Of a stretch of DNA of 64,000 bases, positions 1 through 64,000 are shown in pieces. A program made the translations under genes and the position numbers. This stretch comes from Candidatus Thalassarchaeum sp. (GTDB lineage Archaea; Thermoplasmatota; Poseidoniia; Poseidoniales; Thalassarchaeaceae), in contig JAKURL010000007.1 in NCBI GenBank assembly GCA_022449345.1, positions 23,163 to 87,162 of the forward strand, given 5' to 3'. The notes under the pieces were generated by a model. It was not told the origin of the DNA, made no database searches, and saw only the letters and a list, made by a program, of their open reading frames with translations. The first letter of the stretch is position 1. The number at the start of each line of letters is the position of its first letter.

Positions 1-435
1 TTGACTGTGCATGAAAATCTGCAAATGGGTGGCAACATGTTACCAACAAGTGTGCTTGCAGAAAGAATCGATCGCGCGTTGAATATGTTCCCAGATTTGC
101 AACAGCGCACTCATGACCTCGCTGCTTCGCTCTCCGGTGGTGAGCGTCAGATGCTAGCAATCTCTCGTGCGTTAATTTCTGACCCAACTTTCCTATTGCT
201 AGACGAACCTACGGCTGCACTTTCGCCTCTCTATCAGCAGCAAATTATCGAGCGAATTGATGCTTTGCGTGAAGAGGGAATTACAGTCTTAATTGTCGAA
301 CAAAACGCTAGATTAAGCCTTGCTAGGTCCGATCGAGGATACATTTTCGCAAGTGGAAAGGTAGTGCACACAGGAGATGCTCAACACATCCTTACTGATC
401 CTGAAATCGGCGAGTATTTCCTCGGCTCTCATTGA
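1..435 (+). CDS. livF: Branched-chain amino acid ABC transporter ATP-binding protein, LivF-like (5'-truncated at window edge)
   Basis: ABC signature LSGGERQML, Walker B LLLDEPT and the LivF-type IVEQN switch; Walker A lies outside the window. Confidence 0.8.
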   Translation: MTVHENLQMGGNMLPTSVLAERIDRALNMFPDLQQRTHDLAASLSGGERQMLAISRALISDPTFLLLDEPTAALSPLYQQQIIERIDALREEGITVLIVEQNARLSLARSDRGYIFASGKVVHTGDAQHILTDPEIGEYFLGSH

Positions 436-439
436 ATGC

Positions 440-1051
440 TTAGCGAGCCAGAACTCTATGCACTGCAAGAGGGATGAAATGCAGAGATTCTGCCAACCTA
501 TGTCCATCTTCGACCTCGATGAGTTCGACAATCGGATTCGAGGTCGAGACCTTTCGTGAAGATTCGATAGGCACGATATCGTCTTGGTTGCCGTGAATGA
601 TCACTGTAGGATGGTAGAGGCTCGGCCAAGACATCTCATCTGCAGTTGTGATGAAGTCCCAACCAAATTTCACCTCATGACCGAATCCATGGTGGAAGTA
701 AGAGTGCGAGTCGAGTTTTTGCCATTCTCGCAAGCCTTCCTCGCCAATCATTGAGCGAAAATTCTCCGCCAGACCGAATGCTGGTGCCATCAGAACGATG
801 CGAAGCTCGCGGTCAGAGAATCTATGCGAAGCATTGGCGATTGCAAGCCCCCCATATGATGAACCCATTATCACATCCAAGTCATTATTGTTTGAAATTG
901 CTTCAGCGACTACTTCGGTTTGGTCGGCAATGCTCCAACCCCTGTCACTCATCGCCGGAGAAACAACTTCCCAGCCTAAATTCTCAGCAATCCATGTCGG
1001 CTTCGAGCCATTTGGACTTCCCTCTAAGCCGTGAGCCCAGAGGACCTTCAC
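440..1051 (-). CDS. Alpha/beta hydrolase (YqiA/YcfP-like esterase)
   Basis: HGLEGSP oxyanion region, GSSYGG nucleophile elbow, HGNQDDIVP acid and DGH catalytic His. Confidence 0.85.
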   Translation of the reverse strand: MKVLWAHGLEGSPNGSKPTWIAENLGWEVVSPAMSDRGWSIADQTEVVAEAISNNNDLDVIMGSSYGGLAIANASHRFSDRELRIVLMAPAFGLAENFRSMIGEEGLREWQKLDSHSYFHHGFGHEVKFGWDFITTADEMSWPSLYHPTVIIHGNQDDIVPIESSRKVSTSNPIVELIEVEDGHRLAESLHFIPLAVHRVLAR

Positions 1052-1055
1052 AGAA

Positions 1056-1484
1056 TCACTCCAAATGACAAAACTTCAGGGCCACGAAGTCGGTTCCAGT
1101 CGGCTCTCTGCGCATCGATTCAGCATCCATCGCTCGCAGATGAATCTCGCCGACGACGTGAATTGTTGCGTGGAATAGGTGTCCGCCATGAACCACATGT
1201 CCATTGTCAGACATCAAAGTGTGAATGTGGGTGAATGGCCCATCTGGGCTGGGAATTAAATTGCCTTGAGTTGACAGCAGTTCCATTGGTCCAGCATGGT
1301 CTAGGGTTTGGTAAACTCCGTCCGAATCAAGATATCCCATACGGATGTCTCGTACTCTTCCGATACCACTGGTGATTGCAGCACATTCGATCCCATGTTC
1401 GGCCAAACTCTGAATTGAGGCGTGAATCTCTTCCCCAGGATCGAGCCTCAAAATCACATCATCACCCTCGCGAATAAATTCCAT
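1056..1484 (-). CDS. PPC/DUF296 domain protein
   Basis: LRLDPGEEI, ELLSTQGN, HIH and GGHL motifs; start moved to the ATG at 1484. Confidence 0.85.
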   Translation of the reverse strand: MEFIREGDDVILRLDPGEEIHASIQSLAEHGIECAAITSGIGRVRDIRMGYLDSDGVYQTLDHAGPMELLSTQGNLIPSPDGPFTHIHTLMSDNGHVVHGGHLFHATIHVVGEIHLRAMDAESMRREPTGTDFVALKFCHLE

Positions 1485-1526
1485 AAGTGGGCGACCGAGT
1501 TCCCGTGCTTGAATCAATCCCAGGGT

Positions 1527-1635
1527 GCGCTTCCTCTGGGTGTCGACAAACTAACGTTTTTCCTGCAGTGGAAGCGCTCAGGCCCACATTCTGGCGACGT
1601 GTAGCGGTCAAAACTTCCAGTGGAAGAAGGGGGGT
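1527..1635. promoter_or_regulatory. Cluster of ORB/mini-ORB-like boxes (putative Orc1/Cdc6 binding sites, candidate replication origin)
   Basis: TTCCAGTGGAAGAAGGGGGG at 1615-1634 matches the archaeal ORB core plus G-string; inverted pair GCGCTTCCTCTG (1527-1538) / CAGTGGAAGCGC (1566-1577); intergenic, directly upstream of mcm. Confidence 0.6.
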
Positions 1636-1701
1636 CGAGTGAATCATCCGCTTTGTTCATAGACTACGGATTATCACTTCCCTTGCCCGGCGGTGAAATC
1701 T

Positions 1702-3861
1702 ATGACGATGGCAGCACATGACTCCTCGGCTAGGTGGCGGACTTTCTTCACCGAAGCTAAAGAGGCGGAGATAGTTCCACTTCTGTCGAAGCAGTCTGAA
1801 AATGCTGTGCTTGACATTACTTTCCACGAACTTCAGGCATTTGACCCTGAGTTCGCTGAAGACGTTCTTAGCAACCCTCGCAAGATTATCAACAACGGTC
1901 GAAATACCCTAACTGAAATTTGTCGGGAGCGCGGTGAAGACCTTGACTGCCTAATTCGTGTTGGGGAGTTGCCTAAGGATAGCCGCCGTGATCTGAGAGA
2001 TATGGGCAGCCGAGACATCGAAACTCTCCGAAGTGCAGAAATCATAGTTACAAAAATCAGCGAAATCAAGCCTAGAATTCATCGAGCGGTATTCCAATGT
2101 GAGAACTGTGGTCATTCCGTCGAGATGATTCAAGACAATGAAAGAGAATTGAAAGAACCGCTAAAGTGCCCCGAGGAAACTGGTTGTGGAGAGTCTGCCG
2201 GGCGTTCAGGCGGAACTCGCTTCAATCTCGTAATGAACGTCTCTCGCATGGTCAACAACCAGTGGATTGAGGTTCAGGAGGTTCCTGAGAACGTGCCTAG
2301 CGGTGCCCAACCATCTCGAGGTCAAGTTCTCGTTGAGGGTGACCTCGTCAACAAACATCTGCCAGGTCAGAGAGTTGTGATCAACGTCATTCCAGTAGTT
2401 CATTCTGAGGTAAAGAGAAACAAGAAGACACCGATGTTCGATATCATCTACCACCTTGTTAGTTCCGAACACGAGAGTACTCCATTCACTGAAATCAAAA
2501 TCTCCGATGAAGATCGCCAAGCGATTATCGACATCTGTGCAAGGCCAGACCTCTTGCAATTGATGCAGCGCTCAATCGCACCCTCGGTTTACGCAACCGG
2601 AGTAGTTCATTATGTCAAGAGAAGCCTAGCCTTGCAACTATTCGGCGGCGTTTCTCGAGTAAACAAGGACGCAACCCGTTCTCGAGGTGACATTCATATC
2701 CTTCTGATGGGAGACCCCGGTGTTGCAAAGTCACAGCTTCTCAATTACATGTCAAAACTATCGCCACGAGGAATGTTCGCTACTGGTGGCGGTGTATCTG
2801 GTGCTGGACTTACAGCCGCCGCGGTACGAGATGAGTTCAGCGGCGGTGGACGATTCGCTTTGGAAGCGGGCATCCTTCCATTATCCGACCGAGGAATGGC
2901 TGCAATTGATGAGTTCGACAAAATCGGTGAAGAAGATAGGAGAACCATGCATCCAGCGATGGAACAACAGCGCCTAGATGTCTCAAAGGGGGGTGTCAAG
3001 GCTACCCTGAATACCCGATGCGCAATCCTTGCAGCAGCCAACCCGAAAGAGGGGCGATTCACCAGGCGCGGAGCAAATGAAAGCGTCATGCACTCCTACA
3101 ACGAAACCGGACTTCCACCTCCTCTTGCATCCCGATTCGACATTATTTGGATGATGCGCGATGAGGTCAGAGTAGACGACGATGAACGCATCGCTCGCCA
3201 TATTCTGGAAGTCAGAACCCAAGGGGTTAGCGAGACCAAGCTCGATGAAGTGATGGAGTTTGATCTTCGAGAAGCGGAAGAAGGAGAAATCTTTGCAGAA
3301 GGTGTTGATGGCTCTCAGCACCTCACTATTGAGTTCCTCAGAAAGTACATCGCCTACGCAAAGAGAAGTATCAATCCAGACCTAAGCGACGATGCTAAGG
3401 CAATGATTCTCGAGTACTATACCAAGGAAAGGCAGTCATTCGGCCGAGATCAGCAACAATACACAGAGACGGATGTAATTCCGATTACTCCTCGTGCCTT
3501 AGAGGCACTAATTCGATTGACAGAAGCCCATGCTAGAATGCATCTTCGAGAAGTAGCCCTTGCAGACGATGCAAAGATGGCACTTGCAATCTTCAGGCAT
3601 TGGCGTGAAGAAGCAGGAATTGAGGACGATTCGGAATTGGTTTCGGGTGTATCCGTCAGCCAAAGAAATGCAGGTAATATGGTAAGGTCAGTTATCCGAG
3701 ATTTGTGTAGCGACAAGGGCGTTGCAGAGTTAACTGAGATTCTCAATCGCTGTGAGACTCGTGGAGTTAAGGAATACCAAGTCGAAGAAGTCCTTTCAAG
3801 AATGCTGCAAGGCGGCGAATTATTCGAGATTTCACATGAGCGGTATTCCTTCGCCCGTTGA
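1702..3861 (+). CDS. mcm: MCM replicative helicase
   Basis: Zn finger CENC...CPEETGC, Walker A GDPGVAKSQ, Walker B IDEFDK, AAANP, SRFD arginine finger, ITPRALEALIRL and C-terminal winged helix. Confidence 0.97.
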   Translation: MTMAAHDSSARWRTFFTEAKEAEIVPLLSKQSENAVLDITFHELQAFDPEFAEDVLSNPRKIINNGRNTLTEICRERGEDLDCLIRVGELPKDSRRDLRDMGSRDIETLRSAEIIVTKISEIKPRIHRAVFQCENCGHSVEMIQDNERELKEPLKCPEETGCGESAGRSGGTRFNLVMNVSRMVNNQWIEVQEVPENVPSGAQPSRGQVLVEGDLVNKHLPGQRVVINVIPVVHSEVKRNKKTPMFDIIYHLVSSEHESTPFTEIKISDEDRQAIIDICARPDLLQLMQRSIAPSVYATGVVHYVKRSLALQLFGGVSRVNKDATRSRGDIHILLMGDPGVAKSQLLNYMSKLSPRGMFATGGGVSGAGLTAAAVRDEFSGGGRFALEAGILPLSDRGMAAIDEFDKIGEEDRRTMHPAMEQQRLDVSKGGVKATLNTRCAILAAANPKEGRFTRRGANESVMHSYNETGLPPPLASRFDIIWMMRDEVRVDDDERIARHILEVRTQGVSETKLDEVMEFDLREAEEGEIFAEGVDGSQHLTIEFLRKYIAYAKRSINPDLSDDAKAMILEYYTKERQSFGRDQQQYTETDVIPITPRALEALIRLTEAHARMHLREVALADDAKMALAIFRHWREEAGIEDDSELVSGVSVSQRNAGNMVRSVIRDLCSDKGVAELTEILNRCETRGVKEYQVEEVLSRMLQGGELFEISHERYSFAR

Positions 3862-3865
3862 GCCT

Positions 3866-6007
3866 ATGAGCGATGACCGCCCGCTTGATAACGTGAGCAC
3901 CAGCGAGCCGCATGGAGAGGTCGCAAATGCCTCTGAGTTAGATCCATCAGGTCTTGGCTTCATGTGCGGTCTTGAAGTCCACCAGCAACTGAACACAGGT
4001 AAGTTGCATTCTAGGATGCCGAGCATACTGTATGAAGTGGGAATCGAAGAAATTCCAGACGATTGGAAGCGTGAGGGTAGAAGGCTAAGAGCGGCTCAAG
4101 GAGAAGGCGGAAAAGTCGATGTCGCCGCTCGCTTTGAGGCTCGTAGGAATCGCTCATTTGTCTATGTTCAATCACCTAATTCTGGCTTAATCGAACTCGA
4201 TGAAGCCCCGCCATTATCACATGATGATTCGGCGGTCAAAGCAGCCTTGACGATTAGTGCAATGATGGACGCAAAGCCTGTTCCATTCCTCCAAGCGATG
4301 CGGAAAACAGTTGTCGACGGCTCCAACACCAGTGGTTTTCAGCGTACCACATTAATCGCTACAGACGGAGTAATCCAAACCCCTTCGGGAGACGTCGGTA
4401 TCGATGTCATCTGTCTTGAGGAGGACTCAGCGAGGAAGCTCGATACCCAATCCACAGATTCCGGTGAGGTGGTGATTTACACACTCGACAGACTAGGAGT
4501 CCCCCTAGTCGAGATTGCGACCGCCCCTGATGTACAAACACCAGAACACGCAAAGGAGACGGCCCTAGCTCTCGGAACTTTCCTTCGAGATACTCGGATG
4601 GTGCGCCGTGGTCTCGGTTCAATCCGTCAAGATCTGAATGTAAGTATCGCCTGCGGCGATCGTGTCGAAATCAAGGGCTGTCAGGATTTGGATTGGATTC
4701 CACGAATCATCCGCCTCGAGATGTCTCGCCAGTTGCATATGTATCGCCTTGCCAACGAATTGCGAGAAGAGGCTGGCCTACCAGCATTACCACCCGACCG
4801 TAGGGACGACCAGATTCCGGTTGAGAATCGAGTTGCTAGAGCGGTCGAGAGCAGAATACCGATGCAACTTCACGATATGACCACCATTTTCGATGGTTGC
4901 ACCTCTACAATGGTTGAACGAGCTCTCACCCGAGGATCACTTGTCAAGGCAACAATCTTGCCTAGATTTTCCGGAAAGATTGGCACCAAGCAGATGGATG
5001 AGGAAGACTCTCAACTACCAAGGTTAGGAAGAGAATTGGCCGGCGCGGCCAAATTAGCAGGTGTTGCCGGCATTTTCCACTCCGATGAATTGCCAGCGTA
5101 TGGTATCGACCAAAATCTCGTAGATTCGGTTAGGTCAAGCCTTGAAATCGAAGAAAACGATGCATTCGTCCTCTGCGTCGCACCAGAATGGCAAGCCGAC
5201 TTGGCTCTTGAATCGGTCATCGAACGTGCTCGCAAGGCATACCATCGAATCCCGAAAGAGGTTCGTAATGTCGTAATCCGCAAGGGCGCGCCGGAGGATG
5301 GAACAACCACTGCCATGAGACCACTTCCTGGCGGCGCTCGAATGTATCCCGAGACCGACATTCCTGTGGTACCGTTAGATGAAGATCGATGGTCTTCAAT
5401 CAGCGATGAACTTCCGTTAAATCGAATCCAGAGAATAGAGCGCCTGAGTTCATACGACATTTCGGACAATCAAATAGAGGCATTAATCGGCGCAGAATTG
5501 GATGACATACTTGTGATTGCTATCGAGGGTGGTCCATGCGGAACACCGGGCATACCTGCCAAGGCGATGGCCTCAGCTCTTCTAGACAATACCAGAGAGG
5601 AGATCTCCGAAAGCACAGAATTCAGTGCGGAAAATATCCCCATGCCAATCCTCACCTTATCTCTTCACGCGCGCGAGGAAGGCATCATCACTCGCGAAGG
5701 ACTTGTGCCGATGGCCCGCAGTCTTTTGATTGAAGGACCATCTTACAAAGAAGCTGAATTCCCTGAGCGCCTCAAATGGTTCAGCGAGAAAGCTGAGGCG
5801 GACGGATACACTCCAGCCGACTCATCGGCGGTCGAAGACGCGGTTGACGAAATTCTCGCAGATCGCGCCGACTTCGTTGCAGAGCGTGGCTTGGGCGCGA
5901 TTGGACCTCTGATGGGTGTGGTCATGGGCAAGTTAGGTGGGGCAGCAGACGGAAAGGTAGTCAGCGAGGTTTTGAAACAGAAAATCAGTGAACTGATTGA
6001 AGATTGA
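3866..6007 (+). CDS. gatE: Glutamyl-tRNA(Gln) amidotransferase subunit E
   Basis: GLEVHQQL, MRKTVVDGSNTSGFQRT, LEEDSAR, IRQDLNVSI, HSDELPAYGI, RPLPGGARMYPETD and a Yqey-like tail; start at the ATG 4 nt after the mcm stop. Confidence 0.96.
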   Translation: MSDDRPLDNVSTSEPHGEVANASELDPSGLGFMCGLEVHQQLNTGKLHSRMPSILYEVGIEEIPDDWKREGRRLRAAQGEGGKVDVAARFEARRNRSFVYVQSPNSGLIELDEAPPLSHDDSAVKAALTISAMMDAKPVPFLQAMRKTVVDGSNTSGFQRTTLIATDGVIQTPSGDVGIDVICLEEDSARKLDTQSTDSGEVVIYTLDRLGVPLVEIATAPDVQTPEHAKETALALGTFLRDTRMVRRGLGSIRQDLNVSIACGDRVEIKGCQDLDWIPRIIRLEMSRQLHMYRLANELREEAGLPALPPDRRDDQIPVENRVARAVESRIPMQLHDMTTIFDGCTSTMVERALTRGSLVKATILPRFSGKIGTKQMDEEDSQLPRLGRELAGAAKLAGVAGIFHSDELPAYGIDQNLVDSVRSSLEIEENDAFVLCVAPEWQADLALESVIERARKAYHRIPKEVRNVVIRKGAPEDGTTTAMRPLPGGARMYPETDIPVVPLDEDRWSSISDELPLNRIQRIERLSSYDISDNQIEALIGAELDDILVIAIEGGPCGTPGIPAKAMASALLDNTREEISESTEFSAENIPMPILTLSLHAREEGIITREGLVPMARSLLIEGPSYKEAEFPERLKWFSEKAEADGYTPADSSAVEDAVDEILADRADFVAERGLGAIGPLMGVVMGKLGGAADGKVVSEVLKQKISELIED

Positions 6008-6070
6008 GCCTAGATTTTTACAGCCCTCATCAACTAACTTCTTAGACCCAACTCAACACCAAAAAACTCC

Positions 6071-6628
6071 ATGTCGGATAATCTCAAACCGCTATCTGTA
6101 ATTGCAGTAATTGCATTGATTATCCTAGCCCCTGCAATTCGAGATGCTTTGAGAGAAGAAGCAGCGACTTATGTCGATGATAGCGAATCCTCACACGATG
6201 GTTTACCGGAGTCATGGAATGATACGCAAGTCTTCTGTGTTCTATTCCCAGACCAAACTTCTCATCCCAAGTTTACATCTGGAGTTACTATGATTGAGCA
6301 GGATGGTTCGACACTCGGAACAAACTCAGAGTACAACGGCACAGGCGCTTGTGCGGGGGGTTTCTCAGGTTTTGAGAATGGGTTAGATTTGATGGACGCT
6401 GCAGTGAATTCCTCTGGCACTGACTTAGTTTACAACTTGACAGAATTCTCATTCGGCTTACAAATTGACTCGATAGGGGGCATCGAACCATGCGATGCTA
6501 CCGAGTGTTCTGACTCATCGGGCGCTTACTGGGCTCTCTACCACAACGGGGGGACATCTTTGGTTGGAATCAGTGATATAATTCTCTCAGAAGGCGATGT
6601 TCTATTGTGGCAGATTGCCACATGGTGA
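6071..6628 (+). CDS. Membrane-anchored DUF4430 (transcobalamin C-terminal-like) domain protein
   Basis: N-terminal hydrophobic helix; C-terminal GLQIDSIGGI...YWALYHNG...VGISDIILSEGDVLLW pattern typical of DUF4430. Confidence 0.7.
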   Translation: MSDNLKPLSVIAVIALIILAPAIRDALREEAATYVDDSESSHDGLPESWNDTQVFCVLFPDQTSHPKFTSGVTMIEQDGSTLGTNSEYNGTGACAGGFSGFENGLDLMDAAVNSSGTDLVYNLTEFSFGLQIDSIGGIEPCDATECSDSSGAYWALYHNGGTSLVGISDIILSEGDVLLWQIATW

Positions 6629-6688
6629 GAGGGGATACTCAGCAACCATCAAGTGCGACTAGACATCCAGATAGAACGGGGTTCAGCC

Positions 6689-7345
6689 ATGTACGACTTC
6701 CACAACGTCGCATTGACTCCTACACAGAGCCTATTGCTGAACATTTGCATCCTCTCCGTAATCGTCTTCGCTGTGCTCCGTAGCGAGCGAAGATTGGATG
6801 ATTATAACCCAATTGCAATGCTTGGTGTCTTGGCTATTTTCGGAATTGCCGGCCGAATTCTTCTCGATCCAATTCCTAACTTCCAGCCAGTCACCGTAAT
6901 CGTATTACTTGCGGGAATTTACTACGGCGCTCCTCGTGCTGTTGCTCTCGCAGGCATAATCGCACTAGCCTCTAATTTCGCTGTACTCGGTCACGGACCT
7001 TGGACACTATTCCAAGTCGCAGGTTGGGGGCTGGTCGGCTTCGCAGGCGCTTTCTTCGCTGACCACCTTCTGAAGGACGGCCGCCTTCAATTGAATAGAT
7101 TGGCCGGACTAGCAATAATCTCAGCCTTCGCCTTCGATTGGGTAGTCTCATCGAGTATCCTCCTCAAGACCGATGTCTCGATGCTAGCACCATATCTTCT
7201 CAACGGCTTGCTATTCGATCTCTACCACGCCGTCGGCAACCTAGTCTTCGTCGCTTGGCTCGCCAACCCGTTGGGCGAGATTATGCTACGTCACAGGGTA
7301 GAGCCTAGTAGCCAATCGGTGAGTGAAGTTGTCACAAACAGATGA
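6689..7345 (+). CDS. ECF transporter S component, CbrT-like (probable cobalamin uptake)
   Basis: Multi-TM protein with GRILLDPIPNFQPVT, GHGPWTLFQ and FDLYHAVGN motifs typical of CbrT-like S components; follows the DUF4430 gene. Confidence 0.75.
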   Translation: MYDFHNVALTPTQSLLLNICILSVIVFAVLRSERRLDDYNPIAMLGVLAIFGIAGRILLDPIPNFQPVTVIVLLAGIYYGAPRAVALAGIIALASNFAVLGHGPWTLFQVAGWGLVGFAGAFFADHLLKDGRLQLNRLAGLAIISAFAFDWVVSSSILLKTDVSMLAPYLLNGLLFDLYHAVGNLVFVAWLANPLGEIMLRHRVEPSSQSVSEVVTNR

Positions 7346-7697
7346 AATCACAATGGTCTTGGTGACCCGAGCCGACCTCAAGCTATCCAAAGGCAAGTTA
7401 GCTGCACAATGCGGCCATGCCGTCATGGAGTGTGCTCTACGAGCGAAGAAACAAACTCCACGAGCCCTAGATAAATACCGCAGAGAAGGAGCGAGGAAGA
7501 TAGTCTGCAAAGCAGCGGATGAAGAATCACTTCGAAAGATACTGACACAGGCAAAGAAAGCAGGACTAGTTTGCTACCTAGTCAAAGATGCAGGCCACAC
7601 TGAGATTCCACCAGGTACCGTAACTGTTGTTGGTATAGGACCGGGCCTTAGGTCTGACATAGACAAGATAACCGGCGACCTGCAATTAGTCGGATAA
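7323..7697 (+). CDS. pth2: Peptidyl-tRNA hydrolase Pth2
   Basis: RADLKLSKGKLAAQCGHA and DAGHTEIPPGTVTVVGIGP motifs. Confidence 0.95.
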   Translation: MKLSQTDEITMVLVTRADLKLSKGKLAAQCGHAVMECALRAKKQTPRALDKYRREGARKIVCKAADEESLRKILTQAKKAGLVCYLVKDAGHTEIPPGTVTVVGIGPGLRSDIDKITGDLQLVG

Positions 7698-7713
7698 GCA
7701 CCCGAAACCAAAG

Positions 7714-7790
7714 AAACCCCACAGAGCGAATGCTCTGTGGGGGGTTTTGAGAATCGGCTAGACTGGGGGACCGAAGTCCCCCAGTCTGCC
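7714..7790 (-). terminator. Two tandem GC-rich hairpins between convergent genes (terminator / 3' stabiliser)
   Basis: AGACTGGGGGAC-CGAA-GTCCCCCAGTCT (7760-7787; 12-bp perfect stem, UUCG loop on - strand) and CCCCACAGAGC-GAAT-GCTCTGTGGGG (7717-7742) with T-rich flanks on both strands. Confidence 0.75.
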
Positions 7791-7825
7791 TTACGTGTTT
7801 CAGAATCCTAAATTACTGATTCAGA

Positions 7826-8422
7826 TCAAATTGCGTCATCGATCAAGCCACCAAGCATTGCACCGAGTCCAATTATGACTCCGTCCATTACCCAGTTGCT
7901 TAGACCTTCGACGATGTTGCCGCCGCCAACAAGCTCACTTGCCATCATGTCAGCACCGCCTACACCAGCTCCTAGGGAGCCAGCAAGGGCAACAACTGCG
8001 AAAGCAGTCATCCAGCCATCGCACCTGCCTGCAATTGCACCAATAAGTGCACCAGCAGCCAACATCATTACAGCGCCATCCATAGCGTTGTCTTCAGCAC
8101 CCCATACGTCGACGCCCCACATTTCTGAGTCTGCCGCTGTTACGTCGCCAGCCTCAGCCATCAGTAGCAACGCAAGCGCTGCACCGAGTACTTGGAACAG
8201 CAAGCGCATACCGTTTCCGATCCACGCATCTGTGTCCTGTAGGTCACCAGTCATTGCACTGATCCAGGTGAACATAGGCAGAACGTGTGCTCCTGCCATA
8301 GCCGCCATGACGACAGCGAGTAGTACACCCATCATCACCATGTTGTCTTCACCGAGAACCAGTAGTGACACCGCGAAAGCGCCACCAAGTTCTGCCATGT
8401 TCGTTTTCCAATCCATTTCCAT
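7826..8422 (-). CDS. Aquaporin/MIP-like membrane protein lacking NPA motifs
   Basis: AELGGAF, AGAHVLPMFT and FQVLGAALA align with MIP AEFxGTF, SGAHxNPAVT and AQxxGA; about 6 hydrophobic segments; GGAGG SD and TTATATAC TATA upstream. Confidence 0.6.
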   Translation of the reverse strand: MEMDWKTNMAELGGAFAVSLLVLGEDNMVMMGVLLAVVMAAMAGAHVLPMFTWISAMTGDLQDTDAWIGNGMRLLFQVLGAALALLLMAEAGDVTAADSEMWGVDVWGAEDNAMDGAVMMLAAGALIGAIAGRCDGWMTAFAVVALAGSLGAGVGGADMMASELVGGGNIVEGLSNWVMDGVIIGLGAMLGGLIDDAI

Positions 8423-8468
8423 ATTATTTCCTCCTCGCCTAAGCGAGTAGTTGTGGGTCTTTCGGTGA

Positions 8469-8476
8469 GTATATAA
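8469..8476 (-). promoter_or_regulatory. Putative archaeal TATA box for the MIP-like gene
   Basis: TTATATAC on the - strand about 47 nt upstream of ATG 8422, leaving a short leader that contains GAGGAGG. Confidence 0.55.
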
Positions 8477-8645
8477 TCAATGTTGCTTGAAACCCCCAAA
8501 ATAGAGTGGATTTAGCACATTTTTCCGAACGCCGGTGTTGCTGAGAACACCTGATAACGCAGATGATATCGAGTGTTGCCTAAACAATTCGGTGCTCTGC
8601 ACCGATTCGGGAACCGTCAATAATCCCAACCACCCCTCACCACCT

Positions 8646-9182
8646 ATGGTGGTGCAGGTTGAACTCGACCCTGAGGTTCGAAATAGCCTGCTTTCTGAGT
8701 GCTCAGGCCTTTCAGGCCTGGTCGATTGGTTGGATGCGATTGATCGACGTCCAGGACTAGCTGAACTCGATGTACACCTCAGAGGTATGGACGTCAACCT
8801 CGATGCGCTTCGAGAATGCATCGGCTACGCCGATGACGGATACCAGCGCAACGTAATCAAGAAATCCGAGTTCTACGAACTCGTCGCAATTTGCTGGACA
8901 CCGGGTCAAGATACTCCAATTCACGATCACGTCGGTTCTGACTGTGCTTTCCTAATCGCTGACGGCGTCTCTACAGAGACGATTTACAAATTGAATGACG
9001 AAGGCCTTGCTTTCCCAGTTGAGGTCCGCACATACCAACCTGGGGAAGTATGTGCAGCTGAGGAACCTGACATTCACCGTGTTTCTAATGACTCGGATTC
9101 AGAACTCATAAATGTGCACGTCTACACTCCCCCTCTGTACGCTTACAACATATACGCACCGGCTTCCGAGCCGACCGCGTAG
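8646..9182 (+). CDS. Cysteine dioxygenase (type I) family protein
   Basis: YQRN, WTPGQDTPIHDH, IHRVSN and HVYTPP: 3-His cupin CDO motifs. Confidence 0.85.
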   Translation: MVVQVELDPEVRNSLLSECSGLSGLVDWLDAIDRRPGLAELDVHLRGMDVNLDALRECIGYADDGYQRNVIKKSEFYELVAICWTPGQDTPIHDHVGSDCAFLIADGVSTETIYKLNDEGLAFPVEVRTYQPGEVCAAEEPDIHRVSNDSDSELINVHVYTPPLYAYNIYAPASEPTA

Positions 9183-9206
9183 CGGTCGAATTTCAATCGC
9201 GGGATT

Positions 9207-10460
9207 TCAAGCGATTCCAGCATCTCGTTTGTATTCCTCATACACTTCTCGGAACAATTGGATGTCCGATTCGAAAGTCTCAGGTAGCAAAGGTCCGAAA
9301 GAGAATCTGAAGAATCGATAATACGGTGTTTGGTAACTTGGATTCTTTGAATGGGGTCTAGCCATATCACAATCTTTGGCACAAAGAATTGCAGCTCCAC
9401 GTTTGAACAATCGTTTGTTCAATTCGTCACTGGTCATTCCTTGGGGTAATTCCAACCAATGGTAGAAGCCACCCTTACCGGTGTAAACACCTAGGCCCAT
9501 TTCTGCGAACGCCTTTCCGTACCGTTCTCGTTGCCAATTGTAATGTTGCTCGACAGCTGCCCTCGCCTTCTTCACTCGACTTGGCTCGAGAAGCATAACC
9601 GCATAGTGCTGCGAAGGGTGGCTGACCCCTCCCATTCCAAAACTAGAGTAATTCGACATCGTTTCGATATTGGTTTTGCTGGAGATAATCCAGCCGATAC
9701 GGATTCCAGGCGATTGCAATCCTTTGGTGCAAGCGCCGGCAAGGAAGACATTGCTATTGTTGAGGTCTTGGACAAACTCGATTCCACTTACCGATGGCGA
9801 GTGAAACATCTCGTATGCTTCGTCGAGGAGAATACCATTGCCGGACTGTTCCGCCATCTCAATGAGTTCTCGTAACTCTTCACCTGAGCGAGTTTGTCCA
9901 GAGGGATTTTGCGGATTCGAAATTACTGGCATTAGACCAATTCCTTCGCTGACTCCAGAACGGTCGTAATACTCTGAATTGTGTGGGTGAAAATTATTCT
10001 CTTTGTTGAATGGAACAATTTCGTATTCGGTATTTGTTTGAGTTAGAATATCGAGATAAGCTGGCCACTCTATATTGCCGATTCTAACCTTGATGTGATC
10101 TTTGAGGAAGGCCATCACAGTGTAAATTCCTGGCCGTCCTCCGGCGAAGACCATGACGTTCTCTGGAGTGATTGTTGAGCCATACCTTGAGTTGTAAAAA
10201 TCGACGATTGCCTCACGCAATTTTGGATGACCCCAAGCCTTCGGATAAAATCGATCTTCCCAAGTCACATCGACACTATCTGGAAGAGGTGGTCCACCGA
10301 ATTTCTCTAGTGGAGTTGTTAGTGGGAAACCCTGAGACCAGGAATGAGTTCCTTCAGTTCCCATGAAGCTTCCAAAGGTGTCTCTGAAAGCGTAAAGCGT
10401 CTCGTAAATTCCCATAGGCGGACAGTTGTCGGAGAGAAAAGATTCCACTTGCCCAGTCAT
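9207..10460 (-). CDS. PLP-dependent aminotransferase, class I/II
   Basis: SNPQNPSG, DEAY, ACTKGLQSPGIRIGW (PLP lysine) and FRFSF. Confidence 0.9.
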   Translation of the reverse strand: MTGQVESFLSDNCPPMGIYETLYAFRDTFGSFMGTEGTHSWSQGFPLTTPLEKFGGPPLPDSVDVTWEDRFYPKAWGHPKLREAIVDFYNSRYGSTITPENVMVFAGGRPGIYTVMAFLKDHIKVRIGNIEWPAYLDILTQTNTEYEIVPFNKENNFHPHNSEYYDRSGVSEGIGLMPVISNPQNPSGQTRSGEELRELIEMAEQSGNGILLDEAYEMFHSPSVSGIEFVQDLNNSNVFLAGACTKGLQSPGIRIGWIISSKTNIETMSNYSSFGMGGVSHPSQHYAVMLLEPSRVKKARAAVEQHYNWQRERYGKAFAEMGLGVYTGKGGFYHWLELPQGMTSDELNKRLFKRGAAILCAKDCDMARPHSKNPSYQTPYYRFFRFSFGPLLPETFESDIQLFREVYEEYKRDAGIA

Positions 10461-10606
10461 TGCTTGTTCTGAACTCCCGTCTATGTCCGTTCCCCCAGTC
10501 ACACACCTCCGTGAGGCTGCACACAAATGAGTTTGACCGTCCTACTTTCCAATAGCAAGTATATGCCTAACAAAGCGTTAAGTTCGTTTAGTACTGTCAG
10601 GCTTCC

Positions 10607-13600
10607 ATGAGCCGACCCGATAGACGCCAATTCTGCCTCGCCCTAGTTCTTACCGTGCTACTCCTAGGGATGTCCGCATCATTCTCTGTGGACTCAAGCG
10701 TAAAGGAGGAATTAGCAGAGGACGTTGTTGTAGAGACTAGACACCTTTCAAATCAGAGTATTATGGGATTCCAATCGGGCTCTATATTTTCAAATACGAG
10801 TCTCACTGCCTCAATTAGCTACACTTGCGTGAATATGGCCAACAACAGAATGAAGTGTTGGGGGCACGGTCACCAAGGTCAGATTGGAGATGGGTGGTCC
10901 GGTGACAGATACAACGCTACGTTTGTACTCCTTGGAGCAGAAGGAGGGCCTCCATACGCTTACTCCCACGGTTCCTTTGGACAACACACGATTGCTCGAA
11001 TGACAGACGGCACTCTACAGGCTTGGGGGCACGACGGCTGGGGGCAACTCGGACATGGCCACTACGGTGGACAACACAACAGCCCCAAGCCGGTATCAAT
11101 GCCTTTTGGCAGAACGGCACTACATGCTGAAACAGGCATGCAAACTAGTTGTGCTGTGATGGATGACCAATCCCTTTGGTGCTGGGGTCGAAACGACCCA
11201 TTTGGACAGGTAGGTAACAACAACTCGACCGGTGACGAGGTGTCCGTCCCAATGCACATCCCCATTCCTAATAACCAGAGCGTTATCGCTCTCGCGGGAG
11301 GCACCAACTTCTGGTGCATTATTCTAGAGGACCGTAGCGGAATGTGCTGGGGTTCTAACACTAACGGGCAACTTGGAAACGGAGTCTCCACAGGCCATGG
11401 TGCAAACGCTTCTTGGTCGAATCCAGCTCCAGAACCTATCACTATACTTCCGCAGAACCGGAGTTTGGCGGCAATTTCCACAGGTCAACTCCACGTTTGC
11501 GCTATTCTTGACAATGGTAGCGTTGTTTGCTGGGGGGGGAACAATCACGGGCAAATCGGTAATGGAACATATGGTGACGACGGGGACTCCGCCGTAACCA
11601 CTCCTCAATATGTATCTCTACCTGCAGGTAGAACCGCGATTTCGATTGATTCTGGCTTTTATCACAACTGTGCTATCTTAGATGATCACAGCACTTGGTG
11701 TTGGGGCAGGAACAACCACGGACAGCTCGGTGATGGCACCACTACGAACAGTTCAACACCCATAGAGATCAGTGTACCAGGACTTGAGTTTGCCTCAATC
11801 TCGGCCGGCGCTTACCATACCTGTGCTGTAGCAACCAATGCCTCTGTTTGGTGCTGGGGCCAGCATGACAATGGACAACTGGGTCTCGGTGGCGATGTTA
11901 CCGGATGGCCCTATGATAGCGATGTTCCAGCGTGGGTAAATATTTCTCGAGGTTTTGCTACAGACACTGTATCGATGAGTAATCGAGATCATGATGGCGA
12001 CGGACTTCTCTCTATATTCGATCCCACACCCTATGGGCCTCCAATTTGCCCTCCGGGCGAATACATAGTTCCAGCCGAAGAGAAATGTTACGAAGCGGCG
12101 CCAGGACATTATGTCCCAAACTCCAACATGACCTATGAATTGGAGTGTCTTGCCGGAACTTTCCAACCAAATTCTGGGCAGTCTTTCTGCTACGAAGCAG
12201 CGCCTGGATTTTATGTTGAATTCAATGCCGCGATTAGCGCTGAAATTTGCCCTATTGGGTCATATCAAAATCAAACAGGACAAACATCCTGTATTGCTAC
12301 ACCTGCTGGACATTATTCAGACTTTGAAGGCTCAATAGACCCAATCCCATGTGATGTAGGTAATTATCAACCATTGACGGGTCAGTCGAATTGTCAAAAT
12401 AGCGATGCTGGTCACTATGTTCCAATCGAGGGTCAGGCTGAACAGACCGCCTGTGAAGCCGGGACCTACCAACCCGGAACTGGAATGGACCATTGTTGGC
12501 GAGCCAATGTAGGCTATTATGTGAGTCAGGAAGGTGCCACGGAACAAGCAGACTGCCAACCGGGAACCTATGCTGACGTGCGAGGTTTGGCTGAGTGTAA
12601 AGATGCTGACCCAGGCCATTACGTAGCCACCAACCTTTCAGTAAGTCAGTCAGCCTGCCCTCCCGGTCAATACCAACCGCTCTCGGGTCAGGACAGTTGT
12701 CAAATTACTGACGCGGGACACTACAATCCAGCTTCAGGTTCACCTGATATGGTTCCCTGTGAGCAAGGATATTTCCAAGATCAAATGGGAAGCACATCTT
12801 GTAATCCATCACAGCCGGGATACCACGTTCCAGATACAGGTTCAATTAGTCAGACCGAATGTCCAGTCGGTACATATTCTTCTGAAAATGCTGTTATTAC
12901 CTGTACCGATGCATCACTCGGTTACCACGTTCCAAGCACCGGCTCAAATGTGGAATTTGAATGTCTGGCGGGGACCTATACTTCAGAGGAAGGCTCCTCA
13001 TCATGTAAAGACGCAGACCCGGGACACATCGTTAGATTCGACGGCTCCTCTGGGCAGGAATCATGTATGCAAGGAACCTATCAAGCCGACTCGGGAACTA
13101 CCGATTGTGTTGCAGCGGCTCCCGGATATTATGTCGATTCAACTGCCGCCATAGATCAGAAAGCATGCCTTCCAGGCACCTACCAATGGGACTACGGCCA
13201 AACCGATTGTTTGGAATCTCCGCCAGGAAAATATTCTGCAGACAGTGGTTCATCAACCGTAGACAATTGTGACCCAGGCACATATCAGCCAGATACTGGT
13301 CAAGCCTCTTGTTTAGATGCTGATCCAGGATATTACGTAGACGATTTTGGAGCAACTGAACAGGTTCCATGTGAAGTTGGAAGTTTTCAGAATCTTGCAG
13401 GACAAGGCGAGTGTAAGCCAGCCGAACCCGGCCACATGGTATCGGCTGCTGGCTCAGGTGAGCAAACCCCATGTTCATCCGGAACTTACCAACCAATGTT
13501 TGGCCGGGATAGTTGTATCATAGCCAGCGTTGACTACTTCGTTGAATCCGCAGGTTCTTCCAAACAAACACGTTGTCCTTCAGGAGAATCTCAACCCGAA

Positions 13601-13843
13601 GAAGGGCAATCATCCTGTATCAAAAATGAGGATGATTCACTTCCAATTTTGGCAATTGCTGGAGCGGTAATAGTCGTCCTTGCAATAGGTGGATTCCTAA
13701 TGACTAAAGGAAAGAGTGAACCCGCCCCTAAAGACAGAAGAAGAAAGCCTCCTAAAGGCGCGAGGCGCAGGAAAAAGCGACCAGAAGGAGCTCGTAAACC
13801 TAGGCCAAATGAGGCCACAGAGGCGAAAAAAGAAGAAGATTGA
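10607..13843 (+). CDS. Secreted, membrane-anchored surface protein with RCC1-type beta-propeller and Cys-rich (GCC2/GCC3, ephrin-receptor-like) repeats
   Basis: Signal peptide; repeated HxCA...CWGxNxxGQLG RCC1 blades; DHDGDG Ca-binding-like motif; 16 Cys-rich units; C-terminal TM helix and very basic tail. Confidence 0.85.
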   Translation: MSRPDRRQFCLALVLTVLLLGMSASFSVDSSVKEELAEDVVVETRHLSNQSIMGFQSGSIFSNTSLTASISYTCVNMANNRMKCWGHGHQGQIGDGWSGDRYNATFVLLGAEGGPPYAYSHGSFGQHTIARMTDGTLQAWGHDGWGQLGHGHYGGQHNSPKPVSMPFGRTALHAETGMQTSCAVMDDQSLWCWGRNDPFGQVGNNNSTGDEVSVPMHIPIPNNQSVIALAGGTNFWCIILEDRSGMCWGSNTNGQLGNGVSTGHGANASWSNPAPEPITILPQNRSLAAISTGQLHVCAILDNGSVVCWGGNNHGQIGNGTYGDDGDSAVTTPQYVSLPAGRTAISIDSGFYHNCAILDDHSTWCWGRNNHGQLGDGTTTNSSTPIEISVPGLEFASISAGAYHTCAVATNASVWCWGQHDNGQLGLGGDVTGWPYDSDVPAWVNISRGFATDTVSMSNRDHDGDGLLSIFDPTPYGPPICPPGEYIVPAEEKCYEAAPGHYVPNSNMTYELECLAGTFQPNSGQSFCYEAAPGFYVEFNAAISAEICPIGSYQNQTGQTSCIATPAGHYSDFEGSIDPIPCDVGNYQPLTGQSNCQNSDAGHYVPIEGQAEQTACEAGTYQPGTGMDHCWRANVGYYVSQEGATEQADCQPGTYADVRGLAECKDADPGHYVATNLSVSQSACPPGQYQPLSGQDSCQITDAGHYNPASGSPDMVPCEQGYFQDQMGSTSCNPSQPGYHVPDTGSISQTECPVGTYSSENAVITCTDASLGYHVPSTGSNVEFECLAGTYTSEEGSSSCKDADPGHIVRFDGSSGQESCMQGTYQADSGTTDCVAAAPGYYVDSTAAIDQKACLPGTYQWDYGQTDCLESPPGKYSADSGSSTVDNCDPGTYQPDTGQASCLDADPGYYVDDFGATEQVPCEVGSFQNLAGQGECKPAEPGHMVSAAGSGEQTPCSSGTYQPMFGRDSCIIASVDYFVESAGSSKQTRCPSGESQPEEGQSSCIKNEDDSLPILAIAGAVIVVLAIGGFLMTKGKSEPAPKDRRRKPPKGARRRKKRPEGARKPRPNEATEAKKEED
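12047..13620 (+). repeat. Intragenic tandem array of 16 Cys-rich units of about 34 aa (102 bp)
   Basis: Units start CPPGEY, CLAGTF, CPIGSY, CDVGNY, CEAGTY, CQPGTY, CPPGQY, CEQGYF, CPVGTY, CLAGTY, CMQGTY, CLPGTY, CDPGTY, CEVGSF, CSSGTY, CPSGES; diverged at DNA level. Confidence 0.9.
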
Positions 13844-13954
13844 TTCGTGAATAATTTTCGGCTTTACTTTCGTCGAATATCACGCACTAGGCTGCTTTCA
13901 CTGAAGAACAACCTTCTCGGTTCTCTTGAAATGTGAGTCCGAGTCGGCATAATC

Positions 13955-15022
13955 ATGCGCGAGTATCCGTCTGATAGGATCGACCTTCGCAGTGACACGG
14001 TCACTCAACCCACGCAGGCAATGCGCGAGGCCATGGCTGCCGCAGTGGTCGGCGACGACGTTCTGGGAGACGATCCCACTGTGATTGAGCTCCAGAACCG
14101 CGTTGCTGAGATGCTTGGCAAGGAGGCCGCCCTGTTCGTTCCTTCGGGAACGATGTCCAATGCCGTTGCAATCAAGACCCAGACCAGACCGGGAGATGAG
14201 ATCGTCGCCCATCGTAAGAGTCACATCTACATGTACGAGGCTGGTGGGTACGCGATGCTCTCAGGTTGCTCGATATCACTGGTTGAGGGGTATCGTGGAT
14301 TGATGTCTCCGAAAGACGTCCAGATGGCTATCCGCAAGGTCGCCGGAAGCGACTCCCACTACCCTGAGTGCACCCTGATTTGTGTAGAGAACACAGCCAA
14401 TGTAGGAGGTGGGTCGATCTACGAGCAGGAGACCCTAGACGCAATCTGCGAGGTTGCCCACAGAAACGACTGCCGCGCCCATCTGGACGGCGCGAGGATG
14501 TTCAATGCGGTCATCGCCAGCGGAATCGATCCAGCGAGGATGGTCAGGGACTTCGACACCATCTCGATTTGCCTTTCCAAGGGTCTGGGAGCACCCGTCG
14601 GCTCGGTATTGGTCGGTGACTCTGCGACGATTGCTGAGGCTCACAGGTGGCGCAAGATGTTCGGAGGCGGAATGAGGCAGGCCGGAATGCTCGCAGCCGC
14701 AGGTCTCTACGCTTTGGATAACAACATCGACAGGCTCGCCGAAGACCATGCCCGAGCCCGACGCCTCGCCGAGGCTGTCGACGCAATGGAGGCGTTCTCA
14801 ATCGACCTTGGAGCGGTGCAGTCCAACATGGTATACATCAACTGTGAGAAGGGCGCGGCGAAGATTCTGGTCGACAAGTTGGCGGATCAGGGAGTAGATG
14901 TTCTTGATCTCGAACAGGGAGTAGATTACGGAGATGTCTCGACAGTCAGAGCAGTTGTCCATCTGCATATTACCGATGAGGATATTGATCGGACGATTGC
15001 AGCCTTTGCTGCGACGCAATGA
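13955..15022 (+). CDS. ltaE: Low-specificity L-threonine aldolase
   Basis: [36 protein letters not shown] and GGGMRQAG. Confidence 0.95.
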
Positions 15023-15061
15023 GGGCGAACCCTTCATCATCAAAGCGATTTCCGCAAATCG

Positions 15062-15991
15062 ATGCGAACCCTTCTGGCAGTCTCACTCACCGCCCTATTG
15101 CTAGCACCAATGGGTGCTCTAGCAGAGAGTGGAACTATTTGGGTCGATGCTAGAGGTCAGCAGGATGCTGGAACCTTTGGCGGCTTAACGTTGTCAATGG
15201 GCAATGGCACGGTAGATGCTAGCACCAGTTCAGATTACAACGAATTGCCGAATATTGTCGAGGTTTATACTGCAACTTGGTGCATGAATTGCGTTACCTC
15301 TGAGCACACGATGAAGAATGCAGTCGAGGGCATCGATGCAGTCTTAATCCACTACCATCGGGTGTGGTACGAAATAGAGGATCCATTTGGTTCAGACAGT
15401 ACTGAGGAGCGTTGGGAAGGCGTTTACGGAGATGCTTCAAAGGAGGCGATTGGTAGCAAGAGAGCCGCTCCAACTTCAGTTATTGATGGCCAACGTATGC
15501 ACACTGGTTCGACAGCAAAAGGAATTTCTCTGCTAGACGATTATTCTCAATCTCTGCAAGTAGGAAATCGAGCTTGGTTCATGGATGGAACGATTGACTT
15601 CTCAGTGAGTTTTTCCGACTCGGTAGCGAGTTTTTCGTGGAACTTCGATAATCTGGTCTCCTCCTGCGCAGACGATTGCCCAACCCAAACCACAACCCCT
15701 TGGGTTCTATTTGTCGAGGACTCAGCAAGATTTGAGGACGGCTCAAACAATTTGGAAGAGTACATACACGTTAACCACGCAGCCGTTCAGTTGTCCGGGT
15801 TCAACGGCACAGAAACAATCGACGTTCCTTCCGCTTGGGATGGAGAGGACATGAACGCAGTACTACTAATCGACTGGGAAGTAGAACAAGACCAAGGCCG
15901 AGACATTTTTGGCAATCTACCAGGGATTGGCGTTGCCAGCCTATTTTCTCTCCTAGCCGCAGCTCCACTAGTAAGAAGTCGGCAACATTGA
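15062..15991 (+). CDS. Secreted thioredoxin-like (CxxC) protein with C-terminal membrane anchor
   Basis: Signal peptide; VEVYTATWCMNC; APT cis-Pro-like motif; C-terminal LPGIG plus hydrophobic stretch plus RSR. Confidence 0.7.
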   Translation: MRTLLAVSLTALLLAPMGALAESGTIWVDARGQQDAGTFGGLTLSMGNGTVDASTSSDYNELPNIVEVYTATWCMNCVTSEHTMKNAVEGIDAVLIHYHRVWYEIEDPFGSDSTEERWEGVYGDASKEAIGSKRAAPTSVIDGQRMHTGSTAKGISLLDDYSQSLQVGNRAWFMDGTIDFSVSFSDSVASFSWNFDNLVSSCADDCPTQTTTPWVLFVEDSARFEDGSNNLEEYIHVNHAAVQLSGFNGTETIDVPSAWDGEDMNAVLLIDWEVEQDQGRDIFGNLPGIGVASLFSLLAAAPLVRSRQH

Positions 15992-16063
15992 TGACAATCT
16001 TGAGTCTCATCCATCGGCGGGTTCAAGAACCCCCTCAAAGCATCGTAGACGCTCGGTGAGGTC

Positions 16064-19000
16064 ATGGTTCTGGAACAGACACTCTCGGTTACCAATGAGG
16101 AGGTTCAACCGGGGCCACTTCCTGCATGGTTACTTGACCATATTAGACGTCAGAGTTTCGACTCTCTCCCGCGCTCCAAAGGTGGCCCTTCAAGAATTCT
16201 AATTTTGTATCCAGGAGAAGAGGCTAGGCGAGAGAATCTAGAGCGCCTAGCTGACGAAGGTCTGGTAATCGACAGGACACTTCACCACACCATTGATTCA
16301 CTGGAAAAATCTCTTCTTGCTGATTTACGGATGCCTAGGATTCTGTCTTTGTCAGGAGGTTGGAATCTGCTTCTCAACGTAGCCTGTGCTCAGGCAGCGG
16401 CGAATTTACACTTCCCAATTCTTCATCCAATCCCTCAATTCGAGTGGAATCGAAACAAGACTCGCTCGCTAACAGCCTTACATTCGGTATTGGCTCGCGA
16501 GGGTCGACTAGAGGAATGGGATGGAGCCGGAATAGATGGCTTCTCCCGCGTCCTTCGCGATTTGGAAAATCGATTGGGTGGAACCCACCCCGACTTTGTT
16601 ACAGGTCGAGTAATCGATGGCCTACAAAGAAACTTAGATTCTGATTCATGTCCTTTCAGTCTATCTGAAGTTGACGGGATTGTAATGCTTGACCATTCTC
16701 CAGTACTGCCCTCACAGCGAACTGAGTTATTGCGGACAATATCGCAGCATAGGCCAATTCATCAATTGGTTTATCCTGGTAATTTCAGACAGGGAATTCA
16801 TGGTTTCCTTCTAGAAGACCAATACCCAATTAAGGAATCAGAAAACCTACCTGATTGGCTTCCTTTGCATGAAGTGGCCGATTTCTCGGATGGAATTGAA
16901 ACCTCCAATTATCGCCGATTTAGACTTCAGAGAGAAACCCATTCAATCCCACTGACAACGAGATTGATTGCCGAGCAATTGGGGACTAATCCTGCCTCTA
17001 GCATTTTACTCATCGATCCTACTTCTGAGGAGGATACTCACCAATGGATTCGAGCTTTATCAGATCTTGGCATATCTTTGCCAAATTCTCACTCAATGGC
17101 TTCTAGCAAGCCTCTTGGCCATTGGCTTTCAGCCCTTGCTGGAGTTTGCCACGGGCCAAACGCATGGTCTCTCGATTCCTTGCGAGCGCTTTCTCTACAG
17201 GGCTCTCTGAGTTTATTCTCTAAGCTAAATGCTCATCCTACACACGAGGAAATTCTCCCACAGGCAAGCGCTGATTTACTTTCAGAATTGGCCCGAAGTG
17301 ACCACATCCTTGGCGGTGCTGGTGCCCTTGAGAGATGGTTAGTAACTCTCGCTAGGGAAGAGCCAGACATTCACAAAGGCCCAACTAAGGAGGCAACCCA
17401 ATGGTGGCTACTTTCGCTAGCACAAAGTAATAGTCCACTTCTCGCAGATTTTGATCGAGGGGCACTATCCAACCGCGACCTATGGCGTGGTTGTCATAGC
17501 GGCCAACATCTGCCACAATTAAAGGCTAAGTCTAATGGCGATGAATGGCTTACTGCAGCGCTATCTAGAGTTGATTTAGAATCAGGAATTGAGTCGGCAG
17601 ATGGTTCAAATTCTCTTCCAGCAGCAGTTGTGCAGAGCCTCGTTGATGCCCATTCTAGGCTTCGCAAGATGCAGCTTACAACAGGCCAACCCATCTCTCA
17701 AGGCGGTGTAGAATGGGTTGTAGAGTTGGAAACAATTCTCTCCTCAACTACGGTAAGAAGTGGTGGTGGCAATTCTCGAGGTAAGGTCCGTCTGACAACA
17801 CCAGAGGGTGCTTTGGGTTGCACTGCTGACCTCGTCATCCTTGCAAACGTCTCAAGCGCATCTTGGGATTTACGAGTTCAGAAGATCCCTTTACTTGGAG
17901 ACGAGGAACGTCACAGACAAGGAATCCTTCGGCCCGACACTCCGATTCGGCAAGCTCGCCATCATCTCTACCATTTGCTCAGTGCGGCTAATTCTGAGAT
18001 TGTAATTCTAGATCCCAGCCAAGACAAATCCACTCCAGTCGCTGCCCCCATTCGCGAATGGATTAGGGAGAATAGCCCCGACTCAAATTCGCTTATCCTT
18101 GAGGAATCGCCAGGCAGAGAAAATGATTCTAGTAATCAGAGATGGCAAGATGGTAACTCCTTGCGAAATGTGCAAGCACCATCTCGAGTAGCTCTCAATC
18201 CTTCAGCGGTTTCAATCCCACTCGATGTTGAGATTCAGGAGGATAGAGAGCGCAGACAACCTCGCAGAGTCGATGGAGAAGGATATCTATTAGAATCCGC
18301 AACTCCACACATCTGGGCCATCGAAAATAGCCTCTTACTTCGCAAATCCCCCAAAAAAAGCACCAGCCCGAGAATGGCATCTCGCTGGCCAGTTGTTGGT
18401 GGACCACGAAGAGCCTCAATCGACCCTAGACCGCTTAGTCCCGAAGCAACCGGTTCAGCTCCTTTTGACTCTAGGCACGGTCATACTGCAGGGGCTGAAC
18501 AGACTGTTCCAATCTGGTCAGCGAGTCGCCTCAAACAATGGCTCTCCTGTCCTCGACGAGGTTGGCTAACTCGAGGTTTGTATGCTGAGGAAGAGGAGCG
18601 CCAGAGAGAGGACCTCGATTCTAGAGTTCAAGGCAATTTACTGCACAAGGTCCACCATCAACTGATTGAACGAATCTTAGGTGTCAAGGAGAATAGTGAA
18701 CGCACCCTCGAACAAATGCGTAACAGCGGCCTACCGCTGAATATTGCAACTGCAAGCCTGAGCGATACTGAATTGCATTCAATGGCACTGGAAATTCTCG
18801 CTGATTTAGCGCCGTGGTTAGAGAGGACAGACGCAGTATCCAATTCTCGTCTAAGGATGCTGACAGGATTCTCTCGGGATGAATGGTTGGATTGGCTTAG
18901 GGACGGCGGCCCAACCCCGTTAGCCGGCCGAATTGGTCGAATGGTTACCGCCGAGCGTACATTACGAGGCGCAATACCAATCGCCATAGAATGGGAGGCA

Positions 19001-19669
19001 CTTTCTTTCGATGAAGATGGAATAGAAATTTCACTTCCCGAAGAGTTGTCAAGCCATGGGGACGGAGCGTTACCTGCATTGAGGTTACGAGGAGAGATAG
19101 ATCGAGTTGATTTGCTTCCCTTCGACTCTGAGAAGTCTATTTTTGAGGATGAATCAGGGTCAACATCGGTAGCACCAATCAGATTCAAGGATGGGGATTG
19201 GAAGCCTCGTAGAATGATTATCATCCGTGATATCAAAACCAGCGAAAGTGAACCACTCAAGCGACATCGAATCGGTTTGCTTGAGGAATTGCAACTCGCG
19301 CTTTATGCTAGAGCATGGGAGGTAGCACATCCTGGTGATCTGGTAGTCGCCGCTGGCATCAGCGTCATCGGTCACAATACCGACCATTTCCTAGAAGTCT
19401 CAGGCTTCGTTCCAACGTATTCCCCTTTGATTGAGATAGGTGATGTCAGCCATCAACAGACTACGAATTTGCATCGATTCCCTGATGAAGAACCCGAAGA
19501 GGCCAGTGACTCATTCAGGGCATGGTTGGCTCAGCGTCTTACAACCGCTCTAGCAACAGCCGCGGGTGCAGCTAGCGGACGAGTCCATCCAACCCCTAGC
19601 AAGGACGCCTGCAAATTCTGTCCGGTAACTTCGGTTTGCGATGTTAGGTACAAGGGTGATGATAGATGA
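16064..19669 (+). CDS. AddB/AdnA-like subunit: degenerate helicase-like N-terminus plus PD-(D/E)xK nuclease with 4-Cys Fe-S staple
   Basis: WSASRLKQWLSCP, GNLLH, LRGEIDRVD, DIKT, QLALYA and CKFCPVTSVC; no Walker A seen. Confidence 0.8.
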   Translation: MVLEQTLSVTNEEVQPGPLPAWLLDHIRRQSFDSLPRSKGGPSRILILYPGEEARRENLERLADEGLVIDRTLHHTIDSLEKSLLADLRMPRILSLSGGWNLLLNVACAQAAANLHFPILHPIPQFEWNRNKTRSLTALHSVLAREGRLEEWDGAGIDGFSRVLRDLENRLGGTHPDFVTGRVIDGLQRNLDSDSCPFSLSEVDGIVMLDHSPVLPSQRTELLRTISQHRPIHQLVYPGNFRQGIHGFLLEDQYPIKESENLPDWLPLHEVADFSDGIETSNYRRFRLQRETHSIPLTTRLIAEQLGTNPASSILLIDPTSEEDTHQWIRALSDLGISLPNSHSMASSKPLGHWLSALAGVCHGPNAWSLDSLRALSLQGSLSLFSKLNAHPTHEEILPQASADLLSELARSDHILGGAGALERWLVTLAREEPDIHKGPTKEATQWWLLSLAQSNSPLLADFDRGALSNRDLWRGCHSGQHLPQLKAKSNGDEWLTAALSRVDLESGIESADGSNSLPAAVVQSLVDAHSRLRKMQLTTGQPISQGGVEWVVELETILSSTTVRSGGGNSRGKVRLTTPEGALGCTADLVILANVSSASWDLRVQKIPLLGDEERHRQGILRPDTPIRQARHHLYHLLSAANSEIVILDPSQDKSTPVAAPIREWIRENSPDSNSLILEESPGRENDSSNQRWQDGNSLRNVQAPSRVALNPSAVSIPLDVEIQEDRERRQPRRVDGEGYLLESATPHIWAIENSLLLRKSPKKSTSPRMASRWPVVGGPRRASIDPRPLSPEATGSAPFDSRHGHTAGAEQTVPIWSASRLKQWLSCPRRGWLTRGLYAEEEERQREDLDSRVQGNLLHKVHHQLIERILGVKENSERTLEQMRNSGLPLNIATASLSDTELHSMALEILADLAPWLERTDAVSNSRLRMLTGFSRDEWLDWLRDGGPTPLAGRIGRMVTAERTLRGAIPIAIEWEALSFDEDGIEISLPEELSSHGDGALPALRLRGEIDRVDLLPFDSEKSIFEDESGSTSVAPIRFKDGDWKPRRMIIIRDIKTSESEPLKRHRIGLLEELQLALYARAWEVAHPGDLVVAAGISVIGHNTDHFLEVSGFVPTYSPLIEIGDVSHQQTTNLHRFPDEEPEEASDSFRAWLAQRLTTALATAAGAASGRVHPTPSKDACKFCPVTSVCDVRYKGDDR

Positions 19670-22600
19670 GTAATGGAGAGGACAATTCTGAAACTGTCAC
19701 CCTCAACACTGGCCAGCGGCTAGCACTCAACCTCGACTCTCACATTGTCATCGACGCTGGTGCGGGCACTGGCAAAACGATGACAATCGTAGAGCGTGTT
19801 GTCCAACACTATCTCGAGGAGGATCAAAGAGCCACACGCATCCTTCCGAGACCAGAGCGACCCAGACAACTTGAAGGTGGGACTCTGGTATCGCCACTCA
19901 CTCAACGGATGAATTTGGAAGAATGGGGAGGCTTGCTTCCCTCGGAGGTCGTCCTTCTCACCTTCACAGTAGCTGCTGCCGACCAAATGAGAGATAAATT
20001 AAGGGAAAAAATCGCTCGATTGCGGCCTGGTTCTTTCACAGCATCAAGCGAAGATAATGCAGATCCCAGAATTACTCACGAAGGCTTCCCTGAACAATTG
20101 TTGATGTTGTTAGAAGATGCTCCAATCGGCACCATCGACTCATTCTTCAATCAATTAGTTGCCCCATATCGAAGCTATCTTGGTGATGATTTCGGTGATG
20201 ATGTTGTAACCGACTCTGAGATATTGCGCATAGTTGAACAAAGCATCAACACTCTCTGGAGACTGCCTAATGCTCCCAACTTGTTTGGAGATGCAGTCGA
20301 TGCCGGAATTCCTTCTCCCGAAGTTGAAGCGGTTCTGGCAGCCCGAGACAGATTATCTCAACACTATTCGGGAAGAAACCGAGCAACTAAAATCCTCAGT
20401 CCTCTGATTTCCAAGTCGATATTCATTTCAGTAGGTGAAAGAGGTCTGTTGGGTCGAGATCAGAGAATAGACCCCGAATTGCTGCAACAACGACTGATGT
20501 CATCCATTAGGACAGAAGATATTGAAGAAGTCACAATAGGTATCCATTCAATTATCGATGATTACGTAGACTGCGTTCGCAGTTACTCAGGATTAGCGCC
20601 TAAAGGATGGGAAGCCGGAACACGAATTCATATTCTTTCTACACTCTCAGATGAAGGTCCGCCGGCTGAACCTTGGGATTGTTTAATCTGGCTCAGCAGG
20701 GTGTTCATGTGTATAACAGGTTCAGGCCTTCTCGACAAAGATGATTGGAAACCTTTCCCGAGGACCACTCTGCCAAACCACCCAAGCAATCCTTGGCCCT
20801 CTGGAATATTATCCTACACAGCACTGGATGAACCCTACAGAACTAATGTCAAGGATACTTGGGCGGATTGTCAATCACGTGCGAACGACTTACTATTTTC
20901 CGAGGTCGGTCAAAGGGTGAAACATCACTCACTTCTAGCACTAATTCTAGACTCTCGTGAAGAGTTATTGATTCCGATAAATGCTCCATTTAATTTGGCT
21001 CACCTTCCTGCGGATTTACCAGAACGTCTTCCAGTTGGAATGAGCCCTCAGGCATATTCTTTCAATATGGCAGCTGAAGCCCGAAACCTCGATGATATCA
21101 GAACCATTCTACGAGGTTTGGCTGGAATAGTGAATGTTCTGAAAGAGAGGGAAGAGGTTCACGAACATCGAGACATAGCATTACTTGCAGGCGACCTTCT
21201 GTTGGATTCCTGTCCACGATTTTGCCGATCATTTTACCCAGAAGCAATCATCGCTGCTCTAGATTCCATTGGGGATAACACTTGGCGTGATGACCACATT
21301 CATCGAGCATTTGATGTCTTGGAAGATATGGAGGCAAATCCAGATTTAGCAGGAGATGCAGCGTCAAGGCTAGGAGAAATTCGCCGAGACCTCGACCACC
21401 GATATGGCTTGTTACGTCAGATTAGGCGAAGGTATCGAGCATTCATAATCGACGAGGCTCAAGACAACTCACCGCTTCAGTGGAGAATTCTCTCAAGACT
21501 CTGGGGACCACGAGAATTCAATTCAAGCGACCACCTAGAGGAACCCGACACGGACTGGCAACCAACAGTCTGCTATGTCGGCGATATGAAACAATCAATC
21601 TACGCCTTCCGTCAAGCCGAAGTCGCTGGATTCAGACAATTCGCTCATCGACTTCGTTCAATTAATCGACATGAGTATGAGAATCTCTCTGAGTTAACTC
21701 GAGAACCAGTGCTTAGGAGTGAGATCCAGAGTCGAGATCCAAGATTCTCTCACGAAAGACAGATTGTTCGGGCATCTGAACTTGTAGAGGAAAATGTACG
21801 TAATCTGACAGGTTGGGTACATTTCGAGACCACAGAAGGTACATCCTCGTTGAGTCCTGCTGAGGTTTCTGCTCGTTCTGAGGGTGAGATCTCGCTTACC
21901 ACGAATTATCGAACGGACGGAGATCTACTACACGTGATGAATGAATGGTGGGATGATATTTTCTCCGACCGACATCGCTTCTTCCCTGATGCAGATTACT
22001 ATGCCTCAGCACAGCGATTGTTACCATCACCAGACAATCAGCATAAGCGGGGTGTGCTAGAATGGATTTGTCCAGTTTTGGATGATGGGGAGGATGATCC
22101 TCCGGCTGAATTAACCACCTATATCGATCCATTCGGGCCCGGCAAAGCGGACTCTGCAGAAAGACAAGCGATGATGATTGCAAAGCGCATACAGTCTCTG
22201 ACTCAATGTCGAGAAACTCGGGTGCTGCAAGCCAATGGAGAATGGTCAACAATACCGCCGGCTGATGAACCGGTTCGGTATAATGACATCATGGTGCTAA
22301 TGGCAAGCCGCTCGAAAATTCGAGATGCTCTGATTCGTCAACTAAGGGATCACAATATTCCGGTGCAAGCCGACCGAGAGGGCGGCTTGATGCTTCGACC
22401 AGTAGTAGCTGAACTCGATGGATTGATACAATTCATTGCTCGACCCAATAGCAGATTTGCTGCTGCTTGGGTCGCTCGCTCACCATTGATTGGAATGAAC
22501 GATTCAGAATTGCAATCATTCCTTGCTGCGAGACAGGATGAGAATTTGCTTCATAGACTCCTCGATTATTGCTCAACACCAAGACAGCGAGCTATGGTTC

Positions 22601-24699
22601 AAAGATGGATTGGCCTTTCAGCCTCTGGAAGAATAATCAACTTGCTCGAGGAGACTATCGATCAATCGGATTTGCTAATCGCTCATTGTGAAGAAGGTTC
22701 AGTTCAGGACGTCGAGCGATTCGTTGAGGAAGTCCGTTTGATTTCGGAATCCGTTGGTGGTGACCCGATTGTTATCGCCGACCGTTTGCGCGACCTGCGA
22801 GAACAAGTAGGCCGTGCTCTAGAGGGCAAGAATACACCGGAGAGAGATGCTGTTCAATTGATGTCTATACACAATTCAAAGGGGCTAGAGTCGAAAGTTG
22901 TCTTTGTAGCAGATCTGTTTAGCACTAAGCAGGTCACGCTAACCAATGAGTCTCAATCAAGATTGATTGTCAATCCAGAATTCTTCGCCGGACACCCCGC
23001 TCCTTGGCCCGGCGATAAATATCCATACTCGGCTATGTGGGAACACTCCCGAAAAATCGCTCAAAAGCGTAAGAATGCCGAGGCTAGACGCTTGCTTTAC
23101 GTCGCTGCGACAAGAGCTGAGGAGCATCTTGTAATCGTCGGTTCACCCAAGGAAACGAGTTGGCAGGAAGATGCAGGTTTGAGACTACAGTGGAGGTATT
23201 CAGCATCTGAAACCACACTCGGTCAAATGTGGGTAGAATCGTTGAGACAAGCCTCTCATCGTCGGGGTGAACACTCGCAAGATTCTCCATGGGTATCTCA
23301 CGAAGATGACAATCAACCTCACCCACTTAACTCTGGGCGAGGACCCGATAGATTCCTCAATCCTAGCACACTTCGCTTCGATGGATGGCTTCGGGCTGAA
23401 GAAACAGGGCATCCGAAAATGGGCCTCAATGTATACCATCATCCCAACTGCCTAAGAAGCGATAATCCAAACGAGAACATACTCTATTCTCCCCTGGTCC
23501 GACAAACTATGCTTCACCAAGCAGCAACAGATGAAAGGATCTCTGAGGTTGAACTCACCTCGAGATTGGAGACGGGAGCAAGAATCCGACTCGCACCTCA
23601 TCGTTTATCGAAGATTGACGCCTGTTCTCGTCGACATTGGTTTGAGACAAGAGGCGGATTGAAACCCGATCCTATTTCTTCATCGGAGCAAATCCTCGAC
23701 GAAGATATCGACCCTCGTTCGTCGAGACAAATGGATGAGCCAAATGTTGAACATGAAGATGAAGAGCTCCCATCTCCGACAGAATTGGGATTAATCGTCC
23801 ACAGAATGTTTGAGGTCGGCATAGGTAATCCCGGGCCAGCAAAAAATCAGCCTTCTATGCCGCTTCCAGAAATCTGGTCCACTCCTGTCAATAGTCGCTT
23901 ATTAGATACCGATATGATGGAGGAAGTATTTGCAGAATTACTTCCTAGAGGTGTAGACGTTGAGAGAACCTCTGAGATAGTCACAGCAATGATGTATAGA
24001 ATCGAAGAAGGCATCGTTGGCCGATTAACAAACGCGGAAATCATCGACGGTGAGAGGGTTGAGGGTTTGCGCACTGAGTACCCATTCACCATCTCAAATG
24101 CAGTCTCCTTTGAGGCGGTATCTCGGACTAGGTGGACGCCAGATGGTGAGGAAACCCTCTCTTACATTGAGAACGCATTTGTCGATATGGACGGTTCGAT
24201 CGACCTTGCACTTTGCTCGAGTCACGAGGACGGCTCCTCTTCGATACGTCCAATTGATCTGAAAACTGAACAGTCCACGAGCATCTTGACAGGCTCTGGG
24301 GGCTTATTGGATGCCTACGGAAATACTTCAACAGATCCTGCAAATGATGCAGAGCTCGAAATGCTACAACATCACCGATTGCAATTGACCCTATATCATC
24401 GAGCATTGGAGATGATGGAAGCGAGGCGGCCTGAAGGTCAGCAACGTCGTGTAGAGAGGCCCGCAATCCTAGTCGGCGTTTCGGGCCGCTTGGTGATTTA
24501 TCCAGAGGATATGTTCGCCGCAGCGCAATCCGAACTAGATGATATCCTCACGACTGCAGCAGGAATGGAATTAGCTACAGAATTACCTCTAGCGGATTTC
24601 CAGAGACGCCCTGCTTCCGAAGCTCATATCTGCGCCATATGTCCGTTCAGTAGAGGGGATTTACCAATTTGTGGTCCTCTTGAAGAACTGACTCCTTAA
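19666..24699 (+). CDS. AddA/AdnB-like UvrD-family helicase-nuclease
   Basis: AGAGTGKT, LTFT, TIDSF, IIDEAQD, VGDMKQSIYAFR, NYRT, SIHNSKGLE, EARRLLYVAATRA, then GSIDL...DLKT...QLTLY nuclease; ATGA overlap with the upstream gene. Confidence 0.9.
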   Translation: MSNGEDNSETVTLNTGQRLALNLDSHIVIDAGAGTGKTMTIVERVVQHYLEEDQRATRILPRPERPRQLEGGTLVSPLTQRMNLEEWGGLLPSEVVLLTFTVAAADQMRDKLREKIARLRPGSFTASSEDNADPRITHEGFPEQLLMLLEDAPIGTIDSFFNQLVAPYRSYLGDDFGDDVVTDSEILRIVEQSINTLWRLPNAPNLFGDAVDAGIPSPEVEAVLAARDRLSQHYSGRNRATKILSPLISKSIFISVGERGLLGRDQRIDPELLQQRLMSSIRTEDIEEVTIGIHSIIDDYVDCVRSYSGLAPKGWEAGTRIHILSTLSDEGPPAEPWDCLIWLSRVFMCITGSGLLDKDDWKPFPRTTLPNHPSNPWPSGILSYTALDEPYRTNVKDTWADCQSRANDLLFSEVGQRVKHHSLLALILDSREELLIPINAPFNLAHLPADLPERLPVGMSPQAYSFNMAAEARNLDDIRTILRGLAGIVNVLKEREEVHEHRDIALLAGDLLLDSCPRFCRSFYPEAIIAALDSIGDNTWRDDHIHRAFDVLEDMEANPDLAGDAASRLGEIRRDLDHRYGLLRQIRRRYRAFIIDEAQDNSPLQWRILSRLWGPREFNSSDHLEEPDTDWQPTVCYVGDMKQSIYAFRQAEVAGFRQFAHRLRSINRHEYENLSELTREPVLRSEIQSRDPRFSHERQIVRASELVEENVRNLTGWVHFETTEGTSSLSPAEVSARSEGEISLTTNYRTDGDLLHVMNEWWDDIFSDRHRFFPDADYYASAQRLLPSPDNQHKRGVLEWICPVLDDGEDDPPAELTTYIDPFGPGKADSAERQAMMIAKRIQSLTQCRETRVLQANGEWSTIPPADEPVRYNDIMVLMASRSKIRDALIRQLRDHNIPVQADREGGLMLRPVVAELDGLIQFIARPNSRFAAAWVARSPLIGMNDSELQSFLAARQDENLLHRLLDYCSTPRQRAMVQRWIGLSASGRIINLLEETIDQSDLLIAHCEEGSVQDVERFVEEVRLISESVGGDPIVIADRLRDLREQVGRALEGKNTPERDAVQLMSIHNSKGLESKVVFVADLFSTKQVTLTNESQSRLIVNPEFFAGHPAPWPGDKYPYSAMWEHSRKIAQKRKNAEARRLLYVAATRAEEHLVIVGSPKETSWQEDAGLRLQWRYSASETTLGQMWVESLRQASHRRGEHSQDSPWVSHEDDNQPHPLNSGRGPDRFLNPSTLRFDGWLRAEETGHPKMGLNVYHHPNCLRSDNPNENILYSPLVRQTMLHQAATDERISEVELTSRLETGARIRLAPHRLSKIDACSRRHWFETRGGLKPDPISSSEQILDEDIDPRSSRQMDEPNVEHEDEELPSPTELGLIVHRMFEVGIGNPGPAKNQPSMPLPEIWSTPVNSRLLDTDMMEEVFAELLPRGVDVERTSEIVTAMMYRIEEGIVGRLTNAEIIDGERVEGLRTEYPFTISNAVSFEAVSRTRWTPDGEETLSYIENAFVDMDGSIDLALCSSHEDGSSSIRPIDLKTEQSTSILTGSGGLLDAYGNTSTDPANDAELEMLQHHRLQLTLYHRALEMMEARRPEGQQRRVERPAILVGVSGRLVIYPEDMFAAAQSELDDILTTAAGMELATELPLADFQRRPASEAHICAICPFSRGDLPICGPLEELTP

Positions 24700-24771
24700 C
24701 CTTCAATCTTGAACATTATTGCGAGCCTTTTGCGGGGAAGAATCCATTTGCCTAATCGATAACCCACACTC

Positions 24772-26184
24772 ATGACAGTAGACCTAGATAGCATGGCAGA
24801 GAATGCCGAGAGAATTTGGGAGGAGTCAATTCTCCCCAGTCTTGGCGAATTTATCGAGATTCATGCCCTATCGCCAATGTTTGAACCAAATTGGGACGAA
24901 TTGGGAGAATTGCAGGCTACTATCGATTTATTCTGTTCATGGTTGGATGAACAAGGCATTGAGGGCATGAATTACGAAGTCCACCGAATTGGAGAGCATT
25001 CCCCAGTTCTATTGGTAACAATCGAAGGAACTGGAAGCGGTGAGGTTCTGTTCTATTCTCATCTAGACAAGCAACCTAGCCGACCTCACCTCTGGTCCGA
25101 AGGGCTACACCCTCTGAAGGGTGTACGCCGAGATCCATTCCTATTCGGTCGAGGCTCGGTTGACGACGGCTACGGCGGATATCTTTGTGTCGCGGCGATT
25201 AAGCTTCTACAAGAGGCTGGAATCGCTCATCCGAAGGCTACCTTCCTAATCGAGACCTGTGAGGAATCGGGTTCATTCGACCTCCCTCCTTACCTCGATG
25301 CACTAACAGACGATTTGGGTAATCCCGATCTAATCGTCGTTCTCGACAGTGGTGGTCCAAGTTATGACCACATCTGGGTAACCGAGGCACTGCGTGGCCT
25401 TGTTGCTGGAAACCTGAGTGTTAGAGTATCACACGAAGGAGTTCATTCTGGAATGTCAGGAGGCGCCATTCCCTCTTCATTTAGGATTCAGCGAATGCTC
25501 CTGGATAGAGTTGAGAATTCGCAGACCGGAGAGGTCCTCATCCCAGAAATGCACGTAGAAATTTCTGACAAAATCAAGCAGGAGGCAGCTACTCTTGGAG
25601 GTATACTTGGCGACGAACTTTGGAAGTCTCTACCGGTCGTTGATACTCTTGAAGCACAGTCAAAAGAGCCGAGTGAGATGCTTTTGGACATCAATTGGAG
25701 ACCGGCCCTTTCTGTAATCGGAGCAGACGGTATACCTCCGGTGCAAACTGCAGGTAATGTTCTGCGAACAAATACCGACTTGAAACTCAGCTTCCGAATC
25801 CCACCCGGGGTGAAGGCTGAGGTAGTTCAAGACATTGTCAAAGAAGTACTCGAGGCAAATCCTCCTTACGGCGCGGAAGTAACCTATCGCACAACCGAAC
25901 CCGCCGACGGATTCCACGCCCCTCCGTTGAATGAAGGAGTTGCGGCAGCGCTAGACTCGGCAAGCCGCCACCTAACTGGACATCCACCCATGGCAACTTG
26001 GGTCGGTGGAACAATCCCGTTCATGGCGATGATTCAGGGCAAATATCCCGATGCCTGCTTCCTATGTACCGGCTCAGCAGGTCCCGGCAACAATGCACAC
26101 GGTCCTGATGAAAAGTTGCACATCCCTCATTCTAAGCGGCTGAACGTTGCACTGGCCGCCGCTGTTGCAGCCATTTGTGAGTGA
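24772..26184 (+). CDS. M20/M25/M40 metallo-dipeptidase
   Basis: YSHLDKQP, GRGSVDDG, CEESGS, GGTIPF and NAHGPDE. Confidence 0.92.
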   Translation: MTVDLDSMAENAERIWEESILPSLGEFIEIHALSPMFEPNWDELGELQATIDLFCSWLDEQGIEGMNYEVHRIGEHSPVLLVTIEGTGSGEVLFYSHLDKQPSRPHLWSEGLHPLKGVRRDPFLFGRGSVDDGYGGYLCVAAIKLLQEAGIAHPKATFLIETCEESGSFDLPPYLDALTDDLGNPDLIVVLDSGGPSYDHIWVTEALRGLVAGNLSVRVSHEGVHSGMSGGAIPSSFRIQRMLLDRVENSQTGEVLIPEMHVEISDKIKQEAATLGGILGDELWKSLPVVDTLEAQSKEPSEMLLDINWRPALSVIGADGIPPVQTAGNVLRTNTDLKLSFRIPPGVKAEVVQDIVKEVLEANPPYGAEVTYRTTEPADGFHAPPLNEGVAAALDSASRHLTGHPPMATWVGGTIPFMAMIQGKYPDACFLCTGSAGPGNNAHGPDEKLHIPHSKRLNVALAAAVAAICE

Positions 26185-26308
26185 GTTTGAATATGAAATA
26201 TGTAGTATGTCGTAAACTCTGTTTTGACTTTCTAACTGTGGTTCGCTATGAAAATCAGTCCGCCGCAGTTAAAGCAGGGCCGAGTCTCGAAGGTGACGAG
26301 GTGCGCTG

Positions 26309-26944
26309 ATGAGCGAAGAAGACTCCCCCGTATCCCCTGATCTTCGAATCCGCCAATTGGAAGAAGATTTGGCCAAGGAGAAGGACCGACTTGAGAAGCT
26401 ATACGCAGGTTACACAACCCTCAAAGATTCATCCGATGAGAAGGATGCAACAATCGATGTTCTAGAGCGTCAGATGATTGACAAAGAGATTGAGATGGAG
26501 GGTCTTGAGGAACTTCTCTCAGACAAGGACAACCGAATTAGAGACCTCGAATTAGATGGAGCGAAGAACTCACAGCGAGTCAAGCACCTAGAACCCGAAT
26601 TGCAGAAGATGGAAGAGATGTACACTCGCGAATCGGCTCGTCTTGGAAGGGTATTCGAGGTTGCTGAAGACCTAGACGAAGCCCTAGGTGTTGCAAAGGC
26701 GCAATTGACCTCTAGGGATGATTGGTACGCTCAACACATGAGGCTCTTTGAGGACCTCAGTCAAGCGATTCAAACCCGCTATGACATGATCGATGCTGCG
26801 ATTGAGGCGATTCGCGAGCAGGAACTCAAGCAAGAAACATTCCGCGAGCGCATGGATGAGGTTCTAGAAGCAGCAGCAGATACGGCTGAAGAAATGGCCG
26901 AAGAAGCCGCTGACGAAGCCGAGGAAGAAGTCGACGACGAGTGA
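26309..26944 (+). CDS. Acidic coiled-coil protein of unknown function
   Basis: Continuous E/K/L/R heptad pattern over about 190 aa; GAGGTG SD. Confidence 0.7.
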   Translation: MSEEDSPVSPDLRIRQLEEDLAKEKDRLEKLYAGYTTLKDSSDEKDATIDVLERQMIDKEIEMEGLEELLSDKDNRIRDLELDGAKNSQRVKHLEPELQKMEEMYTRESARLGRVFEVAEDLDEALGVAKAQLTSRDDWYAQHMRLFEDLSQAIQTRYDMIDAAIEAIREQELKQETFRERMDEVLEAAADTAEEMAEEAADEAEEEVDDE

Positions 26945-26955
26945 GAATTTCTATC

Positions 26956-27681
26956 TCATTCTGGCTTAGAACCGTCCGCGAGTCGAATGCATTTTGCTGG
27001 CACACCACCCCAAATTTCTCCGGCTGGGATATTGGTCCATTTAGGTAGTACAGCGCGGTTAGCGACGACTGCTCCAGCTCCTATTGTGCAACCTGGCTGA
27101 ACGGTAGAATTTCCTCCGATCAAGGCGTCCTCACCAATGGTTACTGGGGCCATAACCAATTCACCTCGCTCCACTAAATGAGCATTTATGATGGCATTTC
27201 CTCCAATTACGGCACCATCCCCCAAAACAACCGATCCAGCATCATTTAGGTGGGGTGTGTTAATCTGGCAACCAGAACCTATCTTTGCACCTGCCATACG
27301 GTAGTAAATCGTCCCGATGAATGAAGGAACTAGAACAGGGAGGAATAGAATCGCCACTCTGTGGAAAATCATAGACCAAGCCCATTGGATTGTAATGAAT
27401 GACCGTAGAGGGTAGCGGCCGGGTTCAAGACGAGGTCGAAACAATCCTCCGAGCAATCCGGAGATCATTACAAGGGTGATACCCCAGACTACACAAGCCA
27501 ACCCAAGTGCGATTCCTGTTCCGAGTAACTCCATCCAATATTCCTGCTCAACGAGGTAATCCCTTGACTCAAGGAATAGCCAAACGCCCGGCACTGAGGC
27601 AATTCCCACAACTATACCAAGGAATGGAATGACGAGAAATGTGAGAAAATTCTGAACTATCTCAAACGACTTCAGGTGCAC
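26956..27681 (-). CDS. Membrane-bound hexapeptide-repeat (LbH) acyltransferase-like protein
   Basis: N-terminal TM helices; GAKIGSGCQI, VTIGEDALIG, TIGAGAVV and WGGVPAK repeats. Confidence 0.8.
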   Translation of the reverse strand: MHLKSFEIVQNFLTFLVIPFLGIVVGIASVPGVWLFLESRDYLVEQEYWMELLGTGIALGLACVVWGITLVMISGLLGGLFRPRLEPGRYPLRSFITIQWAWSMIFHRVAILFLPVLVPSFIGTIYYRMAGAKIGSGCQINTPHLNDAGSVVLGDGAVIGGNAIINAHLVERGELVMAPVTIGEDALIGGNSTVQPGCTIGAGAVVANRAVLPKWTNIPAGEIWGGVPAKCIRLADGSKPE

Positions 27682-27780
27682 ACCCCGCCTTCGGTTCCGG
27701 TCTTTCAGTCATCAATTTTGGCCTGTCGGCAGAATCAAGACAGGTCTGACTGCCGAAATGATATGGCTCAGGCCTGTGGT

Positions 27781-28896
27781 ATGTTGGGTGACGGTTCACC
27801 AGCGGTGAAAATTCACCATCTGGTCAAGGCGCCAGAAAACACCGCAGAGTCAATCGCCCGTCGCGAATCTTGGGACGCTCAGAAGCCTGCAACCGTCTAC
27901 GTCACCCCCGAGCGAATGCCTGACGGCACACCCTGTCAAGCTGTGACGGTAATCCTCCGAACTCGTGGGTGTGCTTGGTGGTGGAAATCTGGTTGTACAT
28001 TTTGTGGCTACTTCAACGACGTGCGCGATGATGTAACTGCGAACGACCTATTCGCTCAGTGGCAGGAAGCAAAAAGACAGACTAATGATTTTGAAGGTTG
28101 TTCGATGGTTAAGGTGTATACCTCTGGTACATTCTTTGAAGATCAGGAGAATCCAGTCGAATGGCAACAACACATTCTCACCGAGACACACAAAATGGGA
28201 CTCCACCTAGTAGTCGAGGCTCAAGCCCACATGTGTAAGCCAGAGAAATTGGAATTCCTCGCAAAACACCATCCGGGTTGTACAGTAGCGATTGGGCTTG
28301 AGGCATACGACGACGCAGTACTACAATTTCACGTCAATAAGGGATTCTCGACGAAGACTTGGCGAAAGGCCGTAGATGATCTTCGAAGCAACGGTCTTCG
28401 AGTCAAAACTTACCTAATTTTCAAACCGCCATTCATGAGTGAGGGCGACGCATTGAACCACACATCGAAGTGGCTGGTCGACGTCGCTCCACTTTCCGAT
28501 GAGGTCTCGATAAATCCGATGAACATACAGAATCGTACAATCGTCGACCGGCTGTTTAGGAATAGAGAGTATCGACCTCCTTGGCTTTGGTCGCTCGTCG
28601 AGATGGTTCAACGCACCCACGACGAAACAGCTGAGCACGATGCTCGAATCATCGTCCATCCTACCGCTGGAGGAAAGATTCGCGGCGCCCACAATTGCGG
28701 TTTCTGCGACAAACACGTGGTCGCCGCCATAGAGCGATACTCAGTTTCTCGAAACCTAGCTGAGTTCAAAGGATTAGAATGCGAATGTAAGGCGGTTTGG
28801 AGCTCGGAAGTATCCTCTGACTCGTCTCTCCCAACGCCTCTTGGCACCGGCCGAGATCGTCGAGGCAACCGCGTTGATTTGATGCGCGCTCCTTGA
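27781..28896 (+). CDS. Radical SAM protein, archaeosine biosynthesis RaSEA (TIGR01210) family
   Basis: TVILRTRGCAWWWKSGCTFCGY, KVYTSGTFF, KPPFMSE, YRPPWLWS and RGAHNCG; start uncertain (27781 or 27805). Confidence 0.88.
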   Translation: MLGDGSPAVKIHHLVKAPENTAESIARRESWDAQKPATVYVTPERMPDGTPCQAVTVILRTRGCAWWWKSGCTFCGYFNDVRDDVTANDLFAQWQEAKRQTNDFEGCSMVKVYTSGTFFEDQENPVEWQQHILTETHKMGLHLVVEAQAHMCKPEKLEFLAKHHPGCTVAIGLEAYDDAVLQFHVNKGFSTKTWRKAVDDLRSNGLRVKTYLIFKPPFMSEGDALNHTSKWLVDVAPLSDEVSINPMNIQNRTIVDRLFRNREYRPPWLWSLVEMVQRTHDETAEHDARIIVHPTAGGKIRGAHNCGFCDKHVVAAIERYSVSRNLAEFKGLECECKAVWSSEVSSDSSLPTPLGTGRDRRGNRVDLMRAP

Positions 28897-28986
28897 TGTG
28901 AGGGACTACGTCCCTCGCCTAACGCTTAAGGGCGAATCTTCTGTGGTCCACCTATCCACGAAGTGTTGTGGACAAGTGGTGTCTCA

Positions 28987-29244
28987 ATGACGAATGATGA
29001 CGGATTCCTACAAGGCGAGAACGAACCTGGTGCTTCGAAGGTAGTGTTAGTTGGGGCATTAGTCTCCGCGCTAATCTTCATGGTTGTCTACAGCATCCTC
29101 TATCCTGGACAGGATTATCCGGTTTTATCTGATTTCGAGACCTTCGGTTCTTTGACCGGCGGAATTTGGTTCTTCATCCTTGGAGCGGTCTTGGGAATGT
29201 TCTCAATTATCGCCACGATGATTACGGAGGCAACTCGCGAGTGA
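28987..29244 (+). CDS. Small 2-TM membrane protein
   Basis: Two hydrophobic helices; its stop codon overlaps the SD of the next gene. Confidence 0.7.
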   Translation: MTNDDGFLQGENEPGASKVVLVGALVSALIFMVVYSILYPGQDYPVLSDFETFGSLTGGIWFFILGAVLGMFSIIATMITEATRE

Positions 29245-29254
29245 GGTGGTTGTG

Positions 29255-30919
29255 ATGTCTGAGATTTTCACTACTCTAGCCGTCTTTTGGCTCTGTGCTT
29301 TCGTATTCTATGTTCTAGTCCACAGGGGGCTCTGGATCTTCTCAGACGTAGCACGAACCATGGGGATGTTCATGCTTGAGAAGGCCCTTGGTCCGGGTAT
29401 AGATTTGGTCGAGGGCCGTACAGGTTCTGCGGCACGAGCATGGATAATGCAGTCAGCCCTGTGGTTGATGATTGGTGGGCTGTTTACCTTCGAGGGTATG
29501 TGGCTTGCACATGAGCCGACCGCTCTGCATTCACTCAGCGCTTGGGGATACGACCCTACCGCTGATACCCTAGCCGCCACAGGTAAGGCGGCCACAGCCT
29601 TTGGTGGAATAACCATGGCACTGGTCGGCTGTGGCTTGCATATATTGCCTAATTTATTGGGCACAAGTTTGGCCAGTGAGAGAAATGGGGCATTGGTCTC
29701 TTTCCTCTATTCCGGAGGGGTATTCGTTACTTTGGTTGGCTCACATGATCCATTAATTCTAGGAGTCAAGGTTATGGTAGTAGGAACAGGAATCCACGTT
29801 CTGGCAATGACCGCCGTCGTCATAAATCAATTACTCACCGTAGCCAGCCGAGTCGGCTCGATTCCTATGCCAGCATGGCTAATTTTGTTAGGATTGATGG
29901 CTGAATCATTCAATCTAATCGCTGGCATTTCTACCGGTGCTATCAACGATGGTGATGGCCAGTGGTTGATGTACAGATTACAGGGAAGCGGATTCTTCTT
30001 CCTTTCATTGGCCGGTGTTGTACTATACGCATCTAGTGTGGCCTCTGGCAATGCCCTTTGGTCTCGTACTCTAGTCGGAGCAACACTGCTCGGAGGTTTG
30101 TTCACATTGAATCCATTTGGAGCGAATCATGGAACTCTAGTTGCAGATTTGTTTGGTATCGATGCAGGCGAAATGGGTATGTCATCCAATGACACGGTCA
30201 TTGTTACCTTCCTAATGGCCCTCGCATCTGTACCGGTCATTGCCTTGTCTGCGAACACCATGCTGACCATGAGAGGTGGCAATTCTTCAGGAGCTAATCC
30301 TAGTGGTGCTGGTTTGGTTGAGATTAACTTTGGAGTAATGGCAATGATTCCAGTCTTCATCGGTTCTCTATTCGTTCAAACCGATGCAGTATCCGGAACC
30401 GATGCGATTTCAGGTCTTTCTTGGACGATTGAAGAGATGAGTCGCTGGGCGGTAATGGTGCCACTATCTTTGGGTTCAGTATTGGCTCTCTACCCTTCGA
30501 TTACCGGACGACAATTGGCATCAGCTAGCCGCGCTCGAACTGCCTTTTGGCTAATGTCAGGAGCGGTTTTACTCGGATTGATGCTCAACTTAACTTCCAG
30601 CGCTATCGACATGGCTCTATTAGACGCTGGTGTCGAAGATCCATCGAGCCTATCCCACGAACTTGCTGTAGCGGGCTCGGTAATCTTCTACTTCGCCGTA
30701 GTTGCCATGATTCTCCACTGTCTCAACATGGTTAGCGGTCTGTTCCGCGGAGATATTATCGGAGAGGGTACTGAAGTTGCTTCGAGTATTGAGGCCGACA
30801 CCTACAATCTGGCTTCGGCCACCACAGTCTCACGCATTCTTACCTCTGGTGCAGGTATGGATACAGTGGTAGTGCCAGTAGGCGAATCAGACGAGAAAGG
30901 CTCAGCAACTGATTTGTAA
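29255..30919 (+). CDS. Heme-copper oxidase subunit I (CcoN)-like polytopic membrane protein lacking most metal-ligand histidines
   Basis: About 12 TM; segments LHILPNLLGTSLASER, QWLMYRLQGSGFFFL...ALWSRTL and WTIEEMS...LYPSITGRQLAS...AFWL follow the CcoN pattern, with His positions substituted. Confidence 0.55.
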   Translation: MSEIFTTLAVFWLCAFVFYVLVHRGLWIFSDVARTMGMFMLEKALGPGIDLVEGRTGSAARAWIMQSALWLMIGGLFTFEGMWLAHEPTALHSLSAWGYDPTADTLAATGKAATAFGGITMALVGCGLHILPNLLGTSLASERNGALVSFLYSGGVFVTLVGSHDPLILGVKVMVVGTGIHVLAMTAVVINQLLTVASRVGSIPMPAWLILLGLMAESFNLIAGISTGAINDGDGQWLMYRLQGSGFFFLSLAGVVLYASSVASGNALWSRTLVGATLLGGLFTLNPFGANHGTLVADLFGIDAGEMGMSSNDTVIVTFLMALASVPVIALSANTMLTMRGGNSSGANPSGAGLVEINFGVMAMIPVFIGSLFVQTDAVSGTDAISGLSWTIEEMSRWAVMVPLSLGSVLALYPSITGRQLASASRARTAFWLMSGAVLLGLMLNLTSSAIDMALLDAGVEDPSSLSHELAVAGSVIFYFAVVAMILHCLNMVSGLFRGDIIGEGTEVASSIEADTYNLASATTVSRILTSGAGMDTVVVPVGESDEKGSATDL

Positions 30920-30987
30920 GATAATCAGGGCAAAGCCGCCACCGTCAAGTTGAGGGCTAACCACCCTAGTTGAGTGAAGGGGATGAC

Positions 30988-32274
30988 ATGAGGATAGGGC
31001 TGGTCGGCAAGCCGAATGTCGGTAAATCAACGACATTCTCGGCCCTAACTCAAACACCCGTAGATATAGCAAATTATCCGTTTACAACTATTGAGCCAAA
31101 TGTAGGTGTAGCATGGATCCCTCTTCGGCAACCGTGTGCCTGCTCGGCACTAAGGGCAAAGCGTGAAGCGGCTGGAAGGCTTGAACCAACTACTGATGAT
31201 GATCCTCGAAAGGGTAGCATTTGTTCTCCAAATACTGGATCTTGTGTCGAACACAACCGATTGATTCCTGTAACCATGGTGGATGTTGCGGGATTGGTTC
31301 CAGGCGCTCACGAGGGACGCGGTCGAGGTAACCAATTCCTTTCCGACCTCGCACGATGTGATGCTCTAATCCAAGTCGTAGACGTATCAGGTTCAACCGA
31401 CCTTGAGGGTAATCCGGTTGGAGAAGGGGGTTCCAATCCCGTCGAGGAGCATGAGTTCCTTCTCGGAGAGTTGGATGCTTGGATTCGTGGAATAATCGAA
31501 TCAAGTTGGCAACGAGGAGCCCGTCGTGTTCAATCAGAGGGTGACAAGGCCCTTCTTACGTATGTCTTGGACCAATTGAGTGGTATCGGCGCAGACGAAA
31601 CCCACGTCTCCGTTGGCCTTGCTGCAGTTTCCTCTGAACATCCAGATGCTGGAGTTCCTTGGTCCTGGGGTATCGAGGAGTTGTCGACTCTTGCGAAGAC
31701 GGTCAGAGCAGCTCTGTTCCCCATTTGCGTTGCTGCGAATAAGGCCGATCGAGCAGAGGATGGATCTTGGAAGCAACTCGCAGATTTAGTCACTTCATCT
31801 GGAGGAATACTAGTACCTACCAGTGCAGAGGCCGAACTTGCCCTCAGTAGAGCAAGTGCAGCAGGATTGATTCAACATAGGCCCGGCAGAGAGGGATTCA
31901 CCATCACAGAAGATGGCGAGTCTAAGTTGTCAGAAGCCCAGAGAACGGCTCTTTCCTCAATTGACAAATCACTCTCAAGGTGGTCAGGAGGAGGTCTTGT
32001 TGGTTTGGTCGGAGACATCGTTTTCGATAGACTCGACAGAAGGGTTGCCTATCCAGTACAGGATGAAACTCATTGGGTTGATGGCGAGGGCAATGTCCTA
32101 CCTGATGCTATTCTCATCCCCGAAGAGACCACTGCGAAGGGCTTGGCCTACGCAGTCCACACAGACCTCGGGGACGGATTCATCCGAGCTACAGATGCAC
32201 GTAGTGGACGTGTAATTGGGGCTGATCACGAAGTCCAGAACGGCGACGTGATTCGAATTCACGCCAAGTCGTGA
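30988..32274 (+). CDS. ychF: Obg-family ATPase/GTPase YchF (Ola1), archaeal type
   Basis: GKPNVGKST, ANYPFTTIEPN, DVAGLVPGAHEGRGRGNQFL, ANKAD and C-terminal TGS (VHTDLG). Confidence 0.93.
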   Translation: MRIGLVGKPNVGKSTTFSALTQTPVDIANYPFTTIEPNVGVAWIPLRQPCACSALRAKREAAGRLEPTTDDDPRKGSICSPNTGSCVEHNRLIPVTMVDVAGLVPGAHEGRGRGNQFLSDLARCDALIQVVDVSGSTDLEGNPVGEGGSNPVEEHEFLLGELDAWIRGIIESSWQRGARRVQSEGDKALLTYVLDQLSGIGADETHVSVGLAAVSSEHPDAGVPWSWGIEELSTLAKTVRAALFPICVAANKADRAEDGSWKQLADLVTSSGGILVPTSAEAELALSRASAAGLIQHRPGREGFTITEDGESKLSEAQRTALSSIDKSLSRWSGGGLVGLVGDIVFDRLDRRVAYPVQDETHWVDGEGNVLPDAILIPEETTAKGLAYAVHTDLGDGFIRATDARSGRVIGADHEVQNGDVIRIHAKS

Positions 32275-32410
32275 GTCATTCGTGCAGTCTGGACGAGAGA
32301 AGGGTGAGCTGTCTCTCAGCGTCCGCCCGTTGAAGCGGCTAGCATCCGCATGACTCGATAGCCACCGCTAGACGGTGCTTGCAGGGTGTGTTCTAACTTG
32401 CTTTTGGGCT

Positions 32411-32725
32411 TCAGCCGAAAAGAGATCCGAGGCCTTCGAAGCCAGCGGCATCGTCCTCTTCCTCTTCCTCAGCTGGGGCTTCCTCAGCAGCAGGAGCATC
32501 CTTACCACCGCCGCCACCAGCAGTAGCTGGAGCAGCAGCAACAGGCGCTGCGACGGCAGTAGCCATCGCCTCCCCGATGTCAACATCGCCGAGGGATGTG
32601 ACTAGCGCCTTTACTCGGGCACCGTCGACCTCAACACCAGCAGCGCTCAATACTGAGCTAACGCCGTCTTCATCGATATCCTTCTCTGCGGAGTGCAGAA
32701 GCATTGCAGCATATACATATTCCAT
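32411..32725 (-). CDS. rpl12: 50S ribosomal stalk protein P1/L12
   Basis: [12 protein letters not shown]-terminus, Ala-rich hinge, acidic GLGSLFG C-terminus. Confidence 0.97.
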
Positions 32726-32743
32726 TTTTCTCACCTATTTTTT

Positions 32744-33769
32744 TCAGCCGAAGAGATCACCGAGTCCATCGAACCCAGCGTCTTCTTCTTCCTCCTCTTC
32801 CTCATCAGCCGAGGTTTCCTCGGCGGATTCTGCTGCATCGGAGGTTGCAGTAGGAGCGCTTGTAGTAGCGCTAGCAGCAGCACCGAGTGCTGCTGCCAAC
32901 TCGTCATCAAGCGCAGAGGAATCTAGCTGGCCAGCTAAGGCCAGTGCGCGCGCGTTAGCACGCGATACGAATAGTGGAATTGTTACATCGTTGGCGATAC
33001 CCGCTTCCACAGCCACAGATGTAGCCTCACCACTCGCCTTAGCAAGTAGGGTTGACATAGTCTGTGAAGAGAACCAGCGAATATTGCAGGCAAGATTGAA
33101 CGCGCCTGAAGTCGCGGTAATGATATCTGAGCGGAATCCATCTGTGTCTAGGTCTAGGGAGTCGGATTCGAATAGGAAACCGTCCTCAATCGCTCCAGTT
33201 AGGATAATTCCAATCTCGATTGGATTGATGTTCAGTTTTGCAAGCATGATTCCGAGGTCAGCAGAAATCTGCTCACCCTTGTTGACGACAGTGGTGGTCT
33301 TCTGAATCGCAACCTTGCCCTTGTCGATTTTTGCAGGGATTCCAACAGCGTTGAACTCACCAACGATTGGACCAGGGCCGAACTCAGTTGGCCCCTTCTC
33401 GATGATGATGTCTATTGGGGCTACTTCGCCTTCCTTTGCAGCACGGCCCTGTTTTGTCTTCTCTAATTCAGAGTATAGTTGGAAGGCGTTCATGGAACTT
33501 GTGTGAACAATCGCTGGCTGTACGGCTCCTTCGAGAAGTGCTTCTAGTTCGTCTATCGGTCGGCCAGATTGCTCCCAAGCAAGGCGCATCAAGGTCTTCT
33601 TTGCCATTGTAATTGACATATTGCTACGCAAATCATGGCGCATGCTGAGCATATTCTTTGCAGGAACTCCACCAATGTCCACAATCCCAAGAACTCCATC
33701 GGAGGTTAGGATTGCAACGAGTTCGCCAACACGGTCACGCTTCCATGAAGCTACCTTTGGCTCAATCAT
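32744..33769 (-). CDS. rpl10: 50S ribosomal protein uL10 (P0)
   Basis: VASWK, GPTEFGPGP, GIPAKIDKGK and acidic GLGDLFG tail. Confidence 0.97.
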   Translation of the reverse strand: MIEPKVASWKRDRVGELVAILTSDGVLGIVDIGGVPAKNMLSMRHDLRSNMSITMAKKTLMRLAWEQSGRPIDELEALLEGAVQPAIVHTSSMNAFQLYSELEKTKQGRAAKEGEVAPIDIIIEKGPTEFGPGPIVGEFNAVGIPAKIDKGKVAIQKTTTVVNKGEQISADLGIMLAKLNINPIEIGIILTGAIEDGFLFESDSLDLDTDGFRSDIITATSGAFNLACNIRWFSSQTMSTLLAKASGEATSVAVEAGIANDVTIPLFVSRANARALALAGQLDSSALDDELAAALGAAASATTSAPTATSDAAESAEETSADEEEEEEEDAGFDGLGDLFG

Positions 33770-34410
33770 TCAATCACCTCGACCTTAATCGAAGGACCCA
33801 TTGAGGTCTTGATGTAGCAAGATCGGATATTTCCAGTTCCACGCTCTAGCTTGCCTGTAACTCGAGTCCAGATTGCCATTGCGTTGTTGGTTAGGTCGTC
33901 GAGACTTTGCTCTCGAGAACCTACTGGGCTGTGGAAAGTCATCTTGTCTCGTGAGCGTACAATCGCTGTGTCCTTCAGACCGGCTGCAACCATTGCAGGG
34001 TCAAGGGTAGGTGGCACTGGACGTGGCATCTTACCACGAGGACCGAGAACAACACCGAGGAATCGACCAACGGTTCCCATGTGAGGAATCTCTGCGAGGA
34101 AGAAATCGACGCTATTTGCCAACTTACGAGCCTGTTGGCGGTTGCCACCTAGGTCCTCGATTGTTGCTGGGTCGATGATATTGATTCCAGCTGCTCTAGC
34201 TTTGGTTGCCATTTCGCCACCGGCGAACATGGCTATCTTGACCGGTTTTCCGCGACCAGCAGGAAGACGAATCTCCTCTTGGATACGGTTTGCAGGATTC
34301 TTCAGGTCAATGTCCTTCAAGTTAAATGAAAACTCGACGGTCTCGATGAACTTACGCTCGGGAGCGCTGTTCAGAGCTTCTTCAATCGCTGTTTGGATAT
34401 TTTCTCTCAT
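33766..34410 (-). CDS. rpl1: 50S ribosomal protein uL1
   Basis: ERKFIETVE, LGPRGKMP and KTSMGP; GAGGTGA SD before ATG 34410. Confidence 0.97.
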   Translation of the reverse strand: MRENIQTAIEEALNSAPERKFIETVEFSFNLKDIDLKNPANRIQEEIRLPAGRGKPVKIAMFAGGEMATKARAAGINIIDPATIEDLGGNRQQARKLANSVDFFLAEIPHMGTVGRFLGVVLGPRGKMPRPVPPTLDPAMVAAGLKDTAIVRSRDKMTFHSPVGSREQSLDDLTNNAMAIWTRVTGKLERGTGNIRSCYIKTSMGPSIKVEVIE

Positions 34411-34422
34411 ATTTCTCACCTC

Positions 34423-34451
34423 TGCGGTCAGCGAGGTTCCCCTCTCCCGCA
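34423..34451 (-). promoter_or_regulatory. uL1-binding autoregulatory mRNA element (23S rRNA mimic)
   Basis: - strand UGCG-GGAG-AGG-GGAA-CCU-CGCUGA-CCGCA: two helices flanking the GGAG/CGCNRA asymmetric loop of known L1 operators, adjacent to the rpl1 SD. Confidence 0.75.
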
Positions 34452-34463
34452 ATTCGTGTTTTA

Positions 34464-34742
34464 TCACTCAAAATGCTCGTCGAATCTCCCTTCTTTCATT
34501 TCTTGTAATGCGGTCTTTGGCTCCATGCCTTCGACCTTAACGCGCATTGCTACGCAGGTCCCCATGACCTCGCGTGAGCGCGCGTATAGTGTTGTACCGG
34601 TCAAGCGGTCCTTTTGTTTCTCAGCAACCTGCTTGACTTGGTCCATGGATAGGTTCTCAGTGGAAGCATCCCAACTTCCATTGCACTTCTTCTGACCTAG
34701 GGTCTGCAGAATCACGTGAGGTGTCTCATTGCGTGCTGACAT
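34464..34742 (-). CDS. rpl11: 50S ribosomal protein uL11, C-terminal rRNA-binding domain only
   Basis: LSMDQVKQVAEKQ...REVMGTCVAMRVKVEG...GRFDE is the uL11 CTD; canonical position between spt5 and rpl1; GGAGG SD 8 nt upstream; only 92 aa. Confidence 0.88.
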   Translation of the reverse strand: MSARNETPHVILQTLGQKKCNGSWDASTENLSMDQVKQVAEKQKDRLTGTTLYARSREVMGTCVAMRVKVEGMEPKTALQEMKEGRFDEHFE

Positions 34743-34828
34743 GCTTGTAACCTCCTACAGAAGTGCCCCGCCGACCTGCTCTCCCTATTTGAGCGTGATG
34801 ACGGACCTCCAATTTCTCCTAATTCTAC

Positions 34829-35728
34829 TCACTCGACGCGCTGAGTTACTCGAACTTGGTCAGCGCGCACGGTCAGAGCGACTGGTACAGCCGCTTCGAA
34901 GAGTTCGACCGTGACCTCTTCCTTTGATTCTGTAACACGGATAACGCGAGCTGCCTGACCCTTGAATGCGCCGCCGCTAATTTCGATGATACAACCTTCC
35001 TCAATGCCGGCAGTTGCCGCCTTAGGCTCAAGATAGGAAAGTGTGTTTTCGAGTGGTGATACTCCTGGAAGTACCTTTCGGCAGTTCTTCAGACGGGTTG
35101 TGGTCATGCCGACCATTCCAATCAATTTCTCGACGTGGTGAAGTGCTGAAGCCTCGACGAAGATATAGCCACGAACGTGGCCCGGAACCAATACTCCGAA
35201 GATCTCCTCTTGAATGGCTTTTAGCGAACCGGTACCGGAAAGTCGAGCGCGAATTTCCTTGGCTACATTCTCTTCCTGACCGATGCTGGTCTTGAGGATG
35301 TAAAGGAAAGCAGCGACGTCACCATACATCGCATCGATTTGTGGAATTGCAAATCGCTCAGCACCGATTCCTTCATTTGATTTTGATTCGTAATTTCCAA
35401 TGTATGCTGGATCGACCCAGCTGTGATTCTTGTAGATGGTTCGAGGGGTGGCTTCATCGCTCTCGGAAATGAACAATAGTGGAGTAACATCGTTTAGACG
35501 GTTTCCAAAAGCAAGACCTCGTGCAGGACCTGAGCGAACGTACTGAAGTGACTCAGCAGGGATTCCTGTGCACTCGGTGACTCTAGTGGTAACCGCATCG
35601 ATATCCTCCGGATCTCCTATACCATATATTCCATCCCAAGCACCGGGAAAATCAGCGACCTCGTCGGCTCGCTGCATGATTAGGACCTTCTCGCCGTGGC
35701 GAATGTAGACTACGTATGCATCGGACAT
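34829..35728 (-). CDS. spt5: Transcription elongation factor Spt5 (NusG) with N-terminal Nudix-like domain
   Basis: C-terminal half has NGN (KTSIGQE...RGYIFVEA) and KOW (IEISGGAFKGQAARV...EEVTVELFE); N-terminal ~135 aa KVLIMQR...FPGAWDGIYG...TECTGI...HSWVDP is Nudix-like. Confidence 0.9.
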   Translation of the reverse strand: MSDAYVVYIRHGEKVLIMQRADEVADFPGAWDGIYGIGDPEDIDAVTTRVTECTGIPAESLQYVRSGPARGLAFGNRLNDVTPLLFISESDEATPRTIYKNHSWVDPAYIGNYESKSNEGIGAERFAIPQIDAMYGDVAAFLYILKTSIGQEENVAKEIRARLSGTGSLKAIQEEIFGVLVPGHVRGYIFVEASALHHVEKLIGMVGMTTTRLKNCRKVLPGVSPLENTLSYLEPKAATAGIEEGCIIEISGGAFKGQAARVIRVTESKEEVTVELFEAAVPVALTVRADQVRVTQRVE

Positions 35729-35738
35729 CTATCTCACC

Positions 35739-36005
35739 TCAGGAGTTGGTTAGCCAATCGAAGAACACAGGTAGTGCGTTATCCATCAACCAAAGCATCA
35801 GGAATCCGATTGCACCCAGAATAAACATCCCAATTCCACAGACGATTACGGTCTGGCGGAATTCTTGCTTGGAAGGTTTTCTGGCCATCTTTAGGATTCG
35901 AGCCATAGAGCCGGTTTGTACTCGGCGTAATCTCTCTTCTATGTCATCCTGTAATTTCTGTGCAGTTTGCTCGATAGGACCAACATCAGAGTTCTCGATA
36001 GCCAT
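35739..36005 (-). CDS. secE: Protein translocase subunit SecE/Sec61-gamma
   Basis: RILKMARKPSKQEF followed by a single TM; canonical position between ftsZ and spt5. Confidence 0.95.
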   Translation of the reverse strand: MAIENSDVGPIEQTAQKLQDDIEERLRRVQTGSMARILKMARKPSKQEFRQTVIVCGIGMFILGAIGFLMLWLMDNALPVFFDWLTNS

Positions 36006-36109
36006 GGCTCTTCCTCAATTGCGACTCGGCGACCGACCATCCCTCTTTAAGCACGACGGGCGAACCCCAAAGGGTTCGAATTGCAATAGTCCAACCGCAT
36101 CGAATAGGT

Positions 36110-37228
36110 TCAGTTGACGAATTCAACAGTTCTAGTTCGTAGGTTTCGCATTTGTGTATGCAGTGCTGCGCCGTGAATCTGCTCGGATTTCACTCCGGTC
36201 AGTACTAGCAGCACTCGGATTTCATCTCCCATCGATTGATCTGTCGTTGCACCCCAAATGATTCGAGCATACGGATTTATTCTATCGCGAATCAACTGGG
36301 CACATTTCTCCGCGTCTCCCAATGACAGAGTCGGTCCTCCAACTACGTTGACAAGAGCGCCTCTAGCATCCGATATATCGATATCCAACAGCGGCGATTC
36401 TAGCGCCTCGTCAGTCGCCTTCTCGGCACAGTCCTCGCCTCTTGCTTCTCCAAGACCGATCATTGCCACGCCTCCGCCATTTTCCATGACTGACCTGAGG
36501 TCTTGGAAGTCGAGATTGACCACTCCTTCCTTGGAAATCATCTCGGAGACTCCGGCAATGGATCTCATGAGTAATTCATCCGCGACTCTGAATGCCGCAT
36601 CCAAAGGCAGATCGCGTACGCCATCAACCTCTAGCAATCTCTCGTTTGGTAGCACGACGACGGTGTCGCAAACTTCGCGCAATCTCTCCAACCCCCATTC
36701 TGCATTCTGTCTGCGAAGAGCACCTTCGGAGAGGAATGGGTAACTTACGACGGCAATCGTCAGGGCACCTTCTGCTTGGGCCAAGCGAGCGATAACATGA
36801 GCAGAACCGGTTCCTGTTCCACCACCCAATCCGGCGGTGATGAAAGCGAGGTCACAATTCTCGACCTCTTTCATGAGAGCCTTCTCAGATTCGAAAGCGG
36901 CTTGCTCCCCCTTCTCTGGGTCGCCGCCTGCACCTCGTCCTCTGGCGCTTCGCCCGATTAGCACCTTGTTGTCGACGCCGACTCTCAGTAGGTGTTGGGC
37001 GTCAGTGTTGATGGCCAGTCCACGGACATATTCGCCATCGAACAGACCCTCCCTTTCCAATCTAGCCACGGTGTTTGAACCGCAGCCACCACAACCGAAT
37101 ACACGGATTCGTGGTTGTAGTGATTTCAGTAGCGTTTTCAGTTCAGGATCAGTCTCCGTCACAACCGGCGCCGCCGGTGATTCTTCCCCATCCTGAAGCT
37201 CCAATACACGGTTGATAAGGTGCTTCAT
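36110..37228 (-). CDS. ftsZ: Cell division protein FtsZ
   Basis: GCGGCGSN, NTDAQHL, GLGGGTGTG tubulin signature, NLDFQD and IIWGA. Confidence 0.97.
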   Translation of the reverse strand: MKHLINRVLELQDGEESPAAPVVTETDPELKTLLKSLQPRIRVFGCGGCGSNTVARLEREGLFDGEYVRGLAINTDAQHLLRVGVDNKVLIGRSARGRGAGGDPEKGEQAAFESEKALMKEVENCDLAFITAGLGGGTGTGSAHVIARLAQAEGALTIAVVSYPFLSEGALRRQNAEWGLERLREVCDTVVVLPNERLLEVDGVRDLPLDAAFRVADELLMRSIAGVSEMISKEGVVNLDFQDLRSVMENGGGVAMIGLGEARGEDCAEKATDEALESPLLDIDISDARGALVNVVGGPTLSLGDAEKCAQLIRDRINPYARIIWGATTDQSMGDEIRVLLVLTGVKSEQIHGAALHTQMRNLRTRTVEFVN

Positions 37229-37305
37229 ACGCAACGCTGGCACTCCAAGCAAGGATAATGCTTGCCGTAGCGATTGGGCCCTTTGGGCCCATTGAGGGCC
37301 CCTGC

Positions 37306-37986
37306 TCAGTTTGCCATAAGTTGCTTTCTAGTTTCTATGAACCGAACTACGAATGTGTATAGTCCACCCCAGAAGGAAACTGCCAGAGCCAACGTCATTC
37401 CATTCAATTCTGCATTACCTAGCAAAGCCCAATGAGCATATTCGTGGAATGAGGATATGTCCAGCCCAGAACCGCCTGAGCTAGCCTGCCAAGCAGCCCA
37501 CAGAAGGCCGCCGAGAGTAACCACCAATCGGTCGGCTCGGCTGAAACCACCGTACAGTCGACCAAGTCCAACAGACTGAGCTTGTGTCCCCATGTATGAG
37601 CCCAGTAGCGTAAGAAGCGCAGCAGCCCAACCCGCCATCGGGTCGACAACGAAAACCGAGTTGTAACCGATGGCGACTACCAATCCAACATCGACCACAC
37701 GATCGATAGTGTGGTCAAGGAAATCTCCGTACGGTCCAGCCGTTCCTTGATGTCGCGCTAGCGCCCCATCTAGAGCATCAAATACACCAGCGATTAGGAC
37801 AAGCACAACCGCTCCAGTAATCATCATCGCTCCTTCGCTATTGCCCTCAGCGACTGCGATTAGGTAAAATGAGACGATTGAGATGGCTAAGGATGTCCAA
37901 GTTAGCACACTAGGATCAAGGTCTCCCATTCTAACGACTAGAGGTTGTACCATCTTTGTCCAGCTGTCGCGCATTTTCTCGAACAT
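37306..37986 (-). CDS. CDP-alcohol phosphatidyltransferase (archaetidylinositol-phosphate synthase-like)
   Basis: DALDGALAR...GDFLDHTIDRVVD signature; multi-TM. Confidence 0.9.
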   Translation of the reverse strand: MFEKMRDSWTKMVQPLVVRMGDLDPSVLTWTSLAISIVSFYLIAVAEGNSEGAMMITGAVVLVLIAGVFDALDGALARHQGTAGPYGDFLDHTIDRVVDVGLVVAIGYNSVFVVDPMAGWAAALLTLLGSYMGTQAQSVGLGRLYGGFSRADRLVVTLGGLLWAAWQASSGGSGLDISSFHEYAHWALLGNAELNGMTLALAVSFWGGLYTFVVRFIETRKQLMAN

Positions 37987-38516
37987 CAGCCCACCCAATC
38001 AATTACTGCCTCAGGGCTGGCCGGTTTGAAGCCATCTGAAATCCAGTAGAGAATATTGGAAACAATTTCTTCAGATCCATCGCCCGAAGTATCGAACTCT
38101 GCCCAGGGCGAATCATTCTCGCGCTCATTCCACGCACCACCGAGTAATTCCCACTCGACATTTGCCTCGACTTTTGTTTCGGAATAACCACGTTCGTTGA
38201 GACGCTGGCGTAGAACATCTGGGTTGCATCGTAGAACCACAACCGCATCGACTGGAAGGTTGTGGGAAAGGTGGCCGTCGATAAGTTCCGGCTCCAAAGG
38301 AGCCGACTCCCAAGCTTCAGCGATGTTTTGTAACAGAATTTCCATATCGACTGGATGTGCACCATCAGATGGATCTAACTCACCGAGTGCGCCGGCTTGT
38401 TCAGCCAATTCCTCGATTGTTGAGACATTCAAACCCTGCTGAGCAAGTAAGTCCGCAACAGTCGATTTACCGGTGCCAGGGGTACCGGATAGGGCTAGCC
38501 TGAAGGTGCCTTCCAC
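37986..38516 (-). CDS. Archaeal adenylate kinase AK6/hCINAP family
   Basis: SGTPGTGKST, IDGHLSH and LRCNP...RGYSETKVEAN; start (GTG 38516) uncertain. Confidence 0.88.
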   Translation of the reverse strand: MEGTFRLALSGTPGTGKSTVADLLAQQGLNVSTIEELAEQAGALGELDPSDGAHPVDMEILLQNIAEAWESAPLEPELIDGHLSHNLPVDAVVVLRCNPDVLRQRLNERGYSETKVEANVEWELLGGAWNERENDSPWAEFDTSGDGSEEIVSNILYWISDGFKPASPEAVIDWVG

Positions 38517-38599
38517 GTAATCACGGGTGGGTGATGAACCCATGAACGCTCCGTGTCGGGGGCGCAACATTGACCCATCGAAAGCGCCTGCGACCTTCC

Positions 38600-39751
38600 A
38601 TGAGTGATGCTGAGACCGGACATGTAAGCGTACTTGGAGCCTTTTCGCCGGCGGAAAATAAACTCAATATTCTGCTACTCGCACTTCCAGCAACCTGCTA
38701 TTTCGCATACGTAGCACACGATGAATCGATGGCCTTCTTTTCCTCTCTAGTCGCAATAATGCCTCTGGCTTTCTTGATGGGTCGAGCAACGGAGGAAATC
38801 GCCCTTCGAACATCAGAATCTCTTGGTGGTCTGCTGAATGCGACTTTTGGCAATGCGGCTGAGATGATAATCGCTCTACTGGCAATCTATGCTGCATCTC
38901 AGGCAGACACATCCACAGTAGAAGGAATTGCAACAGAGGAACTCATGGTCAACCTAGTTCAAGCTAGCCTGATAGGTAGTATTCTGGGTAACTTACTGCT
39001 CGTCATGGGTCTGGCATTCGTCTGGGGCGGAATCCACTACGCCGAGCAGAAATTCTCTCAAACTCAGGTTAGTTCCAACGGCTCTTTGATGTTGTTGGCA
39101 ATGATTGTGTTAATTATTCCAGCCGTATTCAATTCAACAGTAGGTGGCTCCGAGGGTGCGGAGGGTGTGGCAAATCTAAGTCACATTGCTGCAATTGTTC
39201 TACTCGCTCTTTACGGATTATTCCTGTATTTCCAATTCAAATCGCACGTAGACTTGTTCGCTACCGAGACCCACGATCATGAGAAGCCGGAAATGAGCCA
39301 GAGAGACGCAATAATCCTACTAATTGCGGCAACGGTTTTGGTATCTTGGATGGCCGAAATTCTTGTTCACTCGGTAGAATACGCTGCTGACGATATGGGA
39401 TTACCTCACCTATTCATCGGTATAATTCTGCTACCGCTCTTCGGTAACGCGGCTGAGCACTTCACCGCCGTCACAGTTGCGGGCAAGGACAAGATGGACC
39501 TTTCATTTGCTATCTCGATGGGTTCCTCAACTCAGATTGCAGTATTTGTTGCTCCATTGATGATTATCATCGCTTGGGCATTGAACGTCCCGCTAACCTT
39601 TGAGTTCGGAATGCTAGAAACCGTCTCAGTCTTCCTTGCAGTTTTGATTGTGAATGCTATCGCATCTGATGGTAAATCGAATTGGCTCGAAGGTGCACTG
39701 TTGCTTGGAACCTATGTTGTTCTGGGTGCTGCTTTCCTTCTCCATCCGTGA
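38600..39751 (+). CDS. cax: Ca2+/H+ antiporter (CAX family)
   Basis: Alpha repeats GGLLNATFGNAAE and GNAAEH, GSSTQIA, DGKSNWLEG. Confidence 0.93.
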   Translation: MSDAETGHVSVLGAFSPAENKLNILLLALPATCYFAYVAHDESMAFFSSLVAIMPLAFLMGRATEEIALRTSESLGGLLNATFGNAAEMIIALLAIYAASQADTSTVEGIATEELMVNLVQASLIGSILGNLLLVMGLAFVWGGIHYAEQKFSQTQVSSNGSLMLLAMIVLIIPAVFNSTVGGSEGAEGVANLSHIAAIVLLALYGLFLYFQFKSHVDLFATETHDHEKPEMSQRDAIILLIAATVLVSWMAEILVHSVEYAADDMGLPHLFIGIILLPLFGNAAEHFTAVTVAGKDKMDLSFAISMGSSTQIAVFVAPLMIIIAWALNVPLTFEFGMLETVSVFLAVLIVNAIASDGKSNWLEGALLLGTYVVLGAAFLLHP

Positions 39752-39771
39752 ATCAAAGGGTACCCTCTGAT

Positions 39772-41028
39772 TCAGAGTTCAGCGTAGTATTCGATTACCG
39801 CCTCATTCAGCGCTTCTCTAGCACTATTCTCATCCACGGTTAGTGTAATTCCATCCTGCCTCAGTGCTTCCCCATCGACAAAGACATCGAGCACTCGACC
39901 ACCTGAATATAGGAGATTTGGAAGGAGTCGTCTTCCATCTTTACCGATAGGCGACATTCGAATGTCATTGAGGTCCCAAGTTATCCAATCATTCGAACCC
40001 TTGGTGGCTAATTGCCATGTCTCCTCTGGTCCTAGAACTCGGGCATTCCAATGGTCGTGCTTCTGAACCAGGCTTGCCGCCTTTGCTTCGGCTCGCATGT
40101 CCAGTGAATTATTGCTGGCTGAACCATCGGTTCCCAAGCGAACATCAACCTCTGCTTCTTTCATCGCAGGGTAGGACATAGTTCCACCACAGCCCAACTT
40201 CTGGTTGGAGGTCGGACAGTGGACTGCATGAGCTCCGTGTCCGGCTAGTATCCTCATTTCCTTCTTGGTCAGCCAACCACAATGAGCACAGACGGTTGTT
40301 CCGTCGGTGAAATAATCTAGAGAATCTAGGTACTCTACAGGATACATCCCGGTTGCTTCGTGGCAGTCAGCAACTTCCTTACGAGTCTCAGAAGTGTGGA
40401 TTTGTAGGGTGCAACCGGTTCTTTTTGCTAGGTCGGAGCCCTTCAGAAGAATCTCTTCGTCACAGACGTAAACCGAGTGTGTTCCGACTCCGTAATCTAT
40501 CCTCCCTGGTCTTGGTGAGGTGCCGGTAATCAGACCTTCGACATGACGTAATGCATCTCCCGAACCGGACTTGAAATTGGGAGTCAAACCATCGGTTATC
40601 GGTCCACAAAGCGTAGCCCTAACCCCCGTCTCCGCAAGGGTCTCACCGATGGTTTGGGTGTGGAAATACATGTCACAAGCGTAGGTTGTTCCGGTGGCAA
40701 TCATCTCTGCCGCAGCAGCCCTAGTTCCAATCTCCACGAGTTCTTTTGTCAGTTTCTTCTCAACGGGGAAAATCGCAGTTTCAAGCCACTCCATCAGAGG
40801 CAATCCTTCACCCATTCCTCGATTGAGAATCATCGCGAGGTGGGTGTGCCAATTTTGGAAAGAACGAGTGATGATTCGACCTGTTCCATCAATAATCTCG
40901 AGAACATCTTCGTCACCATTACTAGCCGACCACGAACCATTTTCATGCAGAATGAAATCTCCATGCTGAAGGCTACAATCATGATCCATCAGCCAAGCAT
41001 TGGTGTACCGGCGGTCACCAATATCCAT
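39772..41028 (-). CDS. Amidohydrolase, MTA/SAH (5'-deoxyadenosine) deaminase-like
   Basis: NWHTH, DMYF, HSVY, IHTSET, HCPTSNQKL and LGTDGSASNNSLDM. Confidence 0.85.
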   Translation of the reverse strand: MDIGDRRYTNAWLMDHDCSLQHGDFILHENGSWSASNGDEDVLEIIDGTGRIITRSFQNWHTHLAMILNRGMGEGLPLMEWLETAIFPVEKKLTKELVEIGTRAAAAEMIATGTTYACDMYFHTQTIGETLAETGVRATLCGPITDGLTPNFKSGSGDALRHVEGLITGTSPRPGRIDYGVGTHSVYVCDEEILLKGSDLAKRTGCTLQIHTSETRKEVADCHEATGMYPVEYLDSLDYFTDGTTVCAHCGWLTKKEMRILAGHGAHAVHCPTSNQKLGCGGTMSYPAMKEAEVDVRLGTDGSASNNSLDMRAEAKAASLVQKHDHWNARVLGPEETWQLATKGSNDWITWDLNDIRMSPIGKDGRRLLPNLLYSGGRVLDVFVDGEALRQDGITLTVDENSAREALNEAVIEYYAEL

Positions 41029-41104
41029 AATCTCGCCAACGGCTATCGCATCTCAACTTTGTCAGCGACCTCAATTAGAAGAATTGGTCATATAATCTGT
41101 TTTT

Positions 41105-41713
41105 TCAACCCACTCGACATATAGCATCCAAGGTACTGAGCACTTCACCTTCTTCATTGGTCAAATATGCTTCAACGACATCTCCGGTATACATCCGACC
41201 AACTCCTGATGGAGTGCCAGTCCAGACGAAATCTCCTGGAGAAAGCTCGTACCAACTCGATAGGTGCTCGACTAATTCGTCAACTGAATGAATCATTAGA
41301 GAAGTGGGGGCATCTTGTCTAGTCTCGCCATTAATCTTCATCGTAACCTGCATGACTCCTTCTTGGTAGGGTGTCCAAGTTCCTAAAACACCACTTCCTC
41401 GGAAGGCCTTACCCTCGGTCCATGGCCATCGCTTATTCTTGGCAATTGTTTGTCTTGTTCGATTGGTTGTATCACAACCGATACACATTGCTTCTGGGCG
41501 CAAGTCATCCCCCAATCGAACTACTAGTTCTGCTTCGTGGTCAATGTGGTCTTCCTCGTTCATCAGCTCGATGACATTGTTTCCATTTTCATCAGCCTCA
41601 ATATGGGCGCTTGCCGGCTTTAGGAAGAATCTAGGGTATTCTTCTGAGATATCTCCACCAATCTCTTCTGCGTGCGCGGCGTAATTCCTGAAACAGCACC
41701 ATCCTAGTCCCAT
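41105..41713 (-). CDS. Fumarylacetoacetate hydrolase family protein
   Basis: RNYAAHAEE, FFLKP, HEAELVV, PWTEGKAF and TGTPSGVG. Confidence 0.92.
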   Translation of the reverse strand: MGLGWCCFRNYAAHAEEIGGDISEEYPRFFLKPASAHIEADENGNNVIELMNEEDHIDHEAELVVRLGDDLRPEAMCIGCDTTNRTRQTIAKNKRWPWTEGKAFRGSGVLGTWTPYQEGVMQVTMKINGETRQDAPTSLMIHSVDELVEHLSSWYELSPGDFVWTGTPSGVGRMYTGDVVEAYLTNEEGEVLSTLDAICRVG

Positions 41714-41811
41714 GTTCCAATCGTGCAGGCAACCGGCCTTGAGCGATACGGTGGGCTAACCTTCGATTTCGTCGCGAGGATTCAAGGGGGTGCGTTGTCC
41801 GAATCCCATCG

Positions 41812-42807
41812 ATGGCCGATGACCCCTACCACGTTCTGGGAGTTTCAAAAGACGCCACAGACGCGGAGATAAAGCGGGCTTACCGCAAGTTGGCAAGGCA
41901 ACATCATCCAGATAGAAATCCAGACGATGCCGCCGCTGAGGAGAGATTCAAGGCAATCCAAGCGGCGTATGATCAGATTGGAACTGCCGCCGCTCGCAAG
42001 GAGTATGACCAACAGAGAAGAATTGAGGAAATGTTTGCTCGAGGTAGCAATCCATTCTCTGGATTTAGTGGTGGTGGTGGCTTTCGAACAGGAGGATTTA
42101 GCAGCGGCCAAGGCTTCGATTTCTCAGATATCCTAAACCAATTCATGGGCGGAAGGGGTGGTGCTGAGGCTCAATTTCAGCAACAGCCCAGACAACAAAC
42201 GCGTCCTCCTCAACCGCCTCCTGTTCAGCGCGGTCCGGATATCGAAGCGGGTATTGACATCACTTTAGAACAGGCTCTAAATGGTACGAAAATTGAGTTC
42301 GGGCACCGTAGATTACGAATCTGTGAACGCTGTGAAGGAACATCGTTCAATTCGAGAAAGCCTTGTTCAAAATGTTCCGGAAAGGGAGTCGAATCTCGTT
42401 CTTCGACGATTACCGTCAGAGTGCCTTCAGGTGCTCAGCACGGCCAGCAACTTCGCCTGAAAAAAATGGGTCATGAACATCCCCAAGGAGAGCCTGGAGA
42501 TTTACTCATCAACATTCGACTAGATGCCGAAGAAGGTCGTCGATGGGAGGGCAGCAGACTGATTCAGGAGGTTGCCGTTCCGTACTCGACTCTGATGTTA
42601 GGAGGCGCGGTTCGTATCCGCACTCCAGCAGGAAAGCGAGTACAAATCGAAGTAGCTGAAGGCACTCGGATTGGTGATCGTCGCCGTCTTGCAGGACATG
42701 GGCACGACGGCGGACCGCTGGATATCGAATTCATACTCGCAGAGCCGGAGCAAGTGAGTAAGAAACAGAAAGAGGCACTTGATCGGCTCAGAGATTCAGG
42801 ACTTTGA
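41812..42807 (+). CDS. dnaJ: DnaJ-family co-chaperone with reduced zinc finger
   Basis: J domain with HPD, G/F-rich region, only two Cys repeats (CERCEGT, CSKCSGKG), DnaJ C-terminal domain. Confidence 0.85.
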   Translation: MADDPYHVLGVSKDATDAEIKRAYRKLARQHHPDRNPDDAAAEERFKAIQAAYDQIGTAAARKEYDQQRRIEEMFARGSNPFSGFSGGGGFRTGGFSSGQGFDFSDILNQFMGGRGGAEAQFQQQPRQQTRPPQPPPVQRGPDIEAGIDITLEQALNGTKIEFGHRRLRICERCEGTSFNSRKPCSKCSGKGVESRSSTITVRVPSGAQHGQQLRLKKMGHEHPQGEPGDLLINIRLDAEEGRRWEGSRLIQEVAVPYSTLMLGGAVRIRTPAGKRVQIEVAEGTRIGDRRRLAGHGHDGGPLDIEFILAEPEQVSKKQKEALDRLRDSGL

Positions 42808-42847
42808 CTAAACATGGATTAAAAAACACGATACAAAGGCACCGACT

Positions 42848-45800
42848 ATGAGAGAAGTTAGGGACTTCGGTAAGGTTGCCAATTTTCTTCTTCCCCAAAG
42901 TTTCAAACTTCACACTGCGGTGCTCTTCATCAGCCTCCTGATGATTCCAGGCTTGCTTGCAAGCCTGACACCAATCGATGTCCAATCATATGACATGGAA
43001 TCGCCAGAATTAACAGCGAATCAGGTTGTTAACGAAGATTTTGAAGCTGCGGAAAAAACGCATGGATTCGCCATCTCGGTGAGAGATAGGAAATCTATCC
43101 TAACATCTGATTCAGCCCCTCATTATACCATTGATGGCGAAATAGATTACGCCAACTTGCCCCATTCTTCTGAGAGGGTTGGATATCAAGGAAAAAGTGC
43201 GGGTTTAGTGGGTGAAGATATTCCTACTGGAGGAGTCCTTAATCTTACGATACTCAGAGAGATAGAGAACAAAACCGCCATTGCAAGTTCACATTATATC
43301 TCTGACTTCGCAAGGCCTTTGGTTACCGAATTAACCAGTACAGGATTCTTTGGTCCGATGTCTCTGCCTGACCTTCTCCGAGCCTTCATGGCAGGAGAAT
43401 CTCTGCTAACTAAACCCACAATTAATGTCCTCGGATTGCTAGAACCGGCAAGAACAAACTGGGAAGATTGTGGAGTATTGGAATGTCTCACCTATGATGA
43501 TCCTAACCTTACTCAGGCCCATGTTGACCTAGCCTCACATAGGATGATTATGTATTCAAACGGAGCTATGCTACGCTGGTTCTCAACCGATAGAGGATTC
43601 ACCTTTGATGAGACCAGCTCTCTAATGGGGCCAGTTGGGGGAACTATTCGTGAAGATGGAACGTTCGACGACGATGTAATTTGGGGCCCTGGAAGGTGGT
43701 CAGCATCTACAACTTGGATTCTAATTCAACTCAGTCGCACAGAGTTGCAGGAGAATGGAATTACCCATTCCTGGGAGGATGCAAGAAATGAACCAGAAGG
43801 ATATCGGTTCGACGGGTTCAATTTAGTTACGACTCCCCCGGATTACAACTTAGAGGACTGTAGAAACGCCCTTCAAAAGGGGGAAGAACTTTGCAGTTTT
43901 GAATGGGCAATGCTCGACCTCGAAAAGCAGATGAGAACAACCGACCAACTCGTTGTCACTTTCTCAGTAAATGAGGGAATAAACGTTGAACTGAACCGCG
44001 AATTGCTAGAATCTAGCTTGCTACTAATCGCCATGGCACTGGCCATTACCGTGCTACTTTGGTTCAGTCTACGGAGGACCTCTGACGTGGTAATAGTCGG
44101 GGCCACCTTGATTTTTGCTCTATTGTGGATGCAAGGCTCAATCGGCTGGATGATAATCCTTGGAGAGAAGTATGGATTCAAGATAATCAGCAAGAGTCAA
44201 TTTTCCACCCTACTTCCAATCTTGGTTATTGCTTTGGGAATAGACGACAGTCTGCACGCTCTACACAGATACAAGGAGGAAAGGAGAAAAGGGCGCTCTC
44301 CGGAGGAATCTGCTCATGCTTCATTGTCTAGAGTTGGCAGAGCGATTATGTTGACATCATTCACTACTATGTCTGCATTCGCGGCCAATCTGACTTCAGA
44401 TATCGCCGCCCTGCGTTCATTCGGTGTCGAAGCGTCTCTAGGTGTTGCAGCGGCATTCATCCTAACCGGAATTTGGGCACCATTGATTCGCATGGATTGG
44501 GATAAGCGTCTGGCCAAACAAGGAAACTTGCCAGAAGAGGAAACCGGCATAGTTCACATGATTCGAGAACAGCGTCTAGTTTCCATTGCGAATAATTCAT
44601 CGAAAAACTCCTCCCTGCTACTGGTGTTAATTCTAATTATCACAGCAATCGCCATTCCAATGATGCAGAGTCTTGAGGGTGATTTCAAAGTCAAAGATTT
44701 TCTAGATGAGGAATCGGATTTCGCACAGGCTGTAGAATTAGTCAATACTAGGTTCAGCGATGAGGGAGAGCCGGCTGCAGTCATTATAGAAGGCGATATG
44801 CTAGACCCGAGAGTCTACGCTGCGATTCAAGCCACTAGAGATAATATGGCAGACCCAAGCCCAAATGACCCTGGAAAATACACTAAAATGCCTTTAGGGA
44901 CACCTGAAATGCATGGTGTGGACGAATTGATTTGGGCCGCAAAGGCGAGCATGTTTTCCAACAATACATCCTTTGTTGAGGCGGGTTGGGAATCCGCGAG
45001 CCTCGATTGTCAGAGGCTAGCAAATGGCCTACCAGACGAAACTGACCGTGATTGTCTGAGATTCATGTATGGATTCGTCTACGTGTATGGGGTCCCAGCC
45101 GGAGGATACTTTCCGGCAATTCCAGAATCTCTGGCCGCCCTCCATATTGTTCCAACCTGTGAGTTAGACCCTGAATTGGTGCATCTATGCAAAGATGGAA
45201 GCATTCCGGAATACAATCGCATGACTCTGCGCTGGGGAATTGCAAACCCAGAGCAGTTCATCGTCGTAGAACAGGTTCTTGCAGAATTGGAATTGGATAT
45301 GCAACCTTTCCAAGAACTGGCAGCTCAAGACCTCTCGGAAAGGTCAGATATCGAGTCGGCTAGCGAGGAATATCCTGTAACTTGGGCTATCGCTACCGGC
45401 GATCCAGTCACACGCTACGTGGCCGCTTCTAGTATGCAGAATCAAATGCAAGGAACCCTAGTCCTCGGTGTTCTATTCTGTCTAATTACTCTGTGGTGGG
45501 GATTCCGAAAGGTCGAGTATGGATTTGATGATTATTCGCTTCGAGACCTTGTGATATCTTCTCCAGTAATAATTGGGATAACTGGCTATGTTTACCTGAC
45601 AGTTAGCGTAAATCTTGCTATTGTAATTGCAATTCTTCTCATCATAGGCGCTGGATATTGGGGCACAAGGTCGCTCTCAACTGCCATCTTTACCACCATT
45701 CCAATTGTAATTGTAATAATTTGGTTGTACGCAATTATCGCTGCTGCTGGATATGGATTGAACATGGTCACAGTTGCAATTGCAGCGATGAGTTTGGGGG

Positions 45801-46117
45801 TCGGAATCGACTACGTTATCCACGTCGTAGAGAGGTATCGAGAGGAGCGAGCGACCGGTGCTGGTGTAGAGACCAGCATCAAGGCGATTGGTGGCGCTGC
45901 GGGCCTTGCCTTGTTTGGATCCGCAGTCTCCGATGTGACTGGATTTCTAATTATCAATCGCTCAGCCATGGGTTTCTTCGCAAGCTTCGGATTGTTCTGT
46001 GCTGCCATGATTGGGCTTTCCTTATTCGCCAGCCTAGTAGTTACACCTGCAATGCTTGGGGTGATGTCCCGTACTAGGAGCCAAGACTCTCAGCAGGTTG
46101 AAGCAGTTGGGGCTTGA
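42848..46117 (+). CDS. MMPL/RND-family membrane transporter
   Basis: Two RND halves with LGIDDSLH and GVGIDYVIHVVERYREE, and two large extracellular loops. Confidence 0.88.
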   Translation: MREVRDFGKVANFLLPQSFKLHTAVLFISLLMIPGLLASLTPIDVQSYDMESPELTANQVVNEDFEAAEKTHGFAISVRDRKSILTSDSAPHYTIDGEIDYANLPHSSERVGYQGKSAGLVGEDIPTGGVLNLTILREIENKTAIASSHYISDFARPLVTELTSTGFFGPMSLPDLLRAFMAGESLLTKPTINVLGLLEPARTNWEDCGVLECLTYDDPNLTQAHVDLASHRMIMYSNGAMLRWFSTDRGFTFDETSSLMGPVGGTIREDGTFDDDVIWGPGRWSASTTWILIQLSRTELQENGITHSWEDARNEPEGYRFDGFNLVTTPPDYNLEDCRNALQKGEELCSFEWAMLDLEKQMRTTDQLVVTFSVNEGINVELNRELLESSLLLIAMALAITVLLWFSLRRTSDVVIVGATLIFALLWMQGSIGWMIILGEKYGFKIISKSQFSTLLPILVIALGIDDSLHALHRYKEERRKGRSPEESAHASLSRVGRAIMLTSFTTMSAFAANLTSDIAALRSFGVEASLGVAAAFILTGIWAPLIRMDWDKRLAKQGNLPEEETGIVHMIREQRLVSIANNSSKNSSLLLVLILIITAIAIPMMQSLEGDFKVKDFLDEESDFAQAVELVNTRFSDEGEPAAVIIEGDMLDPRVYAAIQATRDNMADPSPNDPGKYTKMPLGTPEMHGVDELIWAAKASMFSNNTSFVEAGWESASLDCQRLANGLPDETDRDCLRFMYGFVYVYGVPAGGYFPAIPESLAALHIVPTCELDPELVHLCKDGSIPEYNRMTLRWGIANPEQFIVVEQVLAELELDMQPFQELAAQDLSERSDIESASEEYPVTWAIATGDPVTRYVAASSMQNQMQGTLVLGVLFCLITLWWGFRKVEYGFDDYSLRDLVISSPVIIGITGYVYLTVSVNLAIVIAILLIIGAGYWGTRSLSTAIFTTIPIVIVIIWLYAIIAAAGYGLNMVTVAIAAMSLGVGIDYVIHVVERYREERATGAGVETSIKAIGGAAGLALFGSAVSDVTGFLIINRSAMGFFASFGLFCAAMIGLSLFASLVVTPAMLGVMSRTRSQDSQQVEAVGA

Positions 46118-46124
46118 CGGCTGG

Positions 46125-46460
46125 ATGAGCAGGATGGATGACTCAGAGACTCTCACCGACCTAGAGAGAGGCAAAGAGGACTGTGTTCTGCGATTCGCTG
46201 ATGGTCAGGCCTTCCGAGTTGAATACCTTGACATCAGGCAGTCTTGTCCTTGTGCAAAGTGTGGTCCTCGTCAGGAAAATGAGCAACGAATTATCGAATT
46301 CCGTGAAGAAGTAATGCGGCTTCGATTAGACAAGCCAAAGGCCGAGTTGGTAGGCCGCTATGGCTTGAGATTTTCATGGCCTAGTGGCTGTTCTAGTGGC
46401 ATCTATTCTTTTCCTCTACTACGAAAGGTAGCAGAAGACAAAGGAACCTCATTGCCTTGA
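46125..46460 (+). CDS. DUF971 / GBBH-like N-terminal domain protein
   Basis: RQSCPCAKC...VGRYGLRFSW...SSGIYSFPLLR. Confidence 0.85.
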   Translation: MSRMDDSETLTDLERGKEDCVLRFADGQAFRVEYLDIRQSCPCAKCGPRQENEQRIIEFREEVMRLRLDKPKAELVGRYGLRFSWPSGCSSGIYSFPLLRKVAEDKGTSLP

Positions 46461-46461
46461 A

Positions 46462-46779
46462 CTACTCCATCCTCTGTTGGTAATTGTACATGATTGACCA
46501 AACCTTAGTCAGGGCGTAGTGGTAGTCCTCGTCCATCCTGCACTCGTCCTTGAAACTGGTATATTTAACAGATGATATTTGGTCTAAGAGAACCGGTATT
46601 GCCTCGCTCTTAAGCATGGTAATTCTGAACCTATAGTCAGCCCAGTCAATTACCTCAATCTCATATTCGGGCCAAAGGACCTCCAGTGGGTCGATGACCC
46701 TAGACTTTACCTGGAAGCTGTCAGGTAGGGAGTTGTGCTGCACCACGCTGATGAAGCCGTACTTAGTGAAAACCCACAT
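46462..46779 (-). CDS. Hypothetical protein (MWxFTxxGFxS family, recalled from phages and mobile DNA)
   Basis: MWVFTKYGFISVV...ADYRFR...YTSFKD...YHYALTKVW; abuts the upstream gene (TAA-ATG). Confidence 0.7.
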   Translation of the reverse strand: MWVFTKYGFISVVQHNSLPDSFQVKSRVIDPLEVLWPEYEIEVIDWADYRFRITMLKSEAIPVLLDQISSVKYTSFKDECRMDEDYHYALTKVWSIMYNYQQRME

Positions 46780-47178
46780 TTAGGCCACCTCCACGCCTAC
46801 GACCTCTTCCTGGGGCTCTTCTTCCGGCGGCTCCTCGTAGGGTATGACCACCGTGTATGGGTCTAGTTGGACCTCGATACCAGCCGACTCAAAGGTTACT
46901 TTCATGCTCGCCAAGCGAGTAAAACAGAAGGGGTGGTCTACAACCGAAACGCACCTGACCATAGTCTCGTCGACACGCTGGAAGTTGACCCCTAACTTGT
47001 GAAAGAAGGTCGCTTGCCCATCCTTATGGTCTGCCATGAAACCATGAGCGTACTGACGGTAATGGTGACTGGTTGCCCACTGCATTTCCTCCTCGTCTAG
47101 AGGGGGTAGCCTGTCAGCTACCGTGGACATTTCGTTTGTCGTTGTGTCGTCATATTTCTTCATCTCTATAATTGTCAT
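46780..47178 (-). CDS. Hypothetical acidic protein
   Basis: Open frame with a purine-rich SD-like GAAGGAAGTGA before ATG 47178; no family recognised. Confidence 0.6.
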   Translation of the reverse strand: MTIIEMKKYDDTTTNEMSTVADRLPPLDEEEMQWATSHHYRQYAHGFMADHKDGQATFFHKLGVNFQRVDETMVRCVSVVDHPFCFTRLASMKVTFESAGIEVQLDPYTVVIPYEEPPEEEPQEEVVGVEVA

Positions 47179-47200
47179 TTTATCACTTCCTTCTCCGGCT

Positions 47201-47223
47201 AAGGGTGTGCTACGCACACCCTT
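47201..47223. repeat. Perfect 10-bp inverted repeat (operator or hairpin)
   Basis: AAGGGTGTGC-TAC-GCACACCCTT. Confidence 0.7.
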
Positions 47224-47241
47224 TTATGTCATTGAGAGTAT

Positions 47242-47430
47242 TTAAACTATATTTTTACATGTGTGTAATTCCCAATTTCCGGTACTAGTTTCACTAGGAA
47301 AATCGAATGGTTTCCAACTAGAATCCCAGCATATCTGCATCCATATCATTTGATCGCATCGCAAGCATCTTTTCGGGTATCCTTTTGTTATCATTTTCTC
47401 ACCTAGACTCGAGTCTAACTTTCTATTCAT
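47242..47430 (-). CDS. Small putative Zn-finger protein
   Basis: CLRC...C...HTC in 62 aa (true start may be the internal Met of MITKGYPKRC); AT-rich context. Confidence 0.5.
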   Translation of the reverse strand: MNRKLDSSLGEKMITKGYPKRCLRCDQMIWMQICWDSSWKPFDFPSETSTGNWELHTCKNIV

Positions 47431-47524
47431 TCCTTGTTTATATAGTCAAATTCAGATAGAAGCGCTCAAAGGTAACCCTCGATTCGGCAGGGCATCGCAA
47501 TGTGGGATTCCCTCCCTCGCTGCG

Positions 47525-48967
47525 GTGGGTGATTCAATGACCCGAGATGAGCCAGAGGCTGATGCAACTCCGCCAGAAGAGGAGGAGTGGCAACTCTATG
47601 CTAGCGCTGGTTATGCTGCAGCAGAAGACCCATGGGACGACCTAGTCGAGATTGAAGATGAAGACGAGGAAGAAGAGGAATGGTTCGATGGCGACGATTT
47701 CGAAACCAATGGTCAAACCCTCGATTGGGACTTTCCACCATGTCCCACTCCACTAGGTATCGCTCACATGATTCGCCTTGGTACCTGCGACCATTGTTTG
47801 CACCGAGTCGGCGGACGTCGAACCGATGAGGCTGGAGAGGCAGGAGGTGCATCACTTCGCTCAGAAGCCTTGGCTCGTGACAAAGAGTTGGAATCATTTG
47901 AGACGCCCGACCTATGTCCACTCTGCGAGAATCTATTCGAAGATGTAGACAACATCGTTGAGAGAATAGTCCAACAAACCGGTGAATTGGATCACGGTTC
48001 TTTACAGATTGGTGTTCATGTTCCAAAGGATCTGATTCAGGCAGAAGATCAAATTCGTACTAAGCATGGAGCAACTGGCTCTAGGCCGCTGAAGGCAGCC
48101 TTTTCAGAAGCCGTGCAGACTGGTGTCGTAGCCCGAATGGATGGCGTCGAATTCGTCAAAGAACGGCCGGATTTGATGATTCTAATCGACTGCTTAACGC
48201 TGCGAGTCGATGTCGACATTCGTCCGGTATTCATCTACGGCCGCTACCGAAAGTTGGATCGTGGAATACCTCAGACTCGCTGGCCTTGTCGAGCCTGTCG
48301 CGGCCGTGCAGAAGGCTGCGAGGCCTGCGAAGGCTCAGGCTTGCAGTATCCTGATTCAGTGCAGGATCTAATCGGCGAGCCGTTCCGGCTAGCCTTGTCA
48401 GCGAATTTCACCTCATTCCACGGAATGGGTCGTGAAGACATAGACGTCCGCTGTCTAGGACGAGGCCGTCCCTTTGTGCTGGAAGTTAAGCGTCCAAAGA
48501 TACGCCGTACTGAATTGGAAGAGTTAATGCAGACCGTCAACACAAACGGTGCGGGTAAAATCGAGATTAGCGATTTGCGTTGGTCAAACCGAAGTGAGGT
48601 CAGTAGGGTGAAAGAAACCCGAGCTGATAAGTCCTACACAATCCGATTCTCAGTCGAAGAACCTCCAGAGGAATCAGCCATTATCGAATCGATCTCAAAC
48701 CTATCCGGAGTCACTCTGGAACAACAGACACCGAAGCGAGTATCTCACAGGAGAGCCGATAGGAAGCGCAAGCGCAAGGTAGTTTCAATCGACAATGTGT
48801 TTGTCGAAGGCAAAGAGGTGCAATTTTCCGTCCGTTGCGAGGCGGGAACTTACGTCAAGGAACTCGTGCATTCCGACGAAGGTAGAACCGTACCTTCAAT
48901 CGCTGGTGTTTTGGAGAGTCCGTGTGAAGTAATTTGGCTGGATGTGGAGGATATCCACGCTGACTGA
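47525..48967 (+). CDS. pus10: tRNA pseudouridine(54/55) synthase Pus10
   Basis: YGRYRKLDRGIPQTRWPC, HGMGREDIDVR, QQTPKRVSHRRAD and GTYVKELVHSDEGRT; acidic N-terminal extension. Confidence 0.95.
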   Translation: MGDSMTRDEPEADATPPEEEEWQLYASAGYAAAEDPWDDLVEIEDEDEEEEEWFDGDDFETNGQTLDWDFPPCPTPLGIAHMIRLGTCDHCLHRVGGRRTDEAGEAGGASLRSEALARDKELESFETPDLCPLCENLFEDVDNIVERIVQQTGELDHGSLQIGVHVPKDLIQAEDQIRTKHGATGSRPLKAAFSEAVQTGVVARMDGVEFVKERPDLMILIDCLTLRVDVDIRPVFIYGRYRKLDRGIPQTRWPCRACRGRAEGCEACEGSGLQYPDSVQDLIGEPFRLALSANFTSFHGMGREDIDVRCLGRGRPFVLEVKRPKIRRTELEELMQTVNTNGAGKIEISDLRWSNRSEVSRVKETRADKSYTIRFSVEEPPEESAIIESISNLSGVTLEQQTPKRVSHRRADRKRKRKVVSIDNVFVEGKEVQFSVRCEAGTYVKELVHSDEGRTVPSIAGVLESPCEVIWLDVEDIHAD

Positions 48968-49046
48968 AGCCCGAAGGGCTCAGATGGGCTTAAGAATGGG
49001 TGCTAGGTCGACCGCTCGCACAACCTATGTTTTAGAGGTGAAAATC

Positions 49047-49337
49047 ATGCGCAGAAGTCACGGTACTCGTCAAGGAACTCGCAGTATCCTACGCCGTTCC
49101 AAAATACAGCAGGGTCGCATCGATATCGCCCGAGTTATGCATCAATACGAGATTGGTGACAGGGTCGCTGTTGTGCTTGATGGCTCCCAGCAAAAGGGAA
49201 TGCCTCATCGTCGATTCCAAGGCGCCACAGGCGTCATCGAAGCCAAGCAAGGTCGTGCATGGGTCGTAGCCCTACACGACAAGAACATGGCCAAGACCGT
49301 TGTAGCTCGCCCAGAGCACCTTCTTCCGGTGGAGTGA
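49047..49337 (+). CDS. rpl21e: 50S ribosomal protein eL21
   Basis: MRRSHGTRQGTR, KGMPHRRFQGATG and RPEHL; GAGGTGA SD. Confidence 0.96.
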   Translation: MRRSHGTRQGTRSILRRSKIQQGRIDIARVMHQYEIGDRVAVVLDGSQQKGMPHRRFQGATGVIEAKQGRAWVVALHDKNMAKTVVARPEHLLPVE

Positions 49338-49342
49338 TTGAA

Positions 49343-49696
49343 ATGAGCAAGAGAGAGTTTGTTGACTTCGCTACCGTCCGCAATTTGCTTTTGGATGCTC
49401 GAGAGAGACGCGGTGAGTTGTCCTATGAGCAGAAGGTTGCCCTACAGCACGCTGAGTGGGCTGCTAGCGAGAACCGAGGTGGAATCAAAACCAGTCCAGA
49501 GGTATTCACCAACCTCTTCGAGGACCTCGCTAAGACTGAGAAATTGAACCAGCACCCAGAGGTATGTGCAAAGATTGCCGAACTCGCTCCAATAAAGGTC
49601 GAAGACGTTCGCGTCATCATCGCTTCCAAGAGAATTGCAATGGACACAGACGAGATTGAGGAAATCATCACCACTGTGCGACAACACATTCTCTGA
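49343..49696 (+). CDS. rpo4: DNA-directed RNA polymerase subunit Rpo4 (RpoF)
   Basis: ELSYEQKVALQHA and KIAELAP...DVRVI; conserved eL21-rpoF-DUF655-ksgA order. Confidence 0.9.
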   Translation: MSKREFVDFATVRNLLLDARERRGELSYEQKVALQHAEWAASENRGGIKTSPEVFTNLFEDLAKTEKLNQHPEVCAKIAELAPIKVEDVRVIIASKRIAMDTDEIEEIITTVRQHIL

Positions 49697-49806
49697 GTTG
49701 AAATGAGGAATTTTCTGCATTGAAGTCAGCATTTTCCTGAAATTTCGTAAATTCTGCTATAACCATCCATTCATGAGGGATAACCGACTTCCGAGGACTG
49801 AGGAAA

Positions 49807-50376
49807 ATGCAGCCGAATGGCAATGTGGATGGCGACACAGCCGATGGGCCATTTGCCTCTGAGACCCATGTTAGAGTCCTCGATGTGCTGGAGAGAAGGC
49901 CGACCGGCTGGGAAATTCATGCTATTTCAGAACCAGGCCTTCACATCGTTCGAGTTAGATTGAATGATGGGTTCACATCTGAGTTAGGAGATCACCTTTC
50001 CCTCGATTCAGGTAAGACCGGACCATTGTCCCAACTACGCTTTCAAGACCTATCTGGAGAGGCCAACTCGGCTTTACAGGAGGTGGTTGCAAAATCCATC
50101 AAAGTCAATCCAGACCCACACTTGGGTTTCTACAACCGTGCAAACAACATCTCACTGAAGGTTCACGCCTTCCAATTACTGCCTGGTGTTGGTAGTTCAA
50201 CAGCCAAGTCCTGGGTTGAGATTCGTGGATACAACGGCTGGGTCGACTTAGACGAGGTTAGCGAAAAACTCGGCATCGATGCAGTGGATTTGCTCGCCGA
50301 GCGCTACGTCAAGGAATTGCAAGACCCAACAGAGATTCCAAGCTTGCTAGAATTACTGGTTAGGGTCAGCGCCTAA
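49807..50376 (+). CDS. DUF655 family RNA-binding protein
   Basis: VRVLD, FYNRANNISLKVHAFQLLPGVG (HhH); synteny. Confidence 0.85.
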   Translation: MQPNGNVDGDTADGPFASETHVRVLDVLERRPTGWEIHAISEPGLHIVRVRLNDGFTSELGDHLSLDSGKTGPLSQLRFQDLSGEANSALQEVVAKSIKVNPDPHLGFYNRANNISLKVHAFQLLPGVGSSTAKSWVEIRGYNGWVDLDEVSEKLGIDAVDLLAERYVKELQDPTEIPSLLELLVRVSA

Positions 50377-50389
50377 TCGGGGTGGGCGT

Positions 50390-51262
50390 ATGGACGACCT
50401 CGATGTCAGATTGCTGGTCGAATTGCTACGAGACCGAATGACTCCAGATCGCTCGCTCGGGCAGCATTTCCTGCTCGACGAAGCGGTAATCGCGAGGGCG
50501 GTCGAACTCGCCTCAAAGAATCAACCAATTACCGAGGAAAGCCATGTACTGGAGATTGGCCCAGGTCCCGGTTCGCTTACATTGGAATTATTGCGAACCG
50601 GTGCAAAAGTAACCGCTGTTGAATTAGATCAGGAAGCGGTTTCTCATCTATCTAGGGTTTTCAACAGCACAGATGGAAGGTTGGAAGTATTACACGCAGA
50701 TGTTCTTGAAATCGATTGGCCGCAAGACATTACACATATCGTATCCAATCTTCCTTACCAGATTTCTAGTCCAGTGTTAGAGATTATTCAGAAACACCAT
50801 TCGAACAACCAATTGCAAGGAATCTCATTGCTTGTTCAGGAGGAATTTGCAGAGCGGATGGCGATGAATAAGGGTCATGCAACACGCGGCCCTCTTGGGC
50901 ACTCACTGTGGCTTGACTTCGATGTGGAACGGGATGCAAAGGTAGCACCTCATTCATTCAGTCCATCTCCCCGTGTGCATTCTCGCTTAACCAATCTAAT
51001 ACCGGTTGAGCGGAATTCGGCGCAATCGATTGACCGCCGTCTTTTCAGGATGGTAATCGCCGAATCTTTTGCTCATCGACGACGAAAACTCCGCACATCT
51101 CTGAAAAAACCCCCAAAGCGCCTCAGCAGAATCTCCGGTTGGCATCGCTCCCGTTGGCAAACGGCAATCGAAGCAATACCAGCCAAGACCCTAGACCTCC
51201 GGCCTGAGAATCTAACTTCGGAAGATTGGGTATCGTTAATCGCCTCGATGAGCCAAGTTTGA
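50390..51262 (+). CDS. rsmA: 16S rRNA dimethyladenosine transferase RsmA/KsgA
   Basis: LGQHFL, VLEIGPGPGSLT, VSNLPYQISS, QEEFAERM, FSPSPRVHS and RRRKLR. Confidence 0.95.
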   Translation: MDDLDVRLLVELLRDRMTPDRSLGQHFLLDEAVIARAVELASKNQPITEESHVLEIGPGPGSLTLELLRTGAKVTAVELDQEAVSHLSRVFNSTDGRLEVLHADVLEIDWPQDITHIVSNLPYQISSPVLEIIQKHHSNNQLQGISLLVQEEFAERMAMNKGHATRGPLGHSLWLDFDVERDAKVAPHSFSPSPRVHSRLTNLIPVERNSAQSIDRRLFRMVIAESFAHRRRKLRTSLKKPPKRLSRISGWHRSRWQTAIEAIPAKTLDLRPENLTSEDWVSLIASMSQV

Positions 51263-51362
51263 ACCATAATGAGAACTGGAGAACCACGCCTTCAAAGCCC
51301 ACTGTAGGTTCGGGGGCAACAGCGGAGTCTGTGGGGGTCTCGCTGGGAAGGGAGTTGCTTAG

Positions 51363-52454
51363 ATGGCCAAGAAGGACACTTATCTTGCGCTTCTGCGCAG
51401 AGGAATCGATGAGAATACTGCTCAACTCCTCGCTGACTCTGGTGTCAAAGTCGGCGACTTGAAGAAACTCGATGAAGAGAAACTTCGCAACAATTACGGC
51501 CTCAAGAAGGAGATTGCAAAATCGGTCCTTGAGGCGGTAAAATCAGGCCCTAGAACCGCTGCAAAGCAGCGATATCTGGCAGATGTATTGTCGAAGGACA
51601 AGAAAAAGAAAGTCGACAAAATCGAGGAGCAGCGCTTCAAACGTGAGCAGAAGGATATCGTCTCAGAACTTAATGAGAAGAAAGAGGAACTACGTATAGC
51701 AAAGGTCGAGGCGTTCCGCTCCAAGAAATTGGTGATGAATCGCCTCGGAAAGACAATCGAACTCATCGTCAAATTAGAGAATTCATTCGATGATGAATCA
51801 AAGCGCGAACAGCGAACCAAACTGCGAGATCAACTCGAGACTCGCGGCTTAGAAGCGGCCAGAGACCACGAGATGCTAGAATTGGTCGGAACACCACAAG
51901 ACATCGTAGATTTCCGCCGAAAACTTGCTCCTAAATTGTGCATGTATGCCTGCCCAGAGTGTGGGGAGGAGATGGACCCACGAGGTGGCAACGTAATCGA
52001 AGACCCAACCGATTTTTCCTTCGTTTGCTGGGAATGTGAGGACGAATTCCACGCTCCGATGGCAAACTACGTCGATGAGCAACTAAACAACGGCTCACGA
52101 ATCAAAATCAATCCTAAGATGAAGCCACGAGAAAAGGTCTACAGAAAACCGAAGAAGAAGTCGGCTGATACAATCAAGGATTTGATGATGAAGGATTTGG
52201 AGGCAACCGGAGCATCTGCTGAGGAGATGGCCGCTGCGGTCGAGGCTAGCGACTTGACAGGCGGCTTGATGAGCATCGACGAATGGATCGATCAGACACT
52301 TGCTGCCAAGGGCTATATCCAAGCTCAAGAGCACCGAGAGGATTTCATCCTCGCTACTGGTGCTGGTGCTACCAAGTTCAATAAGTGGATGAAGAAAGCT
52401 GGTCTTGTCTTCAACAAGCAGACAGGCCAGTGGACTCGCTGGACCAAAGACTGA
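51363..52454 (+). CDS. Hypothetical nucleic-acid-binding protein (N-terminal HhH-like, coiled coil, Zn ribbon)
   Basis: RRGIDENTAQLLADSG...YGLKKEIAKSVLEAVK HhH-like segment; CPEC...CWEC; lysine-rich. Confidence 0.7.
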   Translation: MAKKDTYLALLRRGIDENTAQLLADSGVKVGDLKKLDEEKLRNNYGLKKEIAKSVLEAVKSGPRTAAKQRYLADVLSKDKKKKVDKIEEQRFKREQKDIVSELNEKKEELRIAKVEAFRSKKLVMNRLGKTIELIVKLENSFDDESKREQRTKLRDQLETRGLEAARDHEMLELVGTPQDIVDFRRKLAPKLCMYACPECGEEMDPRGGNVIEDPTDFSFVCWECEDEFHAPMANYVDEQLNNGSRIKINPKMKPREKVYRKPKKKSADTIKDLMMKDLEATGASAEEMAAAVEASDLTGGLMSIDEWIDQTLAAKGYIQAQEHREDFILATGAGATKFNKWMKKAGLVFNKQTGQWTRWTKD

Positions 52455-52497
52455 GTTCGCCGGTCGATTTCAAGACGAATAATCAAGTCGGAGCGTC

Positions 52498-52785
52498 GTG
52501 GCGATAGTCCGTTTCTTCCGGGGGGCTCTACTGCTCGGGGTAGCAGAGGCAGAGGAAGACCAACCTTTGGTTGAGGTGGCTGAGAAGGCTGGAGTAGAGA
52601 TTCCAACCAATTGTACTTCGGGCAACTGCGGCACATGTTTGGTGCGACTAAAGAGCGGTGAAATTGACTATCCAGACCCCTTACCTCCGGGCCTCGACAA
52701 ATCCTTAGTCGAGGACGGAGGAGTCCTATCATGCTGTATGCAGGCTGCGGGAGTCTGCGATATCGATGTGATTCCGCCTTTGTGA
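52498..52785 (+). CDS. 2Fe-2S ferredoxin
   Basis: CTSGNCGTC...LSCC plant-type 2Fe-2S motif. Confidence 0.9.
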   Translation: MAIVRFFRGALLLGVAEAEEDQPLVEVAEKAGVEIPTNCTSGNCGTCLVRLKSGEIDYPDPLPPGLDKSLVEDGGVLSCCMQAAGVCDIDVIPPL

Positions 52786-52794
52786 AGTGATTTA

Positions 52795-52956
52795 ATGGAA
52801 AACGACGAATTATTTTTCCTATTGATCTTCAATATTGTTGGAGTTGGCATCGGGGTTTGGTTTCTCTACACGCGCTTACGTGCAAAACTAGTAGAGGTCG
52901 AGGAGCGCAAAGCACGAAGATGGAAGCATCAAATTAGTGAGGAGAGTGAAGAATAA
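52795..52956 (+). CDS. Small single-TM membrane protein (53 aa, not in the ORF track)
   Basis: Manual translation [53 protein letters not shown]; fills the gap and overlaps the next start (TAATG). Confidence 0.7.
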
Positions 52957-53315
52957 TGGATACAATCAATCTAAAGGAAAAATTAGGTAAATTTTCTGAT
53001 CATTGGACACCCAAGGTCATCGCTGAAATGAATGATTACCAATTCAAGTTAGTCAAAATCCAGGGTGAATTCGTCTGGCACAATCACCCAGACACCGATG
53101 AGGTTTTCATCGTCATCGAAGGGAGCATGAAAATCGAGTTCGAAAATGAGACAATCGAGTTGAACGAAGGTGAGATGATAGTCGTACCCAAAGGTGTTGA
53201 ACACAAACCGTATGCCGAATCTGAATGCAAGGTTATGCTAGTAGAACCACGCGGTGTAGTGAACACCGGCGAAGCCGATAGTGAACTCACCGCCGATAAT
53301 GATGTCTGGATTTGA
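52956..53315 (+). CDS. Cupin domain protein
   Basis: [15 protein letters not shown] and VPKGVEHKP. Confidence 0.9.
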
Positions 53316-53319
53316 TTGC

Positions 53320-53613
53320 TTATTCATTGATTGCTGCGGTCCATCTATCCGCTTGCGGCACACCTACAACTTCGATGTGGCAAGCCAACACGCCCTTTTG
53401 TTGCTTGATTTCGGAGCGTAGTTCGATTAGGTCATTGATACAACAAGGGCAATGTGCTCTTCTTGGCCGAATCCACAACTGAACTATTCCTGCCTCATCA
53501 ACCTCGACCCCTTTCAGAATGGATTCATCAGTGATTTCTATCCCATGAGGTTCGGTTCTTCCTCGCAGTAATCTTGCAAGGCGCTTCTGAGCACTTACTT
53601 TGACGCGGCTCAT
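53320..53613 (-). CDS. DUF59/MIP18-like (Fe-S assembly-type) small protein
   Basis: EPHGIEITDESILKGVEV...RPRRAHCPCC resembles the DUF59 DPE...GxV...TxxxCP pattern. Confidence 0.5.
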   Translation of the reverse strand: MSRVKVSAQKRLARLLRGRTEPHGIEITDESILKGVEVDEAGIVQLWIRPRRAHCPCCINDLIELRSEIKQQKGVLACHIEVVGVPQADRWTAAINE

Positions 53614-54866
53614 TCATCCCACTCCGTGAGCAGACCCCATGAATCTCCCATGGTCAAACATTCCATGCCATCGGCAGTACGTGTGAAGGTGTCCTCAGTA
53701 CCTATGGCGCCTGAGTCATAGATGACCTTTGGTTCAATCGCCATAGTCCCTCCAACAGGAAGTTCTCTGTCAAATCGCTCGGCGATTACCGGTGTTTCAT
53801 CGAGTTCTAATCCAACGGAATGACCTAGGAAAGCCGCTTGTTCAGGACTCATTCCCATCAGATGCTCAGAGTATCCCATTTCACCGGCCATACCATTGCC
53901 AATTCGCCAAGCCTCTGAGCAATTATCTCCACTTCCGAGGCTTGCAACAATAGCGTCGCGAATTTCTGCCATATCATCAAGCCGACCGATTGATTCCTCA
54001 TCGAGGGAGCCAGCACAGAACATTCGCGTACAATCCGAGACATATCCGCGATGTAGGTGAACTATATCGACAATCACAGGCTCTCCAGCCACCACTTTTG
54101 CGTGGCCAGCACCAAGTGAAGAGATTGGACTTGCCCCGAGCCCACCGATAGCCGAATCGAAGTATGAGGGGATTGCTCCCGACCTTCCTGTAGCAATTAC
54201 AACACGGTCGCAATCCATCGGCCATCGCCTCATTCGGATGCGACCTCCGAATCCTGCTGCGCGACTAACTTCGTCAGCAGCCGCTGCCATCTCTAATTCG
54301 CTGCGTCCTTCCCCACCAACTTCTCGAACGGCTTCAAACATCTCTCGATTGATTCGTCCGCTCTCTCTATGCATCTCAATTTCCCATGCTGATTTTGTTT
54401 CACGCAATCCGTACATCATGTAGGTACAGTCTTCCATTTCGCCGAGAGCGGATAGCCTTCGAGAGAAATATTGCCAGCGGTCATGAGGCATTTTTCCAGC
54501 TAACATTGCTGGGGCCGAGTTTGCTCCAAGAGAACGGAAAGCATCGGTCATATGCCTCATTCTAGGTTGTGCTGAAATTGGGTCTGGAGCATCATCACCG
54601 CCTGATTCAAATCTTGCTCTTTTCAGCGATTTGCGAACCCAATGAGTATTCTGTATTCCCGAGCCCTCCGCACCGATGAGCATCATACCGTTTTGCCTAC
54701 CGCCGGTCAGCCAGTAGAGTTCTACTGGGTCATCGATTAAGGCAGACTCAATGTTTGCTTCTGCCAGCGCAGAAGACATACGATTGCGGCGCTGTTCCAA
54801 TTCACTGACCGGAACCCGCCAGTCTTCACCATCGGGGCCTGTAAGCCGCTCCGCATCCCACGCCAT
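53610..54866 (-). CDS. Xaa-Pro aminopeptidase (M24B) family protein
   Basis: D...GYVSDCTR, GHSVGLELDE, AIEPK and GTEDT metal ligands. Confidence 0.92.
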   Translation of the reverse strand: MAWDAERLTGPDGEDWRVPVSELEQRRNRMSSALAEANIESALIDDPVELYWLTGGRQNGMMLIGAEGSGIQNTHWVRKSLKRARFESGGDDAPDPISAQPRMRHMTDAFRSLGANSAPAMLAGKMPHDRWQYFSRRLSALGEMEDCTYMMYGLRETKSAWEIEMHRESGRINREMFEAVREVGGEGRSELEMAAAADEVSRAAGFGGRIRMRRWPMDCDRVVIATGRSGAIPSYFDSAIGGLGASPISSLGAGHAKVVAGEPVIVDIVHLHRGYVSDCTRMFCAGSLDEESIGRLDDMAEIRDAIVASLGSGDNCSEAWRIGNGMAGEMGYSEHLMGMSPEQAAFLGHSVGLELDETPVIAERFDRELPVGGTMAIEPKVIYDSGAIGTEDTFTRTADGMECLTMGDSWGLLTEWDE

Positions 54867-54953
54867 CAACCCGCCACTACGTCAAGGACACAAAGGCATT
54901 GGGGGAGAATTCTGACCCGTCCTATATCCATCATTATCAAAAGACGCCTGCCG

Positions 54954-56201
54954 GTGGCTCGCATCGTGCCCAGCGTTCTGTCGTTGGACGACATTCGACT
55001 TAGCGGTAAGCGTGTGCTGTATCGGGTTGACATCAATTCACCTCTTCATCCAGAGACTGGAGCCTTCCTAGATGATGGAAGACTTAGGGCGATTCTTCCC
55101 ACTCTTGCTGATCTCTCTGACTCAAAGGTTGTGATTCTTGGACATCAGTCGAGACCAGGTCGAGATGATTTCACCAACCTATCAGGTCATGCTGAACGCC
55201 TAGGAAGAATTCTTGGCCGTCTAATCCGCTTCGTTCCGGACGTTTGTGGAGATAAGGCGATAGAGGCGATTCGGAGTTTGAACAATGGAGAGATTCTTTG
55301 TTTGGATAACGTCAGAATGCATTCGGAAGAAATTTCACTAAAGAAGGCCGAATTAGACGAATTACGACTTTCCCAGATCGTAAGCAATCTAGCGCCTGAA
55401 TTCGACGCATATGTCACCGATGCCTTCGCCGCAGCACATCGAAATTCAGCAACTCTGACGGGATTTGCTGATGATTTACCTTGCATTGCAGGACGCTTAA
55501 TGCAACGAGAGATTAGTGCCCTTCAAACAGCTGTGACCAACCCCCCACGCCCTTACGTTGCAATCCTAGGGGGGGCTAAGGCTGACGATTCCTTCCGAGT
55601 AGCTCAGAACCTCATCAATAGAGGAGTCGTCGATACAGTTGCATTTGTTGGAGTCGTTGGAAACATGGTGCTTTGGGTTCAGGGCGTTGACATTGGAGAT
55701 GGCAATAAGGAATTCATCAGAGGTACTCTTGCGGATGATTTTGAAATAGCGTGGGAAATGGCCCAATCATTGGTAGAGAATCATTCAGACCTACTCCTAG
55801 TTCCCAGTGATGTTGCCGTCGAAATCGACGAAGAGCGAGTTGCAAAAAGAGTCGATGAACTACCGGTACCGCATCCGATTTACGATATTGGGGTAGAGAC
55901 TCTGATGAGATTGAGGCCGGTATTGATGAATGCAGAATGCGTCCTATGGAATGGACCGGCCAGTTATTTTGAGAAACCAGCCTTCGCCTTCGGTACGATT
56001 GAAATTCTCAATATGTGCACTGAAACAAAGGCCATGACAATAGTAGGTGGTGGGCATACTAGTGCCTTAGTCAACTCCAGAGGGGTTGCAGACAAAGTAT
56101 CACACAATAGCACCGGCGGAGGAGCCTGTTTGCAGATGCTCTGTGGTGACAAGATGCCAGTAATAGACGCCCTCAAGCACTCCGCAAAGAAGTTCTCTTG
56201 A
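54954..56201 (+). CDS. pgk: Phosphoglycerate kinase
   Basis: RVDINSP, HQSRPG, DAFAAAHR, LGGAKADD, WNGP and STGGGA. Confidence 0.97.
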   Translation: MARIVPSVLSLDDIRLSGKRVLYRVDINSPLHPETGAFLDDGRLRAILPTLADLSDSKVVILGHQSRPGRDDFTNLSGHAERLGRILGRLIRFVPDVCGDKAIEAIRSLNNGEILCLDNVRMHSEEISLKKAELDELRLSQIVSNLAPEFDAYVTDAFAAAHRNSATLTGFADDLPCIAGRLMQREISALQTAVTNPPRPYVAILGGAKADDSFRVAQNLINRGVVDTVAFVGVVGNMVLWVQGVDIGDGNKEFIRGTLADDFEIAWEMAQSLVENHSDLLLVPSDVAVEIDEERVAKRVDELPVPHPIYDIGVETLMRLRPVLMNAECVLWNGPASYFEKPAFAFGTIEILNMCTETKAMTIVGGGHTSALVNSRGVADKVSHNSTGGGACLQMLCGDKMPVIDALKHSAKKFS

Positions 56202-56261
56202 GACGAACTTCGAGCGCGAGGGCGCCCATTTCTTTATCGTCATAACCGAAGAAGAAGTAGT

Positions 56262-56501
56262 ATGACGGATGAAGAGAGAGGAGAGAGTGGCTTCACCAGT
56301 CCTTTGATTTTCGTAGGCTTCCTCGGGGTAATGTTAGCACTCATTGTAATCATAACTCAAACCACTGAATGGGGTGAAGAGAATCAAGGGATTTTCTTCG
56401 GTGATTTCATCTGCAAACTAATCCTCATTCCAGTATTTATTGCGGTATTTGGCTGGAATGGTTTTTTCGGCGGTCAAGTAAACCAAAGTAAGGAAGATTA
56501 G
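56262..56501 (+). CDS. Small 2-TM membrane protein
   Basis: Two hydrophobic stretches in 79 aa; fills the gap between pgk and the convergent PMM gene. Confidence 0.65.
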   Translation: MTDEERGESGFTSPLIFVGFLGVMLALIVIITQTTEWGEENQGIFFGDFICKLILIPVFIAVFGWNGFFGGQVNQSKED

Positions 56502-56521
56502 ACATTTAGGAGAAGAAGTAA

Positions 56522-57904
56522 TCAACACAATTCGCTAAGATCTAGAATATGTCCAATTCTTGAATTCACATCCTCAATAATCGAGTTTAGTAATTCCTGA
56601 TTTCGCGCCTCTGCTCGCATAACCAAAATTGGTTCGGTGTTTGATGGCCTGCAGAGGTACCAACCGTCTGAGTAGCGAACCCTAATTCCGTCTTCAGTCG
56701 ACTTTTCCATATCTGCAAAAGCCTGTTCTACTGCAGCCATAGTCTCCTCGCGACCGTCAATTAGAGGGATTTTTGTTTCGTCTGTGGAAGGATAGTCTGG
56801 GAGGTTGGAGAATCTTTGAGAGAAACTTATGCCGCCAGCATTCGGCGCGGATTCCCGACCAACAATTTCCAACAATCGAGCTGCATTGTAGAGCGAGCAA
56901 TCGAAGCCCGGCCACCTATCGTGAAGGAAAAAGTGGCCTGACATCTCTCCGGCCATCACCGCTTCTGGATTATTTCGCAATTCTCGCTTCATGAATGAGT
57001 GACCAGTTCTAACCATTCTCGGAATACCGCCGCTGGCAAGGATCGCTTCCTCTAGTGCCATACTGCATTTGACATCGAAGAAAACGGTGCGTTCAGCCTC
57101 TGTTCCATCGCGGCGATCGACCAAGACATCAGCCGCGATAAGAGCCATCAAACGGTCTGGATGGATAAATCGACCTTGCTCATCCACGACTCCAATTCGA
57201 TCTCCGTCTCCATCCATCCCTATACCCAATTCACATCCATTCTCCACTACCGCCACAGACAGATCTGTCATATTCTTCTGACGGGTTGGGTCTGGTGGAT
57301 GGTTGGGGAAGGTATTGTCCCATTCACAATGAATAGGCACTAAGTCAACATCAAGTCGTTTCATGAGTTTGACAGTCAATGGGCCAGGTACTGCATTTCC
57401 ACAGTCGATGGCAATTCGGATAGAACGCTGAGGCTTGCCAGCATTTTCGACGATTGTCTCTACTACCTGTTCCTCAAAGTTTGGCATTTCAGTAATGCTT
57501 CCCGAACCGCTACGGAATTCTCCTGCATCAAATGTAGCCTTGAGATCCTGCAATTCTTCACCAGCCATTGGTAATGTGCCTCGACAAATCTTGAATCCAT
57601 TATACTCAGGAGGATTGTGACTTGCAGTAATGGCCACTGCAGCATCGACCGACAAGTCCACAGTGGCTCGATATAACACTCCTGTAGTAGTAATTCCAAG
57701 GTCGATTACGTCAGCCCCAGCTCTAGTCATACCTTGTAGGAATGCATTGTGCAATTCTGGACCAGACTCACGGATATCTCGAGCTACTGCTACGCATTTT
57801 GCGTCGAGATGAGTAACCAATGCAGCCCCCAATCTTTGGGCAAACTCGGCATCCAATTGGCTGCCGGCAAGGCCGCGAATATCGTAAGCCTTGAACACAC
57901 TCAT
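56522..57904 (-). CDS. Phosphomannomutase/phosphoglucomutase
   Basis: FKAYDIRG, TASHNP, DGDGDR, GEMSGH and RPSNTEP. Confidence 0.95.
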   Translation of the reverse strand: MSVFKAYDIRGLAGSQLDAEFAQRLGAALVTHLDAKCVAVARDIRESGPELHNAFLQGMTRAGADVIDLGITTTGVLYRATVDLSVDAAVAITASHNPPEYNGFKICRGTLPMAGEELQDLKATFDAGEFRSGSGSITEMPNFEEQVVETIVENAGKPQRSIRIAIDCGNAVPGPLTVKLMKRLDVDLVPIHCEWDNTFPNHPPDPTRQKNMTDLSVAVVENGCELGIGMDGDGDRIGVVDEQGRFIHPDRLMALIAADVLVDRRDGTEAERTVFFDVKCSMALEEAILASGGIPRMVRTGHSFMKRELRNNPEAVMAGEMSGHFFLHDRWPGFDCSLYNAARLLEIVGRESAPNAGGISFSQRFSNLPDYPSTDETKIPLIDGREETMAAVEQAFADMEKSTEDGIRVRYSDGWYLCRPSNTEPILVMRAEARNQELLNSIIEDVNSRIGHILDLSELC

Positions 57905-57975
57905 GAGTCAGTCGAAGCGCTCGGCCTTCATCATCCCATCGTGGCTATGGCAATTGGAAAATCGAGTCTTGAGGC

Positions 57976-58359
57976 TCAATTTGAACCTGAACCACGGACT
58001 GCCCGCGCTACGACTTCGACCTTTGCACCGGCAGGCAGTTCCTTCACTCCGTAAGCGGCGCGAGCGGGAAGAACAGTACCCTCCAACCAAGCGGCGTATA
58101 CATCGTTGAATTCGCCGAATTCAGCCATGTTCTCAAGCAGTACCATGACCATCACGAGATCGCCCTTTCCCGCTCCAGCTTCACCTAGCAATACCTCGAT
58201 TTTTGCCAGTGCACTGGTGGCCTGTTCAGTCATAGAATCTCCACCATCTATACCGATTTGACCAGCGACCCAAATATCGTCACCTACTACCATACATGGA
58301 TTGTAGGGGAACATCGGTTTTACGCCTGCATAAATTGGTTGCTTCTTACTCATGACCAT
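57976..58359 (-). CDS. RidA/YjgF family protein
   Basis: PYNP, AGQIG, FNDVYA and PARAAYGVKELPAGAKVE. Confidence 0.9.
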   Translation of the reverse strand: MVMSKKQPIYAGVKPMFPYNPCMVVGDDIWVAGQIGIDGGDSMTEQATSALAKIEVLLGEAGAGKGDLVMVMVLLENMAEFGEFNDVYAAWLEGTVLPARAAYGVKELPAGAKVEVVARAVRGSGSN

Positions 58360-58394
58360 ACCAGTCCAACTCGGATGATAGGGTTATTCCTTCC

Positions 58395-58859
58395 TCATTC
58401 CCTGAGTAATTCTACTATATCCAAGTGATCGGCTGCGACGGTTTCTTCATTCAAATCATCGATTGGCACCCAAGCCGCAGATACAGCATCATCAGCACCT
58501 CGCGGCTCGGTATCTAAAGCCGCGTCAACCAGATAGAATAGACCGACGCAATGCTTGCGAGGATCTCGTCCAGGTGCTCCCAAAATGTGCAAAACTCGAG
58601 GATTTTTGCCCTTGACTCCAGTTTCTTCAAACATTTCCCTAAGAACAGCATCTTCAGGGTCTTCGCCATAATCGACAAAACCGCCCGGGAAGGCCCACAT
58701 TCCTTCCCATACAGCAGGATCTGGCCCGCGTTCAATCATCAGCAATTCTAGACCGTTTTCAGTTTCCCTCGCTGCTACAGCATCAACGGTTACCGATGGG
58801 CTATGGTAACCATCTCTACCACATTCTGGACAACTGTTTGAGTTAGATTCAGCCCCCAT
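58395..58859 (-). CDS. Nudix hydrolase
   Basis: Intact Nudix box GGFVDYGEDPEDAVLREMFEETGV; RDPR; N-terminal CPEC. Confidence 0.93.
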   Translation of the reverse strand: MGAESNSNSCPECGRDGYHSPSVTVDAVAARETENGLELLMIERGPDPAVWEGMWAFPGGFVDYGEDPEDAVLREMFEETGVKGKNPRVLHILGAPGRDPRKHCVGLFYLVDAALDTEPRGADDAVSAAWVPIDDLNEETVAADHLDIVELLRE

Positions 58860-59739
58860 AGCGTCTCCTCCTCATTTGGTAATCTTCGATTGCCTCGTAT
58901 AGGTCTCTGCGTCTGAAAGACGGCCAGTGCACATCGGAGAAGTAGAGTTCAGAGTAAGCGATCTGCCACAATAAGAAATTCGAAATCCTTTCTTCACCAG
59001 AGGTTCTAATGACCAAATCTGGATCTGGTAAGTCCGCTGTGTAGAGTCGAGTAGAGATTGCTGATGGGTCGATTGAATCGAGGTCTATCGACCCAGAAGC
59101 ATGTGCCTCAGCGATTTCCTTTACCGCATCTACGATTTCTTCTCGTCCGCCGTATGCTAGACAGATTGTGAATAGGAAATCGCTGTACTCTGAGGTTGCT
59201 TCCTCCGCCTTGACGATAACATTTCGAACCCTTTCCGGTAGCAAATCCTTCCTCCCGACAACCTTAACTCGAACCTTATTGTCGTGAATTAGCGGGTCTT
59301 GGGATATTTCCTCAAGACCCGAGACATACAAGTCGAATAGAGTCTCAAGCTCTGATTGATCGCGTGAGGAGAGGTTCTCGGTCGACAAAGCATAGACCGT
59401 CAGGTAAGGAATCTCAAGGTCGAGAACCCAACGCATGACTTCCTTGAGTTTCTGCTTCCCAGCAGAATGTCCTGCTTCGGTTTGCATTGAACGATTCCAA
59501 GCAAACCTGCGATTTCCATCCATAATCATCGAGATATGTTTAGGCATCATTTCCGGACCTGCGGAAATCACTCGATCACGCAGACGATTTCTTCGTATTC
59601 TATCTGTACGAGAGATGAAGCTCCACGCTAGCCGAGAATTGGCCAGCCATTTCGCAGGAGCGGCAATGATTCGCCACCGCAATAGCCAATGAGCCAGAGC
59701 GTCTATTCTACGCCCTATTGCACTGGGGGTTCGTCCCAT
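58849..59739 (-). CDS. uppS: cis-prenyltransferase (undecaprenyl/polyprenyl diphosphate synthase)
   Basis: HISMIMDGNRRFA, YALSTEN, AYGGREEI, IRTSGEERISNFLLWQ and RRYGG. Confidence 0.95.
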   Translation of the reverse strand: MGRTPSAIGRRIDALAHWLLRWRIIAAPAKWLANSRLAWSFISRTDRIRRNRLRDRVISAGPEMMPKHISMIMDGNRRFAWNRSMQTEAGHSAGKQKLKEVMRWVLDLEIPYLTVYALSTENLSSRDQSELETLFDLYVSGLEEISQDPLIHDNKVRVKVVGRKDLLPERVRNVIVKAEEATSEYSDFLFTICLAYGGREEIVDAVKEIAEAHASGSIDLDSIDPSAISTRLYTADLPDPDLVIRTSGEERISNFLLWQIAYSELYFSDVHWPSFRRRDLYEAIEDYQMRRRRYGG

Positions 59740-59807
59740 GAGTAAACCAAATGTCAACTGCGCTAAAGGTCGTCGGCGGCAATGGTTCTGATTTAGAGTG
59801 GGAGAAA

Positions 59808-60353
59808 TCACTCGAATACAAGGTCGGCCGCATCTCCGACTTTGTCCAGAAGACCTCGCTCAGGATTGACTACGATAACCTGTCCAGCATGGTTCCAAAC
59901 AGGAATATCATGAACGCTATTTCCAGCGTATCCAAAGCCTTTCTCACCATATCGTGCAATCAATGTCTCGGCTTTCTTGTGATCTCTCAGGTTGATGACA
60001 CCATCCGAGCCAATTACATCGTCGAAGAGGCCGATATGTGCAGCGATTACCTCCGCGACCAATCGGTCGGATGCAGTAGCTAAGATGAGTTTTCGACCTC
60101 TTGCACTTTCTCCAGTCAACCAGTCAACGAAAGCCTCGTGATATTGTAATTCGGCGGGGTCAAATTTCAGTTGGCGAGCGAGGTTCTTTTTCCACTTCGC
60201 TCGTTTTCCAGTTAATTCTAGAAAAATAGTCGAGAAAATAGTCCAAGGCTTGCGCAGAAACACGCGTTTTGCGCTCATCACGCTCATGTCGGTGAGAATC
60301 AAAGTACCATCCATATCGACGGCCAAAGGCATCTCAACCGGTGTCTCCATCAT
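59808..60353 (-). CDS. HAD-family phosphatase, stand-alone homolog of the HAD domain fused to UbiA prenyltransferases
   Basis: PLAVDMDGTLILTD, LATAS, FDDVIGSDG...NL...K and YAGNSVHDIPVW. Confidence 0.8.
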   Translation of the reverse strand: MMETPVEMPLAVDMDGTLILTDMSVMSAKRVFLRKPWTIFSTIFLELTGKRAKWKKNLARQLKFDPAELQYHEAFVDWLTGESARGRKLILATASDRLVAEVIAAHIGLFDDVIGSDGVINLRDHKKAETLIARYGEKGFGYAGNSVHDIPVWNHAGQVIVVNPERGLLDKVGDAADLVFE

Positions 60354-60495
60354 AGTCAATCGTCTAACCCGCCCCGATTCAAGCCTTTGGAATGTGCAGA
60401 AGCCTGCCAACCGATTCCATCAAGCCCTCATCGGCCTTCGGTCGGTCGTGTCGCAGTCTGATTCAGCGCTCAACAGTGCATGGCGTCCTGCCGCA

Positions 60496-61722
60496 ATGGT
60501 TGAAGTTGACACCGATAGAGAACCTCCAGTAGGCTTCACTGCCCACCTAATGCGCGGAATGCGCTTCAGGCTTAACTTGTTAGAACCTGATGAATCATTT
60601 GCTTCACGTGATGGTTGGAAAAAGGCCACCAAAGATCTAGAGGCTTGGGGCGAAGTTCCGGAAGGAATTACCAATATCGAGGTGCAGTCAACAGACAGAG
60701 GCCCAGTGTATCATATTCAGGCCATAGACGGTTCATGGTTAGCCGAGGTTCAACCATGGGGTGGACCAAACATCAGGCCCCGTTCACGGATAGCACCTGA
60801 AGGTTCGAACGTCCCTTGTGGAGGATACCAATACGAAGAAGTCGACTTGATTATCCTACGCAGAAAATACGGATCAACTACCGATGCAAACTCAGTGTTA
60901 TTGGATCATCTTCAGCGCGACGATTTAGAATCTGCAATAACTCTAATCCATCGCTGCGGCGCTAAATTGGGCGATTACCACGCAGCAGCAGAAAAAGAAT
61001 GGGTAAATCCACCCGATCAGAAGAGATGGAACGAGCGATTTGGAGAGATTGAACAGCGTCTGAAAGCATCCGCTCTTTGGAGAGCTCCATTTACTCGCGG
61101 TGCTCCAGCAACACTCAGCCTAGGCAATGTTAGGTTCGGCATGTTTTCAGAAGATGAAACTGGAAAGATGACCATTAGACTTGGACCTTCGAGGCTTGCT
61201 CACGGACTTATTGAGACTAATCTGGATCTTCCTGCAATTCGTGATTTAGCAAGCCTATTGCATGACTTATCTTACATACACTACCACTCAGAAACCGAGC
61301 TAGACCTTAGCCAATTGAGGACCGCGTTAATCAAAGGCTGGTCCTCAACAGCTCCTGCAAAATGGTGCAACAACCGCTCCTTGAGTGCACACACTGGTGG
61401 CGTGGTAATTTGGGAGTATGAACAGGCTTTGCTTGACGTAGTTGAAGCGGTATCACATCAATCAGGTAGGCCGGAGCCCGCAGTGTCTCTAATCGAGAAA
61501 GTTCCATTGTTACAAACGTCTCTTTTCAATTCTAGAATACTCTCCGCTTGTTCAATTATGTCTGGCATATTGGGTGGAATGGGTTTGGCCAATTGGCTTA
61601 GACTTGCAATCAACGGCGAACTAATCTTCCCATCTACTCCAATCATCCTAATTGCAATCGCCTTGTTCCTTCGTCATCGATATCGTTCAGCAGCGCCACC
61701 AGCAGAACAGCCAATTCATTGA
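60496..61722 (+). CDS. Maltokinase/aminoglycoside-phosphotransferase-fold protein with degenerate active site and C-terminal TM helices
   Basis: GAKLGDYHAA, PAIRDLASLLHDL, LIKGW and WEYEQAL match the Mak/Pep2 C-lobe; catalytic HGD and DFE motifs absent; 2 C-terminal TM. Confidence 0.55.
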   Translation: MVEVDTDREPPVGFTAHLMRGMRFRLNLLEPDESFASRDGWKKATKDLEAWGEVPEGITNIEVQSTDRGPVYHIQAIDGSWLAEVQPWGGPNIRPRSRIAPEGSNVPCGGYQYEEVDLIILRRKYGSTTDANSVLLDHLQRDDLESAITLIHRCGAKLGDYHAAAEKEWVNPPDQKRWNERFGEIEQRLKASALWRAPFTRGAPATLSLGNVRFGMFSEDETGKMTIRLGPSRLAHGLIETNLDLPAIRDLASLLHDLSYIHYHSETELDLSQLRTALIKGWSSTAPAKWCNNRSLSAHTGGVVIWEYEQALLDVVEAVSHQSGRPEPAVSLIEKVPLLQTSLFNSRILSACSIMSGILGGMGLANWLRLAINGELIFPSTPIILIAIALFLRHRYRSAAPPAEQPIH

Positions 61723-62322
61723 TTACTCGACGCGGATGATTTCACCATTGTCAAATTCGTAATGCAATGGAATACCGGTTGGAATCTCAAGACTGGTGAT
61801 ATCTTCAGGTGAAATTCCTTCGATGTGCATTACGATTGAACGTAGTGAGTTTCCATGAGCTGCTACTAGGACATTCATCCCTGACTCAAGATCGGGGATG
61901 ATTTCCTCGACAAAATACGGAATCGTTCTGTCGGCGGTCATCTCCAAAGATTCACCGCTGGGAGGTGGAACATCGAAAGAGCGCCTCCAGATGTGAACCT
62001 GTTCAGTCCCGTGGATTTCAGCAGTCTCAGCCTTGTTTAGACCTTGCAAATCACCGTAATGTCTCTCGTTGAGGCGCTCGTCTTTTCGCGTCGGTATTTC
62101 ACCCGACACACGATTATTACTCATAACAATCTCAGCGGTTCGCTGAGCTCGAATCAGCGCGCTTGTGTGAACTACGTCAAAGCGAACATCGGCCAATTGC
62201 TCTCCAGCGGTCGCGGCCTCAATCTCTCCTTTCTCAGAGAGTTCAACATCGGTCCATCCGGTGAACCGATTGGCTGCATTCCATACAGATTGGCCGTGCC
62301 TAATTAGGACGAGTTCGGTCAT
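61723..62322 (-). CDS. gpmA: 2,3-bisphosphoglycerate-dependent phosphoglycerate mutase
   Basis: LIRHGQSVWN, RFTGW, LNERHYGDLQGLNK, WRRS and AHGNSLR. Confidence 0.96.
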   Translation of the reverse strand: MTELVLIRHGQSVWNAANRFTGWTDVELSEKGEIEAATAGEQLADVRFDVVHTSALIRAQRTAEIVMSNNRVSGEIPTRKDERLNERHYGDLQGLNKAETAEIHGTEQVHIWRRSFDVPPPSGESLEMTADRTIPYFVEEIIPDLESGMNVLVAAHGNSLRSIVMHIEGISPEDITSLEIPTGIPLHYEFDNGEIIRVE

Positions 62323-62340
62323 GAAGCGTGCCTCTCAATC

Positions 62341-63456
62341 TCAGCGACGCAGGCGTGGTTCATGGAATGTTAGTCCACAATCAGCTGCAATTCCCCTAGC
62401 AAGTAGGAGAATATCCTCCGTCATCTCTCGCTGTGAAGCAGATGATTGTACGGAATAGAAGTTGCAAGACACGGTTACCAGCGAAGGCCCGAATGCATTT
62501 ACCTTGACCCATGAATCATCTTCCTTCACGGCACGAACATCTTCCTTGACCTTCGCCAGTAGTTTATCACAGAAATTCTTCAGAGCATCTGGGTCAGAGT
62601 CCGCCTCGAACTCAAAACTTGGCTGGATTCTTCGGAATCGTCGCTGACTGAAATTCTCAACCGGTGAATTGACCAAATTTGAATTTGGCACGGTAATGAG
62701 TGTGTCCGCGGAGGAACGAATCAAAGTTGTTCGCAGACCAATCTGAACTACCTCACCTTCGATATCATCGACTAGAATCCAATCTCCAACATTGAATGGC
62801 TGATCAATGATTATGGAGATTGCACCGAAGATATTTGCTACACTGTCCCTAGCAGCCAGAGCCAGTGCTAGACCAGTGATTCCAAGCCCAGCGATTAGGC
62901 CATTCAAATTCAGACCGAATAACCCAGCAACCACGAATGCAGCAATTAGTGCTACAACTAGATGTCCAATAGATTCAGCCACACTTGCAAGTGAGCGTCG
63001 GCTGGCAGCATTCTCTTCTCCCTCGACTACGATGAATGCATCTAGGTAGTCGACTAGGCGATAGGCTGCAAGCAACATACCGAGCAAGAATAATGTAAAC
63101 GACCATTCAATTACATTCTCAGTGATTGAAGAGTCCCAAACAGGCTCACAGTTAACGTCTAGCCAGGACATCAATTCGGAGAAAATCAGGAATCCCATCA
63201 TCCAACCAACTGATTTTGGAGCGAGCAAGGTTCTTCCATCAATCCTATCAGATTTTGAAATTAGGTCCATAATTTTCGGGAATAGGAATCTTCTAGAGAT
63301 AATTCCACCAATGACCGATATGGCAATCAAACCGATTACTATGGCGATTGTACCGCCTGAAAATCCCAGTAAAATCTCGTCTCCTGCCATTATTTCATTC
63401 AACATTTCAGTCAGAAATCCGACATCAGAAGAGACAGTCTCCTCACCATCTTGCAT
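62341..63456 (-). CDS. mscS: Small-conductance mechanosensitive channel
   Basis: GLGITGLALALAARDSVANIFG, PFNVGDWI, IGLRTT and VPNS. Confidence 0.92.
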   Translation of the reverse strand: MQDGEETVSSDVGFLTEMLNEIMAGDEILLGFSGGTIAIVIGLIAISVIGGIISRRFLFPKIMDLISKSDRIDGRTLLAPKSVGWMMGFLIFSELMSWLDVNCEPVWDSSITENVIEWSFTLFLLGMLLAAYRLVDYLDAFIVVEGEENAASRRSLASVAESIGHLVVALIAAFVVAGLFGLNLNGLIAGLGITGLALALAARDSVANIFGAISIIIDQPFNVGDWILVDDIEGEVVQIGLRTTLIRSSADTLITVPNSNLVNSPVENFSQRRFRRIQPSFEFEADSDPDALKNFCDKLLAKVKEDVRAVKEDDSWVKVNAFGPSLVTVSCNFYSVQSSASQREMTEDILLLARGIAADCGLTFHEPRLRR

Positions 63457-63556
63457 GGCTCTGCCGACAACTTCCCTTTGATAAATACGCCGTCGGTCCT
63501 TTGGACCGATATTGCGAGGTATTGAAGACCACCTATGGTGTCGAGGAGGCGTTCCC

Positions 63557-64000
63557 ATGGCGGTTAGCAATTCAACTTCGGCCTCTCAAGAGGTATATCG
63601 AGCCCGTAGAATCCCTGCTGTAGCACTGATTTTGCCGCTTCTGCTTTCGGTGGCTGCTCCTATTGCCATGGTGGCCCCAGTTGAGGCCCAGGATGCCGAC
63701 CCGGGCTACGCTCCCGAAGACATCTGGTCGGAGGAGTACGCGTTCCAGATCTTCCCATGGGGCCCACATGGCAATTTCGACCAACTCCAGTTCCGTGAGT
63801 ACCATGACTACTTCTCGATGAAGGAGAGGATGCAAACTCTAGCTGCGTACTACCCTGACTTCTTGCAGTACCACGAAGGCCTTCTCGGCGGTGTTAACGC
63901 CCGCGGCGACGAGATGACCTCCGAGGACTACGAGGGATGGTACTACAAGCACTCGAGCCCATGGATGAAGATTACTGGCAACGTTCAGGGAGGCGATTAC
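63557..64000 (+). CDS. Secreted M14-like zinc carboxypeptidase, N-terminal part (runs off the window; not in the ORF track)
   Basis: Manual translation is open to the edge: signal peptide RRIPAVALILPLLLSVAAP..AQ, then EYHDYFSMKERMQTLAAYYPD...WMKITG, typical of the start of M14 domains. Confidence 0.65.
   Translation, partial: MAVSNSTSASQEVYRARRIPAVALILPLLLSVAAPIAMVAPVEAQDADPGYAPEDIWSEEYAFQIFPWGPHGNFDQLQFREYHDYFSMKERMQTLAAYYPDFLQYHEGLLGGVNARGDEMTSEDYEGWYYKHSSPWMKITGNVQGGDY

Follow-up and report, generated by a model that had tools for sequence, protein, structure and literature searches.

In the 64,000-nucleotide stretch of Candidatus Thalassarchaeum DNA analysed here (the window) we find a gene (29255..30919, forward strand; 554 amino acids) which specifies a membrane protein of the CcoN/NorB fold without the conserved heme and copper ligands. 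That it descends from a heme-copper oxidase subunit I of C-family-like (CcoN/NorB) type is strongly supported, as is its standing as an intact, selected and near-universal core gene of the Poseidoniales (Marine Group II, MGII). The product is neither an oxidase nor a pseudogene, and is very probably a cofactor-less relic of the heme-copper oxidases which is maintained by selection. The metal-binding histidines are regarded as the constant feature by which the heme-copper oxidase superfamily is defined, and Marine Group II archaea rank with the most abundant microbes in surface ocean waters. An entire archaeal order here keeps a descendant of subunit I that shows conservation at none of the six ligand positions, a clear and testable case of the frame of a respiratory enzyme being reused for another job.

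The gene pair and its neighbours

The large gene is preceded by a small partner gene (28987..29244, forward strand), which runs from an ATG at 28987 to a TGA at 29242–29244 and encodes 85 residues with two hydrophobic helices. Judged by hydropathy these span approximately residues 15–40 and 56–82, and the termini are acidic. No Pfam or NCBIfam family scored above its cut-off with the small protein. The gap between the two genes is 10 nucleotides. A Shine-Dalgarno-like GAGGTGG (29241..29247, forward strand), read from the sequence, overlaps the stop codon of the small gene and lies 7 nucleotides ahead of the large gene's ATG; it would presumably serve that gene as the ribosome-binding site. The large ORF had been described in an earlier note on this DNA as full length with 555 residues; it is indeed full length, with 554 residues from ATG 29255, the start used by its homologues, or 557 if the GTG at 29246 is taken as an alternative upstream start.

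Upstream of the pair lies the gene for RaSEA, an archaeosine radical-SAM protein (27676..28896, forward strand; TIGR01210, 9.2e-86, above the cut-off). Downstream, beginning 50 nucleotides past the stop codon of the large gene, is that for a YchF-related GTPase (30970..32274, forward strand; NF007171, 2.8e-131). These being the flanks, the earlier note was right to state that no cytochrome, ccoO or ccoP genes are found nearby.

Fold and ancestry

The AF2 model of the large protein (pLDDT 74, pTM 0.79) contains 13 predicted helices, that is, the canonical twelve and one extra at the N-terminus; the figure of about 12 transmembrane segments proposed earlier therefore holds for the canonical set and is one short of the total. 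Structure matching and hhalign place the twelve-helix heme-copper oxidase core at residues 58–498 (29426..30748, forward strand). The best Foldseek match was CcoN (3mk7_A, E 3.7e-9), with NorB at 6.3e-8; there were 92 matches at E ≤ 0.001, and all those listed are heme-copper oxidases, NO reductases or respiratory supercomplexes. A Foldseek-independent structure search, VIA, aligned model residues 52–504 with residues 6–465 of 3mk7_A (Z 35.1, rmsd 3.4, 420 of 466 residues) and also recovered NorB (Z 33.0, 410 residues) and eight other heme-copper oxidase or NO reductase chains (Z 22.9–27.0); the best unrelated chain reached Z 9.4. The predicted structure thus matches the oxidase fold by both methods, as had been supposed from the letters of the sequence. 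No NnrS chain was present in the structure-match lists, and a likeness to that fold is thus neither supported nor opposed.

Searches of PDB sequences with the protein alone or with the family profile returned nothing at E ≤ 10, so that there the link to the oxidases is visible by fold search only. Nor did the large protein match any Pfam family (PF00115 and NnrS included) or NCBIfam family (TIGR00780 included) at E ≤ 1. When the family profile was aligned by hhalign with CcoN-like proteins the two matched over 378 columns, covering residues 48–461 (98.6%, E 1.4e-15). Run against 1.84 billion sequences, the same profile reached seven full-length PF00115 proteins (E 1.4e-6 to 5.3e-4), four of which retain all six histidines. 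A relative from MGIIa, P0132, lies above the Pfam COX1 cut-off (43.2 vs 34.8 bits), and scores 31 bits with the CcoN equivalog TIGR00780, for which the cut-off is 583. Some caution in annotation is called for, since a metabolic reconstruction would take relatives for high-affinity oxidases if they exceed the Pfam threshold for COX1 or if their source calls them cbb3 oxidases.

Metal-ligand positions

By manual alignment with cbb3 oxidase the earlier note had concluded that five of the six canonical His ligands are lost. The strings on which it relied are all found in the large protein, TLAATGKAATAFG at residues 105–117, QWLMYRLQGSGFFFL at 236–250, PFGANHG at 287–293 and WTIEEMS at 390–396, and for the protein of the window the conclusion is correct. 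Based upon the hhalign alignment, G110 (29582..29584, forward strand) occupies the position of the helix II histidine, a ligand of low-spin heme b in CcoN, and R241 (29975..29977, forward strand) that of the CuB histidine in helix VI. The His-His pair of the CuB site in helix VII is represented by N291-H292 (30125..30130, forward strand), only the second of which is His. Helix X (residues 386–417 by the AF2 helix limits; 30410..30505, forward strand), which bears ligands of both hemes in CcoN, contains no His. The alignment has a gap at this helix, and no residue-by-residue correspondence is available there; with no histidine anywhere in the helix this is immaterial.

The nine histidines of the large protein are at positions 23, 86, 92, 129, 164, 181, 292, 468 and 488. 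Among 32 order-wide sequences no invariant His was found, and helix X is free of His; the ligands are thus not present in another register. The set of six conserved histidines which functional O2 and NO reductases possess is not kept here, and we infer that the protein cannot reduce O2 or NO.

In a sample of 141 family sequences, which is dominated by one clade, position 110 is Gly in 111, and neither there nor at 291 does His figure among the six residues most often found. Position 241 is occupied by His in 105, Arg in 20, Lys in 6 and Gln in 4, and position 292 by His in 61, Asp in 39 and Asn in 16. Given the many members with His at 241 and at 292, a residual metal site may be present in part of the family. 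One might go further and suggest that the protein is a redox enzyme still, holding heme or metal through non-canonical ligands, these being His 86, 92, 129 and 488, present in 114–126 of the 141 sequences, or H241 and H292 in the clades which have both. Axial ligands other than His (Met, Lys) do occur in some NOR families, according to the accessible part of Murali et al. (bioRxiv 10.1101/2021.10.15.464467). We regard this as very unlikely: not one of these histidines is invariant order-wide, most MGIIa-type sequences having Asp in place of H92 and positions 129 and 488 being variable; the protein of the window has Arg at 241, and neither a cytochrome c nor a cupredoxin or CcoO is there as a partner. 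H129 corresponds by hhalign to Y82 of the CcoN-like protein P0227, and H488 by ungapped count, beyond the range of hhalign, to its Y449; from these aromatic positions both histidines look structural. A hidden bis-His site composed of H129 and H488 was considered and rejected, neither being conserved in MGIIa and both apparently replacing the P0227 aromatics.

Distribution, gene order and selection

Of 401 genomes of the class, 321 were found to have the large gene, among them 158 of 165 in one of the two MGII families (f1) and 161 of 189 in the other (f2); it was found in none of the 45 genomes that belong to the class but not to the order. It was recovered with an MGIIa query in four of five seemingly negative MGIIa genomes, and is single-copy in most of the genomes searched. 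By tblastn 78 of the 80 related loci have the small gene directly upstream, and the remaining two hold no upstream DNA; the coupling to a small gene for a two-TM protein, noticed in the window alone, is therefore both tight and conserved. RaSEA is upstream in 77 of the 80 loci and in all five MGIIa loci, and the YchF-type GTPase is downstream in 79 of the 80. A GTPase-type ORF, recognised by eye, follows the large gene in all four MGIIa loci with downstream DNA, the contig of the fifth (L095) ending inside the large gene. The order RaSEA-small-large-YchF is common to MGIIa as well.

From the loss of catalytic residues alone one might suspect a pseudogene in decay or an artefact of annotation, which is almost certainly not what we have here. 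An open frame is seen in 149 of the 150 matches listed, the exception being a split copy with a TAG in genome G355, and together with the dN/dS values this refutes the suggestion. For the large gene dN/dS is 0.05–0.12 at a dS of about 1 or above, for the small gene 0.07–0.16, and for housekeeping neighbours 0.03–0.05; both members of the pair are under purifying selection and not under the relaxed selection which the earlier note would have associated with decay. Gene order is also kept throughout the order. Near-identical pieces of the locus occur in RNA libraries, where five short contigs (208–429 nucleotides, at most 16 differences each) from four runs cover parts of both genes, one of them spanning the 3' end of RaSEA and the start of the small gene. 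Such libraries can also hold DNA, and stretches without cover carry no information; the contigs are a weak hint that the pair is expressed.

Respiratory genes of the host

The genome from which the window derives carries an A-type COX1 of its own. The ORFs which adjoin it were taken by eye only for COX2 and COX3. FixO/CcoO (PF02433) had no match in this 93.8%-complete genome, and control genomes respond to the same model.

The presence of a real A-type oxidase, with candidate COX2 and COX3 genes adjoining its COX1, leads to the suggestion that the large protein is an assembly factor or cofactor chaperone, a mimic of subunit I which would aid the making or insertion of heme or copper. COX1 and the large gene do co-occur across MGII, and many family members keep part of the CuB-site histidines. 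This explanation appears improbable, however. The oxidase genes are located on contigs C12 and C29 and not near the gene pair. Outside the order, 33 of the 45 genomes of the class have an ordinary COX1 and all 45 are without the relic, so that the oxidase in general needs no such protein. Moreover, the heme ligands, which one would expect in a heme-handling mimic, are those which have been universally lost.

Family-specific segments and possible function

The N-terminal extension (residues 1–57; 29255..29425, forward strand) is absent from CcoN and is delimited by AF2 secondary structure at a pLDDT of 40–48. It comprises the extra hydrophobic helix (residues 2–23) followed by a predicted cytoplasmic amphipathic segment with the motif FMLEKALGPG; G25 and F39 are invariant across the order. 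At the other end a predicted cytoplasmic tail (residues 499–554; 30749..30916, forward strand; alignments A1 and A5, low pLDDT) shows throughout the order the motif Y-x-L-x(2-3)-G-x-T-T-I/V-R-x-L-L-x-x-G-x-G-x-D-T, in which G532 and D536 are invariant. The near-invariant residues of the two segments, K43, A44 and G57 in the first and R526 and T537 in the second, are specific to the family and conserved to 90% or more; further family-specific invariants, F79, W83 and Y479, lie in helices I and XII. Confidence in the model is low for the conserved cytoplasmic segments (pLDDT 38–52). The topology is consistent with the distribution of Lys and Arg, of which there are 8 in the predicted inner loops vs 1 in the outer ones. 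No Pfam family was found for the 46-residue tail, nor for an extra tail of 43 residues in some Thalassarchaeum members, and a second copy of the tail was not found in the genome.

Of the residues conserved elsewhere in the protein, the membrane polar residues N191, T195, N334 and T338, together with W70, W208, E142 and P414, are invariant in the CcoN-like set too, and are for this reason considered to be inherited determinants of the fold. The small protein has its own invariants in 23 order-wide sequences, four from MGIIa included: G10, E13, P14, S17, P45, G59-I60-W61, G66 and E81. The two proteins may bind physically; the co-fold score of 0.01 in both runs speaks neither for nor against binding.

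The proposal that the heme-copper scaffold has been repurposed for a non-respiratory role is supported, with nothing against it from the fold, the register of the histidines or selection. As to which role, our best guess, offered tentatively, is that of a non-redox membrane scaffold presenting conserved cytoplasmic segments. The twelve-helix body, probably with the small protein, would act as a membrane anchor, and the FMLEKALGPG segment and the TTIR-LL-G-G-DT tail would be the working surfaces for binding or regulation. They are read in this manner because the order-wide family-specific conservation falls mostly on the predicted cytoplasmic side.

MGIIa relatives have an EF-hand pair appended to the same tail, and some add a SAP/HeH domain (Pfam); the large protein of the window has neither EF-hand nor SAP. 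In one MGIIa genome the EF-hand cassette is 62% identical to an insert in the ATP-synthase stator subunit I (AtpI). The AtpI of the window's genome matches only residues 3–316 and 411–799 of its MGIIa counterpart, and is therefore without the insert. The shared cassette hints that the large protein belongs to a regulated energy-converting membrane machinery. It may also be that no more than a promiscuous module is involved, since EF-hands are found on several other MGIIa proteins too. A more specific version, in which the relic and its small partner form a new kind of regulatory or conducting module that works with the A-type ATP synthase, by contact or in function, and is coupled to it in MGIIa via the EF-hand cassettes of both, is in our opinion unlikely; if true, this would be the first time that a descendant of the heme-copper oxidases took a non-redox part in controlling bioenergetics.

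Heme-copper oxidases contain proton and gas channels, and the pores of the relic, that is, its former heme pockets and proton channels, might have become a transporter or channel, the substrate being protons, ions or a small hydrophobic molecule and the small protein an accessory subunit. Purifying selection covers the whole twelve-helix core and not the tails alone, most order-wide sequences (by eye) retain D377, found at helix IX's outer end, and a cassette common to the stator subunit of the proton-conducting ATP synthase would fit an ion-related role. On the other hand, no charged residue within the helices is invariant across the order, no transporter family of Pfam or NCBIfam was matched, and the invariant polar residues of the membrane are those of the CcoN-like proteins, which suggests maintenance of the fold rather than a new conduction path. 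Such a role is conceivable and somewhat doubtful, and we continue to prefer the membrane scaffold with its cytoplasmic working surfaces.

Comparison with known systems

No published description of the MGII family was found in the literature that could be searched, and within that literature the family may be called undescribed, as the earlier note had it. A comparable case is fam02696 of the Halobacteria, whose members have 12 TM segments, are no more than distantly homologous to subunit I and, like the MGII family, are without the canonical histidines (accessible part of Meheust et al. 2022, PMC9258230). The two families are distinct, since Table S3 of the same paper places fam02696 in 0% of 137 Poseidoniales genomes. 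All six histidines are missing too (alignment A2) from three CcoN-like proteins outside MGII, P0235, P0237 and P0239, one of which bears the label of a cbb3 oxidase subunit in its source. These differ in having 458–485 residues, scores of 113–149 bits with PF00115 and no N- or C-terminal additions; a scan of metagenomes for relatives of P0237 found none.

NorB (4xyd_A, 3o0r_B) matches the fold of the large protein almost as well as does CcoN. It possesses all the His ligands and in addition Glu ligands for FeB (bioRxiv 10.1101/2021.10.15.464467, as far as accessible), whereas these His and Glu ligands are absent from the large protein, and no NorC-like cytochrome gene adjoins it. The gNOR and other recently proposed heme-copper oxidase families resemble the MGII family in being divergent and having altered active sites, and the replacement of a single ligand His is reported as a first in the accessible part of the same preprint. 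Unlike these, the MGII family conserves none of the six ligand positions, the CuB positions being His only in subsets.

The closest likeness is to CcoN/FixN (3mk7_A), with which the large protein shares the twelve-helix fold, profile homology and the predicted inside/outside orientation. Loop motifs of the two correspond (LASE(R) for WSER, GNxLWSR for GNPLYSH and TGRxLxS for TGRKMYS), and invariant N, T, W and P positions are held in common. The MGII family differs from CcoN in lacking the six conserved histidines, in the absence of a PF00115 or TIGR00780 match for the protein of the window, and in the absence of CcoO from the genome. Unlike CcoN it possesses the extra N-terminal helix with its cytoplasmic segment, the conserved tail and a dedicated two-helix partner gene, and it is archaeal and confined to one order.

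Gene organization and conservation

The small gene (two-helix membrane protein, 85 aa) occupies 28987–29244 and the large gene (554-aa membrane protein) 29255–30919, both on the forward strand and both counted from an ATG. To go by the names attached to homologs and to related contigs, the DNA comes from a member of the Thalassarchaeaceae (Marine Group IIb). The listed ORFs begin at upstream GTGs, giving products of 93 and 557 aa; homologs start at the ATGs. The large ORF is full length, as the earlier note had it, and its size is corrected from 555 aa to the 554 aa given by the homolog-supported start. Ten nucleotides, including GAGGTGG, separate the TGA of the small gene (29242–29244) from the ATG of the large gene. 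Upstream on the same strand lies RaSEA, an archaeosine radical-SAM gene [TIGR01210, 9.2e-86], and 50 nt downstream of the large gene a YchF-related GTPase gene [YchF; NF007171, 2.8e-131]; the ORFs beyond it, on the opposite strand, resemble ribosomal protein genes by eye only. With RaSEA and YchF as the adjoining genes, the view that oxidase partners are missing nearby holds.

With each species represented by a single genome, a scan returned 148 stretches with a relative of the large protein, of which 80 were kept. The small gene is directly upstream in 78 of these, the remaining two starting less than 20 nt from the large gene and thus holding no upstream DNA; this count and the 10-nt gap bear out the proposed coupling of the two genes. 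RaSEA is found upstream in 77/80 loci and YchF downstream in 79/80. A hexapeptide-repeat acyltransferase gene (26956–27681, reverse strand) is kept at the same place in 64/80; it is divergent from RaSEA, the listed starts of both sharing 6 nt, the N-terminal half of its product is hydrophobic, and the NCBIfam model nearest to it describes the terminal domain of Pls/PosA-type synthetases (3.9e-22, far under the cut-off).

Among 401 genomes of the class, a profile built from Marine Group IIb (MGIIb) detected the large gene in 158/165 genomes of the window's family, in the single genome of a third family, and in 161/189 of the sister family MGIIa, the last figure being an underestimate. It was found in none of 45 genomes from two families outside the order Poseidoniales (MGII). 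When five high-quality MGIIa genomes scored as missing were searched with an MGIIa query, four gave a full-length copy and the fifth (90% complete) EF-hand matches only. At five MGIIa loci the large gene comes after RaSEA and the small gene, the small gene lying 4–12 nt upstream or abutting, and a GTPase-type ORF follows at all four that have downstream DNA. At four YchF loci of a family outside the order, tblastn found no RaSEA, small gene or large gene.

Against relatives at 64–87% amino-acid identity, dN/dS is 0.05–0.12 for the large gene and 0.07–0.16 for the small one, compared with 0.03–0.05 for RaSEA and YchF; dS ranges over 0.4–1.1 in the small gene and is around 1 or higher in the other three, some saturated pairs having been dropped. 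Selection on the orthologs is purifying, with no relaxed decay. The pair are real, selected core genes, and a pseudogene, the reading to which we give next to no probability, is refuted.

Four RNA libraries contain short, nearly identical contigs that cover parts of both genes, a weak hint of expression given that such libraries can hold DNA. One contig (28817–29024; 213 nt, depth 36.5, one difference) runs from the 3' end of RaSEA across a 90-nt spacer into the small gene, of which it covers the initial 38 nt; it could represent read-through, a long 5' leader or library DNA.

Fold and homology

Neither Pfam nor NCBIfam gave a family for the large protein at E≤1, and searches of the PDB by sequence and by family profile gave no relative at E≤10. 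An AlphaFold2 model built with 24 family sequences as input (pLDDT 74, pTM 0.79) was closest in Foldseek to the cbb3 oxidase subunit CcoN [3mk7_A, 3.7e-9; TM 0.62/0.73], the matches listed all being heme-copper oxidase, NO reductase or respiratory supercomplex entries. An independent structural search of 48,161 chains again gave CcoN (Z 35.1, rmsd 3.4 Å, 420/466 residues), followed by cNOR NorB (Z 33.0) and eight more heme-copper oxidase or NO reductase chains (Z 22.9–27.0); the next chain scored Z 9.4. Because of these two sets of scores the proposed CcoN fold stands, and the nearest branch is, on the model, the C-family/NOR one.

Searched against 1.84 billion representatives, the family profile retrieved 127 proteins at E≤0.001. 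Twenty of these were scanned with Pfam and seven proved to be full-length PF00115 proteins (458–530 aa, E 1.4e-6 to 5.3e-4), whose best NCBIfam model is ccoN or fused cbb3 subunit I/II. Alignment of the family by hhalign with four of the seven, CcoN-like proteins that keep the six histidines, gave 98.6% probability (E 1.4e-15, 378 columns). The large protein belongs to the heme-copper oxidase superfamily by fold and by descent, with CcoN and NorB its nearest relatives.

Ligand positions

In the hhalign alignment the helix II heme-b histidine corresponds to G110, the helix VI CuB histidine to R241 and the His-His pair of helix VII to N291-H292. The protein has nine histidines (23, 86, 92, 129, 164, 181, 292, 468 and 488), none in helix X (residues 386–417), the site of two heme ligands in CcoN; since that helix lacks any histidine, no shift of register can restore them. 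The count of five lost ligands out of six is therefore correct for the window's protein.

The 141 full-length members compared come mostly from a single clade. Gly stands at position 110 in 111 of them; position 241 has 105 His, 20 Arg and 6 Lys; and position 292 has 61 His and 39 Asp. His is outside the six commonest residues at positions 110 and 291. When 32 diverse sequences from the whole order are aligned, there is no invariant histidine; the invariant residues are G25, F39, W63, W70, F79, W83, A90, W208, S270, N334, P414, Y479, G532 and D536. The ligand pattern across the family is a mosaic. In our reading all three heme ligands have been lost, the CuB site being left only as a variable relic; that the protein is a redox protein with unusual ligands we consider highly improbable.

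Three CcoN-like proteins outside the MGII family (P0235, P0237 and P0239; 458–485 aa, alignment A2) lack all six ligand histidines, so that cofactor loss in this fold is not unique to MGII. They still score 113–149 bits on PF00115, and one has the source annotation "cbb3-type cytochrome oxidase subunit 1".

The cell's own oxidase

The large protein is not the oxidase of this cell. The genome has one PF00115 gene [6.2e-145], on another contig (C12; L001:1240-3597, reverse strand), specifying a 785-aa COX1, and the flanking ORFs resemble COX2 and COX3 by eye only. Also by eye, COX1 is extended N-terminally by about 230 aa, a stretch with a single hydrophobic helix and with a CNCH motif resembling a heme c site (CxxCH), and the COX2-like ORF has a CxxxCxxxH copper-site motif. 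The genome, 93.8% complete, gave no match to FixO/CcoO.

COX1 occurs in 150/165 genomes of the window's family, 178/189 of MGIIa and 33/45 outside the order (two families). The families outside the order thus have an ordinary oxidase without the relic (0/45), which speaks against the relic being generally involved in oxidase assembly; that the protein is an assembly or cofactor-handling factor seems to us improbable.

Conserved residues and predicted cytoplasmic segments

The earlier note had suggested looking for newly conserved polar residues. Those kept order-wide in the membrane (N191, T195, N334 and T338) all fall on positions invariant in the CcoN-like set, as do W70, W208, E142 and P414, and the loop motifs LASE, GNxLWS and TGRxL align with CcoN-like counterparts. 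To judge from the alignment, they resemble fold determinants passed down by descent and not a new active site. A channel or transporter derived from the relic pores is unlikely in our estimation.

Specific to the family are an N-terminal addition (an extra helix and a segment with G25, F39, K43, A44 and G57), a C-terminal tail motif (R526, G532, D536 and T537) and, in helices I and XII, a handful of aromatic residues. Predicted inner loops hold 8 Lys/Arg versus 1 in the outer loops, in agreement with the orientation of CcoN, by which the two terminal additions are predicted to be cytoplasmic. Some Thalassarchaeum members (P0025, P0100 and P0120; alignment A1, columns 571–611) carry about 40 further C-terminal residues (KLYVRYKK-GKWTWRPADD...), which matched no Pfam family.

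In MGIIa the tail continues into an EF-hand pair, some members also having a SAP domain; EF-hand families exceeded their own cut-off in 5 of the 20 Pfam-scanned proteins and SAP in 6, and canonical EF-hand loops are visible by eye in MGIIa ORFs. In the MGIIa genome G006 the cassette of the oxidase-fold protein (L108:2480-4888, forward strand) is 62% identical over 101 residues [2e-38] to a hinge insert in AtpI, the A-type ATP-synthase stator subunit I (L109:1706-3682, forward strand), which matches PF01496 and EF-hand families. In all five MGIIa genomes searched, an ORF of 789–847 aa either ranked next behind the gene itself or was alone in matching strongly (56–62% identity), its identity as AtpI being established for G006. 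AtpI of the window's genome (G000:C2:28501-30636) matches only residues 3–316 and 411–799 of the G006 protein and therefore lacks the insert; the window's large protein likewise lacks the tail cassette. The two cassettes are directly paralogous. Other MGIIa proteins give weaker EF-hand matches, which indicates that the cassette is mobile, and the link to AtpI is therefore suggestive only.

The proposed non-respiratory repurposing is supported so far as it can be tested; the function itself we infer. Our best, tentative reading is that the large protein is a non-redox membrane scaffold, in which the membrane body would serve as support and the cytoplasmic segments as the working parts. What probability the readings considered leave over belongs to something else.

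Comparison with known systems

Unlike known heme-copper oxidases, which are defined functionally by six histidines, the large protein fails that feature. It differs from cbb3 oxidase in having no match to TIGR00780, in a genome where CcoO was not found. Among the papers listed by full-text literature searches, none describes the MGII family in its title or abstract; the family might be an unannotated entry in the supplement of Meheust et al. That paper mentions Poseidoniales-specific calcium-binding families (Meheust et al. 2022, PMC9258230). It also describes a Halobacteria-centred 12-TM family with distant homology to heme-copper oxidases, there present in 0% of Poseidoniales genomes, and on that account a different family from the one in MGII.
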